Below are positions 1-64,000 of a stretch of 64,000 nt of DNA, piece by piece. The first letter of the stretch is position 1. The number at the start of each line of letters is the position of its first letter. The stretch is from the NCBI RefSeq assembly GCF_024502345.1, contig NZ_JALDNN010000001.1; one strand, given 5' to 3'. The translations under genes were made by a program, and so were the position numbers. The notes under the pieces were generated by a model. It saw nothing but the letters and a program-made list of their open reading frames with translations. It was not told where the DNA came from and ran no database searches. Origin of the DNA: Escherichia coli (GTDB lineage Bacteria; Pseudomonadota; Gammaproteobacteria; Enterobacterales; Enterobacteriaceae).

Positions 1-2
1 AA

Positions 3-1752
<1,750 letters not shown>

Positions 1753-1918
1753 TTTAATATCCCTCCGGCGAATTATGCTCACAACCTGAACTTAACAGAA
1801 AACAATCCGTTCAGGGATACGACGTTTGTATTTTAAGAATCTGACTGCCTGACCCGACGCATTTTACCTCTCCCTATATTCATGCGTCCGGGACATAAAC
1901 ATAAATAAGGGCTATGAG

Positions 1919-3634
1919 ATGAATTCGTTACAAATCTTGAGTTTTGTCGGTTTTACGCTGCTGGTGGCGGTGATCACCTGGTGGAAGGTCCGCAAAACAG
2001 ATACCGGATCGCAACAAGGCTATTTTCTTGCCGGACGTTCACTAAAAGCGCCGGTTATTGCCGCTTCGTTAATGCTAACCAACCTTTCCACGGAACAACT
2101 GGTCGGCCTTTCCGGGCAGGCCTACAAAAGCGGCATGTCGGTGATGGGCTGGGAAGTGACTTCAGCGGTGACGCTGATCTTCCTCGCGCTAATCTTTTTA
2201 CCGCGCTATCTGAAGCGCGGCATTGCCACCATCCCCGATTTTCTGGAGGAACGTTATGATAAAACGACGCGTATTATCATCGACTTCTGCTTCCTCATTG
2301 CCACCGGCGTCTGCTTTCTGCCGATTGTTCTCTACTCCGGCGCGTTGGCGCTCAACAGCCTGTTTCACGTCGGGGAATCGCTACAGATTTCTCACGGTGC
2401 GGCTATCTGGCTACTGGTAATTTTGCTTGGTCTGGCGGGAATTTTGTATGCGGTGATCGGCGGACTGCGCGCAATGGTAGTGGCGGACTCCATCAACGGT
2501 ATTGGGCTGGTTATCGGCGGGTTGATGGTGCCGGTATTTGGCCTGATCGCGATGGGCAAGGGCAGCTTTATGCAGGGCATTGAGCAACTCACCACCGTTC
2601 ACGCCGAGAAATTAAACTCAATCGGTGGCCCGACCGATCCCTTGCCGATTGGCGCGGCATTTACCGGTTTGATTCTGGTGAACACCTTTTACTGGTGTAC
2701 AAATCAGGGCATCGTGCAACGCACGCTGGCGTCAAAAAGCCTGGCGGAAGGGCAAAAGGGGGCGCTGTTAACGGCGGTGCTGAAAATGCTCGACCCGCTG
2801 GTACTGGTGCTGCCAGGGTTGATTGCGTTTCATCTGTATCAGGATTTACCGAAAGCCGACATGGCCTACCCGACGCTGGTCAATAACGTTCTGCCAGTGC
2901 CAATGGTGGGTTTCTTCGGCGCGGTGTTATTTGGTGCGGTGATCAGTACCTTCAACGGCTTTCTGAATAGCGCCAGTACGTTATTCAGTATGGGTATTTA
3001 CCGTCGCATCATTAACCAGAATGCCGAGCCGCAGCAGCTGGTCACCGTCGGGCGCAAATTTGGTTTCTTTATCGCTATCGTTTCGGTGCTGGTCGCGCCG
3101 TGGATCGCCAACGCGCCGCAGGGGCTGTATAGCTGGATGAAACAGCTCAACGGCATTTACAACGTGCCGCTGGTTACCATCATCATTATGGGCTTTTTCT
3201 TCCCGCGCATCCCGGCGCTGGCGGCAAAAGTGGCGATGGGGATTGGCATAATCAGCTACATCACCATCAACTATCTGGTGAAGTTCGACTTCCATTTCCT
3301 CTATGTGCTGGCCTGTACGTTCTGCATCAACGTGGTCGTGATGCTGGTGATCGGTTTTATCAAACCGCGCGCCACGCCGTTCACCTTCAAAGATGCGTTT
3401 GCGGTGGACATGAAACCGTGGAGAAACGTCAAGATCGCGTCAATTGGCATCCTGTTCGCGATGATTGGCGTCTATGCCGGGCTGGCTGAATTCGGCGGCT
3501 ACGGTACGCGCTGGTTAGCGATGATCAGTTATTTCATTGCCGCCGTAGTGATTGTCTACCTGATTTTTGACAGCTGGCGGCATCGTCACGACCCAGCCGT
3601 AACCTTTACTCCCGACGCGAAGGATAGCCTATGA
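1919..3634 (+). CDS. yidK: sodium:solute symporter (SSS) family transporter
   Basis: 571-aa polytopic membrane ORF with an SSS-like pattern; stop overlaps the start of the next gene. Confidence 0.85.
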   Translation: MNSLQILSFVGFTLLVAVITWWKVRKTDTGSQQGYFLAGRSLKAPVIAASLMLTNLSTEQLVGLSGQAYKSGMSVMGWEVTSAVTLIFLALIFLPRYLKRGIATIPDFLEERYDKTTRIIIDFCFLIATGVCFLPIVLYSGALALNSLFHVGESLQISHGAAIWLLVILLGLAGILYAVIGGLRAMVVADSINGIGLVIGGLMVPVFGLIAMGKGSFMQGIEQLTTVHAEKLNSIGGPTDPLPIGAAFTGLILVNTFYWCTNQGIVQRTLASKSLAEGQKGALLTAVLKMLDPLVLVLPGLIAFHLYQDLPKADMAYPTLVNNVLPVPMVGFFGAVLFGAVISTFNGFLNSASTLFSMGIYRRIINQNAEPQQLVTVGRKFGFFIAIVSVLVAPWIANAPQGLYSWMKQLNGIYNVPLVTIIIMGFFFPRIPALAAKVAMGIGIISYITINYLVKFDFHFLYVLACTFCINVVVMLVIGFIKPRATPFTFKDAFAVDMKPWRNVKIASIGILFAMIGVYAGLAEFGGYGTRWLAMISYFIAAVVIVYLIFDSWRHRHDPAVTFTPDAKDSL

Positions 3635-5124
3635 AACGCCCCAATTTTCTGTTCATCATGACCGATACCCAGGCCACCAATATGGTCGGTTGCTATAGCG
3701 GTAAACCGCTGAATACGCAAAATATTGATAGTCTGGCGGCGGAAGGTATTCGCTTTAATTCCGCCTACACCTGTTCACCGGTTTGTACGCCTGCACGCGC
3801 CGGACTATTTACCGGTATCTACGCTAACCAGTCCGGCCCGTGGACCAACAACGTCGCGCCAGGCAAAAACATCTCCACTATGGGGCGCTACTTTAAGGAT
3901 GCCGGCTATCACACCTGTTACATCGGCAAATGGCATCTCGACGGTCATGACTATTTCGGCACTGGCGAGTGTCCGCCGGAGTGGGACGCTGATTACTGGT
4001 TCGATGGGGCGAACTACCTTAGCGAACTGACGGAAAAAGAGATCAGCCTGTGGCGCAATGGCCTAAACAGCGTTGAGGATTTACAGGCGAACCATATCGA
4101 CGGAACCTTCACCTGGGCGCACCGCATCAGCAATCGGGCGGTAGATTTTCTGCAACAGCCCGCGCGCGCCGAGGAACCCTTCCTGATGGTGGTTTCGTAT
4201 GATGAGCCGCATCACCCGTTCACCTGTCCGGTGGAGTATTTAGAGAAATACGCTGATTTTTACTACGAGCTGGGCGAGAAAGCACAGGATGACCTGGCTA
4301 ACAAACCGGAACATCACCGCTTATGGGCGCAGGCGATGCCATCGCCAGTCGGTGATGGCGGGCTTTATCACCATCCGCTCTATTTTGCCTGCAATGACTT
4401 TGTTGATGACCAAATCGGACGGGTCATCAATGCCTTAACGCCAGAGCAACGTGAAAATACGTGGGTTATTTATACATCCGATCACGGCGAAATGATGGGC
4501 GCACATAAGCTGATCAGTAAAGGAGCGGCGATGTATGACGACATCACCCGCATTCCGCTGATCATCCGTTCGCCGCAAGGGGAGCGGCGACAGGTCGATA
4601 CGCCAGTCAGTCATATCGATTTACTGCCGACAATGATGGCGCTGGCAGATATTGAAAAACCAGAGATTCTGCCGGGGGAAAATATCCTTGCCGTGAAAGA
4701 GCCACGCGGCGTGATGGTGGAATTTAACCGCTACGAGATTGAGCATGACAGCTTTGGCGGTTTTATTCCGGTGCGTTGCTGGGTGACGGATGACTTTAAA
4801 CTGGTACTCAACCTCTTCACCAGTGATGAACTTTACGATCGCCGTAATGACCCAAATGAAATGCATAACCTGATCGATGATATCCGTTTTGCAGACGTTC
4901 GCAGCAAAATGCATGACGCCTTATTGGATTACATGGACAAAATTCGCGATCCGTTCCGCAGTTACCAATGGAGTCTGCGTCCGTGGCGTAAAGATGCACG
5001 GCCGCGCTGGATGGGGGCGTTTCGTCCACGCCCACAAGATGGCTATTCGCCAGTGGTACGCGACTATGACACCGGCCTACCGACGCAAGGAGTGAAGGTG
5101 GAGGAGAAAAAACAGAAATTCTGA
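3631..5124 (+). CDS. yidJ: sulfatase (Cys-type, CTPAR active-site motif)
   Basis: The translation contains the sulfatase signature C-T-P-A-R-A-G-L-F-T-G and metal-binding DHG residues; 497 aa. Confidence 0.85.
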   Translation: MKRPNFLFIMTDTQATNMVGCYSGKPLNTQNIDSLAAEGIRFNSAYTCSPVCTPARAGLFTGIYANQSGPWTNNVAPGKNISTMGRYFKDAGYHTCYIGKWHLDGHDYFGTGECPPEWDADYWFDGANYLSELTEKEISLWRNGLNSVEDLQANHIDGTFTWAHRISNRAVDFLQQPARAEEPFLMVVSYDEPHHPFTCPVEYLEKYADFYYELGEKAQDDLANKPEHHRLWAQAMPSPVGDGGLYHHPLYFACNDFVDDQIGRVINALTPEQRENTWVIYTSDHGEMMGAHKLISKGAAMYDDITRIPLIIRSPQGERRQVDTPVSHIDLLPTMMALADIEKPEILPGENILAVKEPRGVMVEFNRYEIEHDSFGGFIPVRCWVTDDFKLVLNLFTSDELYDRRNDPNEMHNLIDDIRFADVRSKMHDALLDYMDKIRDPFRSYQWSLRPWRKDARPRWMGAFRPRPQDGYSPVVRDYDTGLPTQGVKVEEKKQKF

Positions 5125-5170
5125 CGATAATGCCCGCTGATGATCACCCGGCGGGCATTATTCAGGCTGC

Positions 5171-5620
5171 TTAAACCAGCGAACCGCCGGTCAGGAAGGA
5201 AAAAATCAGGAATATCAGCAAAATGCTGCACACGATGCCGATACCAAAAAGCAAGGTATGAAAAGCCAGCGTCCCGCCGCCAAAAACCAGCGCGCCGCGA
5301 ATGCCCCAGCGATTTTCCTTACGCATACCGCCAATAAATGCGCAAAGTAGCGCAGCAATGGCCAGTGCGATACCGCTTTGATCGAGGATTTTATCGATAT
5401 CCATGTCCTCTTTTTTCTCCACAGTGGTAATTTTTTCGCCTTTTATTCCGGCGAGAAGACCTCTTTTAATTTCAGCCGTTTTGTCCGCCACGATGCTTTC
5501 AAGCGTTGGCGGTGGTGCGGAAAAAGGGCCGAATGAAAAGTGGATAATCCCCATCATTAAAGCGATGGCACCGAACAGCATGCCCAATGAACTGATTTTA
5601 TTTTGCGCTATGATACCCAT
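5171..5620 (-). CDS. yidI: inner membrane protein
   Basis: 149-aa hydrophobic ORF in the conserved position. Confidence 0.75.
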   Translation of the reverse strand: MGIIAQNKISSLGMLFGAIALMMGIIHFSFGPFSAPPPTLESIVADKTAEIKRGLLAGIKGEKITTVEKKEDMDIDKILDQSGIALAIAALLCAFIGGMRKENRWGIRGALVFGGGTLAFHTLLFGIGIVCSILLIFLIFSFLTGGSLV

Positions 5621-5728
5621 CTGACCTCCTTGTAGCGGATGGCAAAAGCATATCAGGAAACGGGCGGACGAAATTCTTAAAAAAAACCGCTAAAGATAGA
5701 GCGTTAGTGAAATTGCAAAGGAGCAACA

Positions 5729-6076
5729 ATGAAAATTTCCCGCCTTGGAGAAGCGCCCGATTACCGCTTCTCGCTGGCTAATGAGCGTACTTTTCTGGCG
5801 TGGATCCGTACCGCACTAGGATTTCTGGCGGCGGGGGTTGGGCTTGATCAACTTGCGCCAGATTTCGCCACGCCCGTCATTCGTGAACTGCTGGCGTTGT
5901 TGTTGTGTCTGTTTTCCGGCGGGTTAGCAATGTATGGCTACCTGCGCTGGTTACGCAATGAAAAAGCGATGCGTCTGAAAGAGGACCTGCCCTACACCAA
6001 CAGCTTATTAATCATTAGCTTAATATTGATGGTCGTGGCGGTGATCGTTATGGGACTGGTGTTGTATGCCGGATAG
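5729..6076 (+). CDS. yidH: DUF202-type small inner membrane protein
   Basis: 115-aa membrane ORF; overlaps the next gene by 11 bp. Confidence 0.75.
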   Translation: MKISRLGEAPDYRFSLANERTFLAWIRTALGFLAAGVGLDQLAPDFATPVIRELLALLLCLFSGGLAMYGYLRWLRNEKAMRLKEDLPYTNSLLIISLILMVVAVIVMGLVLYAG

Positions 6077-6428
6077 CCGCAAAGCCAGACGCATTGCCGA
6101 CCCAGGACTGCAGCCGGAGCGCACATCACTGGCGTGGTTTCGTACCATGCTGGGCTACGGCGCGTTGATGGCGTTGGCTATCAAACACAACTGGCACCAG
6201 GCGGGCATGTTATTCTGGATTTCGATTGGCATTCTCGCCATCGTGGCGCTGATCCTCTGGCACTACACCCGTAATCGCAATTTAATGGATGTCACGAATA
6301 GCGATTTTTCCCAATTTCACGTAGTCCGTGACAAATTTTTGATCTCCCTCGCGGTGTTATCTCTCGCAATACTGTTTGCTGTAACGCATATACATCAACT
6401 TATCGTATTTATTGAGAGAGTCGCATGA
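6066..6428 (+). CDS. yidG: small inner membrane protein
   Basis: 120-aa membrane ORF, apparently translationally coupled to yidH and yidF. Confidence 0.75.
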   Translation: MPDSRKARRIADPGLQPERTSLAWFRTMLGYGALMALAIKHNWHQAGMLFWISIGILAIVALILWHYTRNRNLMDVTNSDFSQFHVVRDKFLISLAVLSLAILFAVTHIHQLIVFIERVA

Positions 6429-6922
6429 CAGGAAGTCAGGTCATTGATGCTGAAGAGGACAGGCATAAACTGGTTGTAGAGTACAAGGATGCTCTGCAAC
6501 CTGCCGATTTTTATCACAATTTCAAACAGCGGGGCATCCGCTCCGTACAGCTCATTCCCTATCTTGAATTTGATGACCGGGGCGATCTGACGGCCGCTTC
6601 GGTGACAGCAGAGCTGTGGGGGAAATTTTTAATTGCCCTGTTCGAGTGTTGGGTGCGGGCAGATATCAGTCGTATCTCGATTGAGCTTTTTGACGCCACC
6701 TTACAAAAATGGTGTGGCAGCGAAAACCCGCAACCGCGCCGTGACTGCCAGGCGTGCGACTGGCATCGCCTGTGCCCGCACGCTCGGCAGGAGACGCCAG
6801 ACAGCGTGCTTTGTGCGGGCTATCAGGCGTTTTATTCTTACTCCGCACCGCATATGCGGGTGATGCGTGATCTGATAAAGCAGCATCGTTCTCCCATGGA
6901 GCTGATGACGATGCTGCGGTGA
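6425..6922 (+). CDS. yidF: Cys-rich C-terminal (SPASM-like) fragment of an anaerobic sulfatase-maturase-like protein
   Basis: 165-aa ORF with the cysteine cluster CQACDWHRLCP but no CxxxCxxC radical-SAM motif. Confidence 0.7.
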   Translation: MTGSQVIDAEEDRHKLVVEYKDALQPADFYHNFKQRGIRSVQLIPYLEFDDRGDLTAASVTAELWGKFLIALFECWVRADISRISIELFDATLQKWCGSENPQPRRDCQACDWHRLCPHARQETPDSVLCAGYQAFYSYSAPHMRVMRDLIKQHRSPMELMTMLR

Positions 6923-6929
6923 CGTGCGC

Positions 6930-8114
6930 TTAAACGGGCTGCCCCTGATGCGACATCCGCGTCGCCAGCGGCAGCCAGCACAGCACGATCAACAATCCCA
7001 TTAAGGTCATCAATAACCCCAGGCTACCCTGACCGGTTTGCGGCAACATCGCAGAGAGCGACGCCAGCACGCCGGAACCAATGTTTTGCAGACCGCCGAC
7101 CAGCGCGCCAGCCGTGCCCGCCAGGAAGGGGAACGGCTCCATCGCGCCGCTGGTCGCCAGCGGAAACAGCATCCCGGCACCGAAAAAGAACAGCGCGGCG
7201 GGAACGAGCAGCGTCCAGACATTCATCACGCCAAACCAGTCGGGGATCCACATCAGCAAGCCAGCCAGCAGGCAGCAGATAACCGACTGCCACATTAACG
7301 TGGAGAAGCGTTTATTGGGACGTCCGGCAAACCATGCGCCAAAAAACGCTGCCGGAATCGGCAGAATAAACAAAATACTGACCGTCATACTGCTCAGCCC
7401 TAACACCGCGCCCATCAGCACGCCGGAGCAGGCTTCAAAGGCGGCAATCCCGGCCAGACCGCCAATCAGCATCAGCAAATAACAGTTAAAACCGCTGTTA
7501 CCGAAAAGCGTTTTATAACTGGTAAGCAGGCGCGTGCGCGGTGCATCGACAGGACGCGTTTCCGGCATCCAGCGGGCCATACTGAAGGTCACACCAGCAC
7601 AAAGAACCAACAAAAAGAGATAACAGGCGCGCCAGTTCCACATCGTATCCAGCAGACCGCCGATTAGCGGTGCGAGCAACGGACTGACGAGAATCCCCAT
7701 GTTTAACAGGCTGTTAGCATGGCGCAACTGTGTCCGTTCATATAAATCTCGCGGCAAAGTACGCGCCATTACGCCGCCAACGCCGGTGCCCATCCCCTGC
7801 ATCGCGCTGGCGGCAATCAACACCGTCAAACTGGAGGTCGTGACCGCGACCAGCGTTGCCAGCATAAAAATGGACATTCCGACGAGGATCACCGGTCGGC
7901 GACCCACACGGTCGGAAATCGGGCCATAAAACAGCTGTGAGACACCGTAAGTCAGCAGATAAGCGCCCATTACGCTCTGCACCGCCCCTTCACGGACGTT
8001 GAGATCGCGCGCCATATCGGCAATAGCTGGAATATAAATGGTTTGCGCCATCTGACCGACGGCCACGAGTAATACCAACATCAATAACAAATTGACGTTT
8101 CTATGCCTTTTCAT
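6930..8114 (-). CDS. emrD: MFS multidrug efflux transporter
   Basis: 394-aa 12-TM MFS protein; start trimmed to MKRH. Confidence 0.9.
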   Translation of the reverse strand: MKRHRNVNLLLMLVLLVAVGQMAQTIYIPAIADMARDLNVREGAVQSVMGAYLLTYGVSQLFYGPISDRVGRRPVILVGMSIFMLATLVAVTTSSLTVLIAASAMQGMGTGVGGVMARTLPRDLYERTQLRHANSLLNMGILVSPLLAPLIGGLLDTMWNWRACYLFLLVLCAGVTFSMARWMPETRPVDAPRTRLLTSYKTLFGNSGFNCYLLMLIGGLAGIAAFEACSGVLMGAVLGLSSMTVSILFILPIPAAFFGAWFAGRPNKRFSTLMWQSVICCLLAGLLMWIPDWFGVMNVWTLLVPAALFFFGAGMLFPLATSGAMEPFPFLAGTAGALVGGLQNIGSGVLASLSAMLPQTGQGSLGLLMTLMGLLIVLCWLPLATRMSHQGQPV

Positions 8115-8304
8115 TATCACGGATGCTTTTATAAAAATAATTAGAATAAGTCACTACGCATTCCCATAAATGCGGGAGAGGAATCTATCACATTGATGAA
8201 TGCTAGCCAGATATGTGCCGGGAATGGCGAAAAGCAAAACGGCAGAATATGTAAACAAAAGCGGCAATAAATGTTGCCGGAAGGGATTACGTGCGAACTG
8301 TAAC

Positions 8305-8417
8305 CCTCTCCCTGAAAGGGCGAGGGGGAAACCACCGTTCCCTTTCAGAAAATGAGCTAAACATTGCACGGGACGGTCCCCTCGCCCCTTTGGGGAGAGG
8401 GCTAGGGTGAGGGGCAC
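8305..8417. repeat. REP/BIME-like palindromic repeat cluster
   Basis: CCCTCTCCC..GGGCGAGGGGG at 8305-8329 is the reverse complement of CCCCTCGCCC..GGGAGAGGG at 8378-8400. The spurious ORFs 8154..8468 and 8287..8475 are artefacts of this repeat. Confidence 0.6.
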
Positions 8418-8532
8418 AGGCAGCGCAGGTGCAAACATTCTGCTGGTAGAAGAAGCCCCCAACTCCAACCCGCACGCTAAATATAAAAGGGGAGCGGTTA
8501 CCCGCTCCCCTTTGGTGCGACTTGAATCTGAA

Positions 8533-8622
8533 TTACTTCAGGTATTTCAGAACAGCATCAAGCAGTTGCAGTGCTGCAACAATGAGTTTGAGGATAAGAA
8601 TGGCGATATCCACCAGGCTCAT
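8533..8622 (-). CDS. tisB: SOS-induced type I toxin TisB (29 aa)
   Basis: The reverse complement translates to MSLVDIAILILKLIVAALQLLDAVLKYLK followed by a stop. It is below the 60-aa cut-off of the ORF track. Confidence 0.9.
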   Translation of the reverse strand: MSLVDIAILILKLIVAALQLLDAVLKYLK

Positions 8623-8858
8623 ACGCGTCTCCTGTGGTTCAGGAGCACTGCCAGCTGACGTACCTTTCCGCTGCCTGTTGCCAGCTGTTGTGCACGCGGT
8701 ATCTCAAGGAGAAACGTTGTGCTTGTTGACATAACACAGTGTGCTCACGCGGGGTTAAGGCGCTGACGGCACCACCCGTTTCAGCCAGGACTTAGTGCGC
8801 CGGGTAACGATGCGGCCCCCGCATAACACATTGCGTACAGTGATATTATAGAAGTTTG

Positions 8859-8874
8859 CTGTATAAATAAACAG
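8859..8874. promoter_or_regulatory. LexA box (CTGT-N8-ACAG) in the tisAB/istR control region
   Basis: CTGTATAAATAAACAG; on the minus strand it overlaps a TATACA -10 element that is 17 bp downstream of a TTGTCC -35-like hexamer. Confidence 0.7.
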
Positions 8875-8975
8875 TAATTTTTGGACAAAACGCAAACTGT
8901 GATCGATACTCAACTATGTACTAAATACGTCAAAATTCGTGCCGAAATTGCGCGTTCTGCGCGGAACAGGTATAC

Positions 8976-9057
8976 TTTCAGTGTTGACATAATACAGTGT
9001 GCTTTGCGGTTACCAGCCGCAGGCGGCTGACGAAACCTCGCTCCGGCGGGGTTTTTT
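8976..9057 (+). ncRNA. istR: IstR-1-like antitoxin sRNA (approximate ends)
   Basis: A TATACT -10 at 8962-8967 is followed by a ~75-nt segment ending in a hairpin and U-tract (9036-9057). The segment carries a 21/22-nt match (GTTGACATAAYACAGTGTGCT) to sequence inside the tisAB 5-prime UTR at 8733-8754, so the two transcripts would be complementary. Confidence 0.55.
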
Positions 9058-9186
9058 GTTACCTGCAATTCAGTGCAAAACGTGATCAACCCCTCAATTT
9101 TCCCTTGCTGAAAAATTTTCCATTGTCTCCCCTGTAAAGCTGTGCTTGTATAAATATTGTTAAACACAAAACCAACAAGGTCCCCA

Positions 9187-9285
9187 ATGACTACTTCCAT
9201 GTTCAACGCAAAACTACTACCAACTGCGCCATCCGCCGCAGTGGTCGTCGTGCGTGTGGTGGTGGTCGTCGGCAATGCGCCGTAG
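9187..9285 (+). CDS. ivbL: ilvB operon leader peptide (32 aa, Val/Leu-rich)
   Basis: Translates to MTTSMFNAKLLPTAPSAAVVVVRVVVVVGNAP; an attenuator hairpin follows. Confidence 0.9.
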   Translation: MTTSMFNAKLLPTAPSAAVVVVRVVVVVGNAP

Positions 9286-9311
9286 GGACTGGAACAACAC
9301 ACGATTCCAAA

Positions 9312-9343
9312 ACCCCGCCGGCGCAAACCGGGCGGGGTTTTTC
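9312..9343 (+). terminator. ilvB attenuator (rho-independent terminator)
   Basis: CCCCGCCGG..CCGGGCGGGG stem followed by a T-tract, between ivbL and ilvB. Confidence 0.8.
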
Positions 9344-9390
9344 GTTTAAGCACCTCCCGGAAAGTCGGCCCAGAAGAAAAGGACTGGAGC

Positions 9391-11079
9391 ATGGCAAGTT
9401 CGGGCACAACATCGACGCGTAAGCGCTTTACCGGCGCAGAATTTATCGTTCATTTCCTGGAACAGCAGGGCATTAAGATTGTGACGGGCATTCCGGGCGG
9501 TTCTATCCTGCCTGTTTACGATGCCTTAAGCCAAAGCACGCAAATCCGCCATATTCTGGCCCGTCATGAACAGGGCGCGGGATTTATCGCTCAGGGGATG
9601 GCGCGCACCGACGGTAAACCGGCGGTCTGTATGGCCTGTAGCGGACCGGGTGCGACTAACCTGGTGACCGCCATTGCCGATGCGCGGCTGGACTCCATCC
9701 CGCTGATTTGCATCACCGGTCAGGTTCCCGCCTCGATGATCGGCACCGACGCCTTCCAGGAAGTGGACACCTACGGCATCTCTATCCCCATCACCAAACA
9801 CAACTATCTGGTCAGACATATCGAAGAACTCCCGCAGGTCATGAGCGATGCCTTCCGCATTGCGCAATCAGGCCGCCCAGGCCCGGTGTGGATAGACATT
9901 CCTAAGGATGTGCAAACGGCAGTTTTTGAGATTGAAACACAGCCCGCTATGGCAGAAAAAGCCGCCGCCCCCGCCTTTAGCGAAGAAAGCATTCGTGACG
10001 CAGCGGCGATGATTAACGCTGCCAAACGCCCGGTGCTTTATCTGGGCGGCGGTGTGATCAATGCGCCCGCACGGGTGCGTGAACTGGCGGAGAAAGCGCA
10101 ACTGCCTACCACCATGACTTTAATGGCGCTGGGCATGTTGCCAAAAGCGCATCCGTTGTCGCTGGGTATGCTGGGGATGCACGGCGTGCGCAGCACCAAC
10201 TATATTTTGCAGGAGGCGGATTTGTTGATAGTGCTCGGTGCGCGTTTTGATGACCGGGCGATTGGCAAAACCGAGCAGTTCTGTCCGAATGCCAAAATTA
10301 TTCATGTCGATATCGATCGCGCAGAGCTGGGTAAAATCAAGCAGCCGCATGTGGCGATTCAGGCTGATGTTGATGACGTGCTGGCGCAATTGATCCCGCA
10401 GGTGGAAGCGCAACCGCGTGCAGAGTGGCACCAGTTGGTAGCGGATTTGCAGCGCGAATTCCCGTGTCCAATCCCGAAAGCGTGCGATCCATTAAGCCAT
10501 TACGGCCTGATCAACGCCGTTGCCGCCTGTGTCGATGACAATGCGATTATCACCACCGATGTGGGTCAGCATCAGATGTGGACCGCGCAAGCTTATCCGC
10601 TCAATCGCCCACGCCAGTGGCTGACCTCCGGTGGGCTGGGCACGATGGGTTTTGGCCTGCCTGCGGCGATTGGCGCGGCGCTGGCGAACCCGGATCGCAA
10701 AGTGTTGTGTTTCTCCGGCGACGGCAGCCTGATGATGAATATTCAGGAGATGGCGACCGCCAGTGAAAATCAGCTGGATGTCAAAATCATTCTGATGAAC
10801 AACGAAGCGCTGGGGCTGGTGCATCAGCAACAGAGTCTGTTCTACGAGCAAGGCGTTTTTGCCGCCACCTATCCGGGCAAAATCAACTTTATGCAGATTG
10901 CCGCCGGATTCGGCCTCGAAACCTGTGATTTGAATAACGAAGCCGATCCGCAGGCTGCATTGCAGGAAATCATCAATCGCCCTGGCCCGGCGCTGATCCA
11001 TGTGCGCATTGATGCCGAAGAAAAAGTTTACCCGATGGTGCCGCCAGGTGCGGCGAATACTGAAATGGTGGGGGAATAA
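9391..11079 (+). CDS. ilvB: acetolactate synthase I, large subunit
   Basis: 562-aa ThDP enzyme with the GDGS..N motif region; conserved position. Confidence 0.95.
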   Translation: MASSGTTSTRKRFTGAEFIVHFLEQQGIKIVTGIPGGSILPVYDALSQSTQIRHILARHEQGAGFIAQGMARTDGKPAVCMACSGPGATNLVTAIADARLDSIPLICITGQVPASMIGTDAFQEVDTYGISIPITKHNYLVRHIEELPQVMSDAFRIAQSGRPGPVWIDIPKDVQTAVFEIETQPAMAEKAAAPAFSEESIRDAAAMINAAKRPVLYLGGGVINAPARVRELAEKAQLPTTMTLMALGMLPKAHPLSLGMLGMHGVRSTNYILQEADLLIVLGARFDDRAIGKTEQFCPNAKIIHVDIDRAELGKIKQPHVAIQADVDDVLAQLIPQVEAQPRAEWHQLVADLQREFPCPIPKACDPLSHYGLINAVAACVDDNAIITTDVGQHQMWTAQAYPLNRPRQWLTSGGLGTMGFGLPAAIGAALANPDRKVLCFSGDGSLMMNIQEMATASENQLDVKIILMNNEALGLVHQQQSLFYEQGVFAATYPGKINFMQIAAGFGLETCDLNNEADPQAALQEIINRPGPALIHVRIDAEEKVYPMVPPGAANTEMVGE

Positions 11080-11082
11080 GCC

Positions 11083-11373
11083 ATGCAAAACACAACTCAT
11101 AACAACGTAATTCTGGAGCTCACCGTTCGCAACCATCCGGGCGTAATGACCCACGTTTGTGGCCTTTTTGCCCGCCGCGCTTTTAACGTTGAAGGCATTC
11201 TTTGTCTGCCGATTCAGGACAGCGACAAAAGCCATATCTGGCTACTGGTCAATGACGACCAGCGTCTGGAGCAGATGATAAGCCAAATCGATAAGCTGGA
11301 AGATGTCGTGAAAGTGCAGCGTAATCAGTCCGATCCGACGATGTTTAACAAGATCGCGGTGTTTTTTCAGTAA
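11083..11373 (+). CDS. ilvN: acetolactate synthase I, small (regulatory) subunit
   Basis: 96-aa ACT-domain protein starting 4 bp after ilvB. Confidence 0.95.
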
Positions 11374-11447
11374 CCGCTCAAGGCTTGAACAACATCGCGC
11401 TTATCGTTAAGGTAAGCGCGTTTTTTTTTACCCGCCAGGACAAGACC

Positions 11448-12038
11448 ATGATCACCGTTGCCCTTATAGACGATCACCTCATCGTCCGCTCCGGCTTTGC
11501 GCAGCTGCTGGGGCTGGAACCTGATTTGCAGGTAGTTGCCGAGTTTGGTTCGGGGCGCGAGGCGCTGGCGGGGCTGCCGGGGCGCGGTGTGCAGGTGTGT
11601 ATTTGCGATATCTCCATGCCCGATATCTCCGGTCTGGAGCTGCTAAGCCAGCTGCCGAAAGGTATGGCGACGATTATGCTCTCCGTTCACGACAGTCCTG
11701 CGCTGGTTGAGCAGGCGCTTAACGCGGGGGCACGCGGCTTTCTTTCCAAACGCTGTAGCCCGGATGAACTCATTGCTGCGGTGCATACGGTTGCCACGGG
11801 CGGCTGTTATCTGACGCCGGATATTGCCATTAAACTGGCATCCGGTCGTCAGGACCCGCTAACCAAACGTGAACGCCAGGTGGCGGAAAAACTGGCGCAA
11901 GGAATGGCGGTGAAAGAGATTGCCGCCGAACTGGGCTTGTCACCGAAAACGGTACACGTCCATCGCGCCAATCTGATGGAAAAACTGGGCGTCAGTAACG
12001 ACGTAGAGCTGGCGCGCCGCATGTTTGATGGCTGGTGA
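11448..12038 (+). CDS. uhpA: response regulator (NarL/FixJ family) of the sugar-phosphate uptake system
   Basis: Receiver domain plus LuxR-type HTH; start trimmed to [10 protein letters not shown], giving 196 aa. Confidence 0.9.
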
Positions 12039-13540
12039 TGAAGACGTTGTTCTCCCGCTTAATTACCGTTATTGCCTGCTTTTTTATCTTCTCTGCCGCA
12101 TGGTTTTGCTTGTGGAGTATCAGCCTGCACCTGGTTGAGCGCCCTGATATGGCGGTGCTGTTATTTCCGTTTGGTCTGCGTCTGGGGCTAATGCTGCAAT
12201 GCCCGCGCGGATACTGGCCGGTGCTGCTGGGCGCGGAGTGGCTGCTGATTTACTGGCTAACGCAGGCGGTCGGTTTAACCCATTTTTCCTTATTGATGAT
12301 CGGTAGTTTACTGACGTTACTACCCGTTGCGCTGATCTCGCGCTATCGCCATCAACGTGACTGGCGCACCTTGCTGTTACAGGGGGCGGCCCTGACGGCG
12401 GCGGCGTTGTTGCAGTCGCTGCCCTGGCTTTGGCACGGCAAAGAGTCGTGGAATGCGCTACTACTGACTTTAACTGGCGGCCTGACGCTGGCCCCTATAT
12501 GTCTGGTGTTCTGGCACTATCTCGCCAATAACACCTGGCTGCCGCTCGGCCCGTCGTTAGTTTCTCAACCGATCAACTGGCGCGGGCGGCATCTGGTCTG
12601 GTACTTGCTGCTGTTTGTTATTAGTCTCTGGCTCCAGTTGGGATTGCCGGACGAACTGTCGCGCTTTACGCCATTCTGCCTGGCGCTGCCGATTATCGCG
12701 CTGGCCTGGCACTATGGCTGGCAAGGGGCGCTGATTGCGACGTTGATGAACGCCATCGCGCTGATCGCCAGTCAAACCTGGCGCGATCATCCGGTGGACT
12801 TATTGCTCTCGCTGCTGGTGCAAAGTCTGACAGGGTTGTTACTGGGCGCAGGTATCCAGCGGTTGCGTGAACTTAACCAGTCGCTGCAAAAAGAACTAGC
12901 GCGCAATCAGCATCTGGCTGAACGTTTGTTAGAAACTGAAGAGAGCGTGCGCCGCGACGTGGCGCGTGAGCTGCACGACGATATCGGTCAGACCATCACT
13001 GCTATTCGTACTCAGGCGGGCATTGTTCAGCGACTGGCGGCAGATAACGCCAGCGTGAAGCAGAGCGGGCAGCTCATCGAACAACTGTCGCTGGGTGTTT
13101 ACGATGCGGTGCGCCGTTTGTTAGGGCGGTTGCGTCCGCGCCAGCTGGATGATCTCACCCTGGAGCAGGCCATCCGCTCACTGATGCGGGAAATGGAGCT
13201 GGAAGGGCGCGGCATTGTCAGCCATCTCGAATGGCGTATCGATGAGTCAGCGTTAAGTGAAAACCAGCGCGTGACGCTGTTTCGCGTCTGCCAGGAAGGG
13301 CTGAACAACATTGTGAAACATGCTGATGCCAGCGCGGTCACCCTGCAAGGCTGGCAGCAGGATGAACGGTTGATGCTGGTGATTGAAGACGATGGTAGCG
13401 GTTTGCCACCGGGTTCCGGGCAACAAGGTTTTGGCCTCACCGGAATGCGCGAGCGCGTAACGGCGCTGGGCGGCACATTACACATTTCCTGTCTGCACGG
13501 CACGCGTGTCAGCGTTTCTCTACCTCAACGCTATGTCTAA
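12038..13540 (+). CDS. uhpB: sensor histidine kinase
   Basis: Membrane N-terminal domain and a histidine kinase region (HDDIGQ); start overlaps the uhpA stop. Confidence 0.9.
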
Positions 13541-13549
13541 GGTTCGATG

Positions 13550-14869
13550 ATGTTGCCGTTTCTGAAAGCGCCTGCCGATGCGCCATTACTGACTGATAAA
13601 CATGAAATTGATGCCCGTTATCGCTACTGGCGTCGGCATATTCTGCTGACCATCTGGCTGGGTTACGCGCTGTTTTACTTCACGCGGAAAAGTTTTAACG
13701 CCGCCGTACCAGAAATCCTTGCTAACGGCGTGCTCAGCCGTAGCGATATCGGCCTGTTAGCGACCCTGTTTTACATTACTTACGGCGTGTCGAAGTTTGT
13801 CTCCGGCATTGTCAGCGATCGCTCAAATGCCCGTTATTTTATGGGGATAGGGCTTATCGCCACGGGCATTATCAACATTCTGTTTGGCTTCTCGACGTCG
13901 CTATGGGCGTTTGCCGTACTCTGGGTGCTGAACGCCTTTTTCCAGGGCTGGGGTTCACCGGTGTGTGCGCGTCTGTTAACCGCCTGGTATTCTCGTACCG
14001 AGCGCGGCGGTTGGTGGGCATTATGGAACACGGCGCATAACGTCGGCGGCGCACTCATTCCCATTGTGATGGCAGCGGCTGCACTACATTACGGCTGGCG
14101 TGCCGGGATGATGATTGCTGGTTGTATGGCGATCGTCGTGGGGATTTTTCTCTGCTGGCGGCTGCGCGATCGCCCGCAGGCGTTAGGTTTACCGGCGGTA
14201 GGTGAATGGCGGCACGACGCGCTGGAGATTGCTCAACAACAAGAAGGGGCAGGGCTGACGCGTAAAGAGATCCTCACCAAGTATGTGTTGCTGAATCCGT
14301 ATATCTGGCTGCTTTCGTTTTGCTATGTGCTGGTCTATGTGGTCCGGGCGGCAATCAACGACTGGGGCAATTTGTATATGTCCGAGACGCTGGGCGTCGA
14401 TCTGGTCACGGCGAATACGGCAGTGACGATGTTTGAACTGGGCGGATTTATCGGTGCGCTGGTAGCCGGTTGGGGCTCGGACAAATTGTTTAACGGCAAC
14501 CGTGGGCCGATGAATTTGATTTTCGCCGCCGGAATTTTGCTTTCAGTCGGCTCGCTGTGGCTGATGCCATTTGCCAGCTACGTGATGCAGGCAACCTGCT
14601 TCTTCACTATTGGTTTTTTTGTCTTTGGCCCGCAGATGTTAATCGGCATGGCGGCGGCAGAGTGTTCACACAAAGAGGCGGCAGGGGCGGCGACGGGGTT
14701 TGTCGGCTTGTTTGCTTATCTGGGGGCGTCGCTTGCTGGTTGGCCGCTGGCGAAAGTACTCGATACCTGGCACTGGAGCGGTTTTTTTGTGGTTATCTCT
14801 ATTGCCGCCGGGATTTCCGCACTGCTGTTACTGCCCTTTTTGAACGCCCAGACACCGCGCGAAGCGTGA
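13550..14869 (+). CDS. uhpC: MFS membrane sensor of glucose-6-phosphate
   Basis: MFS sugar-phosphate family, about 439 aa. Confidence 0.9.
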   Translation: MLPFLKAPADAPLLTDKHEIDARYRYWRRHILLTIWLGYALFYFTRKSFNAAVPEILANGVLSRSDIGLLATLFYITYGVSKFVSGIVSDRSNARYFMGIGLIATGIINILFGFSTSLWAFAVLWVLNAFFQGWGSPVCARLLTAWYSRTERGGWWALWNTAHNVGGALIPIVMAAAALHYGWRAGMMIAGCMAIVVGIFLCWRLRDRPQALGLPAVGEWRHDALEIAQQQEGAGLTRKEILTKYVLLNPYIWLLSFCYVLVYVVRAAINDWGNLYMSETLGVDLVTANTAVTMFELGGFIGALVAGWGSDKLFNGNRGPMNLIFAAGILLSVGSLWLMPFASYVMQATCFFTIGFFVFGPQMLIGMAAAECSHKEAAGAATGFVGLFAYLGASLAGWPLAKVLDTWHWSGFFVVISIAAGISALLLLPFLNAQTPREA

Positions 14870-15006
14870 TGCATCTCACCTTTTCACTTCATATCCGGCA
14901 AAACTAAGAAATTTTCCAGGTTTTGCCTGGACGCTATCTCAGGCCTGATTTGCTGCTGATTTTTACAATGCATGCCTCACGCAGGTATTCATTTCAGGAG
15001 TAACCC

Positions 15007-16398
15007 ATGCTGGCTTTCTTAAACCAGGTTCGCAAGCCGACCCTGGACCTTCCGCTCGAAGTGCGGCGCAAAATGTGGTTCAAACCGTTCATGCAATCCT
15101 ACCTGGTGGTCTTTATCGGCTACCTGACGATGTACCTGATTCGCAAGAACTTTAACATCGCGCAGAACGACATGATCTCGACCTACGGGTTGAGCATGAC
15201 GCAGCTGGGGATGATCGGCCTGGGTTTCTCCATCACTTATGGCGTGGGTAAAACGCTGGTTTCCTACTACGCCGACGGCAAAAACACCAAACAATTCCTG
15301 CCGTTCATGCTTATCCTGTCTGCCATTTGTATGCTGGGCTTCAGTGCCAGTATGGGCAGCGGCTCGGTTAGCCTGTTTCTGATGATTGCCTTCTACGCCT
15401 TAAGCGGCTTTTTCCAGAGCACCGGCGGTTCGTGCAGTTACTCCACCATCACCAAATGGACGCCGCGTCGTAAGCGCGGGACCTTCCTCGGTTTCTGGAA
15501 TATTTCTCACAACCTTGGCGGTGCAGGCGCAGCAGGTGTGGCGCTGTTCGGGGCAAATTACCTGTTCGATGGCCATGTCATCGGCATGTTTATCTTCCCG
15601 TCGATTATCGCGCTGATTGTCGGTTTTATCGGCCTGCGTTACGGCAGCGACTCCCCGGAATCTTATGGCCTCGGCAAAGCTGAAGAACTGTTCGGCGAGG
15701 AGATCAGCGAAGAGGACAAAGAGACAGAATCTACCGATATGACCAAGTGGCAGATCTTTGTTGAGTATGTGCTGAAAAACAAAGTGATCTGGCTGCTGTG
15801 CTTCGCCAACATTTTCCTCTATGTGGTACGTATTGGTATCGACCAGTGGTCAACCGTATACGCGTTCCAGGAACTGAAACTCTCTAAAGCGGTGGCGATT
15901 CAGGGCTTTACGCTGTTTGAAGCTGGTGCGCTGGTCGGTACGCTGCTGTGGGGCTGGCTCTCTGACCTGGCGAACGGTCGCCGTGGCCTGGTGGCCTGCA
16001 TCGCGCTGGCGCTGATTATCGCCACGCTCGGTGTGTATCAACATGCCAGCAACGAATATATCTATCTGGCTTCTCTCTTTGCGTTGGGTTTCCTGGTCTT
16101 TGGCCCGCAATTGTTGATTGGTGTGGCTGCTGTTGGTTTTGTACCTAAAAAAGCGATTGGTGCTGCCGATGGTATTAAAGGCACCTTTGCTTACCTGATT
16201 GGCGACAGCTTTGCCAAGTTAGGTCTGGGAATGATTGCCGATGGGACGCCGGTATTCGGCCTTACCGGCTGGGCAGGCACCTTCGCCGCGCTGGATATCG
16301 CCGCGATTGGTTGTATCTGCCTGATGGCGATAGTGGCGGTGATGGAAGAACGCAAAATCCGCCGCGAGAAAAAAATTCAGCAGTTGACAGTGGCATAA
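15007..16398 (+). CDS. uhpT: hexose-6-phosphate:phosphate antiporter
   Basis: 463-aa MFS organophosphate:Pi antiporter. Confidence 0.95.
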
Positions 16399-16416
16399 AC
16401 GTAACTGGTGACTTTT

Positions 16417-16444
16417 GCCCGGCATGACGCCGGGCTTTTTTTTT
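16417..16444. terminator. bidirectional rho-independent terminator between uhpT and ade
   Basis: GCCCGGC-ATGAC-GCCGGGC hairpin followed by a T-run. Confidence 0.7.
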
Positions 16445-16445
16445 A

Positions 16446-18212
16446 TTATTCCGTGACTTCCAGCGTAGTGAAGGCAAATTTCTCGCCATCAAATAGCCCC
16501 TGACTGGTTAGTTTCAGCGCGGGGATCACTGGCAGAGAAAGAAACGCCATCTGAATAAACGGCTCATCCGGTAACGGACCGCATTCACGGGCGGCGGCTT
16601 TCAAGGCGTCAATTTGTTCCGCCAGCGACTGCGCCGTGTCGGTGCTCATCAGCCCGGCAATGGGCAACGGTAGATGACTTTGTACCTGGCCGTTACGTAC
16701 CACGCACAACCCGCCGCCATCCTGAATCACCTGATTGACCGCCAGCGCCATCTCTTCGGCACTGCGACCGATCACCACAATATTATGGCTGTCATGACTG
16801 ACCGTCGCAGCCAGCGCACCTTCATTCAGGCCAAAGCCGCCGAGCAAACCACAGGCCGGAGCCAGACGTTGCCCGTAACGCTCAAGTACGGCAATAAAGC
16901 ACACATCATCGCGATCAAAACCATTTTCGCTGTAGACGCTGGAGCGGGAGTGCGTAATCAATTCGTTATGGATGACGTCAATGACCCGATAGCGTTTTCC
17001 GGGCATGAATTGCAGGGAAAAGTCGCTGGCGGAAACTGGCTGGCGGGCAATGGTATTGCCATACGGCGGAGCGGATTGTGCCAGTCTCGCCGACTCTTCC
17101 GCCTGTAAGGTTTGCGCATCAATCGGTTCGCCTTTCACCAGTACCTGCTGCACCGTGACCTTACGCGCATCGCTCAACAGGACGATATCAGCCTGCTTAC
17201 CGGGTGCCAGTAAGCCCAGGTGATTCAGACCAAAGTGGCGCGCCGTCGACCAGCTGGCGACGCGATATGCCACATGCAGCGGCACATTGTGTTGTTCGAT
17301 CAGGCGGCGAATTAGGGCATCGATATGCCCTTCATGGGCGATCTCCCACGGGTTACGGTCATCAGTACAGAGCATGCATTGCGGGCTGTTAAATTCGTTG
17401 ATCAACGGTGCCAGTGCGTTGAGATTGCGGGCAGCGGACCCCTCGCGGATCATCAACGACATGCCGAGTTGTAATTTCCGGCGTCCTTCTTCCAGCTGAT
17501 AACTTTCGTGGCAGTTTTCAATACCCGCGGCAATATAGGCATTAAGTTCTTTACCACCCAAACCCGGGCAGTGACCGTCCAGCGTCAGGTGGCGAAATGC
17601 ATCCAGTTTATCGAGCAGCGCATTCTGCCCGCTAATTACGCCAGGGTAGTCCATCATTTCTGCAAGGCCGGTAACCTGCGGATGGTCCCGCCAGGCGAGC
17701 ATCTGTTCAAGGGTAAAACTGGCACCGTTAACATCGCAGCCTTCCAGAGCGGGCACGCAAGAGCTGACCTGTAAGTACTGGTTTTGCCTTGCCTGTTTGG
17801 CACAGCGGGCAAACCAGGCGAATCCGGCTTCGCCCATCACGTTGACGATTTCATGAGGGTCGCAAATAACGGTCGTCAGGCCGCGCGGCAGAGTAGCGGT
17901 TTCAAAGGTGACCGGCGTCATCATGCTGGATTCAATATGCAGGTGAGCATCAATAAACCCTGGCACCGCCGTTGCGCCGCGGGCATCAATCCGCTGCAAA
18001 GCCGGAGCATCAGTGTATTCTGCGCCAACACCGGCAATGTAACGTCCTTTAATCACAATTGGGCCGGAAATTTCTCCGCCATTGATCAGGTCGAGAATAG
18101 AGACATTATCAATAATATAATCGGCAACAGCGTCGCCACGGGAAACGGCTAACAATTCCTGGTATTCAGCCCGGCTAATGTGATGAAATTTATGGTTAAT
18201 AGAATTATTCAT
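16446..18212 (-). CDS. ade: adenine deaminase
   Basis: 588-aa amidohydrolase with the [12 protein letters not shown] metal-binding motif. Confidence 0.95.
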
Positions 18213-18386
18213 ATTTTTCTCATTTTGATTTTATCAATTTGATTATTATTTATCATAAAGAAACGTCGCGAGATTATTAAAGAATATCCATTAATGTGCA
18301 ATTGAAATGTGATAATTATCACTGAACCGTTGTTGTCATTTGTTTTACAAAAGCAAGGGATTAAATCTCCTCCAATGGACAAAAAA

Positions 18387-19721
18387 ATGAATAATGACAA
18401 TACCGATTACGTGAGTAATGAATCAGGGACGCTTTCGCGATTATTTAAACTACCTCAGCATGGGACCACCGTCCGCACAGAATTGATTGCGGGGATGACC
18501 ACTTTTTTAACCATGGTGTACATCGTTTTTGTGAACCCGCAAATCCTCGGCGCGGCACAAATGGACCCGAAAGTGGTGTTTGTTACCACCTGTTTGATTG
18601 CCGGTATCGGCAGCATTGCGATGGGGATATTTGCTAACTTACCCGTGGCGCTGGCTCCGGCAATGGGGCTGAACGCCTTCTTTGCCTTCGTGGTCGTGGG
18701 GGCGATGGGCATCTCCTGGCAGACCGGGATGGGCGCAATATTCTGGGGCGCAGTTGGACTATTTTTGCTCACGCTGTTTCGTATCCGGTACTGGATGATC
18801 TCCAACATTCCCTTAAGTTTACGTATTGGTATCACCAGCGGAATTGGATTATTTATCGCCTTAATGGGATTAAAAAATACTGGCGTTATTGTCGCCAATA
18901 AAGACACGCTGGTGATGATTGGCGATTTAAGTTCTCACGGCGTGTTGTTAGGTATTTTAGGGTTTTTTATTATAACCGTGTTGTCATCACGTCATTTTCA
19001 TGCCGCGGTGCTGGTTTCTATTGTGGTGACGTCTTGCTGTGGATTATTTTTCGGTGATGTTCATTTTAGCGGCGTCTATTCCATTCCGCCTGATATTAGC
19101 GGCGTCATTGGTGAAGTAGATTTGAGCGGCGCGTTAACACTTGAACTCGCCGGTATCATTTTCTCCTTTATGCTGATCAACCTATTTGATTCATCAGGAA
19201 CATTAATTGGTGTAACTGATAAAGCGGGCTTAATAGATGGTAACGGTAAATTCCCCAATATGAATAAGGCGCTGTATGTTGATAGCGTCAGTTCGGTGGC
19301 GGGTGCGTTTATCGGCACCTCGTCTGTTACTGCCTATATTGAAAGTACTTCTGGTGTGGCAGTCGGTGGCCGCACGGGGCTGACTGCGGTTGTGGTTGGC
19401 GTTATGTTCCTGTTGGTTATGTTCTTCTCACCGCTGGTGGCGATGGTTCCTCCTTACGCAACCGCCGGAGCGTTAATCTTTGTTGGCGTGCTGATGACTT
19501 CGAGCCTGGCGCGCGTTAACTGGGATGATTTTACCGAATCGGTGCCTGCGTTTATTACCACGGTGATGATGCCCTTTACTTTCTCGATCACCGAAGGGAT
19601 TGCACTCGGCTTTATGTCGTACTGCATCATGAAAGTGTGCACCGGGCGCTGGCGCGATCTGAACCTGTGTGTGGTGGTGGTCGCAGCTCTGTTTGCACTG
19701 AAGATTATTCTGGTGGATTAG
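18387..19721 (+). CDS. adeQ: adenine permease (NCS2/AzgA family)
   Basis: Start trimmed to MNNDNTDY, giving 444 aa; polytopic membrane protein. Confidence 0.9.
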   Translation: MNNDNTDYVSNESGTLSRLFKLPQHGTTVRTELIAGMTTFLTMVYIVFVNPQILGAAQMDPKVVFVTTCLIAGIGSIAMGIFANLPVALAPAMGLNAFFAFVVVGAMGISWQTGMGAIFWGAVGLFLLTLFRIRYWMISNIPLSLRIGITSGIGLFIALMGLKNTGVIVANKDTLVMIGDLSSHGVLLGILGFFIITVLSSRHFHAAVLVSIVVTSCCGLFFGDVHFSGVYSIPPDISGVIGEVDLSGALTLELAGIIFSFMLINLFDSSGTLIGVTDKAGLIDGNGKFPNMNKALYVDSVSSVAGAFIGTSSVTAYIESTSGVAVGGRTGLTAVVVGVMFLLVMFFSPLVAMVPPYATAGALIFVGVLMTSSLARVNWDDFTESVPAFITTVMMPFTFSITEGIALGFMSYCIMKVCTGRWRDLNLCVVVVAALFALKIILVD

Positions 19722-19773
19722 TAACTGGCAAGGGTTTCCAGATATCATGAGTTCTGATTACGCAGGAGAACTC

Positions 19774-20226
19774 ATGATCTGGATAATGCTCGCCACGCTG
19801 GCGGTAGTGTTTGTGGTTGGTTTTCGGGTGCTGACATCCGGGGCCAGAAAAGCGATTCGCCGTCTCAGTGATCGGCTGAATATCGATGTCGTACCCGTGG
19901 AGTCGATGGTCGATCAAATGGGAAAGTCAGCCGGTGACGAATTTTTACGTTATTTGCATCGCCCGGATGAGTCGCACCTGCAAAACGCCGCGCAGGTGTT
20001 GCTCATCTGGCAAATTGTCATTGTCGATGGTAGCGAACAGAACCTGCTGCAATGGCATCGGATTTTACAAAAAGCCCGTCTTGCCGCGCCGATTACCGAT
20101 GCTCAGGTCAGGCTGGCGCTGGGTTTTCTGCGCGAAACCGAACCTGAAATGCAGGATATTAATGCTTTTCAGATGCGCTATAACGCGTTCTTTCAGCCTG
20201 CCGAGGGCGTTCACTGGCTGCATTAA
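19774..20226 (+). CDS. yicN: small membrane-anchored protein of unknown function
   Basis: Conserved position; start trimmed to MIWIMLA, about 150 aa. Confidence 0.7.
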   Translation: MIWIMLATLAVVFVVGFRVLTSGARKAIRRLSDRLNIDVVPVESMVDQMGKSAGDEFLRYLHRPDESHLQNAAQVLLIWQIVIVDGSEQNLLQWHRILQKARLAAPITDAQVRLALGFLRETEPEMQDINAFQMRYNAFFQPAEGVHWLH

Positions 20227-20436
20227 AACCGCTTCGTCTTATCAGCCTACAGACCGCGCCTGACCTGTCGGGTGGATAAGACGTTCACGCCGCATCCGGT
20301 AATCTTTGCCCTGTTCCGTTTCGATCTTAACTCCAGCTCAAGCAACACCGTAAAAGTTGCAAAAACGTTAAATGCGTCACACATTTCAATGTTAAAGTGG
20401 TCGGCTTTTCCCCTGAAACATGCCACGGGTAACACC

Positions 20437-21627
20437 ATGAGTGAATTTATTGCCGAAAACCGCGACGCGGATGCCATCACCCGACCGAACTGGTCAGCCG
20501 TTTTCTCGGTGGCGTTTTGTGTCGCCTGTCTGATTATCGTTGAGTTTTTGCCCGTCAGTTTGTTGACGCCAATGGCCCAGGATTTAGGCATTTCGGAAGG
20601 GGTTGCCGGGCAATCGGTGACCGTGACCGCCTTTGTGGCAATGTTTGCCAGTTTGTTTATTACCCAGACAATTCAGGCTACTGACCGCCGCTACGTTGTT
20701 ATTTTGTTTGCCGTTTTGCTGACGCTCTCCTGCTTGCTGGTTTCCTTTGCTAACTCATTCAGTTTGCTTTTAATCGGTCGTGCCTGTCTGGGGCTGGCGC
20801 TGGGCGGGTTCTGGGCGATGTCGGCGTCGCTGACCATGCGTCTGGTACCACCGCGTACGGTGCCGAAGGCGCTGTCGGTGATCTTCGGCGCGGTTTCTAT
20901 TGCGCTGGTGATTGCCGCGCCGTTGGGCAGTTTTTTAGGCGAGCTTATCGGTTGGCGCAATGTCTTTAATGCGGCGGCGGTGATGGGCGTGCTGTGTATT
21001 TTCTGGATTATCAAATCATTGCCTTCACTGCCAGGCGAACCCTCGCATCAGAAACAAAATACTTTCCGCTTATTACAACGTCCGGGTGTGATGGCAGGGA
21101 TGATCGCCATCTTCATGTCTTTCGCCGGGCAGTTTGCTTTCTTCACGTATATTCGCCCGGTGTATATGAACCTGGCGGGATTCGGCGTGGATGGCTTAAC
21201 GCTGGTGCTGTTGAGTTTTGGTATCGCCAGCTTTATTGGTACGTCGCTTTCGTCGTTCATTCTTAAACGTTCGGTAAAACTGGCCTTAGCAGGCGCGCCG
21301 TTAATACTGGCTGTGAGTGCGTTGGTACTGACGTTGTGGGGAAGCGATAAAATCGTTGCTACCGGCGTGGCGATTATCTGGGGGCTAACTTTTGCATTGG
21401 TTCCCGTCGGCTGGTCAACGTGGATCACCCGCTCGCTGGCCGATCAGGCAGAAAAAGCCGGGTCTATTCAGGTGGCGGTTATTCAGCTTGCTAATACCTG
21501 TGGCGCGGCAATCGGCGGTTATGCGCTGGATAATATTGGTCTGACTTCGCCGTTGATGTTGTCCGGCACATTGATGTTGCTGACTGCATTGTTGGTTACT
21601 GCAAAGGTGAAAATGAAGAAATCCTGA
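20437..21627 (+). CDS. nepI: MFS purine ribonucleoside efflux pump
   Basis: Start trimmed to [10 protein letters not shown], giving 396 aa; MFS topology. Confidence 0.9.
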
Positions 21628-21667
21628 TATCAGGTAAAGAAGCGTTGGTCAGTAGTTGTTGCTGTTC

Positions 21668-21961
21668 TTACATATCCGGGCATTCTACCTTACCCAACGC
21701 TTCCCAATAATTGCTCTGATTATTACGTTCCATCGCCACGATGGCCTCGCGTATATGTTGTTTATTGTTTTCATCTGACAACATTAACTTTTCCCACGCT
21801 TCATCTGATAATGACGCCTGTGGCGTGCAAATTTTACGTAAATCTTGTAATACCGTGGTTTTCTCTTTTGCGGACTGCAGTGAGCTAAAAGGCGACTCGG
21901 CGTATACGATGCCTGGCATAGCGAAAAAAGTGAAAATAAGCAGTAGTGTCGTTGGTTTCAT
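21668..21961 (-). CDS. yicS: small secreted protein
   Basis: 97 aa with an N-terminal signal peptide (MKPTTLLLIFTFFAMPGIVYA). Confidence 0.8.
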   Translation of the reverse strand: MKPTTLLLIFTFFAMPGIVYAESPFSSLQSAKEKTTVLQDLRKICTPQASLSDEAWEKLMLSDENNKQHIREAIVAMERNNQSNYWEALGKVECPDM

Positions 21962-22182
21962 GGATTCAACCTTTTACAAATGTGTATCGAATGAAGCATA
22001 AGTGTAGTTTGCTTTCATCGCTCTCATCATGCTGTACGAAACGCGCTTGCGTGGTCAGTAAGAAGTGCCAGACTTTATATTCCACTTTTATTCCTTTTTA
22101 TTCTTATCGATAGCGTTTCGTTTTTTAAACCGCAGCGACCTTACCGCTATAGTCAGGTAATCATTAATAAAAGGATAAAAAA

Positions 22183-23001
22183 ATGAAACTGACAACACAT
22201 CATCTACGGACAGGGGCCGCATTATTGCTGGCCGGAATTCTGCTGGCAGGTTGCGACCAGAGTAGCAGCGATGCAAAACACATTAAAGTTGGCGTTATAA
22301 ATGGCGCAGAACAAGATGTCGCGGAAGTCGCTAAAAAGGTGGCAAAAGAGAAATATGGCCTCGATGTTGAACTGGTAGGATTTAGCGGTTCGTTGCTACC
22401 GAACGATGCGACAAATCATGGCGAACTTGATGCGAATGTCTTCCAGCATCGACCCTTTCTTGAACAAGATAATCAGGCGCATGGTTATAAACTGGTAGCG
22501 GTGGGAAATACGTTTGTCTTCCCTATGGCGGGTTATTCCAAAAAAATCACAACCGTGGCGCAAATAAAAGAAGGCGCGACAGTGGCGATCCCCAACGACC
22601 CGACCAACCTTGGTCGCGCACTTTTACTGTTGCAAAAAGAGAAGCTAATTACTCTGAAAGAGGGAAAAGGGTTATTACCTACCGCGCTGGATATAACCGA
22701 TAATCCTCGTCATTTGCAGATTATGGAACTCGAGGGGGCGCAGCTTCCGCGCGTACTGGATGATCCCAAAGTTGATGTAGCGATTATCAGCACCACTTAC
22801 ATTCAGCAGACAGGGCTTTCTCCGGTGCACGACAGCGTATTTATTGAAGATAAGAATTCGCCGTATGTGAATATTTTGGTGGTACGGGAAGATAATAAGA
22901 ATGCAGAAAACGTGAAGGAATTTCTGCAATCTTATCAATCACCCGAAGTCGCTAAAGCGGCAGAAACCATTTTTAACGGTGGCGCGGTGCCTGGCTGGTA
23001 A
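22183..23001 (+). CDS. nlpA: lipoprotein-28 (methionine-binding lipoprotein family)
   Basis: Lipobox LLAGC; 272 aa. Confidence 0.95.
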   Translation: MKLTTHHLRTGAALLLAGILLAGCDQSSSDAKHIKVGVINGAEQDVAEVAKKVAKEKYGLDVELVGFSGSLLPNDATNHGELDANVFQHRPFLEQDNQAHGYKLVAVGNTFVFPMAGYSKKITTVAQIKEGATVAIPNDPTNLGRALLLLQKEKLITLKEGKGLLPTALDITDNPRHLQIMELEGAQLPRVLDDPKVDVAIISTTYIQQTGLSPVHDSVFIEDKNSPYVNILVVREDNKNAENVKEFLQSYQSPEVAKAAETIFNGGAVPGW

Positions 23002-23004
23002 TTC

Positions 23005-23928
23005 TCACTCATGCCGCGCCGGACGATTTATTTTTCTGGCGCGGCGACGGGAATCCATTGAAATCAAAATCACCGATGACAGAATCAGCAGCGTTCCCAG
23101 CCAGTCCGGTAATGTGAACGTGATCCCCAGCAACAGCAAAGAGAGTAGCGCGCTACTTAATGGTTCTGCACAGCTCAAAATGCTGGCTTTTGGACCGCCA
23201 ATTAATTGTGCTCCTTTCAGGTACAGACTAAATGTCAGGGATGTACCAATGACCACCAAATAAAAAAACGCCAGAATCAAACTGCCGTTAACGACAAAGT
23301 TTGTTCCTTGTCTGGCATAAAAAGGCAACAGAATCAGACCGCCAATCAGCATACTCCAGCCGACGACTGGTAACGTGCCATAGCGGGCAATTAGCGTTGA
23401 GGGATAGGTGGTATAGAATGCAGCAGCAAATGCCGAGGCAATGCCCCAGAACAACGCGGCAGGAGAGATCGATAATGACGTCGGATTACCGTGTGTCACC
23501 AATAAAAAAGTCCCGACCAGCGATGTCAAAATAGCGCAGAAAACCAGAATGCCCGGGCGCGATTTACGCACCAGTGAGAACCAGGCGACGATAATCGTCG
23601 GTGAGAGGAATTGCAGCACCGTTGCCGTGGCTGCGTTCGATTTTTCGATGGTTAGCAAAAAAGTGAGCTGTACAGTTAGCGCGCCAACCACGGAAAAAAT
23701 CAGCAGGCTAATGGCATCTTTATGATTGTTAATAATAGAAAAGATTTTATCGCCATGAACAAATGACAGCGTCAGTAGAATCAAACCGGCGAATATCAAA
23801 CGCGTCATAGTCAAAAACTGCGACGACATCTGGCTTTGCTCCATGATGTATTGCGCGCAGACCCCTGAACTTCCCCACAACACGGCGGCAATCAGAACGT
23901 TCAGCATCCCCTTTCTGGTGGAACCCAT
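23005..23928 (-). CDS. yicL: EamA/DMT-family transporter
   Basis: 307-aa protein with 10 predicted TM segments. Confidence 0.9.
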
Positions 23929-24564
23929 TTTTCCCTCTGCATACTGTTTTGTCGTTTATGTATGCAGGCATGATAGCAAAAATGGCGAGGATGGCTCTGT
24001 TTGCGCCACGCCGATTTTTCTTAGCCCAGACTGGTGAGCTAAATATCTTTAATAAACAGCAGGCAAATCATCGCAATACCCAACATCCCTATCGCCAGCC
24101 AGAACAACGCATGGTAGCTCCAGATTTCAACCATAATTCCGTCAACAGAGCCGGCGATAATCCAGCCGACGCGTGAAGTATTTGCATATAACGTTGTCGC
24201 AGAGCCTATTTTTTCAGGCATCAAGTCCTGAAAATAAAGCATGCCGATACCACAGAGAATACCAAGGAAGATGGCATTAAGAATTTGCAATTCCAGCTCA
24301 ACCGCCGGAGTCGTCGCCATGAGTACGCTGGCGTAAAAACACATTCCACTCACGATAGCAATGAGCATTAATAGTCGCTTGCCAATACGTTTCATGTAAT
24401 AGCCTGCGATTAACATCATCGGAATTTCCAGACCGGCAGCGATACCAATCATTTCTCCAGCCAGTTTATCGGTTAGATGCAGTTCATCAATAATAAATAG
24501 CGGCATATTTATCATGTAGAGATTATTCGCCGCCCACATCATTGAACAAACCACAAAAAGTAGC

Positions 24565-25785
24565 TGTAGATTCAATCTGTCAATGCAACACCCCTTTCAA
24601 TTATCTCTTTCGGTGTTTTGAACTTCAGTGTCTTTCTCGGTCTGTTGTTTAGCTGAGCAGCAACCAGATCTAGTTCATGTTGAGTATATTGGGCAAGACA
24701 TGTCTTTTTAGGAAAGTACTGCCGAATTAGCCCATTTGTGTTCTCATTTGTTCCCCGCTGCCAAGGACTCTGAGGATCGCAGAAGTAAACTTTAACGCCG
24801 GTGCTGACAGTAAATTCTAGATGTCTGGCCAGTTCCATTCCTCTGTCCCATGTCAGTGATTTTCTGAGTTCTGACGGTAAACTCAGGAATTTGTCGGTAA
24901 GAGCCTGATTTACTGAGACAGAATCTTTGCCCCTGAGTCTAAGGATGATCGTATAACGTGATTTTCGGTCTACAAGTGTGGCTATATGAGAGTTTTTTGT
25001 ACCTGAGACTAAATCGCCCTCCCAATGCCCCAGAGAGCGTCTGTTATCGATATTTCGGGAACGTTCGTGAATTGGTGTTCCGTTCACTATGTTAATCGTA
25101 CCTCTTTCGCCTTTGCGGGTATGACGCCTGCCATGGCGAAGGCTATGCGACCGTCGCAGATGCTGTATATTCAGGTGGTGTAGCGCTTCACGGCTACGAA
25201 AGTACAGCGTTTTATAAATTGTCTCAGGTGATATTCGCAGCGTTTTTTGACGTGGTTTTGTTCGCCTTAACCATCCTGATATTTGCTCTGGAGACCATTT
25301 CATCTCCAGCTTTTCCAGAACAAGCTTTCGCAATGGTAAATTTTGATCCAGTAAGCACGGTTTTGGCCTTTTCGCCATTCTGTTGGCTCGGTTATTAGCA
25401 TCAACAGCTTTGTAATAGCGTCTGCCCCGATTACGCTGAACTTCACGTGAGATCGTCGAAGGACTGCGATTCAGCGCAGTAGCTATCGCACGAATGCTCA
25501 TTTTGGCTGACAAACCAGCTCGTATCTCCTCGCGCTCAGACAGTGTCAGGTGAGCTACAGCCCGCTTACGCTCATGGGGTTTTATGCCGCCAGTATCCCT
25601 TAACATAGTGAAGATCGTTCCGGGTTTTGAACCCAGGATATTCGCTATTTCACTGAAGCCTGTTCCGTTCTTCCATAGTTCAAAAACAGAGGCTTTTTCC
25701 TCTGCTGTAAATGTTCGTCTCATTCAAAAAACCTCCGCAACCCCATGTTTTCACATAACTGTTGCGTTGACCAATTGAATCTACA
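24565..25785 (-). mobile_element. IS30 (1221 bp, complete, with terminal inverted repeats)
   Basis: Ends TGTAGATTCAATCTGTCAATGCAAC (24565) and GCGTTGACCAATTGAATCTACA (25785); flanking GC dinucleotide on both sides. Confidence 0.9.
24572..25723 (-). CDS. insI: IS30 transposase
   Basis: 383-aa ORF; matches the IS30 transposase I remember, with an N-terminal HTH region and a C-terminal DDE domain. Confidence 0.9.
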   Translation of the reverse strand: MRRTFTAEEKASVFELWKNGTGFSEIANILGSKPGTIFTMLRDTGGIKPHERKRAVAHLTLSEREEIRAGLSAKMSIRAIATALNRSPSTISREVQRNRGRRYYKAVDANNRANRMAKRPKPCLLDQNLPLRKLVLEKLEMKWSPEQISGWLRRTKPRQKTLRISPETIYKTLYFRSREALHHLNIQHLRRSHSLRHGRRHTRKGERGTINIVNGTPIHERSRNIDNRRSLGHWEGDLVSGTKNSHIATLVDRKSRYTIILRLRGKDSVSVNQALTDKFLSLPSELRKSLTWDRGMELARHLEFTVSTGVKVYFCDPQSPWQRGTNENTNGLIRQYFPKKTCLAQYTQHELDLVAAQLNNRPRKTLKFKTPKEIIERGVALTD

Positions 25786-26875
25786 GCCGCGTATCTCGCT
25801 TTCTATGGATGGAGGGTAAAATTTCTACGGGTTGGGTAACGACAGGAATATTTCTTTGTATTGATGGCAAAAACAACCAGACTATCAGCCCGCAAACAAC
25901 AAATGCGATGGCAGCGGTGAGATACATCACTTTAAAACTAAATCCCATTGCCAGTTCATAAGCGAGCGGTGGCCCGATAACCCAGGCAAGCGAGATCTGA
26001 GCACGTAAAAATGTACTGAACATGACCGTCTCACGGCCTGTTCTATCGGCGTGTTCACGGGCGAGGGCGAACATTTGCGGGTTTGCGGTGGAAGCAAAAC
26101 TACTCAGAAGTACGCCCGTTGAGAGGAGAATGAAGTAGTTGCGATTCCACGCAAAAAGCGTGCAGGCCAGCACTCCAAATAAGCAACATAGCAGAATCAG
26201 TAATTTACGGTCGCCTTGTTTATCGGAGTGCCTTGCCAGAAATTGACTGACCAGAATTCCCATAATAGCGCTACCGGTGAAGAAAAAACCTACCATTATA
26301 GGACGGGCTTTCAGTTCATCTGCGAGGAATATACTTAGGGTAGGAGTCTGAAGAGCGCCCGCAATACCCGTCAGAAAGGCGACAAGTAAAAATGCCGCGG
26401 CAGTGAGATCAAGTATTTTTGATGGAGTGGTAGCCGTTTTTTGCATTCTTCTGAATCACCGGGCGAAAAAATATAACTGAGTTACAAATAAGTACCAGTC
26501 GAATGAGTATTGTATTAAGAATTTTTGAGTATCGCTGATACAACCAGAAAGCAATGCTAGCGCAATATTATAGGGCCAGCAATTGAGATTATTAGCAAAA
26601 GCATGTTAAGAATTAATTACCGAATTTATATATTAATTATAGTAAGGCAATGAGCTATTTTTGATAGTAAAAATAAAACAAGTTGATTTGATATATTAAA
26701 TGAACAAATTAATCTTGATGGCAGTCTGATTATTGGTGAAGTTTATAGTCAGTTTTTTTCGCCAGCGGTTAAAGAAATAGAATAATCGTATAAAAAAGGG
26801 TGTTCTGGGGCGAGTAAAACAACATCTTCACCTTAATGGCGATACAGTTGGCTGAGAGTCAGCAGGGGGGCAAAT

Positions 26876-27000
26876 CACCTGCAAATAAACACGGCGCATA
26901 CTGGCGTGAATATCGCGGATGCGTTCGAGGACAGAAGAACCGACAGGCGGATTCTTCAGCCGCTCATCGTCCATCACAAAACCTTAGACCAGGTATTCCT
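26876..27000 (-). pseudogene. degenerate internal fragment of a rhuM-family gene
   Basis: About 125 bp align to the intact rhuM-like gene at 27741-27890, with an internal deletion of ~25 bp and several substitutions; no intact ORF. Confidence 0.6.
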
Positions 27001-27067
27001 GAAGCCGATTGAATATTGAGCAGTAGAAAATATCTGGATTGACAGTATTACAAGGGGTTGGAGAACG

Positions 27068-27100
27068 TCAGGAGAGGCATTTTGGCGATCACAGGAGTCG
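27068..27100. repeat. degenerate direct repeat of the selC 3-prime end plus flank (candidate distal att site of the island)
   Basis: TCAGGAGAGGC....TGGCG----ATCACAGGAGTCG compared with TCAGGAGAGGCTAATTGGCGGAAGATCACAGGAGTCG at 35848-35884. Confidence 0.55.
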
Positions 27101-27214
27101 CATTCAGCGGCTTGATCTGTTGAATTTAGTGGTTTTTATCGTGTTGGATTTTTGTTGGTGCCCCCTATTATGCCCCCAAATGATTTTGCTTGTGGTGGTT
27201 ATAGGCATTCAGAG

Positions 27215-28252
27215 CTACTTTTTAGGCTCTGTTTTCCATTGTAGCAAACCGGCGATATCCTTCTCACCTTCGGCTTCTTTTAAGCGCCGTTGTTGTTCAG
27301 CAAACTGACCATACTCCGCCTGCGCTTTTTCATCGGCCATTTTCTTACTGATTTTACCTGCGCCTTGCAAAACCTCACGGTCGTTAAATTGCAGGAACTG
27401 ATCCAGCTTATCCTGCCAGTCGCGTAAAAAGACCTGCTGACGACGACGGGCCTGATCCTCGGCAAAATCCAGCCACATGTTAACTACGCGGTTAAGCTCG
27501 CTGACTTCATCCTGAGTGAGATAATTTTTTGCCACCGTCACGTCACCCTTACGCACCTCTTCACCTTTATAGCTGGTCAGCCCCATATGTGGCTGGCTGG
27601 CGTCAGCACGCAGATGAATGAGTTCAGCGGCGGTATGTCCGGTACAGGCAAAATGTAACTTGTTCTGGATGGTTTGAAAAAACTGCGTGGTTTCTTTCAG
27701 TGATGGTTGATAGTCGGCGGCTAACGCAAAGATCTCTCGCACCCGTAAATAAACCCGACGTTCGCTGGCGCGAATATCGCGGATACGCTCCAGCATCTCA
27801 TCGAAATAGTCGGGCACAGCCGATGAACCCACGGGCGGGTTCTTCAGCCGCTCATCGTCCATCACAAAACCTTTGATCAGGTATTCCTGGAGCGTCTGGG
27901 TTGCCCACTGGCGGAACTGCGTGCCGCGAGGGGAGCGAACGCGGTAGCCGACAGCAAGAATAACAGGCAGGCTGTAGTGAAGCCTGTTGCGGCTTACCTG
28001 ACGGCCACCTTCCTGTTGAACTTGTAAGTAAGACTTACAGGTTGCGTTTTGTTCAAGTTCGCCTTCTTCATAGATCGCTTTAATGTGCTGTGTAACTGCC
28101 TGGGGAGTGATCTGATAAAGGTTTGCGATGGTTGCCTGAGGGAGCCATAGTGTCTCTTGCTCAAAGCGGCATTCAACACGAACTTCACCGTCATCGCTGG
28201 CAAACATAACAAATTCGCCTGCCGGGGATTGGGTTAAGTATTTATCTGTCAT
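27215..28252 (-). CDS. rhuM: RhuM-family protein (virulence-associated, function unknown)
   Basis: 345 aa with the family signature LPVILAVGYRVRSPRGTQFRQWAT. Confidence 0.8.
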   Translation of the reverse strand: MTDKYLTQSPAGEFVMFASDDGEVRVECRFEQETLWLPQATIANLYQITPQAVTQHIKAIYEEGELEQNATCKSYLQVQQEGGRQVSRNRLHYSLPVILAVGYRVRSPRGTQFRQWATQTLQEYLIKGFVMDDERLKNPPVGSSAVPDYFDEMLERIRDIRASERRVYLRVREIFALAADYQPSLKETTQFFQTIQNKLHFACTGHTAAELIHLRADASQPHMGLTSYKGEEVRKGDVTVAKNYLTQDEVSELNRVVNMWLDFAEDQARRRQQVFLRDWQDKLDQFLQFNDREVLQGAGKISKKMADEKAQAEYGQFAEQQRRLKEAEGEKDIAGLLQWKTEPKK

Positions 28253-28339
28253 GCCGTCTCCGCTTATATCTGACTCGCAATGCTGTAATCCGCTTAGTAT
28301 GCCAGAAATTCTTGGTGAAGCTTATTACGCAGATAGCGT

Positions 28340-29284
28340 TTATTTTGCGGGCAGCGCTCCCGGATAATGCTTTGCCACAATGTCATTCATCTTCTCCACC
28401 AGGTCCAGACGCTTAAACGTGATATGCCCGTTGCCTTTCTGAAAGTAGCGAATGGTGAACATATCGTCTTTAAAGACCTGTTGATGCGGGTTATCGCGAA
28501 CAAAATTCATAAATCGGATAGAGACATCATGCCGGTTGTCAGGAATGGTTTTGCCATCCAGCAGGTAAAGCATCCGTTCCAGATCGGCGAGCTGATCGCG
28601 CCGCCAGCCCCAGTTCAGACTGAAGCCCCATCTGTCATGCTTCACCAGATTGTTGACGATAATCTTCTTACCGAAGTAACAGGGATTATTGGTTTTGTAG
28701 TCCCAGCTTAACCCTTTAAATACATTGATAATCCCACGTTCGAAAACATCCTGTTTATTGTGGTGGAGTTGTTCAAAGGTACTTAGGATGTTGGCTTCAC
28801 TGATGGCCGGAAGATCGCCCTCTTCGAGGTTTTTAGCCCACTGGCTGCGGGCTTCGGCATCCATCAAGGTCAACATCCCGGACTTCAGCATGAGATCGCG
28901 CCAGATACTGCGATCGATATTGCAGGTAATCACCGGCATCGCTTTATCGACTGGTTGCATCAGCCAGCAGTCAAAGGAATGGCCCTGTCGCATCGCCCAA
29001 TGCTCCGCCACATCACCACCGATGCTGGAGGTTAGCCGTGAGATATCATCAAGCTTATGGATCAGGATTTCTATCAGGCTCAGCGCAGCATCACGCCCTG
29101 TGACGATGCGTTCTATACTGGTTGAGCAAATTAGCTCATTATGATCGGTTAAAACTTCAGCTTCTGTTTGCATGATATTTTGTCCGTAAAAAGCAAACAC
29201 GCCCGCCGGGAGTGGCAGGCGCATTATGCAATGAGTAAATAAGGAAGACAGATCGGGAATGTAATTCGGGAAGGAGGCTCGCAA
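28340..29284 (-). CDS. hypothetical protein, possibly DUF4942-like as is commonly found downstream of CbtA-family toxins
   Basis: 314-aa ORF directly downstream of the cbtA-like gene; family assignment is from memory only. Confidence 0.4.
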   Translation of the reverse strand: MRASFPNYIPDLSSLFTHCIMRLPLPAGVFAFYGQNIMQTEAEVLTDHNELICSTSIERIVTGRDAALSLIEILIHKLDDISRLTSSIGGDVAEHWAMRQGHSFDCWLMQPVDKAMPVITCNIDRSIWRDLMLKSGMLTLMDAEARSQWAKNLEEGDLPAISEANILSTFEQLHHNKQDVFERGIINVFKGLSWDYKTNNPCYFGKKIIVNNLVKHDRWGFSLNWGWRRDQLADLERMLYLLDGKTIPDNRHDVSIRFMNFVRDNPHQQVFKDDMFTIRYFQKGNGHITFKRLDLVEKMNDIVAKHYPGALPAK

Positions 29285-29287
29285 GAT

Positions 29288-29620
29288 TCAGCGTGTCGAA
29301 AGATTATGGCCTTGTCGTAACAACCCCATTGCCTGTCGCGCCCGCAAAATGTCTACAGCCCGCAGATAAGGCGATTGTTCCTGCCAGCTAAATCCTTTGC
29401 GATCGATGCGAACGAGTTCGTATTTTTCCACCAGAAAGTTCACGGCATCGGCAAGAGTAACGCCTGCGTTGATATGTTCCTGAATGACTGTTTCATCGCA
29501 GAATGGCGTGTCACTCAGGGCCAGGCCATAGTGTTGTGCAAGTAGACGGGTCAGTAACATCTGCCAGACGGCCACAGGCGACGGGCATGGCTTCGCTATG
29601 TGTGCGTCCTCCTTTCGCAT
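29288..29620 (-). CDS. CbtA/YeeV-family type IV toxin homolog, with no cognate antitoxin gene upstream
   Basis: Translation [61 protein letters not shown] resembles CbtA ([31 protein letters not shown]); its 5-prime end overlaps the upstream gene. Confidence 0.65.
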
Positions 29621-30329
29621 TGCGCCCGTTCAGACCACCTTTAATCAGGTTCTCCTGAATGCGCTGATAGGTTGTCCAGAGGTCACCGGACTCATCCTGC
29701 CAGCGACGGGGAGCCAGTAGCTGAGATTCCGTCACCGGCTGATGCTCTTCGCCAAAACGATACGTCAGCGCAGCTTGCGCCAGCGCCGCCTGTGCTGGTG
29801 GAGGTAGCATGAGTGACTGCATGGCATCGCGCTTCTCTTCTACGCGGTCAAATATCCCCAGCACTTCGTAAGCCCCTTCAATGACCTTCTCTACTACGTT
29901 GCCTTTATGCGGGACACGCACCTCCCCGAACGACTCGCCGCAAATCAACCCATTTTGGCAAACAGATCTGAATAAACCCGGCAGCATTTGATATGAACTG
30001 GAGCCGTCATGGCTGTTAAGCAGGATTATTTCTGGCACTTGTTTGCCAGTAATCTGGCCTTCTCGGCGTAGGCGCAGCATGTGTTTGGTGTGCTCACGCT
30101 TGCTCTGGTCCCGCACTCGGGTCTGGCAGGCAAAGAACGGTTGAAAGCCTTCACGCTTCAGGTTATCGAGCAGAGTGATTGTCGGAATGTAGGTATAGCG
30201 GTCACTGCGGGATTCATGTTTGTCTTCGCTGAAGACGCTGGGCACATAGTGCGCCAGCTCCTCGCGGGTTAACGGGCGGTCACGGCGCACAAGATTGGTA
30301 GCACCAAAACGGCTGGCTAAACGGGTCAT
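29511..30329 (-). CDS. DUF932/YfjQ-like protein of CP4-type prophage remnants
   Basis: Starts MTRLASRFG..., as I recall for DUF932 proteins of CP4-57-like elements; its 3-prime end overlaps the cbtA-like ORF by 110 bp. Confidence 0.5.
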
Positions 30330-30399
30330 AGGCGACTCCTTTAAAAATGGGCATAAAAAAGCCACCCCGAAGGATGGCCTGGATTGAAAGGCTGGATTA

Positions 30400-30891
30400 T
30401 TAAGGTGAAACAGAAGGGTGTATCTGCGATGCAGTCTTTTCTGAATCTGGTATCGGCAATGCAGATAGTTCGGCAGGACTAAGCTTTCCTGCGCGGTAAA
30501 GTTGCAGTTTCACCAGAATCGGCGCTTTTTGCGACTGAAGGTAACTCAGGCACCATTCCCGCTTCAGGACTATCCTGACCGGGGCAGGCAAAAGCTCATA
30601 TGCTTTGCTAAAAACGACTTCAACAAAAGCATCATCACTCAGTTTATCCTCGGCAATATTCAACAGACCATTGATGACAATATTTTCCAGTAACAGCCTG
30701 TATTTGTCAGAACCCGTTACCGAAGCTTTAACCGTGTTTTCCGGTAAGTGTTCAGAAGATGTGTCATGATTTTCTGTGTGTGCTTTTCTGCGTGAGAAAT
30801 TCAGCTTTTCTGTAAGGCTACGAAATTTTCCTGTGCTATTTTCAGACATCGTAATTTTATCCTGTGGCCTCCGCGTCTTGCCATCAGGCAA
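30400..30891 (-). CDS. hypothetical protein
   Basis: 163-aa ORF just upstream of and co-oriented with the DUF932 gene; no recognisable motif. Confidence 0.4.
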   Translation of the reverse strand: MPDGKTRRPQDKITMSENSTGKFRSLTEKLNFSRRKAHTENHDTSSEHLPENTVKASVTGSDKYRLLLENIVINGLLNIAEDKLSDDAFVEVVFSKAYELLPAPVRIVLKREWCLSYLQSQKAPILVKLQLYRAGKLSPAELSALPIPDSEKTASQIHPSVSP

Positions 30892-31736
30892 GTACGGCGA
30901 GTTTTTTTATCGCTTTAATCAGGCTAAAGGTGGTCAAACCTGCACCTAGAGCCCTGACCGTGACCGAATGGCTTCGCATCAACGTAACCCCCATTACGCA
31001 CAGGACAAGTTGCCACGTACAATCAGGCCATGGGGGGTCATTACCCGGCATGTCCGTAACCACTTCGCTTTGACTATGCACGGAAAACACCTCTACTTGT
31101 AGCCATTAGGGAGCCACTGGCCCTGTTTGCGAATATCAGTAATAATGCCCCCCTCTTTGACCGAAATGGTACGCCAGCTTGGTTCTTTGCTGGATGCATT
31201 CCCATAGGTATACCCGACAGTCATTGTCAGGTTTTCGCCTGAAGTTGTGGTGAGATCAGCCTCATACTTAGCTTCGGTATTTTGTTTGCGAATAAAACGC
31301 ACGGTGTTGATTGCAGAACAGCGAATACTGCTTTTCGCATATTCAAAGGAATTGTTAGCCATTTGGCATCCGTCGTTTTTAATTTCATCCGTCAGGTTTG
31401 CAGAAACATTAAAGTTCTTAGGTACAGGGGCAAATTTAGCCATGTCGTTTCGCATAGTCGGTGGATCTGTCTGAAGCACAAGATAAACAGGACAATCTGA
31501 TTTGCCTACTTCACACGCTTTTGCCACGTAATCACGTACTGGCCATCCAGCATTACCGAAATATTCCGCACCACTTTCATCTTTGCATTGTGACCAGGTA
31601 GCTTTTTTCCCCATCATAATGCCGTCTACCAGCACACAGGTGACGGCTTTTACAGGCTCACCATCCCACCGGACTGCATCAAAGGGCTGAATGCCTGTAT
31701 GGTTCACGTCAAGCGTGTAGGCCTGTGGATTCCTAG

Positions 31737-32932
<1,196 letters not shown>

Positions 32933-33038
32933 CTAATCAGATAGAACAGTCCCGGATAATATTCGGGACTCATACACTGACATACTGAGTTCTGAATTTA
33001 GTAGCAAGATTACTTATGATTATTTAAGGATAGTAACC

Positions 33039-34004
33039 ATGCCTTTAGATTTAAGTAACACCTTAGTTATTGGCATCAGCGCAACCGCGCTTTTCGACAT
33101 GAGTGAATCCGATCGCATGTTTCGCGAAACCTATGCGACCGATCCTGATAGCGCCATTGAAAAGTATCGCGCCTACATGCTGGAGCACGAAAACCAGCCT
33201 TTACAACCAGGAACAGGCTATCCCTTGGTCAAAGCGCTTTTGGGACTCAACCAGCACCGTCAACCCGATGATAAATCACCGCTGGTTGAAGTTGTCGTGA
33301 TGTCGCGTAACAGCCCTGATACCGGTATCCGTGTCCTAAATACCATTCGCCATGACAAACTCGATATTACACGTTCAGCCTTTACCGCAGGTGAAACTGT
33401 TGCCGATTACTTAGATGCTTTTGATGTGGATCTGTTTTTAACGACCAACGTTGAAGATGCGCAAAAGGTGATTGATTCCCGGTTCTGCGCCGCAGCAATC
33501 CTGAAAGATCCGCCTTCTGACGCATCTGATATCCCCGAAGGGCAAGTGCGCATTGCTTTTGACGGTGATGCAGTGCTTTTCTCTGATGAAAGTGAGTTAG
33601 TTTATAAAACTCAAGGGATGGCCGCTTTTCACGCCCAGGAGGATGCGCAGCAAGATATCCCGATGGCTGAGGGACCTTATGCCACTTTGCTAAAAAAAAT
33701 AGCCAAGCTTCAGGAGCGATTGCCAACACGAGTCGAGTATTCTCCCGTCCGTATTGCGCTGGTGACAGCCCGAAATAGCCCTTCGGAAATGCGCGTCATT
33801 AAAACGCTGAGAAGCTGGGGGGTATATGTCGATGAAGCTTTTTTTCTTGGCGGTGTAGAGAAAACAAAAGTTCTGAAGGCGTTTAAACCGCACATTTTCT
33901 TCGACGACCAGGATGTGCATTTGGTTGCTGCCGCAAAGGTTGTTCCTTCCGGTAAAGTACCTTATGCCAGTAATTCAGAGCTTTTTGAAAACGTAGCATC
34001 ATGA
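33039..34004 (+). CDS. HAD-superfamily phosphatase resembling the bacterial 5-prime-nucleotidase family; cytoplasmic
   Basis: HAD motifs in the C-terminal half (IAFDGDAVLF, LVTARN, FFDDQDVH); no signal peptide; N-terminal ~170 aa is a separate domain. Confidence 0.6.
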   Translation: MPLDLSNTLVIGISATALFDMSESDRMFRETYATDPDSAIEKYRAYMLEHENQPLQPGTGYPLVKALLGLNQHRQPDDKSPLVEVVVMSRNSPDTGIRVLNTIRHDKLDITRSAFTAGETVADYLDAFDVDLFLTTNVEDAQKVIDSRFCAAAILKDPPSDASDIPEGQVRIAFDGDAVLFSDESELVYKTQGMAAFHAQEDAQQDIPMAEGPYATLLKKIAKLQERLPTRVEYSPVRIALVTARNSPSEMRVIKTLRSWGVYVDEAFFLGGVEKTKVLKAFKPHIFFDDQDVHLVAAAKVVPSGKVPYASNSELFENVAS

Positions 34005-34052
34005 AACTTTAAACAAATAGCCATCTTTACATCTAGATGGCTATTTGTTAAT

Positions 34053-35267
34053 TTATGCCGTCTTCCTAAATGCACCCTCTACCACACCCCCGCCTTTCCC
34101 CAGCTCACCAATGTAATCCGCATACCACTGCATCATTTGCCTACGCCCATCAAGATACTGCGCATGGTTATACGTGCCGCGAATCGCATTCTTATCGACA
34201 TGGGCAAGCTGCGTTTCAATCCACGCTGAGTTAAAGCCCTGCTCGTGCAGAATGGTACTCATCGTGTGGCGGAAACCATGTCCCGTCAGCCTGCCTTTAT
34301 ACCCTAATAACTCAATGACCTGATTGATGCTTTCCTTGCTGATCGGCTTGCGAGGATCATTCCTGCCGATAAAGACCAGCGCGTGATGTTTTGATATCGG
34401 CTCAAGTTGCTTGAACAGCGCAATAACCTGTTCTGAGAGCGGCACAATATGGGGCCGTTTCATCTTCATCACTTCTGCCGGGATCTCCCATAGTTTTGTC
34501 TCAAAATCGATATCCTCCCAGCGTGCGAAACGTAGTTCTTGCGTGCGTACACCGGTTAACATAATGATCTGAGTGGCGGTCTTCGTGATAACACTGCCGG
34601 TATAACCCGCCAGATCATTGAGAAAGTGAGGTAGTTCATTGGCAGTAAGGAAAGGAAAATGTACCTTTTTTGGCGTAGCTAAGGCGCTGGCAAGATCGGG
34701 GGCGGGGTTGTAATTCGCTCTGCCGGTAATAATTGCAAAACGGAATACTTCCCCGCAGCGCTGGCGAACTTTACGCATTTTCTCCAGCGCTCCGCGTTTC
34801 TCCATCTTACGTAGCGCTTCCAGTAGTTCCATTGGCTTAATATCAGCAATAGGGCGCTTACCGATGTAGGGGAAGATGTCCTTCTCAAAGGTGTCGATGA
34901 TTTCATCGCGGTAGCGCAATGACCAGCGATCGGCTTTAGTCTGATGCCACTCGCGAGCCACGGCTTCAAACGTGTTCTCTGCATTCAGTTTCTGCGCAAG
35001 TTTCTCGGATTTTTTAGTTTCTCCGGGGTCGCCACCTGCCGCCAGAATCTTCTTCGCCGCATCACGTTTTTCACGGGCGTCTGCCAGAGAAACATCGGGG
35101 TAGACGCCAAAAGCGAGACGCTTCTCTTTACCTGCAACGCGATATTTCATGCGCCAGTAGCGTGAGCCATTGGTTGCTACTTCAACGTACAACCCTCCTG
35201 CATCACCTAAGCGATACGTCTTTTCTCTGGGTTTTAACGCACGCACTTTTGCATCAGTTAATGGCAT
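34053..35267 (-). CDS. P4/CP4-57-type tyrosine integrase
   Basis: 404 aa with an N-terminal arm-binding region (YRLGDAGGLYVEV..YWRMKYR) and catalytic R..HGFRHT..Y residues. Confidence 0.9.
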   Translation of the reverse strand: MPLTDAKVRALKPREKTYRLGDAGGLYVEVATNGSRYWRMKYRVAGKEKRLAFGVYPDVSLADAREKRDAAKKILAAGGDPGETKKSEKLAQKLNAENTFEAVAREWHQTKADRWSLRYRDEIIDTFEKDIFPYIGKRPIADIKPMELLEALRKMEKRGALEKMRKVRQRCGEVFRFAIITGRANYNPAPDLASALATPKKVHFPFLTANELPHFLNDLAGYTGSVITKTATQIIMLTGVRTQELRFARWEDIDFETKLWEIPAEVMKMKRPHIVPLSEQVIALFKQLEPISKHHALVFIGRNDPRKPISKESINQVIELLGYKGRLTGHGFRHTMSTILHEQGFNSAWIETQLAHVDKNAIRGTYNHAQYLDGRRQMMQWYADYIGELGKGGGVVEGAFRKTA

Positions 35268-35706
35268 CGTTGTTTCCTCCTGAAAGCAAGAATGCTTTGA
35301 CAGCCTGGGTTTGTTCGGGTGTCAGGGATAGGGTTTGTTTGGTTGTTTTGATGGTTAAGCCGTAATGCTCTGAGAGGGAAAGTTGAAAGGATTGTTTGGC
35401 CCGTTCCTGGCGACGTTGCTCTCTTTCGTGAGCCTTATCGATTGCAGGATCGTAGCCCTCTTTGATTTTTACTCTGGCTTTATCCCTTAGCACAATGGCT
35501 TCTTTAATCGTGACGTCCGGCCATGCTCCAAATGTGAGGCTTTTCTCCTTCCCCTCTATCCGGTACTTCATCCGCCAGCACTTTGACCCCGTTGGATTCA
35601 CCAACAAAAAGAGCCCTCTGCCGATAGAAAATTTGTAAGGTTTACTACGGGCATCAAGTGACTTTATTATTTGATTATTAATGATTTTTTGTTCTTTTGG
35701 TGGCAT
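35254..35706 (-). pseudogene. N-terminal remnant of a second P4-type integrase
   Basis: Residues ~20-95 are homologous to the N-terminus of the adjacent intact integrase (CWRMKYRIEGKEKSLTFGAWPDV); it then runs out of homology and ends 14 bp inside the next gene. Confidence 0.7.
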
Positions 35707-35862
35707 GTCATTTTACCTCCAATGGTTGGTATGCCCAATTGTGCCCCCAAAGGCGTATTGATACCAGTAGACTCCGGTTGACCTCAGAATACAAGGAAGG
35801 CTTGATATATAAGGGATGAGAAGAGATTTTGTTGACGTCAGAAGAGTTCAGGAGAGGCTAAT

Positions 35863-35957
35863 TGGCGGAAGATCACAGGAGTCGAACCTGCCCGGGACCG
35901 CTGGCGGCCCCAACTGGATTTGAAGTCCAGCCGCCTCACCGGAGACGACGATCTTCC
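35863..35957 (-). tRNA. selC: tRNA-Sec (selenocysteine, 95 nt including CCA)
   Basis: The reverse complement reads GGAAGATCGTCGTCTCCGGTGAGGCGGCTGGACTTCAAATCCAGTTGGGGCCGCCAGCGGTCCCGGGCAGGTTCGACTCCTGTGATCTTCCGCCA. Confidence 0.97.
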
Positions 35958-36249
35958 GCGCCTCGATTGCTACATGGAGGCGGGGCGCATTATAGCTACT
36001 TCCTTGAGTTTCTACATCCCCCAGATCAGTTTTTTCCGCCTAATACACGCAGCGTATTATCACGAAAGCATTATAGTTCATATAAAACCCATATTTTACA
36101 ATGATATATGAGCGGAATTAACGCTACCACGATCACATAAAACAAGAATCATAAATTAATAACCAGATATCGGAATATTCGCTCTCACAGGGATGGTTTA
36201 CAAAATGCGTTATCGGTCTCAGCACCCCTATAGCATCAAGGAAAAGCAG

Positions 36250-37632
36250 ATGAAGAGTGAAGTGTTGTCCGTTAAAGAGAAAATTGGTTATGGCATGGGA
36301 GACGCCGCCAGCCACATTATTTTCGATAACGTAATGTTATATATGATGTTCTTTTATACCGATATTTTTGGCATTCCTGCCGGTTTTGTCGGAACCATGT
36401 TTTTGGTCGCTCGTGCACTGGATGCGATTTCCGATCCTTGCATGGGGTTGTTGGCCGATCGAACGCGCTCTCGCTGGGGTAAATTTCGTCCGTGGGTACT
36501 GTTTGGCGCACTGCCATTCGGGATCGTCTGTGTACTGGCCTATAGCACGCCAGATCTCAGTATGAACGGCAAAATGATCTATGCAGCAATTACTTACACC
36601 CTACTTACCTTACTTTATACCGTCGTCAATATCCCTTACTGCGCATTGGGTGGTGTAATCACCAATGACCCGACTCAGCGTATCTCGCTGCAATCCTGGC
36701 GTTTTGTGCTGGCGACCGCGGGAGGCATGCTTTCTACTGTTCTGATGATGCCACTGGTTAATTTAATTGGCGGTGATAATAAACCACTCGGTTTCCAGGG
36801 CGGTATCGCGGTCCTTTCCGTGGTGGCATTCATGATGCTGGCATTTTGTTTCTTCACCACTAAAGAACGCGTTGAAGCACCACCTACAACAACGTCTATG
36901 CGGGAAGATTTACGTGATATCTGGCAAAACGACCAGTGGCGGATTGTCGGTTTACTAACCATTTTCAATATCCTGGCGGTGTGCGTACGCGGTGGGGCGA
37001 TGATGTATTACGTCACATGGATTTTGGGTACGCCGGAAGTGTTTGTCGCTTTTCTCACCACTTATTGCGTGGGTAACCTGATTGGTTCCGCACTGGCAAA
37101 ACCGCTGACCGACTGGAAATGTAAAGTCACTATCTTCTGGTGGACGAACGCCCTGCTGGCAGTGATTAGCCTCGCAATGTTCTTTGTTCCCATGCAGGCC
37201 AGCATCACTATGTTTGTCTTCATCTTCGTGATTGGTGTGTTGCATCAACTGGTGACACCTATCCAGTGGGTAATGATGTCCGATACCGTCGATTACGGCG
37301 AGTGGTGCAATGGTAAACGCCTGACCGGGATCAGTTTTGCTGGCACGCTGTTTGTGCTCAAACTGGGGTTGGCCTTCGGCGGCGCTCTTATCGGCTGGAT
37401 GCTGGCTTATGGCGGATATGATGCGGCAGAAAAAGCTCAGAACAGCGCCACGATTAGCATCATTATCGCGCTATTCACGATTGTTCCGGCGATCTGTTAT
37501 TTGCTGAGCGCGATTATCGCTAAACGCTACTACTCACTCACGACGCACAATCTGAAAACCGTTATGGAACAGCTGGCTCAGGGCAAACGCCGTTGCCAGC
37601 AACAATTCACCTCTCAAGAAGTGCAGAACTAA
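36250..37632 (+). CDS. yicJ: GPH-family (glycoside-pentoside-hexuronide) cation symporter
   Basis: Start trimmed to MKSEVLSVKEK, giving 460 aa; sits upstream of the xylosidase gene. Confidence 0.9.
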   Translation: MKSEVLSVKEKIGYGMGDAASHIIFDNVMLYMMFFYTDIFGIPAGFVGTMFLVARALDAISDPCMGLLADRTRSRWGKFRPWVLFGALPFGIVCVLAYSTPDLSMNGKMIYAAITYTLLTLLYTVVNIPYCALGGVITNDPTQRISLQSWRFVLATAGGMLSTVLMMPLVNLIGGDNKPLGFQGGIAVLSVVAFMMLAFCFFTTKERVEAPPTTTSMREDLRDIWQNDQWRIVGLLTIFNILAVCVRGGAMMYYVTWILGTPEVFVAFLTTYCVGNLIGSALAKPLTDWKCKVTIFWWTNALLAVISLAMFFVPMQASITMFVFIFVIGVLHQLVTPIQWVMMSDTVDYGEWCNGKRLTGISFAGTLFVLKLGLAFGGALIGWMLAYGGYDAAEKAQNSATISIIIALFTIVPAICYLLSAIIAKRYYSLTTHNLKTVMEQLAQGKRRCQQQFTSQEVQN

Positions 37633-37641
37633 GGAACGGCA

Positions 37642-39960
37642 ATGAAAATTAGCGATGGAAACTGGTTGATTCAACCTGGCCTCAATTTGATTCACCCGCT
37701 TCAGGTGTTCGAGGTTGAACAGCAGGGTAATGAAATGGTGGTCTATGCTGCCCCCCGTGATGTACGTGAACGTACATGGCAGCTTGACACGCCTTTATTT
37801 ACGCTGCGCTTTTTCTCCCCACAGGAAGGTATTGTCGGGGTGCGGATTGAGCATTTTCAGGGGGCGCTGAATAACGGCCCTCATTATCCGCTCAATATTT
37901 TGCAGGACGTGAAGGTCACAATCGAAAACACAGAACGTTATGCTGAGTTTAAAAGTGGCAACTTAAGCGCGCGTGTCAGCAAAGGTGAGTTCTGGTCACT
38001 GGATTTTCTGCGCAACGGCGAACGTATTACCGGTAGTCAGGTGAAAAATAATGGCTACGTGCAGGACACGAATAATCAACGCAATTATATGTTTGAGCGG
38101 CTTGATCTTGGCGTTGGCGAAACAGTTTACGGTCTGGGAGAGCGCTTTACTGCCCTGGTGCGCAATGGCCAGACGGTAGAGACCTGGAACCGGGACGGCG
38201 GCACAAGTACTGAACAGGCGTATAAAAATATCCCGTTCTACATGACTAACCGTGGTTATGGGGTACTGGTCAATCATCCCCAGTGTGTCTCTTTTGAAGT
38301 GGGATCGGAGAAAGTCTCCAAAGTGCAGTTCAGCGTTGAGAGTGAATATCTCGAATACTTTGTTATCGACGGCCCGACGTCGAAAGCGGTACTTGATCGT
38401 TATACCCGCTTTACTGGTCGTCCGGCGCTGCCGCCCGCGTGGTCCTTCGGCCTGTGGCTAACCACTTCATTTACCACCAACTACGACGAAGCGACGGTAA
38501 ACAGCTTTATCGATGGTATGGCGGAACGCAATCTGCCGCTGCATGTTTTCCACTTTGACTGTTTCTGGATGAAAGCCTTCCAGTGGTGCGATTTTGAGTG
38601 GGACCCGCTGACTTTCCCTGACCCGGAAGGGATGATCCGCCGCCTGAAAGCGAAAGGGCTGAAAATCTGCGTCTGGATTAACCCCTATATCGGTCAAAAA
38701 TCCCCCGTCTTTAAAGAGTTACAAGAGAAAGGCTATTTACTCAAACGCCCGGACGGTTCGCTATGGCAGTGGGATAAATGGCAGCCAGGTCTGGCGATTT
38801 ATGACTTTACCAATCCGGATGCCTGCAAATGGTACGCCGACAAACTGAAAGGTCTGGTCGCGATGGGCGTTGATTGCTTTAAGACCGACTTTGGCGAACG
38901 TATCCCAACTGATGTTCAGTGGTTTGACGGTTCCGAACCGCAGAAAATGCATAACCATTATGCGTACATCTACAACGAACTGGTGTGGAACGTGCTCAAG
39001 GACACCGTTGGTGAGGAAGAAGCTGTCTTGTTTGCCCGCTCGGCCTCCGTCGGTGCGCAGAAATTCCCGGTACACTGGGGTGGCGATTGTTACGCTAACT
39101 ACGAATCAATGGCGGAAAGCCTGCGCGGTGGTTTGTCTATTGGCCTTTCAGGTTTTGGCTTCTGGAGCCACGATATCGGCGGCTTTGAAAATACCGCTCC
39201 GGCGCACGTTTACAAACGCTGGTGCGCGTTTGGTTTGCTCTCCAGCCATAGCCGTTTACACGGTAGCAAATCTTATCGTGTGCCGTGGGCCTACGATGAT
39301 GAGTCCTGTGATGTGGTGCGCTTCTTCACGCAACTGAAATGCCGCATGATGCCGTATCTGTATCGTGAAGCTGCGCGTGCGAACGCGCGGGGTACGCCGA
39401 TGATGCGGGCCATGATGATGGAGTTCCCGGACGATCCGGCTTGTGATTACCTTGACCGTCAATACATGTTAGGCGACAACGTGATGGTTGCGCCGGTGTT
39501 CACTGAAGCGGGCGATGTGCAGTTCTACCTGCCGGAAGGTCGCTGGACACACCTGTGGCACAACGATGAACTCGACGGTAGTCGCTGGCATAAACAGCAG
39601 CACGGCTTCCTGAGTCTGCCCGTTTATGTGCGTGATAACACTCTACTGGCGCTGGGCAACAACGATCAACGTCCCGATTACGCGTGGCACGAAGGTACGG
39701 CATTCCAGCTCTTTAAACTGCAAGACGGGCATGAAGCCGTCTGTGAAGTGCCCGCTGCTGACGGTTCGGTGATCTTTACTTTAAAAGCAGCACGTACTGG
39801 CAACACGATTACTGTGACTGGTGCGGGCGAGGCGAAGAACTGGACGCTGTGCTTGCGCAATGTTGTGAAAGTAAATGGTCTGCAAGGCGGTTCGCAGGCT
39901 GAAAGTGAGCAGGGGCTGGTGGTGACGCCTCAAGGGAATGCGCTGACAATTACGTTGTAA
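37642..39960 (+). CDS. yicI: alpha-xylosidase (glycoside hydrolase family 31)
   Basis: 772 aa with the GH31 catalytic region ([16 protein letters not shown]). Confidence 0.95.
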
Positions 39961-40012
39961 TCTATTGACGGAATGCCGGGTACGTCTGAGTCGTACCCGG
40001 CGAGATTGATGT

Positions 40013-41722
40013 TTACCGCACCGGCTCCGTCGATGTAACTTCACCGCTGGAAACGATGCCAGCATTCATGGTTTGAGTCACTTGCTGCTTTGCGGCGTTC
40101 ACGGTATGCAATTGCCCGCTAACCGTAGGTTTCAGCGGGGCATTGGCCTGAATATCTCCACTGGCGGTAAGCTGAATATTGCCGTCGCCAGTCAACGGTA
40201 ATTCAGGCCATCCCCATTGTTGCAAAATATTCACCGGCACACCGCGTCCATTCAGGCTGATATGGGTCTGACGTTGTGGCGTTTGTGAAACACTGGCAGT
40301 GGCTTCCAGAATGCCTTTTTCAGTAAATGCACTCAGTTCGCTGATATTCACCGTGCTGCTGTTGGCGGTCAGCGCCAGCGACGGGCGACGAACATCAACA
40401 CGATTGAATGTCGCGGCGGCGGCATTCAGATTCGCCGAGCCACTCCAGACGCCCCATTTATGATCGGTAACCAGCGTCAGGTTGGCACCGTAACCATCGA
40501 GCGCGGTGAGCTGCCACGGGAAGTCAGGGTCGATATCAATGATCAGATTGCGGCTGGCGCTAAATCTCTTCAGTTGCAGGCTGTTTAACCAACCCGGTGT
40601 CGTTTCCATCCACAACTGTTGCCAGTTTTTCGGCAAGGTATATTCCAGCCCGGCAATTGCCGCATCATCAAGGAGTAACGTTTTCCCGTCACGCAGCCAG
40701 TTCCCTGACGTTCTGACCATACCCCCTTCCCAGCGGCTGGTGAACTGGCGCAGCGCTACGCCCTGCGGGGAAAATTCCGCGTTTATAATCGGGTCAAATA
40801 AATGCAGTGAACCATAAATGAACTCGCTGGCGTTCATCGACAGTTTGCCTTCCTGTGTCTGCCAGTCATCTTTACTGAAGGTCATGTTGCGCAAGCTGAG
40901 ATCGAGGTCGGTCACCGCCCAGTCCGGACCTTGCAGACGAGCATCGATCACTTCCAGGCGACCAATCTGCAACGACGGGACAGAGCGTAATGGCGCAAAG
41001 AAGTCGGTTAGCGATTTTTCGCTTTGTAGACGGATATCCGCCATGCGCAGATTTTCCACTTGCCAGCTGCCGTCGGCGTTACGCTGCGCGTTTCCGGTTA
41101 ATGTCCCGCGCGCGATGTCGGCACCCAGGTTAGTCAGCGTAACGCGATCGTTATCAATACTGCCTTCAATCAGTACATTGGTGGCAGGAACATCATTGAG
41201 CGAAAGCGATCCGGCACTAAACTGAATCTGCGCCTTCGTACCCAGCACTTTACCGGCTTCTGGTGACCACGGAACCACGCCGCCATTTACCCGCTGCGCG
41301 CTCAGTTTCCATTCGCTATTCGGGCTATTAAACGCCATATCACGCAGTTGCAGACGATCGGCTTTGAACGGTAGCGGCGCGGTCTGGCCGGTGAGATTCA
41401 GCGTCCCGTTTTCCAGCAGGATGGTATCGACATGGCGTGGTTCGGTCAGTTGCCGACTGCTTAGCGCAATGTCGACACTTTTTGCCACCAGGGTCGCGGG
41501 CTGACCATCACGACCAAACGTGACGTTCTCCAGCACGATATGAGATGGCGCGGAAAAACGGTGATCCATCGCCCCGAAGGCCAGATGATAGTCGCTATTC
41601 TCGGAAACCCATGCGCTGATATGTTCTGCTCCCCAGCGAGTTTGCAGAAGAAAATAGAGGCCAGCGATCACCACTAACAGAGCGATGAGAATGTAGAGAA
41701 GCAGCTTCCCAATAAATTTCAT
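40013..41722 (-). CDS. yicH: AsmA-family membrane-anchored protein
   Basis: Start trimmed to MKFIGKLLLYIL (N-terminal TM helix), giving 569 aa. Confidence 0.85.
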   Translation of the reverse strand: MKFIGKLLLYILIALLVVIAGLYFLLQTRWGAEHISAWVSENSDYHLAFGAMDHRFSAPSHIVLENVTFGRDGQPATLVAKSVDIALSSRQLTEPRHVDTILLENGTLNLTGQTAPLPFKADRLQLRDMAFNSPNSEWKLSAQRVNGGVVPWSPEAGKVLGTKAQIQFSAGSLSLNDVPATNVLIEGSIDNDRVTLTNLGADIARGTLTGNAQRNADGSWQVENLRMADIRLQSEKSLTDFFAPLRSVPSLQIGRLEVIDARLQGPDWAVTDLDLSLRNMTFSKDDWQTQEGKLSMNASEFIYGSLHLFDPIINAEFSPQGVALRQFTSRWEGGMVRTSGNWLRDGKTLLLDDAAIAGLEYTLPKNWQQLWMETTPGWLNSLQLKRFSASRNLIIDIDPDFPWQLTALDGYGANLTLVTDHKWGVWSGSANLNAAAATFNRVDVRRPSLALTANSSTVNISELSAFTEKGILEATASVSQTPQRQTHISLNGRGVPVNILQQWGWPELPLTGDGNIQLTASGDIQANAPLKPTVSGQLHTVNAAKQQVTQTMNAGIVSSGEVTSTEPVR

Positions 41723-41842
41723 GGTCTTCCATCCCGTGAAATGCACATAAGGGAGTTATGCACGATTTACGCGCAATCCTCAAGGCGGGAATGGTGAAAG
41801 AGGTGAGACTGCGGCGGTAATTATCTTACCGCCGCCAGTGAA

Positions 41843-43234
41843 TTACTGTTTTTCTGGTGGGAAAATCAGATTCAGCACGATGGCAGTAATACCGCCCGCG
41901 GCGATCCCGGAGGAGAGCAGGTTTTTCAGCCATTCAGGGGCAAACTGCAAAATCAGCGGCTGCTGAGACACGCCCAGACCAACCGCCAGCGACAGCGCGA
42001 TAATCAGAATCGCCCGACGGTTCAGCGGCTCACGAGAAACGATACGCACACCGGAGGCGGCGATGGTGCCAAACATTACAAGCGTTGCGCCGCCCAGAAC
42101 CGGTTCTGGAATGTGTTGTACAAAACCGCTCACTGCCGGGAACAGACCCAGCACGATCAACATCAGCGCGACGACAAAACCGACATAGCGGCTGGCAACA
42201 CCGGTCAACTGGATCACTCCGTTGTTCTGCCCGAAGCAGGAGTTCGGGAAGGTGTTAAACACCGCCGAAACAAACGAGTTCAGGCCGTTTGCCAGCACGC
42301 CGCCTTTCAGGCGTTTCATGTACAGCGGACCGGACACTGGCTGTTCGGAAACGTCAGAGGTCGCCGTGATATCGCCAATGGTTTCCAGCGAAGTGATCAT
42401 AAAGACCAGCATCAGCGGCAGCAGCAGACTCCATTCAATGCCAAGACCGTAATAGAGCGGCGTTGGCACCATAATCAGTTCTTGCGTCATCGGTTCGTTG
42501 CTTTCTGGCAACATGCCCATAAACCACGCCAGCGCATATCCGGCCGCCATCGCAATCACCAGTGAGGCCACGCGTAAGTAAGGGTTACGTTGACGGTTAA
42601 GCAGGATAATTAAGGCTAAGACCACGCCTGCCAGCAGCAGATTTTTCGGTGCGCCGAAGGTGTTATCGCTCATGGCTGCGTAACCGCCGCCAATTGAGGT
42701 CAGCCCCACCTGAATTAGCGACAGGCCGATAATCATCACCACAACGCCAGAAACCAGCGGCGTAATAATGCGGCGCGCCAGATGCAGAACACGGGAGATC
42801 ACCATCTCGGTGCAACTTGCCAGCATCAACGTGCCGAACAAAGCCGCCATCATGGTAGGAACATCAGCACCACCGGTTTTCAGCGCGGTACCGCCCATAA
42901 TCAGCGGGGCAACAAAGTTGAAGCTGGTGCCCTGAATAGACAACAGCCCGGAGCCAACCGGACCCCAGGCCTTAATTTGAATAATCGATGCCACACCGGA
43001 GGCAAACAGCGACATACTAATAATGTGTTGCGTGTCTTGTGCCGGTAAACCCAGCGCCTGGCAGATTAATAGCGCTGGCGTGATCACCGCAACGAACATT
43101 GCCAGCAAATGCTGACAGGCGGCAAACAGGGTTTGAGGAAGCGGCGGACGATCTTCAAGACGGTAAATCAGTTCGCTGTTTTGAGTCTGCGCAACCGGTT
43201 GCGCACTTTCTGACTCGAGGGTGGAAACAGACAT
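41843..43234 (-). CDS. xanP: xanthine permease (NCS2 family)
   Basis: 463 aa; NCS2 motifs; start trimmed to MSVSTLESE. Confidence 0.9.
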
Positions 43235-43513
43235 CGAAAACAATCCCGTGGTAGCAAAGCGGGCATTTTAGCTGACCGAAAGAGAAAAGCAAACGTTTGC
43301 TACATCCTCATCTAAATATTTAAATGAGATAAATGCACTTTTTTATATAACTTTTGGTATTTTTCTGCTTAAAATCCATGCCATTTGTTCATTAACAGCT
43401 GAGAATTTGACCCAGGAAAGCATGACTCGATACCCGTCATATTTCATGAAGTTGCCACTGCGCGATGAAGTATGACGAGTATGAAAGAGTGATGCGGATA
43501 CAAAGGAGTAACT

Positions 43514-44719
43514 ATGTTTCATCTCGATACTTTAGCAACGCTTGTTGCCGCAACGCTGACGTTGCTGCTCGGGCGTAAGTTGGTCCATTCCGTCTCCTTT
43601 TTGAAGAAATACACCATACCGGAACCTGTTGCGGGTGGTTTGTTGGTGGCGCTGGCGCTACTGGTACTGAAAAAAAGCATGGGCTGGGAAGTCAACTTTG
43701 ATATGTCCCTGCGCGATCCGTTAATGCTGGCTTTCTTCGCCACCATTGGCCTGAACGCCAACATTGCCAGTTTGCGTGCCGGTGGGCGTGTGGTTGGCAT
43801 CTTCTTGATTGTGGTTGTTGGTCTGTTGGTGATGCAAAATGCCATTGGCATTGGGATGGCTAGCCTGTTAGGGCTTGATCCGCTGATGGGGCTGTTGGCC
43901 GGTTCTATTACGCTTTCCGGCGGTCACGGTACGGGAGCTGCATGGAGTAAATTGTTCATTGAACGTTATGGCTTCACCAATGCGACGGAAGTGGCGATGG
44001 CCTGTGCAACGTTCGGTTTGGTGCTGGGCGGCTTGATTGGCGGTCCGGTAGCGCGCTATCTGGTGAAACACTCCACCACGCCGAACGGTATTCCGGATGA
44101 CCAGGAAGTCCCGACGGCGTTTGAAAAGCCGGATGTGGGCCGCATGATCACCTCGTTGGTGCTGATTGAAACTATCGCGCTGATTGCTATCTGCCTGACG
44201 GTGGGGAAAATTGTTGCGCAACTTTTGGCTGGCACTGCTTTTGAACTGCCGACCTTCGTCTGTGTACTGTTTGTTGGCGTGATTCTGAGCAACGGTCTGT
44301 CAATAATGGGCTTTTACCGCGTCTTTGAGCGTGCGGTATCCGTGCTGGGTAACGTAAGCTTGTCGTTGTTCCTGGCGATGGCGTTGATGGGGCTGAAACT
44401 GTGGGAGCTGGCTTCGCTGGCGCTGCCGATGCTGGCGATTCTGGTGGTACAGACCATCTTCATGGCGTTGTATGCCATCTTCGTTACCTGGCGCATGATG
44501 GGCAAAAACTACGATGCGGCAGTGCTGGCTGCGGGTCACTGTGGTTTTGGCCTCGGTGCAACGCCAACGGCAATCGCCAACATGCAGGCGATCACTGAAC
44601 GTTTTGGCCCGTCGCACATGGCCTTCCTGGTAGTGCCGATGGTCGGTGCGTTCTTTATTGATATCGTTAACGCGCTGGTGATTAAGCTGTATTTGATGTT
44701 GCCGATTTTTGCGGGTTAA
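43514..44719 (+). CDS. gltS: sodium/glutamate symporter
   Basis: 401-aa polytopic ORF ending KLYLMLPIFAG. Confidence 0.95.
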   Translation: MFHLDTLATLVAATLTLLLGRKLVHSVSFLKKYTIPEPVAGGLLVALALLVLKKSMGWEVNFDMSLRDPLMLAFFATIGLNANIASLRAGGRVVGIFLIVVVGLLVMQNAIGIGMASLLGLDPLMGLLAGSITLSGGHGTGAAWSKLFIERYGFTNATEVAMACATFGLVLGGLIGGPVARYLVKHSTTPNGIPDDQEVPTAFEKPDVGRMITSLVLIETIALIAICLTVGKIVAQLLAGTAFELPTFVCVLFVGVILSNGLSIMGFYRVFERAVSVLGNVSLSLFLAMALMGLKLWELASLALPMLAILVVQTIFMALYAIFVTWRMMGKNYDAAVLAAGHCGFGLGATPTAIANMQAITERFGPSHMAFLVVPMVGAFFIDIVNALVIKLYLMLPIFAG

Positions 44720-44721
44720 AA

Positions 44722-45588
44722 ATGAAAAAGCGTCGGAAGGAACCGGAAACGCTACGTGAACACTGTCGCCACATTTTTGGTGATGAGCCGCCAGTGCTCT
44801 GTGTATGGGAAACGGAATTTGATTACGCAGATGCCGAACTCAAGGCGCTGGCGGCTAAAGAGTGGCAGCAGATCAGCGAATGGGATTTGAGTGCTTACTA
44901 TGTACTCAATCTCGTTTATAACGAACCGATGCAAATAGAGTTGTTTCGCTATCTGTTTCCGCTCTGCCTGGCGCAATGGCATGAAACCGTTTTAGCTGGC
45001 GGTTATGGTGATCACTTCGAAGAATCCTTAATGAAGGCATTGCGTCGGCCCTATCTCTGGCAGGAGATGATGAATGCTTCCCAACGCCAGCAGGTACGGC
45101 AATTTTTACTGGACACCGCGTTGCAGCGTATGGATAACGAGCGTGGTTTCAATAACGTTCTTTGCTGGCTGGCGGTGTTCAATACTCTGGGTGGGGCCGC
45201 GCCGTTAATTCGTTCTCTCTGGTCGCGCTGGTGGGCGCTGGATACGCCGGGAAAAGCGGTGTGTGCTATTCAGTATGCCGCGCATCTAATTTATCCCATA
45301 GAAGCCAATCCGTTATGGTCGCAAGAATGGATAGGCTGGGGGCATCCATTAGGCCATAAAGATGGCTGGTCCTCTGATAATCGCGCTTTTCTTCGCCAAA
45401 TGTTAACACCTGAAATGATTGTGGCTGGCGTACAGGCAGCGGCTGAAATTCTGCGTGGTGAACCGGAAGGCGCAATGGCGGCGCGAATTGCACAGGATGC
45501 GTATGAGGCAATGGATATCCTCACTATCCAGATTGAAGATTTACTGCGTGACTTGTCTCGTGATGAGTCTGGTCATGCGTTGGAGTAA
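44722..45588 (+). CDS. hypothetical Trp-rich protein (288 aa) wedged between gltS and recG
   Basis: ATG lies 3 bp after the gltS stop; the 3-prime end overlaps the convergent recG stop by 16 bp; no recognised motif. Confidence 0.5.
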   Translation: MKKRRKEPETLREHCRHIFGDEPPVLCVWETEFDYADAELKALAAKEWQQISEWDLSAYYVLNLVYNEPMQIELFRYLFPLCLAQWHETVLAGGYGDHFEESLMKALRRPYLWQEMMNASQRQQVRQFLLDTALQRMDNERGFNNVLCWLAVFNTLGGAAPLIRSLWSRWWALDTPGKAVCAIQYAAHLIYPIEANPLWSQEWIGWGHPLGHKDGWSSDNRAFLRQMLTPEMIVAGVQAAAEILRGEPEGAMAARIAQDAYEAMDILTIQIEDLLRDLSRDESGHALE

Positions 45589-47654
45589 CGTTCCGTCTCC
45601 GGCATCCAGCGTTCTATCAAGGCTTTTGCCTGTTGTGGGTAACGTTCGTGAATATGTCGCGCCAGGCGCTGAACTTCCGGGATCATCGCCTGATCGCGCA
45701 GTAAATCCGCCACTTTAAATTCAGCATTACCCGTCTGACGCGTGCCTAACAATTCGCCAGGGCCGCGAATCTCCAGATCTTTTTGCGCAATCACAAAACC
45801 GTCGTTACTGTCGCGCAGCACTTGCAGGCGAATTTGCGCCGTTTTAGAAAGCGGCGTTTTGTAGAGCAGCACGCAGTGAGAAGCCACCGCGCCACGACCT
45901 ACGCGCCCGCGCAGCTGGTGTAACTGCGCCAGACCCAGACGCTCAGGGTTTTCGATAATCATCAGGCTGGCGTTAGGCACATCAACACCGACTTCAATAA
46001 CGGTAGTGGCAACCAGCAGATGTAGCTCACCTTGTTTAAACGACGCCATCACCGCCTGTTTCTCGGCTGGTTTCATCCGCCCGTGTACCAGGCCAACATT
46101 CAATTCTGGTAGCGCCAGTTTCAACTCTTCCCAGGTAGCTTCCGCCGCCTGCGCTTCCAGTAACTCTGACTCTTCAATCAACGTACAAACCCAGTACGCC
46201 TGACGACCTTCAGTTATGCAGGCGTGGCGCACGCGGTCAATGATGTCGGTACGGCGAGTATCAGGAATAGCGACCGTAGTCACTGGCGTGCGGCCTGGCG
46301 GCAGTTCATCAATGACCGAGGTGTCGAGATCGGCATACGCAGTCATCGCCAGCGTGCGGGGGATCGGCGTGGCGGTCATGATCAACTGATGCGGATGGAA
46401 GCCTTGCTGCTGGCCTTTCTCCCACAATGCCAGACGCTGATGCACGCCAAAGCGATGCTGTTCGTCGATAATCACCAGCGCCAGGCCGTTAAACTGCACC
46501 TGTTCCTGGAAGATGGCGTGTGTTCCGACAATCATCTGCACCTGACCGCTGGCGATGGCTTCCTGCTGTGCCAGCCGCGCTTTACCTTTCTGCTTACCGG
46601 CGAGCCAGCCCACTTCGATACCGAGCGGTGCAAACCAGTTACGGAAGTTATTGGCGTGCTGTTCGGCGAGTAATTCGGTTGGTGCCATCAATGCCACCTG
46701 TTTGCCGTGGGCAATCGCACGCAGCGCGGCGAGGGCAGCGACCAGCGTTTTACCGGAACCTACATCGCCCTGTACCAGGCGCATCATCGGCACATTCAGC
46801 GCCATATCGCGCTCGATCTCCGCCACCACGCGAGCCTGAGCGCCCGTTGGCTTGAACGGTAAGGCGGCAAGAAGTTTATTTTTCAGCGTGTCATTGGCGC
46901 TCAGCGGCTGGGCATGGAAACGTTGCGCTCCGGCGCGTAAGGCTAACATGCTGAGGTTATGCGCCAGCAGTTCTTCCAGAATCAGACGACGTTGCGTCGG
47001 ATGCTGCCCGGTTTCCAGATCGCTAAGTTGCAGCGTCGGCGGCGGGCGGTGCAAAGTGCGCAACGCTTCCGGTAGCGTCATCATTCCTTGTGACAGTTCC
47101 GGCGGCAGGAGTTCTTCAATGGCGCAGGTGTCGAGCAGATCCAGCGCCTGGTCGGTTAATTTACGCAGCGTGGCCTGCTTTACGCCTTCGGTTGTTGGAT
47201 AAACCGGCGTGAGCGTTTCCTGCAACTCTGGCGTACTGAGATCGCCCTGCACGCGGTATTCCGGGTGGATCATCTCCGCACCATATTTACCGCGCTTTGC
47301 TTCTCCATAGGCCAGCACGCGGCGGCCCGTCGCCAGGCTATTTTTCATTGCCGCGTTGAAGTTGAAAAAGCGCATGGTGAGAATGCCGGAACCGTCGCTG
47401 ATCTGGCAGGTCATCATCCGCCGACCGCCGAAGGAGATATTGCAGTTCAGCACTTCGCCTTCCACCGTGGCATAAACGCCCGGTAGTAGTTCTCCGATGG
47501 GGTAGAGATGGGTGCGATCTTCGTAGCGCAGGGGAAGGTGTAACAGTAGATCCTGCACGGTATGCAGGTTGATTTTCGCCAGTTTGTTACTAAGTGCTGC
47601 GCCAACGCCCGTTAGGGAACTGAGTGGGACAGCATCTAACAGGCGACCTTTCAT
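45573..47654 (-). CDS. recG: ATP-dependent DNA helicase RecG
   Basis: Start trimmed to MKGRLLDAVPL, giving 693 aa; helicase motifs GDVGSGKT and DEQHRFG. Confidence 0.95.
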   Translation of the reverse strand: MKGRLLDAVPLSSLTGVGAALSNKLAKINLHTVQDLLLHLPLRYEDRTHLYPIGELLPGVYATVEGEVLNCNISFGGRRMMTCQISDGSGILTMRFFNFNAAMKNSLATGRRVLAYGEAKRGKYGAEMIHPEYRVQGDLSTPELQETLTPVYPTTEGVKQATLRKLTDQALDLLDTCAIEELLPPELSQGMMTLPEALRTLHRPPPTLQLSDLETGQHPTQRRLILEELLAHNLSMLALRAGAQRFHAQPLSANDTLKNKLLAALPFKPTGAQARVVAEIERDMALNVPMMRLVQGDVGSGKTLVAALAALRAIAHGKQVALMAPTELLAEQHANNFRNWFAPLGIEVGWLAGKQKGKARLAQQEAIASGQVQMIVGTHAIFQEQVQFNGLALVIIDEQHRFGVHQRLALWEKGQQQGFHPHQLIMTATPIPRTLAMTAYADLDTSVIDELPPGRTPVTTVAIPDTRRTDIIDRVRHACITEGRQAYWVCTLIEESELLEAQAAEATWEELKLALPELNVGLVHGRMKPAEKQAVMASFKQGELHLLVATTVIEVGVDVPNASLMIIENPERLGLAQLHQLRGRVGRGAVASHCVLLYKTPLSKTAQIRLQVLRDSNDGFVIAQKDLEIRGPGELLGTRQTGNAEFKVADLLRDQAMIPEVQRLARHIHERYPQQAKALIERWMPETERYSNA

Positions 47655-47659
47655 GGCAC

Positions 47660-48349
47660 TTACTCTGCAGCCTGCATAGTAGCCCACCAGTCGGCATCAG
47701 CTTCGATCTCGCCTTGCTGATTGACGTGGGGATAAGGCAGGCCTTTGCGTTTTGCGACTTTCGCCAGCACCGGATAGCCGCCTTCAAACAACAGGCGTTG
47801 TTGCTCTGCTTCCGGCAACATGCTGTTTTCACGCAGGTACATGCCCGCATTTTGCCGCTGGCGCTGGGCTTCGTAAAGAATGAGGGCTGAGGCAACGGAA
47901 ACATTCAGCGATTGCACCATGCCAATCATCGGAATGATGATGTCCCGATCCGCCAGGGCCAACGCTTCCTCAGTGATGCCCGTTTTCTCCTGACCCATCA
48001 AAATGCAGGTCGGGCGAGTGTAATCAATTTCGCGAAAATCGACAGCGTTATCAGAAAGATGGGTTGCCAGAATTTGCATGCCCTGGCCTTTGAGATGAGC
48101 GACGGCATCGCCAATGGTGCGGTGCGTTTTCACCTGCACCCAACTGTTGCTACCCGCCGCCGCAGAGGCCATGGTACGCATGCGGCTACCAGGCCAGACG
48201 GCGTGAACTTCATGTACGCCAACGGCATCTGCGGTACGAATAATCGCAGAAACGTTATGAGGTTTGTGGACCTGCTCCATGCAGACGGTCAGATCAGGCT
48301 GCCGCCTGGCGAGCATTTCGCAGATGCGTGCATAACGTGTTGGGTTCAT
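47660..48349 (-). CDS. trmH: tRNA (Gm18) 2-prime-O-methyltransferase
   Basis: 229-aa SpoU-family methyltransferase directly downstream of spoT. Confidence 0.95.
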   Translation of the reverse strand: MNPTRYARICEMLARRQPDLTVCMEQVHKPHNVSAIIRTADAVGVHEVHAVWPGSRMRTMASAAAGSNSWVQVKTHRTIGDAVAHLKGQGMQILATHLSDNAVDFREIDYTRPTCILMGQEKTGITEEALALADRDIIIPMIGMVQSLNVSVASALILYEAQRQRQNAGMYLRENSMLPEAEQQRLLFEGGYPVLAKVAKRKGLPYPHVNQQGEIEADADWWATMQAAE

Positions 48350-48355
48350 AAAACA

Positions 48356-50464
48356 TTAATTTCGGTTTCGGGTGACTTTAATCACGTCTGGCATCACGCG
48401 GATTTTGCGCATGATATTCGCCAGATGCACACGGTCACGAGCGGTCAGACGAATAAAGGCGCTGTAGACGCGACCATCTTTCTCTTCCGTATTCAAACTT
48501 TGAATATTCGAAGTCGTGGTGTTAATTGCCGCCGTCAGGTTTGCCAGCGCGCCCTGATGATTGAACATCTCCACCTTGATTTCGGTGATGAACTCCTGCG
48601 CCGTCTCTTTATCCCATTCCACAGCCATAAACTTCTCTGGCTCTTTCTGGTAGCCACGGATGTTACGGCAGGATTCATGGTGGATCACCAGACCTTTACC
48701 GGGGCTGACGTGGGCGATAATCGGGTCGCCAGGAATAGGGCGGCAGCATTTCGCAAAGGTGATCAGCACGCCATCGGCACCTTTAATGGGCAGATGTCCG
48801 TGACTTTGGGTTGCCGGTGGAATGGAGGCGTCCCCATGTTGCAGATTTTTCGCGACCACCACGCTCATTGCGTTACCAAGTCCGATTTCTGCCAGCAGAT
48901 CGTCAAGCGTTGCCAGCTTCATACGATCCAGCTCGCGCTGAATATTTTCCTGCGGGATTTCATTCAGCTTACGGCTACCACCCAAAGCATGGTTGAGCAG
49001 ACGACGGCCCAGGCTTACAGAATCATCACGCTTGAGGTTTTTCAGCAACTGACGAATTTTGGCGCGCGCTTTCGAGCTAACGACAAAGTTCAGCCACGCG
49101 GCATTCGGGCGAGCGCCGGGTGCGGTAATGATTTCAACGGTTTGACCGCTGGTAAGCGGCTGCGACAGCGGGTAAGGCTGACGGTCGACGCGTGCGCCCA
49201 CGCAGGCATGACCGATATCGGTATGCACTGCATAAGCGAAGTCGACAGGCGTTGCACCGGCAGGCAGTTCGACAATGCGCCCTTCCGGTGTGAAAACGTA
49301 AATCTCATCCGGGAAGAGATCGGATTTAACGCTCTCGATAAATTCAAACGAGCTACCGGCGCTTTGTTGCAGCTCCAGCAGGCTTTGCATCCAGCGCTGG
49401 GCGCGGATTTGTGCAGTCGTGCTGGTTTCGCCGTGCTCTTTATAAGCCCAGTGCGCGGCAACACCCATCTCCGCCATCTGATCCATATCTTCGGTACGGA
49501 TTTGGACCTCAACCGGCACGCCGTGCGGGCCAATCATCGAGGTGTGCAACGACTGATAGCCGTTCGCTTTTGGAATGGCGATGTAGTCTTTCACGCGACC
49601 CGGACGCGGCTTATACAGGCTATGCATCTGGCCGAGCACGCGATAACAGGTGTCGGAATCATTGACGATCACGCGGAAAGCGTAGATGTCCATGATCGAG
49701 TGAAAACGCTGCTCTTTGAGCACCATTTTGCAGTAAATCGAATAAAGATGCTTCTCGCGACCACTGACGCGGCACGGTATTCCCGCTTCCTGCAAACGCC
49801 CTTCGATTTCAGAGAGGATTTTTTGGATCATCTCTTTACGGTTGCCGCGCGCGGCTTTCACCACTTCTTTGATTACGCGATAACGGTTGGGATACAGCGC
49901 CTCAAAACCCAGCTCTTCGAGTTCGGTTTTAATGTGGTGGATACCTAAACGGTGCGCCAGCGGGCTATAAATTTCGAGAGTTTCACGGGCGATGCGGCGA
50001 CGTTTGTCCGGGCGAAGTGAGCCCAGCGTGCGCATGTTGTGGGTACGGTCGGCAAGTTTGATGAGGATGACGCGGATATCCTGCACCATCGCCATAATCA
50101 TCTTGCGAAAGTTTTCGGCCTGCGCCTCTTTCTTATCGCGGAACTTGAGCTTATCAAGTTTCGACACCCCCTCTACCAGCTCGGCGACGCTTTTACCAAA
50201 AAGCTGTTCCATGTCCTGGTAGGTGGCGGGAGTATCTTCAATCACGTCATGCAGCAGCGCTGCCATAAGCGTTTCATAGTCGAGTTTCATCTCGGCCAGA
50301 ATGCAGGCAACAGCTACCGGGTGCGTGATATAGGGTTCACCGCTTGAACGTGTTTGCCCCTCGTGAGCATCACGTGCAACGAGATACGCCTGCCGCAGAC
50401 GCTTGATTTGGTCTTCCGGCAGGTAGGTTTGAATCAGTTGATTCAGGCTTTCAAACAGATACAA
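48356..50464 (-). CDS. spoT: bifunctional (p)ppGpp synthetase/hydrolase
   Basis: 702 aa with HD, synthetase, TGS and ACT regions; conserved rpoZ-spoT-trmH-recG order. Confidence 0.97.
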   Translation of the reverse strand: MYLFESLNQLIQTYLPEDQIKRLRQAYLVARDAHEGQTRSSGEPYITHPVAVACILAEMKLDYETLMAALLHDVIEDTPATYQDMEQLFGKSVAELVEGVSKLDKLKFRDKKEAQAENFRKMIMAMVQDIRVILIKLADRTHNMRTLGSLRPDKRRRIARETLEIYSPLAHRLGIHHIKTELEELGFEALYPNRYRVIKEVVKAARGNRKEMIQKILSEIEGRLQEAGIPCRVSGREKHLYSIYCKMVLKEQRFHSIMDIYAFRVIVNDSDTCYRVLGQMHSLYKPRPGRVKDYIAIPKANGYQSLHTSMIGPHGVPVEVQIRTEDMDQMAEMGVAAHWAYKEHGETSTTAQIRAQRWMQSLLELQQSAGSSFEFIESVKSDLFPDEIYVFTPEGRIVELPAGATPVDFAYAVHTDIGHACVGARVDRQPYPLSQPLTSGQTVEIITAPGARPNAAWLNFVVSSKARAKIRQLLKNLKRDDSVSLGRRLLNHALGGSRKLNEIPQENIQRELDRMKLATLDDLLAEIGLGNAMSVVVAKNLQHGDASIPPATQSHGHLPIKGADGVLITFAKCCRPIPGDPIIAHVSPGKGLVIHHESCRNIRGYQKEPEKFMAVEWDKETAQEFITEIKVEMFNHQGALANLTAAINTTTSNIQSLNTEEKDGRVYSAFIRLTARDRVHLANIMRKIRVMPDVIKVTRNRN

Positions 50465-50482
50465 GGGCGACCCGCTTTGTGA

Positions 50483-50758
50483 TTAACGACGACCTTCAGC
50501 AATAGCGGTAACGGCTTGTAATTCAGCGGCTTCCTGCTCTTGCTGTTCCTGGCGTTCGCGAACGTCGAGGATCTGGTTGTTGATCAGACCTTCTTCGATT
50601 TCGCGCAGCGCGATTACAGTGGTTTTATCGTTTTCTTCCGGTACCAGCGGATCCTTTCCGCCTACCTGCATCTGACGAGCGCGACGCGCGGCGACCAGTA
50701 CCAGGTCAAAACGGTTACCAATTTTCTCTACAGCGTCCTGAACAGTTACGCGTGCCAT
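50483..50758 (-). CDS. rpoZ: RNA polymerase omega subunit
   Basis: 91 aa, [29 protein letters not shown]. Confidence 0.97.
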
Positions 50759-50812
50759 ACTTAAAAAGCTCCACAGGTGAAGAAATGACTGGGCATAATA
50801 CTGAAATCAGGT

Positions 50813-51574
<762 letters not shown>

Positions 51575-51601
51575 AGTGATTCACTGCAATAAAGACGATT
51601 C

Positions 51602-53989
<2,388 letters not shown>

Positions 53990-54280
53990 GGTTCTCTCCC
54001 TAAAAATCTGTCTGGCAGGGTAGCGATTTGTGCGCATTGTCACGATTGAGATTTTTTAAGGTGAGGGGGAATTGATAACTTGTAGTTATGTGAAATCGCT
54101 ATTTTCTGTAGCGGAGATGCATTCTTCTGACTTCTTGTCTGAGAAAATGCATAAGAAAAAATAGGTTAAAACTGAGGGGTGGAAAAGAAAGGTGCAATGT
54201 TTAGCTATTGTATTCACCGCACCTGGACTTTGGCTTACGCATCGGGTGTCTCAATCAACAAAAAGAGTTTTTAGTTTCTG

Positions 54281-54592
54281 CTATTTTTTCTCTGTAATTT
54301 TTACACTGTTTTCCAACTGCTTAATGCTGACCTGCGGGGTCGGCAACTCCTCAGGCATGGTTCCGCCAAGTTCCTGAATGGTTTGCCTCACCTTGCGACC
54401 TACGTCAAAGTGTGTGGTGTTAGCTTGCTGTTTTGAATTCACGCCATCCCGCTTAAGTTTTTCTTCTGTTTGGGTAGCTACTTTGAACCGGATAACCTCG
54501 AATGGGTGACTGGTGAGATTGGTGCGCCGCCGTTCGATGTGTCGGGTGTGGCCTACCTGCTTCATGGCATGGTGTCGTTCGATAAGCGCCAC
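54281..54592 (-). CDS. small ORF of uncertain reality; its C-terminal ~60 codons look protein-like and may be the remnant of the gene displaced by the islet
   Basis: GTG-initiated 103-aa ORF with a charged C-terminus (TQTEEKLKRDGV...GGTMPEELPTPQVSIKQLE); its 5-prime half overlaps a plus-strand ORF. Confidence 0.3.
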   Translation of the reverse strand: MALIERHHAMKQVGHTRHIERRRTNLTSHPFEVIRFKVATQTEEKLKRDGVNSKQQANTTHFDVGRKVRQTIQELGGTMPEELPTPQVSIKQLENSVKITEKK

Positions 54593-54858
54593 CAGATCGA
54601 ATCAACCCGGCGCACACTGGAAAGCATGGTTGCTGGTGGACTGCTTGAGCGGGTGACAGTGTATGAATCGCGCCAGATACGGCGCGGCGGTGAGACTAAC
54701 GCAACGGTCGTGCGCTACGGTTTACCCGGTCAGTGCGCTGTTATGCGCGATACTGGCGGCGCTGATAGCCTGGCTGATTCCGGTAATACTGCGGAGTTAG
54801 GTCTACCGGCATAGCTTACCCGTGGAGAAATGAATCATCGAATGAGTTTGGTCGGGAG

Positions 54859-55539
54859 TTATTCCACCAGCAAAAATGGCGTTGCCCGGTCTATGACGTT
54901 GATGCCAATTAACGAGCTAACATTTCGACCATTCACAATGCTATCCCGTTCAAGCAAATGCGCTATTTTTTCTACTTCATACCAGTATTGAGCCATGAGG
55001 GCTTTGGTCTTTTCAACGAGTTTAGAAAGCATTAACTCCCTGTTAATTTGCTTATTTGTAGCGCAGATTAAATCGAGCATGTCATTTACGTTAGCCATGT
55101 CATAGCGATGAGGTAGCGAATACTTTTTGTTGAAAATATCGTTGTTTTCGTAAAGGGCTTCGCTTACTGGTCCGGCGAGGGATACAAAAGCGGCCTTTTT
55201 TGCATCGCGCTTTATACCATCCGCATAGTAACGTATGAAAGGGATAACTTTACCATTCTGCCCAACTACACCAGATTTACTATCCCGCAAACGCCCGAGA
55301 TCGTGGCTGTGAATTATGCTGTGTTTAACAACGCCCAAACACTTGGCCTCATGTACATGTTCGCCAGCAACGTAACCGTATTCATCCATAACGGCGATAA
55401 CAATATTGGTTTCACGCCCACCGATATGACCAGGAATAACCGGGACAATTGTGGCAAATTCATTACCGTTAATTGTGCCCTGATAGGCGTTCAGATGAGG
55501 GGCGGCCTCAGAAATTAATCTGCTTTTTTCGATGTTCAT
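54859..55539 (-). CDS. hypothetical protein (226 aa, His-rich central segment), cargo of the integrase islet
   Basis: Clean ORF with a TAA stop; contains HVHEAKC and HSIIHSHD segments; no family recognised. Confidence 0.5.
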   Translation of the reverse strand: MNIEKSRLISEAAPHLNAYQGTINGNEFATIVPVIPGHIGGRETNIVIAVMDEYGYVAGEHVHEAKCLGVVKHSIIHSHDLGRLRDSKSGVVGQNGKVIPFIRYYADGIKRDAKKAAFVSLAGPVSEALYENNDIFNKKYSLPHRYDMANVNDMLDLICATNKQINRELMLSKLVEKTKALMAQYWYEVEKIAHLLERDSIVNGRNVSSLIGINVIDRATPFLLVE

Positions 55540-55761
55540 TTTCAGTCTCCGTTAGGCGGCGGTGAGATTGTCCGGGTACCACATGGTTGACACTTAGATC
55601 CAACACGTAGTCGTACCTATCCAGTGAAAACCATTCCATCACATCGCCGTATTTAGCCCGTTTCATAACGCCACCTTTTACGCTGCGCCTTATTTTGTGA
55701 TTGAGCCAGGCGGTAAGGCTTCCCGCTTTTCGCCCCGTCGGGCTAGACTCAATCTATTCAG

Positions 55762-57021
55762 TTAGTTCGCCCTTCTGAGAGGCGTCACGTTGTAATCTTC
55801 GCCCTTCTCCAGAGCCACCAGCAAGCCCGCCCACTGTGTTAACGCAGCCCGTCGCTCGTCAAAGTATTGGTGACGGTTATAAATCCCCTCTACGCCCTTA
55901 ATGCGATGATTGAGGCATCGTTCCGCCACTACCGGATCAACGCCCAGCGCTGCTAAATGGGTGCGGGCCGTGCGTCGGAAGTCGTGAATCGTGAAATTAG
56001 GCACATCCGGCATTTCGGCGCGAACCTTAGCCAGTGCTACGGGCAGGGTGCTTTCCTGAATATGGGGGATCATGCGGTTTTGCATCTTTCTGGCTGGCAG
56101 TACCCATGCGCTGTTGCATGAGAACGTTTTAAGCTCTCTCAGCCATTCGACGGCTGGCGGTGCTAATGGGATGTCTATAGCGTCGCCGTTTTTGCTGCGT
56201 TCCTCTGGCAAGCGCCATACGGCTTTATCAAAATCGAACTCCTCCCAGCGGGCGGCGCATAACTCCATTTTGCGGACGCATAACGCTAACAGTAATTTGA
56301 ACGTGATTTCGTTCTGGCGACTGAATCCCTTAGCCGTGCGCATGGCTTTGAATAGCTGGATTAACTCATCGCGGGTTAACCAGCGGTCACGGGCAACTTC
56401 TTTCCCTCCGGCGTCTGCCACCTCAAAGGCTGAACAGGGGTTAATCTCCAGCGCGTGCCGTTTGATTCCGTAGTCGAATATGCGGCGCGTCCATCTCAGC
56501 ACGTCCGTTGCTATGGTCGGCGCTCCACGGTCAACAATACTTTTCAGCATGTCGTCGATATGGCGCGGCTTCACGTCCTCTACCTTCATGCTGCCAATGC
56601 AGGGGTTTATATCTTTGTCGATACGGCGGCGGAGTATATCTGGGTGCTTCCAGCGCGGCAGGATCTGACGCTCAAAGTATTCAGCGGCAAGCTCTGAAAC
56701 GCGCATGGCATTCTTCTCTGCTTCGATCTTCGCCAGTGCTTCGGCTTTCCGTTCCTGCTTCTCTCCTGCAACGTCATAGCCCAACGCAACGCGAGCCGAT
56801 AGCTCTTTGGCTGTCTCTCTGGCCTTTGATAGTGATAGCTCGGCATATGAGCCGATAACCATTGCTCGCTGCTTACCTGCGAATTTATAGCGAAAGCGCC
56901 AGAAAGGGACTGTGTAGTTTTTGGGGTAGCAAATATAAAGGCCGTTGCCATCGGCCCTTCCTTCAAATCTATCTCCGGCCTTTATCCATGCGCGGATCTG
57001 CATGTCTGTAATCTTTGGCAT
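55762..57021 (-). CDS. P4-type tyrosine integrase
   Basis: N-terminus MPKITDMQIRAWIK..GLYICYP is typical of the arm-binding domain; C-terminal catalytic HDFRRT..Y residues; start trimmed from 57057. Confidence 0.85.
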   Translation of the reverse strand: MPKITDMQIRAWIKAGDRFEGRADGNGLYICYPKNYTVPFWRFRYKFAGKQRAMVIGSYAELSLSKARETAKELSARVALGYDVAGEKQERKAEALAKIEAEKNAMRVSELAAEYFERQILPRWKHPDILRRRIDKDINPCIGSMKVEDVKPRHIDDMLKSIVDRGAPTIATDVLRWTRRIFDYGIKRHALEINPCSAFEVADAGGKEVARDRWLTRDELIQLFKAMRTAKGFSRQNEITFKLLLALCVRKMELCAARWEEFDFDKAVWRLPEERSKNGDAIDIPLAPPAVEWLRELKTFSCNSAWVLPARKMQNRMIPHIQESTLPVALAKVRAEMPDVPNFTIHDFRRTARTHLAALGVDPVVAERCLNHRIKGVEGIYNRHQYFDERRAALTQWAGLLVALEKGEDYNVTPLRRAN

Positions 57022-57048
57022 TGCGAATACCTGAACATTGAATGGGGG

Positions 57049-57102
57049 TGTGTACATAAACCGATGTACATAAAACCCATTATGTACACCACTATGTACA
57101 CG
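57049..57102. repeat. four TGTACA palindromic iterons upstream of the islet integrase
   Basis: TGTACATAAA, TGTACATAAA, TGTACACC and TGTACACG spaced 12-17 bp apart. Confidence 0.6.
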
Positions 57103-57210
57103 GCAATCGTGCGCTTTGTTGCTTCCTCATGATAGCCCATGATAACAAAAAAGCCCGACAAAATGCGGGCTTTGCTGGTTTTGTGTATCTTTGTGATAGC
57201 TCTTAAATAT

Positions 57211-58074
57211 TTACTCGATATTCTGAATCTGCTCGCGCATCTGCTCAATCAACACTTTCAGCTCAATCGCGGAGTTTGTCACTTCGGCATTGATAGACTT
57301 CGACGCAAGAGTGTTCGACTCGCGGTTGAACTCCTGCATCATAAAGTCCAGACGACGACCAACGGCTTCTTTTTTCTTCAGAATGTTGTAGGTCTCTTTG
57401 ACATGCGCTTCGAGGCGGTCCAGCTCTTCGGCAACGTCAATTCGTTGTGCCAGCAGAACCAACTCCTGCTCCAGACGGTTGTTTTCCAACTGCACCTGAG
57501 CATCTTCCAGCTTCGCGACCAAGCGTTCACGCTGCCATTGCAGGATTTCCGGCATATGGGAGCGGACTTTGACCACTTCGGCGGTGACGCCTTCCAGACG
57601 CTGCTCGATCAATGCTTTCAGTGCCTGACCTTCGGTTTCGCGCGCGACAATAAAGTCGTCCAGGGTGCCATCCAACGCCGCGAGAATTTCAGCGGCAATG
57701 GCGTCAAGATCCTGCTCCTGGGCTGCCATCACGCCCGGCCAGCGCAGAATATCAACCGGGTTGATTTCCCCTTCGTCACTCTGCATTTTTACCCAGTTCG
57801 CGGCAGTTACCAGCTGTTTAGCCAGTTTTTCGTTGAGGATCAGCTCACCTTGCGCGCTAACATCTGGCTCATAGCGCAGGGTACATTCCACTTTACCGCG
57901 CGTCAGGCGAGAACGAATACGCTCACGAACGACAGGTTCAAGGCTACGGAACTGCTCCGGCAGACGAAAGTAAGTTTCCAGATAACGCTGGTTTACCGAG
58001 CGCATTTCCCAGGTTGCGCTCCCCCATTCACCCTTGATTTCACGCCGGGCGTAGGCGGTCATACTGCGGATCAT
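57211..58074 (-). CDS. yicC: YicC-family stress-induced protein
   Basis: 287 aa, MIRSMTAYARREIKGEWGSATWEMRSVNQRYLE. Confidence 0.95.
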   Translation of the reverse strand: MIRSMTAYARREIKGEWGSATWEMRSVNQRYLETYFRLPEQFRSLEPVVRERIRSRLTRGKVECTLRYEPDVSAQGELILNEKLAKQLVTAANWVKMQSDEGEINPVDILRWPGVMAAQEQDLDAIAAEILAALDGTLDDFIVARETEGQALKALIEQRLEGVTAEVVKVRSHMPEILQWQRERLVAKLEDAQVQLENNRLEQELVLLAQRIDVAEELDRLEAHVKETYNILKKKEAVGRRLDFMMQEFNRESNTLASKSINAEVTNSAIELKVLIEQMREQIQNIE

Positions 58075-58200
58075 AGACGTTCCTGTTTATAAAAGGAGAG
58101 GTGGAAGGATTATAGCCATCGATGCCTTGTCAGGATAGGAATAACCGCCGGAAGTCCGTATAATGCGCAGCCACATTTGTTTCAAGCCGGAGATTTCAAT

Positions 58201-58917
58201 ATGCGTCCAGCAGGCCGTAGCAATAATCAGGTGCGTCCCGTTACCCTGACTCGTAACTATACAAAACATGCAGAAGGCTCGGTGCTGGTCGAATTTGGCG
58301 ATACCAAAGTATTGTGTACCGCCTCTATTGAAGAAGGCGTGCCTCGCTTCCTGAAAGGTCAGGGCCAGGGCTGGATCACCGCAGAATACGGCATGCTGCC
58401 ACGTTCTACCCACACCCGTAACGCTCGTGAAGCAGCGAAAGGTAAGCAGGGTGGACGCACAATGGAAATCCAGCGTCTGATCGCCCGTGCTCTTCGTGCG
58501 GCAGTAGATTTGAAAGCGCTGGGTGAGTTCACCATTACGCTGGACTGCGACGTGCTTCAGGCTGATGGTGGCACGCGTACCGCTTCGATTACGGGTGCCT
58601 GTGTGGCGCTGGCAGATGCGCTACAGAAGCTGGTGGAAAACGGCAAGCTGAAAACCAATCCAATGAAAGGGATGGTAGCCGCGGTTTCTGTCGGGATTGT
58701 GAACGGCGAAGCGGTTTGCGATCTGGAATACGTTGAAGACTCAGCCGCAGAGACCGACATGAACGTAGTGATGACCGAAGACGGGCGCATCATTGAAGTG
58801 CAGGGGACGGCAGAAGGCGAGCCGTTCACCCATGAAGAGTTACTCACCTTGTTGGCGCTGGCCCGAGGGGGAATCGAATCCATTGTAGCGACGCAGAAGG
58901 CGGCGCTGGCAAACTGA
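58201..58917 (+). CDS. rph: ribonuclease PH (intact, wild-type C-terminus)
   Basis: 238 aa ending ...ATQKAALAN, so it is not the K-12 MG1655 rph-1 frameshift allele. Confidence 0.95.
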
Positions 58918-58922
58918 TTTTT

Positions 58923-58952
58923 AAGGCGACTGATGAGTCGCCTTTTTTTTGT
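58923..58952 (+). terminator. pyrE attenuator (rho-independent terminator)
   Basis: AAGGCGACTGATGAGTCGCCTT hairpin followed by a T8 run between rph and pyrE. Confidence 0.8.
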
Positions 58953-58982
58953 CTGTAGAAAAGTAAGATGAGGAGCGAAGGC

Positions 58983-59624
58983 ATGAAACCATATCAGCGC
59001 CAGTTTATTGAATTTGCGCTTAGCAAACAGGTATTAAAGTTTGGTGAGTTTACGCTGAAATCCGGGCGCAAAAGCCCCTATTTCTTCAACGCCGGGCTGT
59101 TTAATACCGGGCGCGATCTGGCACTGTTAGGCCGTTTTTACGCTGAAGCATTGGTGGATTCCGGCATTGAGTTCGATCTGCTGTTTGGCCCTGCTTACAA
59201 AGGGATCCCGATTGCTACCACAACCGCCGTGGCGCTGGCGGAGCATCATGACCTGGACCTGCCGTACTGCTTTAACCGCAAAGAGGCAAAAGACCACGGT
59301 GAAGGCGGCAATCTGGTCGGTAGCGCGTTACAAGGACGCGTAATGCTGGTGGATGATGTGATCACCGCCGGAACGGCGATTCGCGAGTCGATGGAAATTA
59401 TTCAGGCCAATGGCGCGACGCTTGCTGGCGTATTGATTTCGCTTGATCGTCAGGAACGCGGGCGCGGCGAGATTTCGGCGATTCAGGAAGTTGAGCGTGA
59501 TTACAACTGCAAGGTGATCTCTATCATTACCCTGAAAGACTTGATTGCTTACCTGGAAGAGAAGCCAGAAATGGCGGAACATCTGGCGGCGGTTAAGGCC
59601 TATCGCGAAGAGTTCGGCGTTTAA
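58983..59624 (+). CDS. pyrE: orotate phosphoribosyltransferase
   Basis: Start trimmed to [13 protein letters not shown], giving 213 aa; PRPP-binding [14 protein letters not shown]. Confidence 0.95.
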
Positions 59625-59660
59625 AGAAACTCGCCGGATGAAAAGTCATCCGGCGTCATA

Positions 59661-60257
59661 TTACTGCAACTGCGCGGCAATTAGCGGCCAGCGGGCGTCA
59701 AAATCATCCGTCGGGCGGTATTTAAACTCGCTGCGGACAAAGCGTGACAGCATACCTTCACAGAAGGCCAGGATCTGGCTTGCCAGCAGGGTTTCATCGG
59801 TGGTGTAACCTTCACCCTCACGCATTCTCTTTTCACGCAATACCTGGCGCAGCTGCGCTTCAATACGCTCGAACAGCTGGTTGATGCGCCCTTGCAGGCG
59901 ATCCTGTTCAAACATCAGTGCATGACCAGTGAGGATGCGGGTCAGGCCAGGATTACGCTCACCAAAACCGAGAAGCAGCAACACAATCAGACGCAGGCGC
60001 GCTGTGGTGTCTTTCTCATCTTTCAGAATCAGGTTGATGCGAGTAATCAGGCTATCTTCGATAAACTCAATCAGGCTATCGAACATGCGGGTCTTACTGG
60101 GGAAGTGGCGATACAGTGCCGCTTCGGAAACGCCGACAGAGGCGGCCAGTTTTGCCGTCGTGATACGTTGGCTTCCATCGCTGGATTCCAGCATCAGCGC
60201 CAGAGACTGAAGTATTTCTTCGCGACGGTTCCTTTTCGCAGTTTGTTTTTCTGCCAT
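59661..60257 (-). CDS. slmA: nucleoid occlusion factor (TetR family)
   Basis: Start trimmed to [16 protein letters not shown], giving 198 aa. Confidence 0.95.
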
Positions 60258-60363
60258 GTTACAAAATACCCCTGAAAATAAGCACTTGCCAGGCGGCACC
60301 CACGCTATGACCGCAAACGAAATGTTTGCGGCTATGTTATGACGTTATTCGGATGCGTATGTG

Positions 60364-60819
60364 TTACTGACGACCAGAGTGACCAAAGCCGCCTTCACCG
60401 CGGTCGGTGGCGTCGAAATCTTCCACCAGATTAAATTCAGCCTGTACTACCGGAACAAAAATCATCTGGGCGATGCGTTCGCCAGGTTGAATGGTGAAGC
60501 TGTCCTGACCACGGTTCCACACGGAAATCATTAACTGGCCCTGATAGTCGGAATCGATCAATCCTACCAGGTTACCAAGCACGATACCGTGCTTATGTCC
60601 CAATCCGGAGCGCGGCAGCATCATTGCCGCCAGTGAAGGATCGGCAATATGAATCGCCAGCCCGGTCGGAACCAGAGTAGTGTCACCCGGAGCCAGTTCT
60701 ACGGCGTCGTCGAGACAGGCACGCAGGTCAAGTCCGGCAGAGCCAGAGGTGGCATAAGTCGGGAGCGGAAATACCTTCCCAACGCGCGGGTCCAGAATCT
60801 TAACGTCGATTTTTTTCAT
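60364..60819 (-). CDS. dut: dUTP diphosphatase
   Basis: About 151 aa, [14 protein letters not shown]... Confidence 0.95.
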
Positions 60820-62020
60820 CATAACGGGTCACGATCTCGTCGAGTAATAATTGGCCAAGGAGCTCTTTGCGCTCAAGCGGTAAGACTTTATCTCCGTCCT
60901 GCCAGAAAAGGTGTAATGCGTTGTTGTCGCTGTTAAATCCTTGAGTTGGCTGGGAAACATCGTTCGCGCAGATCATATCAAGGTTTTTACGGATACGTTT
61001 TTGCCGGGCGTATTCTTCCACATTATTTGTTTCGGCGGCAAATCCAACGACGTAGGGGCGATGGTCTTTTAGTGCGGCAACGCCTGCGACGATATCGGGG
61101 TTTTTAACCATTTTTATTGTTAATTCATCACCCTGCGTGGCCTGCTTTTTGATTTTTTCTGGGGCCACGGTAGCTGCGCGATAATCCGCCACGGCGGCGC
61201 AGCCGATAAAAATATTTTGCTGCTGTACAGAAGCATTCACGGTGGCTTCCATTTCCAGCGCGGTCATCACATCAACACGTTTAACAAACGGTGGCGTCGG
61301 TAGTGAAACCGGACCTGATATCAGCGTGACGTTCGCGCCACGACGGGCAGCGGCGGCGGCGATAGCAAAACCCATCTTGCCGGAGCTGTGATTAGAGATA
61401 TAACGCACCGGATCGAGCGGTTCACGCGTCGGGCCGGCGGTAATCATAATGTTCAGATGTTTCAGGTCGTTGACGGGCGAAAAATGCGCCACCGCCATAT
61501 CCACAATGGTTAACGGATCGAGCATTCGCCCAGGACCGATATCACCACAAGCCTGACTGCCACTGTCTGGCCCCCAGATGAGCAAACCACGGGAAGCAAG
61601 CACCTCTAAATTATGCTGCGTGGCAGCGGCACGGTACATCTGCTGGTTCATGGCGGGGATCACGGCTACAGGCGCAGGTGTAGCCAGACAAATCGTCGAT
61701 ACCAGGTCATTCGCCATTCCGGCAGCAACACGGGCAATCAAATCTGCCGTGGCAGGGGCGAGAATCACTAAATCAGCCCATTTACCCAGCTCAATATGGC
61801 CCATAGCGGCTTCGGCTGCCGGGTCCAGCAGACTGTCGGAAACGGGATAACCAGAAACCGCCTGCAAGCTAAGTGGGGTGATAAAGGCTTTTGCCGCTTC
61901 GGTCATGGCTACGCGGACGTCGGCCCCGCGATCGCGCAAACGACGCACCAGTTCAGGGGTTTTATAGGCAGCAATACCGCCGCTAACGCCGAGAACGATT
62001 TTTTTACCGGCCAGGCTCAT
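60800..62020 (-). CDS. coaBC: bifunctional phosphopantothenoylcysteine decarboxylase/synthetase
   Basis: Start trimmed to [20 protein letters not shown], giving 406 aa. Confidence 0.95.
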
Positions 62021-62191
62021 GATGATTTTTCCTGTTGGGTGACACCAGAAGTTGGCGATTTTATCACAATACTTTTGTTGTCGTGCCTTCACCTGAGAAT
62101 CACTTTGCGAGGCGCTTTCCAGGATTGAAAACTGGCCGTCGATTTAACGGAACGGCTATGACAGGATGCGAGCACCACAAAGGAGGTGAAG

Positions 62192-62860
62192 GTGAAAAAC
62201 AATGCACAGCTGTTGATGCCGCGCGAAAAAATGCTGAAGTTTGGTATTAGCGCCTTAACGGATGTCGAGCTGCTGGCGCTATTTCTGCGTACCGGAACGC
62301 GCGGTAAAGATGTATTAACCCTGGCAAAAGAGATGCTGGAGAATTTCGGCTCTCTTTATGGCTTGTTAACCTCTGAATATGAACAATTTAGTGGTGTTCA
62401 TGGAATTGGCGTGGCGAAATTTGCCCAGTTAAAGGGGATTGCTGAACTGGCGCGGCGTTACTACAACGTGCGGATGCGTGAAGAAAGCCCTTTACTCAGC
62501 CCGGAGATGACGCGGGAATTTTTACAAAGCCAGCTCACGGGTGAGGAGCGGGAGATCTTTATGGTGATCTTTCTCGACTCACAACACCGGGTTATAACGC
62601 ATAGCCGTCTTTTTTCCGGCACGCTAAACCATGTTGAAGTCCATCCTCGGGAAATTATCCGCGAAGCGATAAAAATAAACGCCTCGGCGCTGATCCTTGC
62701 ACATAATCACCCTTCGGGTTGTGCTGAACCCAGTAAAGCGGATAAACTCATTACTGAACGGATAATAAAGAGTTGTCAGTTCATGGATTTACGCGTGCTC
62801 GACCATATCGTGATTGGGCGTGGAGAGTATGTTTCTTTTGCCGAACGCGGCTGGATTTAA
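62192..62860 (+). CDS. radC: RadC-family JAB-domain protein
   Basis: JAMM motif HNHPSG; GTG start 5 nt downstream of an AGGAGG ribosome-binding site. Confidence 0.9.
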
Positions 62861-63055
62861 CCCGCTATGCGCGATCCTTCGGGATCTTTGTCTGTTCGGG
62901 ACTTGAGCACATCGCTGAGTCAGCGTATACTACGCCACCTTTGAGAATCTCGGGTTTGGCATTTGGGCCTGGCAATCGAGAGTTCACATAGAACTGCGAT
63001 GACCGGGCTGTAAAGCCTGACGAGGCGCCAATACCCCATACGAAGCTCGAGCTAA

Positions 63056-63313
<258 letters not shown>

Positions 63314-63330
63314 GTACTTAGAGGAAATAA

Positions 63331-63501
<171 letters not shown>

Positions 63502-63520
63502 TTCTCGCTTTGATGTAACA

Positions 63521-63550
63521 AAAAACCTCGCTCCGGCGGGGTTTTTTGTT
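63521..63550 (+). terminator. rpmBG rho-independent terminator
   Basis: CCTCGCTCCGGCGGGG hairpin followed by a T6 run. Confidence 0.8.
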
Positions 63551-63598
63551 ATCTGCTTGCCCCCATATTGACTGCATCTGTTCATTCCTGGAGATGCT

Positions 63599-64000
63599 AT
63601 GCCTGAATTACCCGAAGTTGAAACCAGCCGTCGCGGCATAGAACCGCATCTCGTTGGTGCAACCATTCTTCATGCGGTGGTGCGCAACGGACGCTTGCGC
63701 TGGCCGGTTTCAGAAGAGATCTACCGATTAAGCGATCAACCAGTGCTTAGCGTGCAGCGGCGGGCTAAATATCTGCTGCTGGAGCTGCCTGAGGGCTGGA
63801 TTATCATTCATTTGGGGATGTCTGGCAGCCTGCGCATCCTTCCAGAAGAACTTCCCCCTGAAAAGCATGACCATGTGGATTTGGTGATGAGCAACGGCAA
63901 AGTGCTGCGCTACACCGATCCGCGCCGCTTTGGTGCCTGGCTGTGGACCAAAGAGCTGGAAGGGCATAATGTGCTGGCCCATCTTGGACCGGAGCCGCTT
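63599..64000 (+). CDS. mutM: formamidopyrimidine-DNA glycosylase, 5-prime partial (runs off the window)
   Basis: Translation [36 protein letters not shown]... Confidence 0.9.

Follow-up and report, generated by a model that had tools for sequence, protein, structure and literature searches.

The closest described relatives of the locus studied here are the type IV toxin–antitoxin (TA) modules of Escherichia coli K-12: CbtA/CbeA (CP4-44), YkfI/YafW (CP4-6) and YpjF/YfjZ (CP4-57). The K-12 toxins of this family are weakly transcribed, from an operon without autoregulation (PMC5371832). Single TA partners are also on record, since YagB is an orphan antitoxin in CP4-6 (PMC5371832), and a survey across 950 E. 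coli genomes found orphan toxins to be abundant (PMC10790755). We analysed a stretch of E. coli DNA of 64 kb (hereafter, the window) encoding a toxin of the same Pfam family as the three K-12 toxins. The phenylalanine that contacts FtsZ is conserved in this toxin, and the ancestor of the locus, like the K-12 modules, carried RadC-like, DUF987, antitoxin and toxin genes in a P4-like island at a tRNA gene. However, unlike the K-12 modules, the locus itself lacks the antitoxin, DUF987 and radC genes; its toxin has a foreign N-terminus of eight residues, has lost its own upstream region and begins at a start codon located inside another ORF. As in the known E. coli orphans, the loss of genes from a mobile element left one TA partner alone, but, in contrast to cases such as YagB, the survivor is the toxin and the event could be reconstructed at single-base resolution. 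The region is what remains after a single 1,301-bp deletion in a P4/CP4-like island at the selC tRNA gene. It is a product of ordinary gene decay, of a known kind, and not a new system.

The original prediction for this locus, made from the sequence without database searches, had named CbtA, DUF932 and DUF4942 as gene families, and Pfam supported all three assignments. The toxin matched the CbtA_toxin family (3e-57, model positions 10–108 of 112), the ORF at 28340–29284 (−) gave a full-length match to DUF4942 (1.4e-70, positions 3–189 of 190), and the ORF at 29511–30365 (−) gave a match to DUF932 that was not full-length (1.4e-48, positions 1–212 of 227). The ATG at 29173 is a likelier start for the DUF4942 gene than the TTG at 29284, in agreement with the annotation of strain G3/10, to whose counterpart this gene is 100% identical; likewise, the ATG at 30329 is likelier than the GTG at 30365 for the DUF932 gene. 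The 110-bp overlap of the toxin and DUF932 ORFs stated in that prediction lies at 29511–29620. NCBIfam contained no model matching the toxin, DUF4942, RhuM or hypothetical proteins, PADLOC gave no match for the toxin, DUF932 or DUF4942, the 149-aa hypothetical protein had no match in PHROGs or PADLOC either, and no Rfam family was detected within 28000–31200. The surroundings have the layout of a P4/CP4-like island, with the integrase beside tRNA-Sec, the cargo in between and setC at the opposite end (Table 1). Decay was also observed elsewhere in the window, with an IS30 copy in setC and a frameshift in ligB.

Table 1. Coordinates of the island features in the window
Feature	Position	Strand	Basis
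rhuM, final island gene, adjoining setC	27215..28252	-	G3/10 annotation; PADLOC PDC-S05, 1e-171
Intact DUF4942 gene, 277 aa, downstream of toxin	28340..29173	-	Pfam PF13708
Terminator-like hairpin and T tract between cbtA stop and DUF4942 start	29196..29225	-	Consensus scan only
Chimeric cbtA ORF, 110 aa	29288..29620	-	Pfam PF06755; comparison with G3/10 toxin, K-12 CbtA and YpjF
Truncated DUF932 fusion ORF, 272 aa	29511..30329	-	Pfam PF06067; PHROG 12094, positions 1-252/281
Deletion junction, one left-over copy of 2-bp TA direct repeat	29597..29598	.	blastn against L001 and L015; reconstruction
Terminator-like hairpin just upstream of DUF932 start	30359..30380	-	Consensus scan only
149-aa hypothetical protein gene, island member, upstream of DUF932	30400..30849	-	ORF list; called in L003-L020
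IS5 copy	31737..32932	+	IS5 end sequences at 31737 and 32932
Island tyrosine integrase	34053..35267	-	PHROG 1 integrase, 2.6e-76
tRNA-Sec beside integrase	35863-35957		ARAGORN, Rfam

Public E. coli assemblies carrying an otherwise identical island revealed the ancestral gene order, which is 149-aa protein–DUF932–RadC–DUF987–CbeA–CbtA–DUF4942–RhuM. Intact islands were found in the public contigs L015, L017 and L019, and also in L001 and strain G3/10; such an island has been annotated in both G3/10 and CFSAN051542. The removal of positions 8734–10034 (1,301 bp) from L015 yields window positions 31736–27087, a total of 4,650 bp, with zero mismatches, in support of the original prediction of an internal deletion that had eliminated the antitoxin gene and rebuilt the 5′ end of the toxin gene. 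One flank was 100% identical to L015, L017 and L019 over 2,140 bp, and the other to L017 and L019 over 2,523 bp. The predicted ancestral DUF932 protein (273 aa) was present exactly in public assemblies, and the RadC, DUF987, CbeA and CbtA genes always came next. This gene order is widespread, and it is therefore very unlikely that the fused arrangement is ancestral and that the intact islands arose from it by insertion.

The deletion removed the last 29 codons of the DUF932 gene, the whole of radC, the DUF987 gene and cbeA, and the first 10–11 codons of cbtA, fusing DUF932 codon 244 to cbtA codon 11 at a 2-bp TA repeat. In the DUF932 fusion ORF, 244 native codons are followed by the junction codon and by 27 others that come from an out-of-frame reading of cbtA DNA (29511–29596), such that 28 codons have replaced the 29 native ones, and the new cbtA′ start codon lies 110 nt within this ORF. 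Homology with the intact island ends at 31736, at the left end of IS5, and this copy therefore indicates where island DNA was lost a second time. The locus is best interpreted as an island in decay rather than as a working two-gene module, and the IS5-associated loss at 31737 is consistent with this view.

A junction identical to that of the window was found in at least ten contigs, each belonging to a different ENA or Logan (metagenome) assembly, and the deletion allele was indexed in 34 blocks. Eight of the ten contigs matched the window throughout; L004 differed from it by only three bases, around 26785–26846, and L012 had a run of N at about 29499–29500 and one substitution, at 27885. Given its 100% identity in at least ten independent metagenome assemblies, the allele is genuine and belongs to a lineage in circulation. 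It was absent from all 5,426 complete E. coli genomes, and our literature searches, which had other aims, yielded no published description of it. The toxin ORF displayed no polymorphism among the ten contigs, which is therefore uninformative on selection. An assembly artefact, or a recombination seam between two different islands rather than a within-island deletion, might be suggested by a first comparison with G3/10, in which identity was 100% to the left of the junction and 93.5% to the right. However, the divergence from G3/10 starts at 30063, 465 bp away from the junction, which is therefore not the seam of two islands; furthermore, extant islands match the window with 100% identity to the left and to the right of the junction, and the same junction recurs in ten independent assemblies. 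We consider either origin to be barely conceivable. The recombination of two diverged islands, in particular, is ruled out by the offset of the divergence and by the exact extant ancestors.

The endpoints may provide an indication of how the deletion occurred. On the gene strand, the lost 1,301 bp of the ancestor read 5′-(TA)CCCGC...GCGGG TA-3′, and a perfect 7-bp inverted repeat (TACCCGC...GCGGGTA) flanks this DNA, an arrangement for which we estimated a null frequency of about 0.001 before allowing for the post hoc noticing of the association. Illegitimate deletions of the type associated with Albertini and with Glickman and Ripley reportedly occur between short direct repeats beside palindromic sequences. 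The deletion in the window resembles them in its 2-bp direct repeat endpoints and its 7-bp inverted repeat, but the loop, of about 1.3 kb, is long for a 7-bp stem, and the association was noticed post hoc. On an unlikely reading, the inverted repeat at the endpoints could be a pointer to a hairpin-guided deletion instead of random slippage.

A type IV CbtA/CbeA module requires an antitoxin gene directly upstream of the toxin gene, and no such gene is present at the window locus, the ancestral cbeA having been located inside the deleted segment. A tblastn search for the CbeA/YeeU antitoxin, with the protein from the intact island as the query, identified no homologue in the whole 64-kb window, the best match (E = 0.13, at 7107–7217) being a chance one. 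The absence of an adjacent antitoxin, as originally noted, was thus confirmed, and the same search found no CbeA-like ORF hidden in the region in which the toxin and DUF932 ORFs overlap.

The remaining toxin is a chimera. Native residues 1–11 (MNTSPATNQRV) have given way to eight residues (MRKEDAHI) read from DUF932 DNA, so the complete native N-terminus is missing, but residues 9–110 are identical to the ancestral toxin (102/102), corresponding to 102 of its 113 native residues. The protein shares 73% identity with YpjF, a proven toxin, and 55% with CbtA, and its F62 aligns, in the invariant AVNFLVEKY block, with F65 of CbtA, a phenylalanine needed for FtsZ binding (PMC5624674). The inactivating substitutions that would have spoken against the original prediction were not found outside the replaced tail. 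It might nonetheless be supposed that the replacement of the first 11 residues has killed the protein: the N-terminal region near CbtA R15 is important for MreB binding (PMC5624674), and Pfam model positions 1–9 are missing from the match. However, the position equivalent to R15 and all the residues beyond it are unchanged, and CbtA with the R15C substitution alone is still toxic, via FtsZ (PMC5624674; PMC5371832). Moreover, the replaced tail is the least conserved part of the family in our alignment and is predicted to be disordered, with residues 1–9 having a pLDDT below 50 in the AlphaFold model and the first helix beginning at residue 18; the PDB contained no solved relative of the toxin. 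CbtA and YpjF carrying N-terminal tags or fusions, including His6, FLAG, lambda-CI and T25, also remain active (PMC5624674; PMC5371832). We therefore regard a dead toxin protein as improbable. As the toxin core is intact, the chimeric toxin would probably retain the ability to poison FtsZ, and perhaps MreB, if made in quantity.

The signals available for its synthesis were altered by the deletion. A Shine–Dalgarno-like sequence, AAAGGTGG, lies 14 nt upstream of the new ATG, with a duplex energy of −6.1 kcal/mol, no worse than that of the native cbtA site (−3.0), and no unusual RNA folding was seen around the new start codon (z = −0.09). The deleted DNA contained a hairpin between the DUF932 gene and radC (L001 8446–8420) and a promoter-like site preceding cbeA (L001 7748–7719), although such promoter and terminator calls are consensus matches no more numerous than in shuffled sequence. 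With the terminator-like hairpin after DUF932 removed, any DUF932 transcript should run into cbtA′. The hairpin between cbtA and DUF4942, a site also present in the intact island, is likely to be the 3′ end of the transcript now carrying DUF932′ and cbtA′.

These features raise the question of whether the locus is half of a split TA system, in which an active orphan toxin is made by read-through from DUF932 and the cell owes its survival entirely to CbeA-family antitoxins supplied in trans by other islands. The intact toxin core, the loss of the hairpin, which makes read-through into cbtA′ plausible, and a Shine–Dalgarno-like signal not weaker than the native one are all consistent with such an arrangement. 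In addition, any one of the antitoxins CbeA, YafW and YfjZ neutralises all three toxins, CbtA, YkfI and YpjF (PMC5371832), and YeeU/CbeA-like DNA was detected in 5,003 of the 5,426 complete E. coli genomes (92%), with a median of three copies, so at least one antitoxin paralogue is usually present. However, the window contains no such paralogue, translation in a different frame runs across the cbtA′ start codon, and K-12 lacking all three CbeA-family antitoxins but keeping its three intact toxin genes grows normally (PMC5371832). An antitoxin in trans need not therefore be required. Survival dependent on trans antitoxins seems unlikely to us, and we give slightly less credence still to the arrangement in which the toxin is co-transcribed with the DUF932 remnant, active and checked by nothing other than the antitoxins of other islands.

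The normal growth of the K-12 triple knockout and the abundance of orphan toxins make a toxin without an antitoxin less puzzling than the original prediction implied. We infer that the orphan toxin of the window is tolerated because toxins of the CbtA family are very weakly expressed even when intact. Moreover, the DNA that lay directly upstream of the operon is missing from the remnant, and its start codon is situated inside a stretch translated in another frame. Whatever toxin is made could be covered by CbeA-family antitoxins from other islands, which act on the targets of the toxin and not on the toxin itself. The explanation as a whole, a deletion scar with an orphan toxin that the cell tolerates, is one in which we have considerable confidence.

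The importance of the locus beyond annotation is limited: it provides a base-exact case of a TA module decaying to an orphan toxin in a genomic island, and its two alleles, ancestral and derived, both circulate in public data. The exact 110-aa protein is RefSeq WP_256632695.1, named "TA system toxin CbtA family protein", and this automatic annotation conceals both the deletion chimera and the neighbouring frame-shifted DUF932 fusion. The allele shows that the loss of a CbeA antitoxin is tolerated in nature, in agreement with the K-12 triple antitoxin knockout. If the system were truly split, the scar would make the cell dependent on the retention of other antitoxin-bearing islands, and a toxin expressed and reliant on the antitoxins of those islands would constitute a natural cross-island addiction, of modest interest to TA researchers.

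The genes of the toxin locus, together with the integrase and tRNA gene, are listed in the table. Pfam searches upheld all three family assignments of the original prediction: the 110-aa toxin ORF matched CbtA_toxin (3e-57, model positions 10–108 of 112), the adjacent ORF matched DUF932 (1.4e-48, model positions 1–212 of 227) and the following ORF matched DUF4942 (1.4e-70). The predicted 110-bp overlap between the toxin and DUF932 ORFs was also found, at 29511–29620. The antitoxin is missing beside the toxin, as claimed, and tblastn identified no CbeA/YeeU-like sequence in the whole 64-kb window (top match at 7107–7217, E = 0.13, a chance match). No Rfam families were found in 28000–31200.

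Features of the toxin locus, with the integrase and tRNA gene (window coordinates)
Feature	Position	Strand	Remarks
149-aa ORF	30849-30400	minus	ORF table
DUF932 ORF	30329-29511	minus	272 aa from ATG; ORF table start is GTG 30365
Toxin ORF (110 aa)	29620-29288	minus	ORF table
DUF4942 ORF	29173-28340	minus	277 aa from ATG; ORF table start is TTG 29284
rhuM	28252-27215	minus	ORF table
Tyrosine integrase	34053-35267		
Selenocysteine tRNA gene	35863-35957		

None of 5,426 complete E. coli genomes searched by megablast had the fused arrangement; four of them covered the query in two pieces lying about 1.3 kb further apart. The annotated order in strain G3/10 is DUF932, RadC, DUF987, a YeeU-family antitoxin, a CbtA-family toxin, DUF4942, RhuM and setC; CFSAN051542 has the same gene order, plus an IS3 element within DUF987. 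The window is 100% identical to G3/10 to the left of 29598 and 93.5% identical overall to the right of 29597, a difference suggesting that the junction might be a seam between two different islands. This possibility was ruled out by the per-base profile, in which the first right-hand difference lies at 30063, 465 bp from the junction, so the divergence from G3/10 corresponds to an unrelated mosaic boundary. From 30063 to 31730, starting inside DUF932, identity to G3/10 and CFSAN051542 falls from 100% to about 93%, while three other intact islands (L015, L017 and L019) remain at 100%. Judged from these alignments, the boundary looks like a mosaic left by homologous recombination between island variants.

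An intact ancestor was identified by exact-sequence look-up of a predicted ancestral DUF932 protein (window residues 1–244 plus the G3/10 C-terminus). This protein is recorded in 199 blocks of the collection, and every locus fetched had the order 149-aa ORF, DUF932, RadC, DUF987, CbeA, CbtA and DUF4942. On the DUF932 side, the window aligns at 100% identity with L015 (GCA_964045355.1), L017 and L019 for 2,140 bp, and on the toxin side L017 and L019 have no mismatches over 2,523 bp. Removal of 8734–10034 (1,301 bp) from L015 rebuilds window 31736–27087 exactly (4,650 bases, no differences), giving base-exact support to the internal deletion originally proposed.

DUF932 lost its final 89 nt, comprising 29 codons and the stop. 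Also deleted were the 70-bp spacer that follows DUF932, with a terminator-like hairpin (L001 8446–8420), the radC, DUF987 and cbeA genes, including a promoter-like site towards the DUF987 3' end (L001 7748–7719), the 35-bp cbeA-cbtA spacer and the first 31–33 nt of cbtA. The deleted length of 1,301 bp does not divide by three, so the reading frame of DUF932 enters the cbtA DNA out of register and continues for 27 codons to a stop at 29511. The toxin frame is closed upstream by a stop codon, and the earliest start beyond it is ATG 29620, which lies within DUF932-derived DNA; MRKEDAHI thus replaces the native MNTSPATNQRV, and the other 102 residues are identical to those of the ancestral toxin.

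On the gene strand, the ancestor reads CACACA-TA-CCCGC, followed by 1.29 kb and then GCGGG-TA-GCGAAGCC, and a single copy of the TA dinucleotide is left at 29597–29598. The lost DNA was therefore flanked by a 2-bp direct repeat and a perfect 7-bp inverted repeat, TACCCGC...GCGGGTA (L015 8732–8738 and 10028–10034). Among random position pairs from the same island sharing a 2-bp direct repeat, an inverted repeat of at least 5 bp directly inside the direct repeats occurred at a frequency of 0.0011, although the pattern was spotted post hoc and its true significance is weaker. Illegitimate deletion at short repeats beside palindromic sequence is the classical picture, which these repeats fit, although a 7-bp stem spanning 1.3 kb is a weak tether for any hairpin-guided deletion.

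The deletion allele is not confined to the window. The 272-aa DUF932 fusion protein is indexed in 34 blocks, as against 199 for the commoner intact allele, and the carrier contigs were read for 24 of the 34. Ten contigs with the deletion, from separate ENA/Logan assemblies (ERZ27268145, ERZ27268317, ERZ28657917, ERZ19692831, ERZ10621027, ERR2855922, ERZ19693311, SRR21969373, ERZ28521477 and ERZ28660770), all match the window exactly through the junction and toxin, and eight are identical over their full length; L004 has three substitutions around 26785–26846, and L012 contains a stretch of N at about 29499–29500 and one substitution at 27885. The lack of polymorphism within the toxin ORF allows no inference about selection on the remnant. 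In RefSeq, the 110-aa toxin is WP_256632695.1 ("TA system toxin CbtA family protein"), which derives from a single E. coli contig of 4.74 Mb.

The toxin ORF shares 73% identity with YpjF and 55% with CbtA of K-12, and retains all the family-invariant columns from position 9 on, including the phenylalanine aligned with CbtA F65. The position equivalent to R15 is a cysteine in both the ancestral toxin and YpjF, and is unaltered. In CbtA, F65 is required for FtsZ binding and R15 for MreB binding, each single mutant remaining toxic, and the protein is functional with His6 or lambda-CI fusions (Heller et al., PMC5624674). YpjF with an N-terminal His tag is toxic, and two-hybrid assays show that YkfI and YpjF still bind FtsZ when fused to T25 (Wen et al., PMC5371832). 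AlphaFold modelling of the ancestral toxin (mean pLDDT 71; 87–92 in the core blocks) gave pLDDT values below 50 for residues 1–9, with no secondary structure until a helix from residue 18. The replaced stretch thus corresponds to a variable tail with predicted disorder, and we infer that the chimeric toxin would still be toxic if produced.

The indications regarding expression are divided, and the promoter and terminator calls among them are consensus matches no more numerous than in shuffled sequence. Against expression, the DNA directly upstream of cbeA-cbtA is gone, with the sole promoter-like site found there, the new start codon is embedded 110 nt deep in DNA translated in another frame, and a terminator-like hairpin (30380–30359) is located just upstream of DUF932. 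In favour of expression, the deletion took away the hairpin located after DUF932 in the intact form of the island, so any DUF932 transcript should continue to the hairpin at 29225–29196, after the toxin. Furthermore, AAAGGTGG lies 14 nt upstream of the new ATG, with a duplex energy of -6.1 kcal/mol, compared with -3.0 at the site of native cbtA; local RNA structure at the new start is unremarkable. A GC-rich hairpin with a T tract is present in each short intergenic gap of this part of the island (30359–30380, 29196–29225 and L001 8420–8446), and these elements are candidate terminators, attenuators or members of a repeat family.

Three lines of evidence, none specific to the source strain, bear on how an orphan toxin could be tolerated. 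In K-12, growth is unaffected when all three CbeA-family antitoxin genes are deleted, and the three toxin genes are weakly transcribed, with neither partner autoregulating the operon (PMC5371832). CbeA-family antitoxins act on FtsZ and MreB without binding the toxin, and CbeA, YafW and YfjZ each neutralise each of CbtA, YkfI and YpjF (PMC5371832). DNA similar to the lost antitoxin gene was found in 5,003 of the 5,426 complete genomes, at a median of three places per genome, so a trans partner is likely to be present. Finally, orphan toxins are common in E. coli: of the 169 toxin groups surveyed across 950 genomes, 113 were unpaired somewhere, and CbtA reached up to eight copies (PMC10790755).

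The island sits between setC and the selenocysteine tRNA gene, in an ordinary E. coli backbone (nlpA, yicL and setC; later yicJ to yicC; 98–99% identity). An IS5 copy (31737–32932, ends GGAAGGTGCGAA) begins exactly where homology to the intact islands ends (31736), and has cut a 267-aa island gene down to ORF 31093–31806. Beyond this point the intact islands carry a 144-aa gene, a 433-aa gene, AlpA, YagK/YfjJ, a TIR-domain gene and hsdM. None of these is present in the window, evidence of a second loss of island DNA, this one associated with an IS. Between IS5 and the integrase, a 321-aa gene (33039–34004) matches PADLOC candidate defence family PDC-S08 (1.8e-134) and nothing in NCBIfam or PHROGs. 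RhuM matches PADLOC candidate defence family PDC-S05 (1e-171), and a 72-bp fragment (26934–27005), about 90% identical to rhuM 27822–27893, corresponds to a pseudogene fragment of RhuM in the G3/10 annotation. The sugar efflux gene setC is split into ORFs 24039–24575 and 25781–26446 by an IS30 copy (24565–25784; 383-aa transposase at 24572–25723). A metagenome contig with the same toxin deletion (L003) has an intact setC (394 aa), so the IS30 insertion is younger than the deletion.

Elsewhere in the window, a single-base deletion at about 52714, relative to strain WWCOL-256, breaks ligB (51688–53375) into ORFs of 347 and 215 aa, reflecting either a pseudogene or a sequencing error. An int-alpA RNA (55687–55753; Rfam RF02996) adjoins a 431-aa integrase ORF (55762–57057) beside yicC. 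WWCOL-256 carries a P4-like island of about 12 kb between dinD and this integrase, of which the window keeps only fragments (54476–54767, 54806–55401 and 55453–55578); 54476–57057 is a second decayed island, in which tblastn detected no CbeA homologue. A full-length copy of the istR small RNA, which serves as antitoxin RNA in the type I system tisB/istR, lies at 8928–9057 (Rfam RF01400, 144.8 bits).

The deletion has left the toxin locus with a truncated DUF932 pseudo-fusion and an orphan CbtA gene whose core is intact, and the surrounding island has further lost its distal part at the IS5 copy. The locus represents ordinary mobile-element decay; the gene family is already well known, and so is the occurrence of orphan toxins. 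We consider it unlikely that the orphan toxin is expressed and dependent on the antitoxins of other islands; such a dependence, if true, would be of modest interest.

What the first reader, a model, noticed from the sequence alone, without database searches (positions are those of the whole stretch)
44722..45588. 288-aa ORF packed between gltS and recG
This long, unrecognised ORF starts 3 bp after the gltS stop, with a weak GGG ribosome-binding site inside the gltS 3-prime end, and overlaps the convergent recG stop by 16 bp. As I recall the K-12 map, recG and gltS are separated by only about 200 bp with no gene between them, so this may be strain-variable. The tight coupling suggests co-transcription with gltS.
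Basis: partly seen in the sequence, partly recalled or inferred. Interest (0 to 1): 0.5.

Follow-up and report, generated by a model that had tools for sequence, protein, structure and literature searches.

The report
Strain-variable unknown-function gene after gltS
The ORF is a real, conserved gene that is probably transcribed with gltS; about a third of E. coli strains (BL21, O157:H7) carry it and K-12 does not, databases already list it as a hypothetical protein, and its function is still unknown.

Summary
A 288-aa ORF lies at 44722..45588 (+). It starts 3 bp after the gltS stop and overlaps the convergent recG end by 16 bp.

It is a real gene. It is present, nearly always full length and at least 99% identical, in 1917 of 5426 complete E. 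coli genomes. It is always chromosomal and always sits between gltS and recG, and PGAP calls it "hypothetical protein". It corresponds to ECs_4528 in O157:H7 Sakai, ECB_03510 in REL606 and "Ybl159" in UniProt. K-12 has an unrelated 168-bp REP-like spacer at this site, and B2 strains have a 33-bp hairpin.

Homologues at 48-72% identity occupy the same position next to recG in Salmonella and three other enterobacterial genera. Comparison with Salmonella gives dN/dS of about 0.06. Published RNA-seq shows ECB_03510 regulated together with gltS.

The protein is soluble and acidic. The AlphaFold2 model is all alpha-helical and confident (pLDDT 88.6). The family has at least 444 clusters at 50% identity but matches nothing in Pfam, NCBIfam, PADLOC, PHROGs or the PDB, and it has no conserved gene neighbour.

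Function is unknown. My best guess is a non-catalytic binding protein. The gene is already annotated, so the finding is of modest interest.

The parts
44722..45588 (+). Protein-coding gene of 288 aa plus stop. It corresponds to Ybl159, ECs_4528 and ECB_03510, and to WP_038341613.1 at 100% identity. The product is a soluble, acidic, all-alpha protein of unknown function.
   Evidence: The ORF is shown. It is annotated as a CDS in 1900+ RefSeq E. coli genomes. Homologues and their alignment are. dN/dS against Salmonella is 0.06. The AlphaFold2 model has pLDDT 88.6 and is all helical. The protein has pI 5.05 and no transmembrane segment.
44711..44724 (+). gltS-ORF junction: a weak GGG Shine-Dalgarno-like element (44713-44715), the gltS stop TAA (44717-44719), a 2-nt spacer and the ATG (44722-44724). 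This is a probable site of translational coupling.
   Evidence: The sequence is. Equally tight junctions occur in Salmonella and in locus L006, whereas homologues that lack an upstream gltS carry a strong GGGAGG Shine-Dalgarno sequence. gltS and ECB_03510 are co-regulated in RNA-seq.
43514..44719 (+). gltS, the sodium/glutamate symporter (401 aa). It is the upstream cistron of the probable two-gene operon.
   Evidence: The protein is identical to K-12 GltS.
45573..47654 (-). recG, an ATP-dependent DNA helicase of 693 aa by the RefSeq start. It is convergent with the ORF and is the last gene of the spoT-trmH-recG block.
   Evidence: The mechanical ORF list extends it to a GTG at 47687.
45573..45588 (.). 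The 16-bp overlap between the 3' ends of the ORF and recG. No intergenic terminator is present here.
   Evidence: No terminator-like site lies between the two genes, and folding shows no GC hairpin followed by a U run. The same 16-bp overlap occurs in Intestinirhabdus alba.

Best explanation
This is a genuine accessory protein-coding gene, not a chance ORF. In E. coli and Salmonella it is the second cistron of a gltS operon. It is transcribed from the gltS promoter and is probably translated by ribosomes that terminate at the gltS stop and re-initiate 3 bp later. It encodes a soluble, acidic 33-kDa protein built entirely of alpha-helices, with an alpha-solenoid-like fold. The protein belongs to a sparsely distributed, standalone bacterial family with no described function. 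The gene has occupied the 3' flank of recG since before the enterobacterial genera diverged, and it evolves several times faster than its neighbours. It has been lost in the K-12 and B2 lineages of E. coli, where a hairpin terminator, with or without a REP-like insert, fills the gap. Steps that are shown: the ORF exists, it is conserved, it is under purifying selection, its position is syntenic, its presence varies between strains, and its RNA level follows that of gltS. Steps that are inferred: translational coupling; ancestral presence followed by loss; and, with low confidence (about 0.3), that the protein acts as a non-catalytic binding or scaffold protein rather than an enzyme. The last inference rests on two points. 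No typical catalytic residue (Asp, Glu, His, Lys, Arg, Ser or Cys) is invariant across the family. The only structural neighbours are helical-repeat scaffolds.
Against: No direct evidence of translation (ribosome profiling or proteomics) was found. The Shine-Dalgarno element is weak. GC3 is lower than in the neighbouring genes (0.505 against 0.64 and 0.63), and synonymous divergence from Salmonella is higher than for gltS and recG (pS 0.74 against 0.56-0.59). Both could reflect exchange of alleles between lineages rather than strictly vertical descent. 'Ancestral, then lost' rests on parsimony only. An apparent remnant of the ORF start in the short spacer was not above chance. The 'binding protein' guess is an argument from absence: no catalytic motif, no partner and no ligand have been identified.
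Confidence: 0.8

Rival explanations
1. The protein is a cytoplasmic accessory or regulatory partner of the GltS sodium/glutamate symporter, made in fixed proportion with it through translational coupling.
For: The stop-start junction with gltS is tight and conserved in E. coli, Salmonella and locus L006, although the proteins are only 48-72% identical. RNA levels follow gltS.
Against: Homologues in Intestinirhabdus alba, Enterobacter sp. kpr-6 and Superficieibacter sit beside recG with no gltS upstream and carry their own strong Shine-Dalgarno sequence. In Leminorella the gene follows gapA. None of about 25 more distant loci has a Glt_symporter neighbour. K-12 and B2 strains encode an identical or near-identical GltS without it.
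Confidence: 0.08
2. The protein is an orphan immunity-type or inhibitor protein. It would neutralise a toxin or effector by binding it, and it would be kept or lost according to exposure.
For: Presence and absence vary between strains. The protein sequence evolves fast compared with its neighbours. The family is patchily distributed across phyla as a standalone gene. The protein is all helical with no conserved catalytic residues.
Against: No toxin, Rhs, CDI or T6SS gene lies next to any member examined, and there are no arrays of immunity genes. No immunity family in Pfam matches any of 71 members, and there is no PADLOC hit. The chromosomal position has been stable across genera, which is unusual for immunity cassettes. 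dN/dS is low.
Confidence: 0.1
3. The gene is a recent horizontally acquired insertion, a small islet, into an ancestrally short gltS-recG spacer, rather than an ancestral gene that was lost.
For: GC3 is lower than in the flanking genes. Synonymous divergence from Salmonella exceeds that of the flanking genes. The representative genomes of other Escherichia species were not hit in the species-level scan.
Against: The insertion point is the same in at least five enterobacterial genera, with identities as low as 48%. Overall G+C is typical. There are no direct or inverted repeats, no integrase and no tRNA at the borders. The gene is absent from phage and viral collections and from true plasmids.
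Confidence: 0.1
4. The ORF is a spurious open frame in a non-coding spacer.
For: The ribosome-binding site is weak, the protein matches no known domain, and the ORF overlaps recG.
Against: There are 444 homologous clusters. Homologues align over the full length down to about 23% identity. dN/dS is far below 1, and the fold prediction is confident.
Confidence: 0.01

Closest known systems
Ybl159 / ECs_4528 (E. coli O157:H7 Sakai) / ECB_03510 (E. coli B REL606) / WP_000747329.1 (BL21)
   Same: This is the same gene. It is 99.5-100% identical in DNA, has the same flanks and is annotated 'hypothetical protein'.
   Different: Nothing of substance differs. The window allele is identical to WP_038341613.1 of strain FDAARGOS_943.
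Salmonella enterica 'putative cytoplasmic protein', 282-283 aa, probably STM3745 of LT2
   Same: It is 69-72% identical over the full length and sits between gltS and recG with the same tight junction to gltS. The 852-bp gene length equals that reported for STM3745.
   Different: It ends before recG, so there is no overlap. The link to the STM3745 locus tag rests on length, annotation wording and gene numbering. It was not checked against the LT2 sequence.
HEAT/ARM/MIF4G-type alpha-solenoid scaffolds (for example MMS19, Pds5, importins, Rtt103 CID)
DUF1822 (Pfam PF08852), an uncharacterised family
   Same: One AlphaFold-database protein labelled 'DUF1822 family protein' superposes with TM 0.80 at 20% identity.
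   Different: None of 71 family members matches the DUF1822 profile, even at E of 0.1 or less. DUF1822 itself has no known function, so the link explains nothing.

Membership tests
Ybl159 / STM3745-like uncharacterised protein family | Full-length sequence homology of about 280-310 aa as a single domain | tested here: met
   Homologues range from 72% to 37% identity at 94-100% coverage. The profile search found 444 clusters.
Ybl159 / STM3745-like uncharacterised protein family | Conserved motifs: ExxFD near the N-terminus, LQP[DE]LFxYLFPxCLxxW, WxxWW...GxA and W...N..FL | tested here: met
   All are present in the window protein: W29, E30, F33, D34; residues 71-86; W167, W170, W171, G177, A179; W216, N220.
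Ybl159 / STM3745-like uncharacterised protein family | In Enterobacteriaceae, a position convergent with the 3' end of recG | tested here: met
HEAT/ARM repeat proteins | A match to the HEAT or ARM repeat sequence profiles | tested here: not met
   No Pfam hit for the protein or for any of 71 relatives.
HEAT/ARM repeat proteins | An alpha-solenoid fold that superposes on solved repeat proteins | tested here: inconclusive
DUF1822 (PF08852) | A match to the family profile | tested here: not met
   One search found no member matching. The only link is one structural neighbour carrying that label.
Polymorphic-toxin immunity proteins | The gene lies immediately downstream of, or clustered with, a toxin-domain gene or other immunity genes | tested here: not met
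   No such neighbour appears in about 30 loci from diverse taxa, and no neighbour family is conserved across them.
Polymorphic-toxin immunity proteins | Binds and neutralises a cognate toxin | not testable with these tools
   This needs interaction or competition assays.
Known anti-phage defence systems (PADLOC) | A match to a defence-system protein model | tested here: not met
   No hits for the protein or for 10 diverse relatives.
Mobile genetic element or genomic islet | Flanking repeats, an integrase or transposase, atypical composition, or copies on phages or plasmids | tested here: not met
   There are no flanking repeats. G+C is 0.507 against 0.514 for the window. There are no phage or viral hits. 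The three 'plasmid' hits are chromosomal fragments that include recG.
gltS operon (co-transcription with gltS) | Same strand, no intervening terminator or promoter, and RNA levels that change together | tested here: met
   The spacer is 2 nt. No convincing terminator lies at the junction; one weak terminator-like pattern lies inside gltS at 44633-44649, and the number of such patterns in the region is no greater than in shuffled sequence. Published RNA-seq shows co-regulation. A transcript spanning the junction was not shown directly.

The most novel reading that the evidence does not exclude
Ybl159 could be the founding E. coli member of an undescribed protein family with a new helical fold variant. 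The family has at least 444 clusters at 50% identity across Proteobacteria, Planctomycetes and other phyla. It might have a specific cellular role that no existing profile library captures. One possibility is a binding or inhibitor protein involved in inter-strain conflict. Another is a role in nucleic-acid or stress metabolism, suggested by its fixed position at the end of the spoT-trmH-recG block and by RNA-repair genes next to two planctomycete members. If so, its presence in BL21 and O157:H7 but not in K-12 would produce a phenotype that has so far gone unnoticed.
Probability: 0.15. Interest if true: 0.5.

Novelty: already known. Interest (0 to 1): 0.25.

Why it matters
The gene is one of the differences between K-12 and the other main laboratory and pathogenic lineages (BL21/REL606 and O157:H7). 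Its family has no entry in Pfam, NCBIfam, PHROGs, PADLOC or the PDB, even though its predicted structure is confident. That makes it an easy target for a first functional study, because BL21 offers a natural genetic background with the gene and K-12 one without it. It also creates a terminator-less convergent overlap with recG, so it may affect read-through transcription into the spoT-recG operon in the strains that carry it. Beyond this, it is an ordinary accessory hypothetical gene. Nothing found here suggests an unusual mechanism.

Tried and rejected
1. Profile libraries. Pfam, NCBIfam, PADLOC and PHROGs were searched with the protein. All 71 aligned relatives were scanned against Pfam, and 10 diverse relatives against PADLOC, PHROGs and NCBIfam. 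Nothing matched.

2. PDB by sequence. The single protein and the family profile were both searched. Nothing matched.

4. Genomic context. About 30 loci from genomes and metagenomes were compared by all-against-all BLAST of their neighbours. No neighbour family recurs except between closely related contigs. The RlaP, RNA-ligase and Pnkp neighbours in L026 and L036 count as a single observation from related organisms.

5. Mobile-element reading. This was rejected: there are no repeats, no phage or plasmid copies, and composition is normal.

6. Remnant of the ORF in the short spacers. The B2 spacer begins CCGATGAAGCGGCGG, which resembles the ORF start ATGAAAAAGCGTCGG. However, 671 of 5000 shuffles scored as well, so this was not used as evidence.

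7. RNA elements. Rfam found nothing relevant, and there is no intrinsic terminator between the convergent genes.

8. Literature. There are no papers on 'Ybl159' or on the WP, ECs or Z identifiers. The exceptions are the ECB_03510 RNA-seq remark and the STM3745 pseudogene note.

9. Second word-indexed homology search, run with the wider alignment. It added no domain fusions or names.

Full report
**Observation.** The window holds an ATG-initiated ORF of 288 codons at 44722..45588 on the + strand. gltS occupies 43514..44719 and ends with TAA at 44717-44719. Two A residues separate that stop from the ATG. The only purine-rich element upstream of the ATG is GGG at 44713-44715. recG runs on the - strand and ends at 45573, so the last 16 bp of the ORF overlap the last 16 bp of recG.

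**Comparison with K-12 and other E. coli.** In MG1655, recG and gltS are convergent and separated by 168 bp with no annotated gene. A BLAST comparison of the two regions shows 97-98% identity that stops exactly at the gltS stop and resumes at the recG stop. The 168 bp have no similarity to the ORF; they consist of GC-rich hairpins and REP-like sequence.

Megablast of the ORF against 5426 complete E. coli genomes finds it in 1917. Of these, 1911 have it at full length and 1871 at 99% identity or more. There is one copy per genome in nearly all cases (median 1, at most 2). It is never on a plasmid, always lies under a PGAP 'hypothetical protein' CDS, and always abuts recG. Carriers include BL21 (WP_000747329.1), O157:H7 Sakai (ECs_4528) and a strain identical to the window, FDAARGOS_943 (WP_038341613.1).

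The reciprocal search with the K-12 junction shows 1873 genomes with the 168-bp allele. The rest, for example Nissle 1917 and UPEC strains, have a 33-bp spacer that is a single hairpin, GCGGCGG-TCTTCTCA-CCGCCGC. The K-12 spacer is the same hairpin split by an insertion. The site therefore has three alleles, and the ORF allele is in about 35% of sequenced strains.

**Is it a gene?** Yes. Full-length homologues occur in Salmonella enterica (72% and 69% identity), Superficieibacter (67% and 64%), Intestinirhabdus alba (56%), Enterobacter sp. kpr-6 (49%), Leminorella (45%), Cupriavidus (44%), a Zoogloeaceae MAG (37%) and Planctomycetes (about 33%). A 17-sequence alignment has 42 invariant columns, including VWExxFD, LFRYLFPxCLAxW and WxxWW...GxA. 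A profile search of 1.84 billion representative proteins finds 444 clusters at E of 0.001 or less and 325 at 1e-10 or less. Almost all are 280-310 aa single-domain proteins.

Nei-Gojobori estimates against the syntenic Salmonella gene give dN = 0.213 with saturated synonymous sites, so dN/dS is about 0.06. Between the window and BL21, dN/dS is 0.28, based on very few changes. The same E. coli-Salmonella comparison for gltS and recG gives dN of about 0.04 and dS of about 1.0-1.1. The ORF is therefore under purifying selection but changes about five times faster at the protein level than its neighbours. Across six enterobacterial genomes, RecG identity stays at 92-95% while the ORF ranges from 47% to 72%. 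The two are correlated (Spearman 0.69).

**Expression.** I found no ribosome-profiling or proteomic evidence. One RNA-seq study of E. coli B lineages reports that dinI, gltS and ECB_03510 were the three most strongly down-regulated genes in one evolved clone. [quoted passage not shown]

The junction architecture points the same way. Where gltS precedes the gene, the stop and start are 1-2 nt apart (E. coli, Salmonella) or overlap as TAATG (locus L006), and the Shine-Dalgarno element is weak. Where gltS is absent (Enterobacter sp. kpr-6, Superficieibacter), the gene has a canonical GGGAGG. In Leminorella it follows the gapA terminator hairpin. Co-transcription with gltS is thus well supported. 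Translational coupling is a reasonable inference from this pattern.

**Origin.** The gene lies convergent to recG in at least five enterobacterial genera, with or without gltS on its other side. Its G+C content (0.507) equals that of the window (0.514). It has no flanking repeats, no nearby integrase and no tRNA at its borders. It has no copies in phage or viral collections, and the only 'plasmid' hits are chromosomal fragments that include recG.

The most economical reading is an old resident of this locus that was deleted in the K-12 and B2 lineages. Two observations weaken that reading. GC3 is lower than in the neighbours (0.505 against about 0.63), and synonymous divergence from Salmonella is higher. 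These leave room for allele exchange between lineages. A tempting 'remnant' of the ORF start in the short spacer did not beat shuffled controls. A premature stop in STM3745 in one S. Typhimurium lineage suggests the gene is dispensable. STM3745 is an 852-bp 'cytoplasmic protein' gene, the same length as the Salmonella homologue in L060.

**What the protein is.** It is 33.3 kDa with pI 5.05, contains 13 Trp residues and has no hydrophobic segment long enough to span a membrane. AlphaFold2 run on the 17-sequence alignment gives a confident model (mean pLDDT 88.6, pTM 0.88) of about 15 helices and no strands.

Pfam, NCBIfam, PADLOC, PHROGs and PDB sequence searches are empty, both for this protein and for diverse relatives. 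Across 71 diverse members the only invariant residue is P80. The near-invariant residues are mostly aromatic or structural (Y60, Q71, L83, W86, W170, G177, A179, W216, N220), with no conserved catalytic-type residue.

**Genomic context outside Enterobacteriaceae.** About 25 further loci from a species-level genome scan and a metagenome scan were compared. No neighbouring gene family recurs except between closely related contigs. Neighbours include an IS3 transposase in Cupriavidus, a clan-AA aspartic protease in Zoogloeaceae and acpP-fabF housekeeping genes in one contig. Two related planctomycete-like contigs have RlaP nucleotidyltransferases with an RNA ligase or Pnkp. The family is therefore a standalone gene, and context gives no functional lead.

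**Mechanism, committed.** With high confidence (about 0.8-0.9), this is an expressed, dispensable accessory gene that forms the distal cistron of the gltS operon in the strains that carry it. With low confidence (about 0.3), the product is a non-catalytic helical-repeat protein that works by binding another macromolecule.

The rivals are as follows:
- A GltS accessory subunit (0.08). This is contradicted by homologues that have no gltS neighbour and by K-12 GltS, which is identical in sequence and exists without the gene.
- An orphan immunity or inhibitor protein (0.10). This is compatible with the patchy distribution and fast evolution, but no toxin neighbour and no immunity-family match support it.
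- A recent horizontal insertion (0.10).
- A spurious ORF (0.01 or less).

**Novelty and score.** The gene is already in the databases under several names, and at least one paper mentions it as a gene of unknown function. It is not new as a feature. What is unknown is its function, and the family has no entry in any profile library searched. That is common for accessory genes. A specialist would not be surprised, and no open question depends on it. Interest is 0.25.

Noticed in passing
window 44613-44712 (last ~100 nt of gltS): There is a patch of 10 synonymous differences per 100 nt against K-12 and 9 against BL21, whereas the rest of gltS has 0-3 per 100 nt and GltS is identical at the protein level. 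This looks like a short recombination tract. It is not tied to presence of the ORF, because BL21 also carries the ORF.
   Followed up: partly
protein collection, cluster containing window:44722-45585: The 90%-identity cluster that holds this protein has 9280 members. Its representative is a 401-aa GltS, and the cluster mixes GltS and Ybl159 sequences. This is probably a clustering artefact chained through fused gltS-ORF gene calls. It explains why the E. coli cluster did not appear as a hit.
   Followed up: no
L026 6001-9736 and L036 7437-11449: In two related planctomycete-like contigs the family member lies next to RlaP-type nucleotidyltransferases, together with an RNA ligase (L026) or a polynucleotide kinase-phosphatase Pnkp (L036). 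These are RNA-repair genes. Because the contigs are related, this is one observation only.
   Followed up: partly
L019 5995-6897 (Leminorella grimontii): The homologue sits between gapA and a yeaD-like gene, directly after the gapA terminator hairpin. This is another case of the gene lodged in a housekeeping intergenic region.
   Followed up: no
window 45573-45588 and K-12/Nissle spacers (L003 3293-3460; L024 451-483): The ORF allele has no terminator between the convergent gltS-ORF and spoT-trmH-recG transcription units, whereas the ORF-less alleles have a GC hairpin that could terminate in both directions. Strains carrying the ORF may therefore have antisense read-through into recG and into the ORF.
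   Followed up: partly
window 35863-35957 (-): This is the tRNA-Sec gene (selC), a classic island-integration site; the LEE island sits there in O157:H7 Sakai. The window sequence on the far side of it (coordinates 1-35800) was not examined.
   Followed up: no
window 47655-47687 (-): The mechanical ORF list extends recG to a GTG at 47687 (704 aa). RefSeq and all orthologues start at the ATG at 47654 (693 aa, MKGRLLDAVP...).
   Followed up: yes

Follow-up and report, generated by a model that had tools for sequence, protein, structure and literature searches.

An integrase islet beside yicC in Escherichia coli is very probably the immobile, decayed remnant of a PICI

Introduction

The PICIs of Escherichia coli have been described as sharing the gene order int-alpA-antirepressor-ash-primase-perC. 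Two catalogued islands are integrated next to yicC: EcCIRM13514 occupies the attC 'yicC-dinD' with the core GAGCAGATTCAA, and CfCIP10159 lies at 'yicC-yicG' with the core ATCGAGTAAG (Fillol-Salom et al., 2018, ISME J, Table S1, PMC6092414). The same study reports one E. coli attC that is common to PICIs and P4 elements, and supplies the criteria for Gram-negative PICIs that we have used here: a terminal integrase at a dedicated attC that is not used by prophages, direct att repeats, alpA downstream of int, a pri-rep primase, and a length of about 8-15 kb without phage structural or lysis genes. A literature search on an integrase at yicC/dinD returned only an unrelated resistance paper; the relevant record is held in the supplement of PMC6092414.

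Here we analyse the region between yicG and yicC in a 64,000-nucleotide stretch of E. coli DNA (the window). A first-pass annotation had read this region as a compact integrase islet with a single cargo gene and had proposed it as a candidate for a defence or addiction function. Our analysis upholds the acquired, integrase-borne nature of the islet, its non-tRNA site and the displacement of dinD, and goes against both the single cargo and the proposed function. The islet is very probably an immobile, decayed remnant of a PICI that was inserted at the end of yicC.

Results

Extent of the islet and state of the host genes

Sequence alignment shows that homology to K-12 ends at 54479 and restarts at 57211, exactly at the yicC stop codon, leaving 2731 bp of non-K-12 DNA between 54480 and 57210. 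This segment takes the place of 846 bp of the K-12 chromosome, comprising the 5' part of dinD and the dinD-yicC spacer, and agrees with the earlier estimate of about 2.7 kb for the islet. The host sequence on the yicG side (53001-54479) is 98.3% identical to a K-12-type sequence (L002 1958-3434), with 95-99% matches in 4338 E. coli records. No intact dinD is present, as the annotation had noted; the 3' 199 bp remain and encode exactly the 65 C-terminal residues of K-12 DinD, whereas a deletion has taken the promoter and the 5' 626 bp. DinD, truncated in the source strain, is the sole PADLOC match of the neighbourhood (PDC-S13). The small overlapping ORFs at 54044-54858 are accounted for by the dinD stump and an internal piece of an island ORF. 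Neither a tRNA nor a tmRNA gene was found within 52000-59000, which rules out tRNA-targeted integration; the target is the 3' end of yicC (Table 1).

Table 1. Features of the islet and its borders, in window coordinates.
Feature	Position	Strand	Basis or remark
Host yicG-dinD intergenic spacer, outside the island	54044..54280	.	Alignment to K-12-type sequence
dinD stump, last 65 codons and stop	54281..54479	-	dinD annotated at the matching position in thousands of genomes
Fragment (codons ~12-108) of an island hypothetical ORF of 119/123 aa	54480..54767	+	Homology to TUM13936 island
Native 3' flank of the M41-like gene	54768..54858	-	Homology to TUM13936 island
226-aa ORF, residues 47-226: codons 44-223 of the native 223-aa M41-like protein	54859..55401	-	Protein alignments
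226-aa ORF, residues 1-46: first 46 codons of the antA/antB antirepressor gene	55402..55539	-	Joined in frame at J3
Upstream leader of antA, native, with GGAG ribosome-binding site	55540..55578	-	Homology to ET979
DUF6387-family int-proximal gene, first 30 codons	55577..55666	-	Continues out of frame into a 52-aa ORF, 55508..55666
int-alpA RNA motif (Rfam RF02996)	55687..55753	-	Directly downstream of int
P4-family tyrosine integrase, intact, 419 aa	55762..57021	-	Only complete island gene remaining
Four TGTACATA(A) repeats, two per orientation	57050..57101	.	Overlap a promoter-like site for int
Intrinsic-terminator-like hairpin, island-supplied, in place of the native yicC terminator	57150..57173	-	Sequence unlike K-12 yicC downstream
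att core (attR) CAGATTCAGAATATCGAGTAA, the last 21 nt of yicC	57211..57231	-	Homology to circular attP starts at 57231

The integrase and the attachment site

The integrase, which the annotation had correctly placed and assigned to the P4 type, retains the catalytic R/K/HxxR/H/Y residues and matches PHROG 1 'integrase' (E 7e-62). The Pfam domains recorded for an identical protein are Arm-DNA-bind_3, Phage_int_M and Phage_integrase, and the integrase of the ET979 island is 99.8% identical at the amino acid level. alpA itself is lost and only the int-alpA RNA motif survives; cmscan aligns this motif to the full-length model (1-71) at E 7e-11, with 59.5 bits where the gathering score is 35.8. The motif is said to originate in Weinberg et al. 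2017, and a literature search on int-alpA found no useful description.

The promoter-like site for int is located at 57106-57079. In a circular form of the island (L013), the same TGTACA repeats lie on either side of the attP core, and the repeats upstream of int are probably arm-type Int binding sites belonging to the P' arm. The att core is present in the window as a single copy and is duplicated at attL in TUM13936, RM13514 and L004. No attL is found in the window; it is present in the full-length islands and in the sister contigs L004, L006 and L008. Because attL, alpA and the primase are gone, the islet can neither move nor replicate.

Full-length relatives and the parental family

Full-length islands at yicC are found in E. 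coli TUM13936, ET979 and RM13514; they are 12-14 kb long and have no structural genes. A circular excised form of 12,152 bp, with the full gene set and an attP that contains the core, has been deposited as a "plasmid" (pZ1323CEC0013_1-4). The gene content, the published site and this circular attP record identify the parental family, as far as sequence comparison can, as PICI. For induction, excision and packaging by a helper phage, a further hallmark of PICIs, the circular record provides indirect evidence at the level of the family. Of the hallmarks listed above, the window retains the terminal integrase at a dedicated attC not used by prophages, the site being that of EcCIRM13514 and CfCIP10159. 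There is one core copy and no direct repeat; alpA falls within the J4 deletion (ET979 L001 4186-5665), and the primase (TUM13936 L003 10404-12845) lies inside the 6.4-kb J3 deletion. The element measures 2.7 kb, outside the 8-15 kb range, and as its relatives are 12-14 kb long it is a PICI remnant and not a PICI.

Derivation from a P4-like satellite instead of a PICI would fit the P4-type architecture of the integrase (Arm-DNA-bind_3 plus Phage_integrase), the 'phage/plasmid primase, P4 family' and AlpA regulator encoded by the full-length relatives, and the use of one E. coli attC by both kinds of element (Fillol-Salom 2018, PMC6092414). We regard this origin as very unlikely, since the islands at this site follow the gene order described for E. 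coli PICIs, one of them has been catalogued as a PICI, and the P4 hallmarks are missing: no Sid, Psu or Delta PHROGs were found among the TUM13936 island proteins and none is annotated in ET979, RM13514 or the circular form, nor is there a capsid-related family in the TUM13936 proteins or the ET979 and RM13514 annotations.

A mosaic of five segments

Five short segments of a 12-14 kb PICI make up the islet. They map to positions 7297-7588, 9001-9636 and 16042-16226 of the TUM13936 island and 5666-7299 of ET979 with 95-99.8% identity and clean breakpoints. In the window, 54476-54767 corresponds to TUM13936 (L003) 7297-7588 (96.6%), 54766-55401 to TUM13936 (L003) 9001-9636 (99.8%), 55394-55578 to ET979 (L001) 4001-4185 (99.5%), and 55577-58500, which runs on past the islet, to ET979 (L001) 5666-8589 (98.9%). 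Because none of the database islands has all five segments at 99% identity or higher, the ancestor was reconstructed from two relatives, ET979-like on the int side and TUM13936-like on the distal side. Each of the four junctions has 2-4 bp of microhomology: AGCT at J1 (54476-54479), TA at J2 (54766-54767), TAAC at J3 (8 bp with one mismatch) and TA at J4 (55577-55578).

The junctions have left truncated and composite reading frames. A 114-aa ORF (54470..54814) begins at a TTG within the dinD stump, runs through the hypothetical-ORF fragment and ends with 16 codons that belong to the next segment. The fragment itself has no family match in Pfam, NCBIfam, PADLOC or PHROGs. The DUF6387 fragment translates as residues 1-30 of the ET979 DUF6387 protein and diverges afterwards. 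The native 119/123-aa ORF, the DUF6387 protein and a 57-aa ORF gave no informative family matches. Each junction cuts an ORF that is elsewhere full-length and conserved across genera, ruling out that the window layout is ancestral and the long islands derived. What had been taken for a compact single-cargo element is thus all that at least four or five internal deletions have left of a PICI of 12-14 kb.

The 226-aa ORF is a chimera

The 226-aa ORF described in the annotation is present (54859..55539, minus strand), with a ribosome-binding site (GGAG) 8 nt upstream and a frame that is open over 226 codons. Rather than a carried cargo gene, it is what the 6.4-kb deletion made by joining two truncated genes in frame. 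In protein alignments its residues 1-46 are identical to the ET979 AntA/AntB protein, and residues 47-226 are about 99% identical to a native 223-aa protein. These parents rule out a diverged DinD, one of the identities that the annotation had considered; the other, a housekeeping protein, does not apply either. The AntA/AntB-type domain is incomplete, with the first 46 of 277 residues kept and no Pfam match.

The native 223-aa parent resembles the FtsH-type peptidases. The top 50 PDB matches of its AF2 model are all FtsH/AFG3L2/YME1 protease domains, and in Pfam and TIGRFAM it has only sub-threshold M41 matches, over residues 20-43. A HEAGHA motif at residues 27-32 is invariant or nearly so in 13 native homologues. 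The motif falls in the part deleted at J3, so the 226-aa ORF lacks the zinc-binding HEAGHA helix; the position of the HEXXH is occupied by HIGGR, which derives from AntA. The M41 profile (PF01434 / TIGR01241) does not match the 226-aa ORF, and searches of Pfam, NCBIfam, PADLOC and PHROGs gave nothing beyond a chance match to RPN5_C (E 0.07), which excludes it as a recognisable family member. PADLOC-DB 2.0 likewise has no match for the 226-aa ORF, its native parent, Int or the 114-aa ORF. Neither a defence nor an addiction function finds support in these results, and the chimera is most likely an inert fusion product; we infer its lack of expression and function.

Clonal spread and alternative readings

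The exact chimeric protein occurs on 66 contigs in public data, and J2-J4 are found at 100% identity in at least seven independently assembled isolate or metagenome contigs (NCBI, ENA). J1 is seen only in this window, and the junction of the chimera is in no complete RefSeq E. coli genome. Four sister contigs (L004, L006, L008 and L010) represent the direct precursor state of the islet: they are 100% identical to the window but still have the 1093 bp that include attL, and their dinD is intact. Decay continues in the lineage, another contig of which, L005, has lost 128 bp within int. Present at 100% identity in other assemblies of the lineage, flanks included, the chimera is real but clonal.

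With a good ribosome-binding site and an open frame, the chimera could still yield a protein, and its fixation at 100% identity in one lineage is compatible with use. The AntA(1-46)::M41-domain(ΔHEAGHA) fusion might be expressed and have acquired a separate role, such as that of a catalytically dead decoy against helper phage or incoming PICIs, or the orphan integrase, working in trans at attR, might capture incoming satellites of the same specificity; we hold either to be highly improbable.

Defence genes are known from the accessory regions of PICIs, and a functional compact islet, in which an integrase is paired with one cargo protein of 226 aa for phage defence or toxin-like addiction, would be in keeping with an open frame of 226 codons with a ribosome-binding site, adjoining an intact integrase and identical in sequence across many assemblies. 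Such an islet is nonetheless extremely unlikely. The frame is a deletion-made fusion of two truncated genes that lacks the HEAGHA of its parent family and has no PADLOC, PHROGs, NCBIfam or Pfam match; the conservation is clonal and extends equally to the flanks; L005 is already losing int; and an element without attL is not a mobile cassette. That the mosaic is an assembly artefact, with reads collapsed or mis-joined over a full-length island, has next to no probability: several breakpoints do lie within 1.2 kb and are missing from complete RefSeq E. coli genomes, but the recurrence of J2-J4 in independent assemblies rules it out, the exact protein is on 66 contigs, and all four junctions, including the window-only J1, show microhomology typical of real deletions.

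Discussion

The PICI remnant can be traced to a reconstructed ancestor, and we infer the following order of events. The P4-family integrase of the island would have recombined its attP with an attB core consisting of the final ~21 nt of yicC, so that the inserted island provides yicC with a new 3' end and a new terminator. The ancestral element, 12-14 kb long, was very probably organised as int - DUF6387 - alpA - hyp - antA/antB - DUF4222 - ash - small ORFs - primase - hyp - M41-like protease - perC - ... - attL. The J4 deletion removed most of DUF6387, alpA and the next gene. The J3 deletion took out 6.4 kb that began at codon 47 of antA, included the primase and ended at codon 43 of the M41-like gene, with the 226-aa ORF as its in-frame scar, still carrying the antA ribosome-binding site and first 46 codons. 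The J2 deletion accounts for perC and its neighbours. The J1 deletion, in this strain only, took a further 1093 bp, including attL, the start of a 123-aa ORF and the 5' three-quarters of dinD. Decay may thus have been stepwise, with regulation and replication lost first and attL and the neighbouring dinD in a later deletion, and only int, the putative arm-type sites, the int-alpA RNA motif and attR remain intact.

The locus reflects genome decay of the ordinary kind; it is no compact defence module. It offers a tidy, fully reconstructible example of a phage satellite inactivated in place by microhomology deletions, and a caution that an ORF beside an integrase without a database match can be a deletion scar and not novel cargo. 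The host gene lost along with attL, dinD, is itself a PADLOC-listed defence candidate. The lead worth pursuing lies outside the window, in the intact 223-aa stand-alone FtsH-like protease-domain protein found in the accessory region of many enterobacterial PICIs.

Compared with the FtsH-type peptidase family M41, this native parent has the HEAGHA motif and a predicted FtsH-protease-like fold, but it has neither the AAA+ module nor the membrane anchor, and its similarity beyond the motif is below the Pfam thresholds; the version in the window is entirely without the motif-bearing helix. With P4-like satellites the locus shares the integrase family, the AlpA regulator and P4-family primase of its relatives, and a phage-satellite lifestyle, whereas integration here is at the 3' end of a protein-coding gene and not at a tRNA gene. 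The closest catalogued island, EcCIRM13514 of E. coli O145:H28 RM13514, has the same chromosomal site, the same att core at the yicC end and the same orientation (yicC, int, then the remaining island), with integrases that are 87.8% identical in amino acid sequence; alpA, antA/antB, the primase and perC are common to it and the relatives. EcCIRM13514 is, however, an 11.9-kb island with attL and attR, whereas in the window int, attR, the int-alpA RNA motif and four gene fragments are all that is left, alpA, the primase, perC and attL having been lost together with most of the host dinD. The nearest sequences are the ET979 island, in which int, attR and the start of DUF6387 are 98.9-99.4% identical to the window at the nucleotide level, the TUM13936 island, with an M41-like segment that is 99.8% identical, and pZ1323CEC0013_1-4, the attP of which has the same core and TGTACA arm repeats. 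These three are complete elements of 12-14 kb, and the islet in the window is a deletion derivative of their kind.

Layout of the islet and its junctions with host DNA

An open reading frame (ORF) scan of the yicG-yicC interval recovered the integrase, the 226-aa ORF and the several short overlapping ORFs reported there by the first-pass annotation. Homology to K-12 ends at 54479 and restarts exactly at 57211, the stop codon of yicC (BLASTN against the K-12-type locus L002); 2731 bp in the window stand in place of 846 bp in K-12, which comprise the 5' part of dinD and the dinD-yicC spacer, and the region is therefore not identical in the two. The suspected absence of an intact dinD was borne out, as the remaining stump encodes just the C-terminal 65 residues of K-12 DinD, and the site is indeed not a tRNA site, with no tRNA gene near the islet. 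The adjacent ligB is split by a frameshift into ORFs of 347 and 215 aa (51688-53375, +; overlap 52728-52731). A 345 + 215 split is also called in the sister contigs L005, L006, L008 and L009, which argues for a genuine lineage-specific pseudogenisation and against a sequencing error.

Features of the yicG-yicC interval and blocks shared with related islands (window coordinates unless a locus is named)
Feature	Position	Strand	Remarks
yicG	53372..54043	-	ORF scan
yicG-dinD spacer and last 199 bp of dinD	54044..54479		host DNA
103-aa ORF	54281..54592		dinD stump extended into island DNA
114-aa ORF	54470..54814		codons ~12-108 of island 119/123-aa ORF; TTG start borrowed from dinD stump; foreign tail
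Block 1	54476-54767		TUM13936 L003 7297-7588
Block 2	54766-55401		TUM13936 L003 9001-9636, 99.8%
226-aa ORF	54859..55539	-	ORF scan
Block 3	55394-55578		L003 16042-16226 and ET979 L001 4001-4185 (99.5%)
52-aa ORF	55508..55666		first 30 DUF6387 codons, then out of frame
Block 4	55577-57210		ET979 L001 5666-7299
int-alpA RNA (Rfam RF02996)	55687-55753	-	59.5 bits; directly downstream of int
Integrase ORF, 419 aa	55762..57021	-	ORF scan
Four TGTACA(T/C)A repeats of int-proximal arm	57050-57101		kept in window
Terminator supplied by island	57150-57173
yicC	57211..58074	-	ORF scan; rph and pyrE farther out
Host dinD of K-12-type genome	L002 3236-4060	-

A mosaic of island fragments joined by deletions

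Among 5426 complete E. coli genomes, not one has the whole islet; its pieces are common, and 393 of these genomes (~7%) have a related integrase. ET979 shares with the window, at 98.9-99.4% identity, the integrase, the int-yicC DNA and the opening 30 codons of a DUF6387 gene. TUM13936 carries an island of ~13 kb between an intact dinD and yicC, in the order int, hypothetical (DUF6387 position), AlpA-type HTH, hypothetical, antA/antB, DUF4222, ash, four small ORFs, P4-family primase, two hypotheticals (one a 223-aa protein), PerC, pRiA4b-ORF3-like, a 119-aa ORF and a second, island-borne dinD paralogue. BLASTN against both islands divides the islet into four consecutive blocks. All junctions are clean breakpoints with microhomologies of AGCT, TA, TAAC and TA, the signature of deletions by illegitimate recombination. 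Two small ORFs of the ET979 island (L001 1921-2495) are named 'nicotinic acetylcholine receptor subunit beta' and 'ubiquinol-cytochrome C reductase' in RefSeq, names that are almost certainly spurious and propagated.

The integrase is the only complete gene of the islet; it is 99.8% identical to that of ET979 and has the catalytic residues R, K, HxxR, H and Y. The RF02996 match fits the int-alpA class of elements, and this RNA motif has outlasted the loss of alpA.

The 226-aa ORF is a fusion of two island genes

Protein alignment shows that the 226-aa ORF is neither DinD nor a housekeeping protein: its first 46 residues reproduce the start of the ET979 AntA/AntB antirepressor exactly, and residues 47-226 share ~99% identity with positions 44-223 of the 223-aa protein from TUM13936. 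The two parts join in frame at the third junction (~55394-55401), where 6.4 kb including the primase are deleted. Judged from these alignments, the ORF is a fusion scar made by deletion.

The native gene (L003 9094-9765, -; homologues P0047-P0070) lies just after the primase in the accessory regions of phage-inducible chromosomal islands (PICIs). The family measures 219-243 aa, mostly 223, and occurs in E. coli, Salmonella, Enterobacter, Citrobacter, Shigella and Dickeya; it has no counterpart in PADLOC or PHROGs. The 223-aa protein goes under 'peptidase M41 family' in further records, and its M41 profile matches are sub-threshold and lie around HEAGHA (native residues 27-32), a motif invariant or nearly so in all 13 natives aligned. 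For an AlphaFold model of the native protein (pTM 0.70), the top 50 PDB matches are without exception protease domains of FtsH, AFG3L2 and YME1 (TM ~0.5), from which we identify the predicted parent as a stand-alone FtsH-like metalloprotease domain. In the window protein unrelated AntA residues occupy the HEAGHA position, and this copy has thus lost the predicted catalytic helix. The antA ribosome-binding site is kept upstream, so translation may still occur.

The first-pass annotation saw a single-cargo islet and a candidate for defence or addiction. What is present instead is an orphan integrase with gene fragments left by deletions from a phage satellite, and nothing supports such a function; the 226-aa ORF has no match in Pfam, NCBIfam, PADLOC or PHROGs.

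Sister contigs preserve the immediate precursor

Exact copies of the 226-aa sequence occur on 66 public contigs and of the integrase on 63; seven places were retrieved. Four of the seven (L004, L006, L008 and L010) match the window at 99.9-100% identity over 54475-58500, as do L004, L006 and L008, the contigs reaching that far, over 53001-54479. Between both blocks these three have an additional 1093 bp, in which an intact host dinD, attL and the beginning of the 123-aa ORF lie. The islet in the window is thus this 3-kb mini-island after one further deletion (junction at 54476-54479) that took out attL and 626 bp of dinD; the comparison shows that the remnant is real and that its immediate precursor exists. 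Decay is also seen in L005, where a 128-bp deletion in int (~3084-3095) leaves ORFs of 175 and 219 aa, and L007 has an ISL3-family element beside the remnant (5551-6771) and different downstream genes past the 123-aa ORF. ET979 likewise has an ISKox3 (ISL3-like) element near attL. Since the flanking core genes are identical too, conservation of the chimera is taken to reflect clonal descent, not selection.

Integration of the parental element at the end of yicC

In TUM13936 the 3' end of yicC is duplicated, and K-12-like sequence, having run through dinD and the spacer, stops 21 nt into the duplicate. The core CAGATTCA(G)A is common to the yicC end and the attL of TUM13936, RM13514 and L004; the window has one copy. 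A circular record of 12,152 bp from strain Z1323CEC0013 (NZ_CP148430.1, 1-12152), deposited as plasmid pZ1323CEC0013_1-4, holds the whole PICI gene set (int, AlpA-type HTH, antA/antB, ash, primase and perC). Its attP, between perC and int, contains CAGATTCAGAATATCGAATAA with TGTACA(T/C)A repeats on both sides, and window homology to it begins exactly at the core (57231). This record looks like an excised, circular PICI caught by assembly. The duplicated yicC end and an attP with the same core point to Int-mediated attP x attB recombination in the last codons of yicC as the route of integration, which would restore the reading frame (QIQNIE*) and bring a new terminator. The L004 attL (~5290-5320) has an 11-nt deletion just past the core (CAGATTCAGA joined to CTCGTAAC, versus CAGATTCAGAACATTGAATAACTCGTAAC in TUM13936), and even the precursor mini-island may therefore be impaired for excision.

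Comparison with known satellites

Five traits define Gram-negative PICIs: AlpA, a primase/replicase, transcription in one direction, a lack of structural genes, and an integrase with its own dedicated attC (Fillol-Salom et al., 2018; PMC6092414). The window locus falls short of a PICI in attL, alpA, primase and size, and we class it as what is left of one. A known kind of satellite at a known site has been cut to an orphan integrase and gene fragments by at least four to five deletions, one of which produced the 'unrecognised' 226-aa ORF. What the first-pass annotation observed is thus correct in all its details, and its meaning is ordinary. An independent role for the fusion protein or for the orphan integrase is highly improbable.

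In full-length yicC islands a dinD paralogue lies beside attL (L003 6305-7129, -; ~76% nucleotide identity to host dinD), and PDC-S13, a candidate defence family in PADLOC, is matched both by this paralogue (E 3e-126) and by K-12 DinD (E 2e-121). Host dinD could be a relic of former satellite cargo at this hotspot.

Integrase and primase of the full-length relatives belong to P4-like families; despite this, the family is PICI-type and not P4-type, since no homologues of Sid, Psu or Delta were found among the island proteins. Table S1 of PMC6092414 lists CfCIP10159 (core ATCGAGTAAG) at 'yicC-yicG', the Citrobacter site being given without dinD, and EcCIRM13514 (11.9 kb, core GAGCAGATTCAA) at 'yicC-dinD'. 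The RM13514 locus has the same architecture, with an integrase 87.8% identical to that of the window, and the genes described for EcCIMP1 likewise comprise an integrase, AlpA, an antirepressor, Ash, a primase and PerC (PMC11773190).

Follow-up and report, generated by a model that had tools for sequence, protein, structure and literature searches.

The question raised by this locus is which, if either, of two overlapping open reading frames (ORFs) on opposite strands is a gene, and how the pair came to lie at the yicG-side junction of a small genomic islet. The window, by which we mean the whole stretch of 64,000 nucleotides that was analysed, is of an E. coli-type chromosome and here runs in the order ligB, yicG (53372-54043, minus strand), the two-ORF locus, an integrase gene, yicC (57211-58074, minus strand), rph and pyrE. 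The K-12 chromosome has dinD between yicG and yicC, with an intergenic region of 220 bp separating dinD from yicC. The ORF listing of the window reproduced the coordinates and the overlap that had been described in an earlier note on this DNA: the minus-strand ORF (54281..54592) has 103 aa and a GTG start, the plus-strand ORF (54470..54814) has 114 aa and a TTG start, and they share 123 bp (54470-54592). The peptide TVYESRQIRRGGETNATVVRYGLPG, which was quoted in the same note, was found within the plus-strand ORF. The G+C content is 0.583 at 54480-54767, 0.462 in the dinD tail that is described below and 0.514 in the whole window. A scan of 54040-55000 found no sigma-70-like promoter or terminator-like site, and no Shine-Dalgarno-like sequence lies ahead of either the GTG of the minus-strand ORF or the TTG of the plus-strand ORF. 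We infer that neither ORF is expressed, while read-through transcription from the minus-strand genes of the island, or from beyond 54040-55000, is conceivable; yicG and all of the neighbouring island genes lie on the same strand as the minus-strand ORF. The earlier reading that at most one of the two is real was right about the overlap but too generous in its conclusion, as both are most likely pseudogene fragments and neither is a working gene.

The C-terminal part of the minus-strand ORF is the end of DinD. Residues 39-103 are identical to residues 210-274 of the K-12 protein at 65 of 65 positions, and the underlying DNA (54281..54479, minus strand), which holds the last 65 codons and the stop codon, matches K-12 dinD at 194 of 199 nucleotides. 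The 3' end of dinD had been suspected in the last 60 or so codons of this ORF, with a comparison to DinD proposed as the check, and the C-terminal fragment did match DinD; the NCBIfam equivalog model for the family, NF008573, detected the ORF with E=6e-27 over profile positions 215-279 of 288, although the 94.7 bits obtained fall below the curated cut-off of 242 bits, which is a whole-protein score. The position agrees as well: K-12 dinD (b3645; DNA damage-inducible protein D, Bro-N family, SOS regulon) has the same place and orientation by yicG, and the DNA of the window is collinear with K-12 from ligB through yicG to 54479, where the blastn match to both K-12 and the relative QDFD216 stops. 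This is the first of four junctions, J1 (54475..54479), which was located from the blastn ends and a three-way alignment and has a 5-bp microhomology, TAGCT, that is present in both parents. Compared with K-12 dinD, the remnant lacks 209 of the 274 codons, the start codon, the promoter with its LexA box and the Bro-N domain (PF02498; residues 10-105 in K-12 DinD), for which a Pfam scan of the minus-strand ORF gave no match, the corresponding DNA having been deleted. The box CTGTATTTATATACAG, which on the strength of the CTG-N10-CAG consensus we regard as the LexA box of dinD, is present in the dinD-yicC intergenic region of K-12 and QDFD216, and a pattern search that allowed up to two mismatches did not find it in the window. 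The dinD of this window is a pseudogene remnant and not a dinD gene. The remaining part of the ORF (54480..54592, minus strand) is a spurious 5' extension: the first 38 codons of the ORF read antisense frame 1 of an island gene, which by chance has stayed open, and the ORF crosses the junction only because this frame is free of stop codons over these 38 codons, up to the in-frame stop at 54602.

The plus-strand ORF had been thought a possible truncated element gene, which was borne out. Its residues 3-100 correspond, with 96-98% identity, to residues 12-109 of an island protein of 119 aa, and the fragment concerned (54480..54767, plus strand; codons 12-109 of 119) shares 98-99.7% nucleotide identity with positions 2210-2502 of the QDFD216 locus (L003) and 4527-4819 of locus L002. 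Related E. coli have this gene at the left end of an island of about 12.8 kb, whereas in the window it is an internal fragment that was cut at both ends, by J1 and by the second junction, J2. The parent is annotated in RefSeq as a hypothetical protein (WP_151166585.1 in QDFD216, WP_001350215.1 in E2863; WP_001405000.1 is another member of the family). The window ORF lacks the native start codon, the upstream region and parent residues 1-11, which include the family-invariant M1, R2, K7, K8 and L11; at the other end, the native C-terminal 10 residues are gone and the last 14 residues of the ORF are unrelated sequence beyond J2. Its TTG start sits in antisense dinD and is merely the first permissible start after an in-frame stop at 54434. 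The overlap of the two ORFs is therefore explained without overlapping genes, because each frame crosses J1 into the antisense of the other remnant and continues until a chance stop.

Searches with the 119-aa parent returned 542 homologues at E<=1e-3, mostly of 119-124 aa, all unnamed and all from Enterobacterales, including Escherichia, Klebsiella, Citrobacter, Salmonella, Yersinia, Pectobacterium and other genera. A profile search of 1.84 billion representative proteins yielded only 90 clusters, many of which were fragments. Neither the plus-strand ORF nor the full-length parent matched any Pfam, PHROG or NCBIfam family, and profile searches with the parent found no match among PDB sequences. 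A shallow alignment gave a first AF2 model that was too poor to use (pLDDT 50), and a second was made from the deeper, diversified alignment that the 1.84-billion-protein search provided; this model had a pLDDT of 74 and a pTM of 0.65, with helices at residues 5-12, 16-26, 33-41 and 49-64 followed by a hairpin at 69-78/84-93. The best Foldseek match to the PDB had E=0.02, with none at E<=0.001, and several of the top matches, namely TFIIE, the replication terminator protein RTP, ORC and plant O-methyltransferase N-terminal domains, contain winged-helix domains. A winged-helix-like fold of the parent is thus tentatively suggested by the model. The whole confidently modelled core (residues 16-93) is contained in the fragment of the window, and the truncated copy sheds no light on the role of this winged-helix-like family. 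Members of the family are found in enterobacterial islands with a convergent gene of the pRiA4b ORF-3 family, whereas the partner gene of the window copy has been deleted. The 3' ends of the two genes overlap by 8 bp (L003 2178-3072; L006 8969-9863; L004 1-846), and the module that they form with a gene for a 61-aa hypothetical protein and, usually, a PerC-family gene recurs in different islands, among them one near ykgL in strain E2863.

The complete form of the element was found in QDFD216 (NZ_CP053211.1, about 64.5-77.3 kb) and ET979 (NZ_CP100876.1), in which about 12.8 kb lies between dinD and yicC. Its annotated genes code for a tyrosine integrase, a DUF6387 protein, an AlpA-family or HTH regulator, an AntA/AntB antirepressor, an Icd-like protein, a P4-family primase, SSB, a protein annotated as 'peptidase M41 family', a PerC-family regulator, the pRiA4b ORF-3 protein and the 119-aa protein. 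Several genomes carry the complete island beside an intact dinD (825 bp). When set against the empty K-12 site, the island proved to be bounded by a direct repeat that overlaps the stop codon of yicC, and the integration target is therefore the 3' end of yicC; attL of the full-length island reads TTACTCATTGAATCTG. We classify the full-length element as a PICI/P4-type phage satellite in the yicC 3' end. The RefSeq annotation of the full-length relatives lists the P4-family primase and the Icd-like protein but not Psu, Sid or Delta, and hypothetical proteins are present there. Elements at this site have been described before: yicC-integrated PICIs have been cited as reference elements, and a drift of the attB position among them was reported (bioRxiv 10.1101/2022.07.18.500453). 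Mobilizable genomic islands (MGIs) of Vibrio also target the 3' end of yicC by means of a tyrosine recombinase (PMC5704250). The target gene, the gene end and the use of a tyrosine recombinase are shared with the islet of the window, whereas the MGIs, compared here by their published description, are elements of another type and from another genus that are mobilised by conjugation via SXT/R391 ICEs.

A blastn comparison of window 53368-57405 with the full-length islands of QDFD216 and ET979 and with the empty K-12 site split this region into five collinear blocks, which are separated by four junctions; the islet segments are 98-99.5% identical to the QDFD216 and ET979 elements and have kept their order and orientation. 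The first block (53368-54479) holds yicG and the dinD 3' end, and the second (54475-54767) is the interior of the 119-aa gene. Between them, at J1, 1098 bp are missing relative to QDFD216 (L003 1112-2209). The lost DNA comprises 626 bp from the 5' part of dinD, all of the dinD-yicC intergenic region of K-12 type, attL and roughly 250 bp from the island, of which 32 bp belong to the 119-aa gene. The other junctions were located by blastn and three-way alignment in the same manner. At J2 (54762..54767; TA, about 2 bp of microhomology) approximately 1.26 kb was lost, with the 3' end of the 119-aa gene, the pRiA4b-ORF3 family gene, the 61-aa hypothetical gene and the PerC-family gene. There follows a block (54762-55401) with the M41-like gene without its first 32 codons, which is bounded by J3 (55394..55401), where the microhomology is the 4-bp TAAC (7 of 8 bases of GCGNTAAC) and where around 7 kb was lost, including SSB, the P4-family primase, the Icd-like gene and others. 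The fourth block (55394-55578) has the first 48 or so codons of antA and the last 9 codons of the upstream neighbour of antA. J4 (55577..55578; TA, 2 bp) removed about 1.5 kb with a hypothetical gene, the AlpA-family regulator gene and most of the DUF6387 gene, and the last block (55577 onward) holds the first 30 codons of DUF6387, the integrase and attR.

About 2.7 kb of the island of about 12.8 kb is left, and consists of the gene fragment, a chimeric ORF, the DUF6387 stub, the intact integrase and attR. The chimeric ORF (54859..55539, minus strand) was made in frame by J3, which joined AntA/AntB residues 1 to about 47 to M41-like residues 33-212; it keeps the antA start codon, with upstream sequence only as far as J4 (55577), and has lost the HEAGH motif of the M41-like parent. 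To judge from this structure, it might still be expressed. The tyrosine integrase (55762..57021, minus strand; 419 aa) is intact, with 419 of 419 residues identical to the integrase of ET979 and an NCBIfam integrase domain match; the mechanically called ORF runs on to 57057. Upstream of it, at 57049-57105, there are (A/G)TGTACA repeats that resemble arm-type binding sites. The attR core TTACTCGATATTCTGAATCTG (57211..57231), identified by comparison with the empty K-12 site, overlaps the 3' end of yicC and was the only copy of the att core that a pattern search found in the window. Therefore attL has been deleted, and in consequence the remnant can no longer excise. Of the PICI features that were looked for, an integrase beside an att site is present (55762-57021; 57211-57231), whereas the flanking pair of attL and attR is broken, with attL inside the J1 deletion, and AlpA and the primase/replication module fell within the J3 and J4 deletions. 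Set against the QDFD216 and ET979 satellites, the window has in common with them the integrase and the att core at the yicC 3' end but lacks AlpA, the P4-family primase, SSB, the Icd-like gene, PerC, pRiA4b-ORF3 and attL, and two of its remaining ORFs are chimeras or fragments. The genes that helper-phage induction and packaging would require are absent from the islet, which is the remnant of a PICI-type element.

We consider it highly probable that the locus is a deletion scar and that dinD was truncated by a secondary deletion across attL rather than by the insertion of the island. A PICI/P4-type satellite of about 12.8 kb would have integrated by means of its own tyrosine integrase into the yicC 3' end, between dinD and yicC. 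A later deletion of 1098 bp, with TAGCT at both ends, would then have extended from inside dinD to 32 bp into the first gene of the island, so that J1 would join the dinD 3' tail on the minus strand to the interior of the 119-aa gene on the plus strand, each remnant facing the missing half of the other. Three further short-microhomology deletions would have shrunk the island to 2.7 kb. That the state of the window was derived by deletion follows from the occurrence of intact dinD together with the complete island and, in K-12, without the island. What was observed directly is what the two fragments are, where the breakpoints lie and that the start codons, the promoter and attL are gone; the order of events may be the one given here. 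The mechanism of the deletions was presumably RecA-independent illegitimate recombination, through either replication slippage or microhomology-mediated end joining, because all four junctions have 2-5 bp of microhomology and are free of IS and att sequence. Aberrant excision mediated by the integrase was rejected as the cause of J1, as neither breakpoint resembles or sits at the att core, and so was IS-mediated deletion, as no IS sequence was found at any of the four junctions. The earlier suggestion that the islet replaced the 5' part of dinD holds insofar as this is the junction at which that part was lost, but it was the later 1098-bp deletion, and not the insertion, that removed it.

Other explanations were weighed against this one. 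That the plus-strand ORF is a functional, N-terminally shortened 119-aa protein, initiated from the TTG or from an internal start, is very unlikely. Codons 12-109 are preserved at 96-98% identity without an internal stop, the modelled core of residues 16-93 is intact, and translation from the TTG or an internal ATG could in principle give a truncated protein; however, such high identity is what a recent deletion would leave and is not a sign of selection. The native ATG, the promoter region and the invariant M1, R2, K7, K8 and L11 have been deleted, the native C-terminus was exchanged for 14 unrelated residues after J2, and there is neither a promoter-like site in 54040-55000 nor a Shine-Dalgarno-like sequence before the TTG. 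Fainter still is the chance that the 103-aa ORF on the minus strand is a real chimeric gene in which the C-terminal 65 residues of DinD follow a new leader of 38 residues. Its frame is open across the junction from a GTG start, and read-through transcription is conceivable with yicG and the other neighbours on the same strand, but the leader is no more than a coding sequence read in antisense, neither a Shine-Dalgarno-like nor a promoter-like site was found, and with Bro-N and 209 of 274 residues missing the ORF scores 94.7 bits against a cut-off of 242.

The two other alternatives concern the junction itself. Direct integration of the island into dinD, or its arrival in an already truncated form, would make the junction an integration end, as the literal wording of the earlier note has it, and the attB drift that was reported among yicC-integrating PICIs (bioRxiv 10.1101/2022.07.18.500453) would lend this some plausibility. 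We nevertheless regard it as most improbable: on the island side the break falls 32 bp into a gene, some 250 bp from the end of the island and away from the att core, and TAGCT at J1 is unlike the att core TTACTCGAT..TGAATCTG. A pattern search also found no att-like direct repeat of 57211-57231 at 54470-54490, several genomes have the island with attL and an intact dinD, and the K-12 dinD-yicC intergenic region, which is outside attL, is gone as well. An assembly or sequencing artefact would be in keeping with an arrangement that occurs in none of 5,426 complete E. coli genomes and with a homopolymer-length frameshift of the sequencing-error type in nearby ligB. Against it, there are four independent junctions, each with a short, clean microhomology and flanked on either side by sequence of about 98-99% identity, which real deletions explain better than mis-joins do, and the shared repeats are much too short to confuse an assembler, which leaves an artefact with hardly any probability. 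The deletion scar is thus the reading that we retain.

Among these 5,426 complete genomes, megablast of 54044-55761 and of 54380-54580 found no record that crossed J1, and none covered at least 80% of 54044-55761. The exact 31-mer at J1, TTCTTCTGTTTGGGTAGCTACTTTGAACCGG, was likewise absent from the GTDB species-representative genomes. The arrangement appears to be specific to a strain or lineage, or else the source genome lies outside the collections searched. Occupancy of the yicC site varies among E. coli. Strains FDAARGOS_943 and FDAARGOS_944 are identical to the window over the gltS-recG region; FDAARGOS_943, the one of the two strains that was examined at the yicC locus, was rejected as a close relative there since it carries a different satellite. 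In this strain (NZ_CP065615.1 3789500-3812000), the satellite at the yicC site has a DUF927/toprim replication module, dinD is frameshifted, and a reverse transcriptase family gene lies between pyrE and slmA. It may be that dinD has been lost repeatedly beside the yicC hotspot.

Several other features of the window were observed. The gltS-recG gap is filled by an ORF of 288 aa (44722-45588, plus strand) without a Pfam family, which is annotated as 'hypothetical protein' in other strains; the insert is variable, because of the 5,426 complete E. coli genomes only some 1,910 have the region at a coverage of 80% or more. An island at 24572-35957 follows tRNA-SeC (35863-35957, minus strand) and codes for a tyrosine integrase (34053-35267), a 5'-nucleotidase (33039-34004), an IS5-type transposase (31805-32785) and an IS30-type transposase (24572-25723), the last of which adjoins a truncated-looking MFS gene (25781-26446), as well as for DUF932, DUF4942 and RhuM proteins. 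A deletion of 1 bp in an A-run at about 52713, where the A6 of K-12 has become A5, divides the ligB gene (51688-53375) into two ORFs, one of 347 aa and one of 215 aa; this is either a genuine pseudogene or a homopolymer sequencing error.

Every component of the locus, namely dinD, the satellite of the yicC site and its genes, is already known and annotated elsewhere, and what is seen here is ordinary genome decay; it is common for the deletions that erode integrated elements to reach into the genes beside them. A far more speculative reading, to which we give very little credence, is that the decay was selected and not neutral: J1 would have inactivated dinD and blocked excision, the remaining integrase and attR would act in trans on incoming satellites that target yicC or would occupy their landing site, and the winged-helix-like fragment would serve as a dominant-negative regulator. 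For annotation, neither ORF should be called, and the locus should be described as a dinD pseudogene (3' fragment) beside a degraded, immobilised yicC-site satellite. DinD is an inhibitor of RecA filaments, and the source strain is without functional DinD. The locus offers a small but clear example of how a satellite decays by serial short-microhomology deletions that spill over into the adjacent core genes.

Follow-up and report, generated by a model that had tools for sequence, protein, structure and literature searches.

What purpose is served by four closely spaced copies of TGTACA that lie immediately upstream of the integrase gene (int) of an Escherichia coli genomic islet next to yicC? 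The initial annotation had counted four copies within 55 bp, and a string count over the window (the whole 64-kb stretch of DNA analysed) confirmed this, with copies starting at 57051, 57065, 57083, and 57095. Successive copies start 14, 18, and 12 bp apart, not 12–17 bp as had been given. The hexamer is present in the window at an ordinary frequency (12 copies versus 10.4 expected, four of the twelve in the cluster), whereas a Poisson estimate for at least four copies within a single 55-bp interval is ~5e-10, or ~3e-5 over the whole window.

Repeat units and the adjacent integrase

A repeat finder detected TGTACATAAA twice, at 57051 and 57065, and thus units longer than 6 bp, as well as a tandem 12-mer with copies at 57077–57088 and 57089–57100. 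The two repeat pairs are mutually inverted (GTGTACATAA and TTATGTACAC, 100% complementary). As predicted from sequence, the functional unit is an asymmetric, oriented 12-mer with the consensus GGTGTACMCAAA and not the 6-bp palindrome that had been proposed; since the sites read GTACCC or GTACAC in most relatives, the TGTACA palindrome of the present variant is incidental. Two of the 12-mers are on the plus strand and two, directly abutting, on the minus strand (Table 1). Together they occupy 27–81 bp upstream of the int ATG at position 57021, in accordance with their earlier placement just upstream of the integrase start. Two other readings of the cluster were discarded. Four direct GTACAC repeats, the first reading of an eight-sequence alignment, gave way to two forward and two inverted 12-mers in a wider sequence set scored with a strand-specific PWM, and a 12-bp terminator-like stem between sites D2 and P2 is a by-product of the inverted sites, with P2 often absent in relatives. 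That the repeats are not LexA boxes was correctly stated, as the pattern CTGT-N8-ACAG has no match within 56900–57300. The sole LexA-box-like pattern in the 64-kb window, at 8859–8874 (CTGTATAAATAAACAG), is unrelated to the repeat cluster. No Rfam families were found in 56800–57400.

The protein encoded by int contains the Pfam domains Arm-DNA-bind_3 (PF13356, residues 4–90, E 2.8e-18), Phage_int_M, and Phage_integrase. The N-terminal part shows homology to two arm-type binding domains of known structure, 3ju0 (E 6e-7) and 3jtz (E 1e-5), so that an integrase with an N-terminal arm-DNA-binding domain is encoded directly beside the repeats. The start at 57021 (419 aa) is conserved and is the RefSeq start of the 99% identical gene of E. 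coli ET979. The mechanical list of open reading frames begins int at an ATG at 57057, inside site P1 (431 aa), which is not the conserved start. The closest relative of Int in the phage collection is only 33% identical, and the Int of phage P4 shares 27% identity over the full length.

Table 1 Features of the att junction and the adjoining island sequence (positions in the window; PWM scores of the sites are from a matrix trained only on D1 and D2 of other loci)
Feature	Position	Strand	Description
Predicted arm-type site P1 (TGTGTACATAAA)	57049..57060	+	PWM 12.2 bits; closest to int ATG; inverted relative to D1/D2
Predicted arm-type site P2 (GATGTACATAAA)	57063..57074	+	PWM 12.2 bits; least conserved of the four
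Predicted arm-type site D2 (GGTGTACATAAT on minus strand)	57079..57090	-	PWM 14.0 bits; second of the abutting tandem pair
Predicted arm-type site D1 (CGTGTACATAGT on minus strand)	57091..57102	-	PWM 11.4 bits; first of the tandem pair, 12-nt direct repeat
Conserved block, CAACAAAGCGCAcGATT on int strand	57105..57121	.	Directly distal to D1; columns of 1.6–1.9 bits in Enterobacterales and Neisseriales loci
CATGATA, two copies 10 bp apart	57128..57144	.	Repeat finder; candidate RDF (AlpA-type) sites
Island-borne intrinsic terminator	57150..57173	-	Takes the place of the native yicC terminator
att identity block (core region), TTACTCGATATTCTGAATCTG	57211..57231	.	yicC stop codon and last six codons
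int, 419-aa tyrosine integrase	55762..57021	-	N-terminal arm-DNA-binding domain (Pfam, PDB)
Deletion junction, dinD 3′ remnant fused to first island ORF	54475..54480	.	blastn versus intact island; far att junction removed

Conservation of the sites in related loci and on the opposite arm

An integrase is present at this site in ~460 of 5426 complete E. coli genomes. In an alignment of eight diverged variants all four sites are kept, with no indels between them and with changed spacers. An ortholog scan restricted to one genome per species yielded 40 loci with Int identities of 62–95%, to which six E. coli variants were added (~45 in all). The 40 loci span Enterobacterales, Aeromonas/Tolumonas, Neisseriales, Methylocaldum, and Azonexus, and in nearly all of them int is located ~190–260 bp downstream of the yicC stop codon. 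The initial annotation had made its proposal dependent on conservation of the repeats upstream of orthologous integrases, and in the ~45 loci they are indeed conserved, at the same offsets. Read in int orientation, D1 lies at about −78, D2 at about −66, P2 at about −48, and P1 at about −34 from the ATG (−34/−35 at almost every orthologous locus); D1 and D2 point forward and adjoin directly, with a spacing of 12 bp in all loci, P2 and P1 are reversed, and D2 and P1 are 32 bp apart. The information content is 1.2–1.3 bit per column for D1/D2 and 0.8 for P1, compared to 0.05–0.2 for the spacers. P2, which is missing or degenerate in ~40% of the relatives, has 0.46 bit per column. With the PWM trained on D1/D2, 118 of 145 matches of at least 11 bits fell within 150 bp upstream of int, a region that makes up 1.5% of the 413 kb searched. 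Two Azonexus-type loci have GTGCAC in place of the GTACCC or GTACAC of most relatives. A chance occurrence of the cluster would agree with the ordinary number of TGTACA copies in the window, but given the clustering probability for the window and the conservation of the sites across orders of bacteria it is practically negligible.

Two further features were observed in these loci. The block directly distal to D1 (57105–57121), which reads CAACAAAGCGCA(Y)GATT on the int strand, is conserved as strongly as the arm sites and could be part of the int promoter (Pint) or a site for IHF or another factor. An extra match to the arm-site PWM (AGTGTACCTAYA) occurs ~2.85 kb downstream of the int start (+2830 to +2890), beyond alpA, in four loci of the Yersinia/Pantoea/Rahnella lineage (L028, L029, L046, L048).

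More distant relatives, with Int identities of 26–40%, have a tandem pair of sites spaced 12 bp apart (11 bp in L050) with the motifs GGTGGGCAAA, GTGTATCC, GGGGGCCA, and GTTGGTAT. Three of these loci have an inverted copy ~30 bp beyond the tandem pair; in the GGTGGGCAAA locus (L049), by exception, a direct third copy is present. Upstream of intA of the K-12 element CP4-57, TAGGCCCA is present twice, 12 bp apart, with an inverted copy 31 bp further on and 20 bp before the ATG. The sites are thus conserved with orthologous integrases, and the motif switches with the integrase lineage.

A second att copy was searched for up to 5 kb downstream of int in the 40 loci. None was found within this distance because the islands are longer, and complete E. 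coli islands were used instead. The intact islands of E. coli ET979, FLI21, NT1F10, and E597 carry a tandem pair 60–85 bp inside the opposite junction that agrees with D1/D2 in motif, 12-bp spacing, and orientation, and a tandem-island junction of Erwinia psidii likewise has a far-arm pair. Repeated sites that differ in sequence from the core are therefore present on both arms (L001, L061, L062, L063), the far arm being deleted in the window. Variant-specific bases agree between the two arms in E597 and not in ET979.

The yicC boundary and the state of the island

In E. coli ET979, the same int heads an intact island of 12.6 kb between dinD and yicC. Its genes alpA, antA, an icd-like gene, and one for a P4-type primase make up the gene set of Gram-negative PICIs (PMC6092414; bioRxiv 2022.07.18.500453). 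A 21-bp direct repeat, TTACTC(G/A)ATATTCTGAATCTG, marks the two island ends and consists of the yicC stop codon and the last six codons. This att identity block is duplicated at positions 8939–8959 and 21512–21532 of the ET979 locus (L001), and its counterpart in the window corresponds to the K-12 attB TTATTCGATGTTCTGAATCTG. In other islands the core copies at the far junction are cut short at their right side, and this locates the crossover close to the yicC stop codon. In K-12, both the sequence that immediately follows the yicC stop and its terminator are different, which assigns the hairpin at 57150–57173 to the island; in the intact ET979 island the native terminator is displaced and sits at the far junction. 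From the K-12 comparison and the displaced terminator it follows that integration takes place inside the 3′ end of yicC and that the island restores the end of the gene and comes with a terminator of its own. The island-supplied part comprises the last seven codons including the stop and the new intrinsic terminator (57150–57231). The initial annotation had set the islet boundary behind the yicC terminator, with the repeats just within it, which is wrong by ~60–110 bp, as the terminator is island-borne and the boundary is the core block in the last yicC codons.

Related islands differ in their surroundings. E. coli FLI21 (L061, 4804–6801) has two copies of dinD, one native and one just inside the far end of the island, which appears to carry a dinD homologue of its own. 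In Erwinia psidii (L044/L024) and also in L020, L037, L038, and L048, a degenerate yicC-end core replaces the full yicC upstream of int, pointing to tandem arrays of yicC-type islands.

The island in the window is a remnant of which ~2.7 kb are left. By blastn versus the intact island, 54000–54479 matches L001 6290–6768 and 54475–54767 matches L001 9196–9488. The far junction, alpA, and the primase gene are gone, and dinD is cut at 54479, leaving its last ~66 codons fused to the first island ORF. Without its other junction, the window copy is predicted to be a non-excisable remnant. With both the far junction and the RDF gene gone, the sites in the window are relics beside an apparently intact int. 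The rest of the islet (54475–55580) is a patchwork, in which 54768–55393 is without counterpart in the intact ET979 island and 55394–55578 is a fragment of the antA region. A 226-aa ORF at 54859–55539 gave only a marginal, apparently spurious Pfam match (RPN5_C, E 1.2e-4). Outside the islet, ligB (51688–53375) lacks 1 bp of an A-run at ~52714 compared with ET979 and reads as two ORFs of 347 and 215 aa; it is either a frameshift pseudogene or affected by a sequencing error.

Proposed role of the sites

We consider it very likely that the four repeats represent the int-proximal set of arm-type sites within the att site of a P4-family (Arm-DNA-bind_3) integrase. According to this proposal the island is a Gram-negative PICI-like satellite that would insert into the yicC 3′ end. 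Int would contact the 12-bp sites through its N-terminal domain, its C-terminal domains would at the same time bind and cut the core at 57211–57231, and DNA bending would allow Int to bridge arm and core and thereby form the recombination complex. The far-arm tandem pair, present in intact islands and deleted in the window, would complete this complex.

The attP arm repeats of phage P4 are reportedly to be credited to Pierson and Kahn (1987). The record of this phage (NC_001609) annotates 12-bp "attP arm sequence repeat" units. One inverted copy lies at the start codon of int, and of two tandem pairs one is ~112 bp from the core and the other ~53 bp from it on the opposite side. The yicC island has the same layout, with corresponding distances of 108 and 60 bp, and its integrase belongs to the same family with an Arm-DNA-bind_3 N-terminal domain. 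The two systems differ in their motif (TTGGGGGCAYA in P4 versus GGTGTACMCAAA in the yicC island) and in the number of inverted proximal sites (one annotated in P4, two in the yicC island). An intrinsic terminator inside the arm also distinguishes the yicC island, as does its target, the 3′ end of the protein gene yicC, whereas P4 targets a tRNA-Leu gene. P4 also informs the term "iteron" used by the initial annotation. Replication iterons would suit a cluster of short repeats in a mobile element whose intact form encodes a P4-type primase. The array is, however, located in the att junction beside int and not near the primase, the distances of the sites to the int start codon and to the core are constant in all relatives, and the ori and crr repeats of P4 are separate, differently annotated features, with the ori repeats near the primase and apart from the arm repeats. 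A role as iterons is thus extremely improbable and the term a misnomer for what are predicted att arm sites, not origin repeats. The same heterobivalent logic as in the proposed role is found in lambda Int, whose N-terminal domain recognizes sites on either arm (P1, P2, P′1–3) that differ from the core (PMC9791396). The N-terminal domain families of the two integrases proved unrelated at the sequence level in our searches, and number and spacing of the sites differ.

A second protein that could bind an att arm is the excisionase or recombination directionality factor (RDF) of the AlpA/Vis family, which would bend the arm and so favour excision. AlpA-family genes are located ~2.3 kb downstream of int in most of the related loci, and the notion that Int is the only protein common to all islands therefore could not be upheld. 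For AlpA, roles both as RDF and as activator have been described (bioRxiv 2022.07.18.500453). It is nevertheless improbable that the repeats are RDF sites. Such sites are as a rule direct repeats on a single arm with a spacing of one helical turn (PMC7498355) and would lie between the core and the arm-type sites, whereas the GTAC sites are of mixed orientation, spaced by 12, 18, and 14 bp, and carry the same motif on both arms of intact islands. The motif is also nearly constant while AlpA identity drops to 29–40%, and in EcCICFT073 AlpA is without effect on the int promoter (PMC6092414). Better candidates are nearby. Two copies of CATGATA, 10 bp apart, fit the description of RDF sites better than the GTAC sites do. 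Related TGATAGC/TGATAAC copies at 57130–57136, 57140–57146, and 57194–57200 flank the island-borne terminator, and in other lineages the equivalent positions on either side of the terminator are occupied by short repeats of different sequence, for example five copies of CACTCCG in Aeromonas (L022) and CGTGTCA in Neisseriales. The CATGATA pair and the related copies are candidate AlpA-type RDF sites.

An operator that plays no part in recombination and serves a dedicated repressor or a host transcription factor in the control of int would be consistent with the position of the repeats directly upstream of the gene, with their inverted arrangement and palindromic core, and with a weak promoter-like match that overlaps D1/D2. 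The core of many sites (GGTGTACACC) is palindromic and would also suit a dimeric regulator. Such an operator is still very improbable, as no repressor gene is conserved beside int, where the neighbouring gene varies, and as the motif follows the Int lineage and not the host (E. coli CP4-57, P4, and the present island each differ); it would also leave the far-arm copies, distant from int, unexplained. Of the three binders named by the initial annotation, the integrase is therefore best supported, while the motif on both arms and the P4-like layout speak against an excisionase and a dedicated repressor.

We infer from sequence that Int binds the 12-mers and that it regulates its own expression. 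As the sites fill the region 27–81 bp upstream of the ATG, bound Int would probably also repress its own promoter. That the arm sites overlap Pint and mediate negative autoregulation of int is quite possible, although we hold this view tentatively. The only sigma-70-like match (TTGCCG-16-CATAAT, 57106 to 57079) overlaps D1/D2, at chance level (one found, 1.1 expected) and with a −10 element that is not conserved in other variants. The geometry of int and att junction fits the autoregulation paradigm of KplE1 and P4. In KplE1 and further E. coli elements, integrase genes with an upstream region that overlaps the att junction were shown to be under negative autoregulation, and the same is predicted for this gene order (PMC2951348); for P4 Int, negative autoregulation is the conclusion given in the title of a paper cited in PMC7286903. 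As in the IntS/TorI module of KplE1 (CPS-53), target gene, att junction, and int follow each other in the same order and orientation in the yicC island, with arm-type sites between the core and the int ATG, and the intergenic region of ~190 bp is close to the 208–228 bp of the predicted autoregulated cases (PMC2951348). Integrase lineage and motif differ from KplE1, and autoregulation is experimental for IntS whereas for the Int of the yicC island we infer it. A more specific version, that the cluster is an int operator silencing an intact int in the junction-less remnant, with the rigid family-wide geometry (12-bp tandem pair, then an inverted site after 30–32 bp, shortly ahead of the ATG) reflecting a fixed architecture of Int, Int, and RNA polymerase, is rather doubtful. 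If true, the N-terminal domain sequences of thousands of P4-family integrases could reveal their arm-site specificity, and automatic prediction of att sites and of the ends of islands could become feasible.

Arm-type sites are a textbook feature, and the proposed role implies no new biology. PICIs and mobilizable islands are already known from the literature to use yicC as an integration hot-spot, and integration at its 3′ end is shared with yicC-targeting Gram-negative PICIs and with mobilizable islands such as MGIVflInd1 and IEEcoMOD1 (PMC8409611; bioRxiv 2022.07.18.500453). Intact relatives of the window island resemble PICIs further in carrying int, alpA, and a P4-type primase. The literature that we found on yicC-inserting elements is without description of the arm sites of their integrases. 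Our analysis gives a conspicuous repeat cluster a concrete proposed role and corrects the island boundary, with the crossover inside yicC and both the terminator and the rebuilt yicC 3′ end supplied by the island. The 12-mer motif and its fixed layout could mark the ends of yicC-inserted satellites and PICIs and, with lineage-specific motifs, this marker could extend to other P4-family islands.

Follow-up and report, generated by a model that had tools for sequence, protein, structure and literature searches.

The window analyzed here, a stretch of 64,000 nucleotides of Escherichia coli DNA, carries what is almost certainly the ancestral, wild-type rph-pyrE operon, in which the gene for a full-length RNase PH is followed by an intrinsic terminator that serves as the pyrE attenuator through a published mechanism. 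The anatomy of the locus, the families of its products, the identity of its regulatory region to that of K-12, and the evolutionary retention of a short distance from rph stop codon to terminator hairpin are direct observations, and every testable feature of the rph-pyrE attenuator arrangement is present. Nothing in the sequence speaks against this reading. This is a textbook wild-type operon, already known apart from a modest comparative point on spacing.

The rph gene (ribonuclease PH) occupies positions 58201–58917 on the plus strand, stop codon included. Its intact reading frame runs from the ATG at 58201 to the TGA at 58915–58917 and yields an uninterrupted translation of 238 amino acids ending in ATQKAALAN, in agreement with the initial annotation, which had described a full 238-residue product terminating in AALAN. 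A longer reading frame starting at a TTG at 58177 is a mechanical extension only, and two antisense frames overlapping the gene (58087–58413 and 58557–58883, minus strand, 108 codons each) were regarded as fortuitous, facing a conserved gene on the other strand, and have no support. The product matches the NCBIfam model TIGR01966 at 380.8 bits (cut-off 141.5) over model positions 1–235 of 236, and both RNase PH domains were detected with Pfam, PF01138 at residues 10–140 and PF03725 at residues 157–222. Residues 2–237 align with residues 3–238 of the solved RNase PH structure 1r6l, and since this alignment extends up to residue 237, the C-terminus is the native one. The C-terminal portion beyond the second domain, which is the part lost in the rph-1 allele, is present and identical to that of the protein of the rph+ strain DH1. 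The product is thus classed as a full-length member of the RNase PH family, with a predicted phosphorolytic 3' exoribonuclease activity.

The rph-1 allele of MG1655 and W3110, described by Jensen (1993) as relayed in later papers that cite that work (PMC9997739, PMC11148124, PMC2784333), truncates RNase PH, with reduced pyrE expression and pyrimidine starvation as consequences (PMC9997739). Alignment with MG1655 and DH1 places the lesion at a run of five G residues in codons 223–224 (58867–58871, plus strand), where MG1655 and W3110 are one G short: the window and DH1 read GAGGGGGAAT, with five G, while MG1655 reads GAGGGGAAT, with four. Over the 1.55 kb compared, this one extra G in DH1 is the single difference between DH1 and MG1655, and k-mers that would tell the two alleles apart are CCCGAGGGGGAATCG, with five G, and CCCGAGGGGAATCG, with four. 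In MG1655, the resulting product is 228 amino acids long, ends in ARGESNPL immediately before the stop codon, and is annotated at that locus as 'truncated RNase PH'. The TAG at 58886–58888 (plus strand) that serves as the stop codon in rph-1 strains is out of frame in the window and unused; loss of one G would shift the stop 29 nt upstream, placing it 34 nt rather than 5 nt before the attenuator hairpin. The window therefore has five G and 238 codons in place of the rph-1 hallmarks (one G lost, 228 residues ending in ESNPL), and alignment with MG1655 and DH1 shows the last 15 codons of rph to be free of frameshifts. The prior claim that the strain lacks the MG1655 frameshift holds.

Could the fifth G itself be a homopolymer sequencing error, the true rph being frameshifted? 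Homopolymer errors may occur in this assembly, and the same window does show a one-base loss in an A-run of ligB, but most E. coli genomes by far have five G, it restores a conserved C-terminus that aligns with the solved RNase PH up to residue 237, and an error would have had to recreate the wild-type sequence exactly. An artifact of this kind is exceedingly improbable, and the five-G run is taken as the genuine wild-type allele.

The distribution of the two alleles among complete E. coli genomes shows how much the reading frame can say about the strain. A 62-mer matching MG1655 exactly, four G included, is present in 168 of 5,420 genomes, and at least 60 of these carriers, comprising all of those among the matches listed, are K-12 laboratory strains or their derivatives, such as MG1655, W3110, BW25113, J53, HMS174, and MFDpir. 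A 98-nt wild-type query matched 4,336 of 5,424 genomes at 99% identity or above, a band that tolerates one difference, indels included, and so provides an unclean count of intact alleles; the four-G count is cleaner. An intact rph is the norm in E. coli and excludes only the MG1655/W3110 lineage, from which the strain is not derived. Within K-12, JM83, JM109, and XL1-Blue are rph+ (PMC11148124), as is DH1, so that an intact gene leaves a K-12 origin possible. The earlier suggestion that rph helps to identify the strain background is accordingly upheld for the exclusion of the MG1655/W3110 type and is of little value otherwise, the intact allele being the norm and K-12 DH1 being rph+.

The 34 substitutions that separate the operon from that of K-12, together with a rare haplotype, are more informative on strain background than the state of the reading frame. 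The 950 nt around rph (58101–59050) match 5,424 of 5,426 complete E. coli genomes, yet only five of the 5,424 share the sequence at 100% identity (O39:NM F8704-2, E110019, FDAARGOS_943, FDAARGOS_944, and Z1323HEC0393), the next best match reaching 98.8%. The 8 kb from 52000 to 60000 is found at 99% identity or above over most of its length in no complete E. coli genome. These data bear on a possible origin of the window in an rph+ derivative of K-12, such as DH1 or JM83, or in a revertant of MG1655. K-12 strains with an intact rph do exist, DH1 being MG1655 plus one G over 1.55 kb and JM83, JM109, and XL1-Blue being rph+, but the proposal is refuted by the 34 differences from K-12 in rph-pyrE, which include alanine for valine at residue 138 and threonine for isoleucine at residue 216 of RNase PH. 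Moreover, none of the five strains that carry the exact 950-nt haplotype is K-12, and elsewhere the window is 98–99% identical to K-12 and contains islands that K-12 lacks. The chance of a K-12 origin is negligible, leaving an intact rph of a strain outside K-12.

As a whole, the window is colinear with MG1655 3,862,034–3,813,500 in reverse orientation, at 98–99% identity. The ligB gene (51694–53375, plus strand) has five A at about position 52713, compared with six in K-12 and E110019, and is consequently divided into ORFs of 347 and 215 codons; this lesion, of the same kind as the one sought in rph, marks either a genuine pseudogene or a sequencing artifact in a homopolymer. Between yicC and dinD lies a 2.7-kb insert (54480–57210), the remnant of a P4-like element, with a tyrosine integrase (55762–57057), the int-alpA RNA RF02996 (55687–55753), and a 226-codon ORF (54859–55539), all on the minus strand. 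No credible Pfam, PADLOC, or PHROG match was found for the product of this ORF; in BLAST searches, a portion of the ORF proved 99.7% identical at the DNA level to a gene annotated 'peptidase M41 family protein', and in strain FLI21 that gene sits within a P4-like element, next to a primase of the P4 family. The insert has taken the place of the first 626 nt of dinD, and of this gene only about the final 66 codons remain (inside the ORF at 54281–54592). At the same site, CFIAFB20180511 and FDAARGOS_944 carry related integrases with a 112-residue hypothetical protein and a reverse transcriptase family protein as cargo, respectively. In strains that share the rph haplotype, E110019 for example, the yicC-dinD junction is intact and free of the integrase insert.

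Further segments have no counterpart in K-12. An 8.7-kb island at 27101–35847, adjoining the tRNA-Sec gene selC (35863–35957, minus strand), encodes a P4-type integrase (34053–35267), a 5'-nucleotidase of family PF06189 (33039–34004), an IS5-like DDE transposase (31805–32785), DUF932, DUF4942, and RhuM-family proteins, and two ORFs for which no Pfam match was found. The setC region is interrupted by a 1.2-kb segment (24565–25784) encoding an IS30-like transposase of 383 amino acids with HTH_38 and rve domains. A segment between gltS and recG (44720–45582) contains a 288-codon ORF (44722–45588, plus strand) without a Pfam match, and a 177-bp stretch (8288–8464) lies just before istR (RF01400, 8928–9057) in the tisB/istR region.

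Directly downstream of rph and on the same strand lies pyrE (58983–59624), which encodes an orotate phosphoribosyltransferase of 213 amino acids matching TIGR00336 at 240.6 bits (cut-off 106.8). The protein is exactly that of MG1655, despite 19 synonymous differences in the DNA. The range of 58201–58983 given in the initial annotation correctly encompasses rph and the spacer and is off by one at its end, position 58983 being the A of the pyrE ATG. The 65-nt spacer (58918–58982) begins with TTTTT (58918–58922), a stretch that is T-rich in most other species as well, followed by a GC-rich hairpin at 58923–58944 with a 9-bp stem, 58923–58931 pairing with 58936–58944, and a GATG loop. As located by a terminator scan, the hairpin reads AAGGCGACT-GATG-AGTCGCCTT and is followed by TTTTTTG; five of the nine stem pairs are GC. 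A run of eight T at 58943–58950, the U-tract of an intrinsic terminator, overlaps the hairpin, its first two T pairing within the stem. The predicted fold of 56 nt at this site has a free energy of −18.4 kcal/mol (z = −3.75); 200 shuffled sequences all folded less well. With the rph stop codon 5 nt before the first paired base and the hairpin and T-run beyond it, the attenuator that had been placed after rph is indeed there. The sequence GAGGAG at 58970–58975, 7 nt before the pyrE ATG, is a likely ribosome-binding site, as judged from its letters. No Rfam family reached threshold at the attenuator; the sole hit there, to RyhB at 58905–58950, scored 24.5 bits, well short of the gathering score of 55, and was dismissed as generic terminator resemblance.

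The noncoding sequences of the operon are those of K-12. The spacer shows zero differences from MG1655 and DH1, and the yicC-rph intergenic region upstream of the operon (58075–58200, plus strand), its promoter region, which contains a TATAAT at 58159–58164, is identical to both over its full length. The coding sequence around these two stretches, in contrast, has accumulated 34 substitutions, 15 in rph and 19 in pyrE. A consensus scan called no two-hexamer promoter in either 58075–58200 or the rph-pyrE spacer, and no position is claimed for the promoter. MG1655 also has an intact attenuator; what rph-1 alters is the point, relative to the hairpin, at which translation stops.

A ribosome covers roughly a dozen nucleotides past the stop codon. 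Given that rph translation ends 5 nt before the hairpin, a terminating ribosome would be expected to cover the 5' arm of the hairpin. When UTP is low, RNA polymerase would be slowed and the ribosome translating rph would follow it closely; with the 5' arm covered, the hairpin could not form, termination would be suppressed, and transcription would enter pyrE. When UTP is plentiful, the polymerase would outrun the ribosome, the hairpin would form, and most transcripts would end before pyrE. In an rph-1 strain, where translation stops 34 nt before the hairpin, the ribosome would remain out of reach, termination would stay high, and pyrE would be under-expressed.

This model of UTP-modulated rph-pyrE attenuation goes back to Bonekamp (1984) and Jensen (1993) and is given here as described in papers that cite them (PMC9997739, PMC2784333, PMC11148124, PMC5933015). 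According to three of these (PMC2784333, PMC11148124, PMC5933015), the two studies reported that in K-12 read-through rises at low UTP and requires that the end of rph be translated. Passage through the intercistronic attenuator requires close coupling of transcription and translation (PMC11148124). Laboratory evolution of MG1655 repeatedly selected an 82-bp deletion that sets the rph stop beside the attenuator loop (PMC2784333), and true reversion of rph was also selected (PMC5933015). The anatomy of the window, in which a gap of 5 nt separates the rph stop from the paired 5' arm, fits the published model; UTP dependence and an effect on pyrE expression in this strain are expected by analogy with that literature. 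The strain would be predicted to have normal RNase PH and normal control of pyrE and should therefore escape the partial pyrimidine starvation of MG1655 and W3110.

To place the stop-to-hairpin spacing in an evolutionary context, rph-pyrE loci were collected across species with a degenerate DNA pattern for the N-terminus of PyrE, taking one genome per species. At least 120 loci were found, and those sampled (L006–L125) come from Enterobacterales, Vibrionales, Aeromonadales, and Alteromonadales. In 110 of the 120 sampled loci, pyrE is immediately preceded by rph in the same orientation. Hairpins were searched sequence by sequence and compared with shuffles, loop and stem lengths varying too much for a reliable gapped alignment. 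A perfect stem with at least three GC pairs followed by a T-run was required, such that pairing in the species that pass is true by construction and the shuffle control alone speaks to chance. A hairpin with T-run was present in 86 of the 110 spacers, and in 81 of the 110 it starts 0–10 nt past the rph stop, these 81 representing all but nine of the 90 loci with spacers of at least 55 nt. The gap has a mode of 4–5 nt (45 loci). In 100 mononucleotide shuffles of the same spacers, hairpins so placed numbered 0.45 on average and 2 at most, against the 81 observed.

The hairpins comprise 73 distinct sequences, and their stem cores are clade-specific: GGCGAC or AGCGAC in Enterobacterales, ACGCGGC in Aeromonas, ATAGCTCC in Vibrio, and AGCGGTTCC in Photobacterium. 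It follows that pairing and the position adjacent to the stop codon are conserved and the sequence is not. The hairpin search found no terminator in the sampled loci of Colwellia, Idiomarina/Aliidiomarina, Thalassotalea, Agarivorans, Zobellella, and Tolumonas, where rph and pyrE are adjacent with spacers of 0–51 nt. With moderate confidence, we suggest that an attenuator with a strict 4–5 nt gap is common to Enterobacterales, Vibrionaceae, and Aeromonas and maintained by selection, its stem having been rebuilt in each clade, and that it is absent in Colwellia, Idiomarina, Thalassotalea, and their relatives. If so, translation-coupled control of pyrE would date to the common ancestor of Enterobacterales, Vibrionaceae, and Aeromonas, or would have been lost in the others. 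Two loci, from Aeromonas popoffii (L047) and an uncultured Aeromonas (L085), have a 341-nt rph-pyrE spacer without a hairpin near the rph stop, unlike other Aeromonas, and may contain an insertion between the stop codon and the attenuator.

From sequence alone, the cross-species comparison argues independently for selection on the closeness of stop codon and hairpin, and it is precisely this closeness that rph-1 breaks. It also bears on a simpler account of the locus, in which the hairpin is a plain terminator of a monocistronic rph, pyrE is transcribed from a promoter of its own, and the position of the rph stop has no regulatory meaning. The structure is a canonical intrinsic terminator, and such terminators are common just after stop codons, as this account would have it. 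However, the promoter scan yielded no candidate site in the 65-nt spacer, the adjacency of the genes and the 4–5 nt spacing persist in Enterobacterales, Vibrionaceae, and Aeromonas despite a changing stem sequence, and evolving MG1655 populations repeatedly select deletions that bring the rph stop beside the loop (PMC2784333, PMC5933015). A terminator devoid of regulatory function is highly unlikely, and a terminator acting as the pyrE attenuator is by far the better reading.

Compared with known systems, the locus stands closest to the rph+ form of K-12. The rph-1 locus of MG1655 and W3110 shares its gene order and attenuator sequence and differs by having one G fewer, a product of 228 rather than 238 amino acids, and a stop codon 34 rather than 5 nt before the hairpin. 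DH1, in turn, has the same 238-residue length, the same five G at codons 223–224, and the same C-terminus and upstream and intercistronic regions; its rph differs from that of the window by 15 substitutions, 13 synonymous and two that alter the protein (A138 in the window for V138, and T216 for I216), and its pyrE by 19 substitutions, all synonymous. Beyond E. coli, the hairpins of E. albertii (L021) and Pseudocitrobacter faecalis (L053) are identical to that of the window. The pyrBI leader attenuator of E. coli likewise operates by UTP-sensitive coupling of transcription and translation, and the principle is the same, in that a ribosome close behind the polymerase blocks a terminator hairpin ahead of a gene of pyrimidine biosynthesis. 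While pyrBI employs a dedicated short leader peptide, the "leader" of pyrE is the 3' end of rph, the gene of a full-length enzyme.
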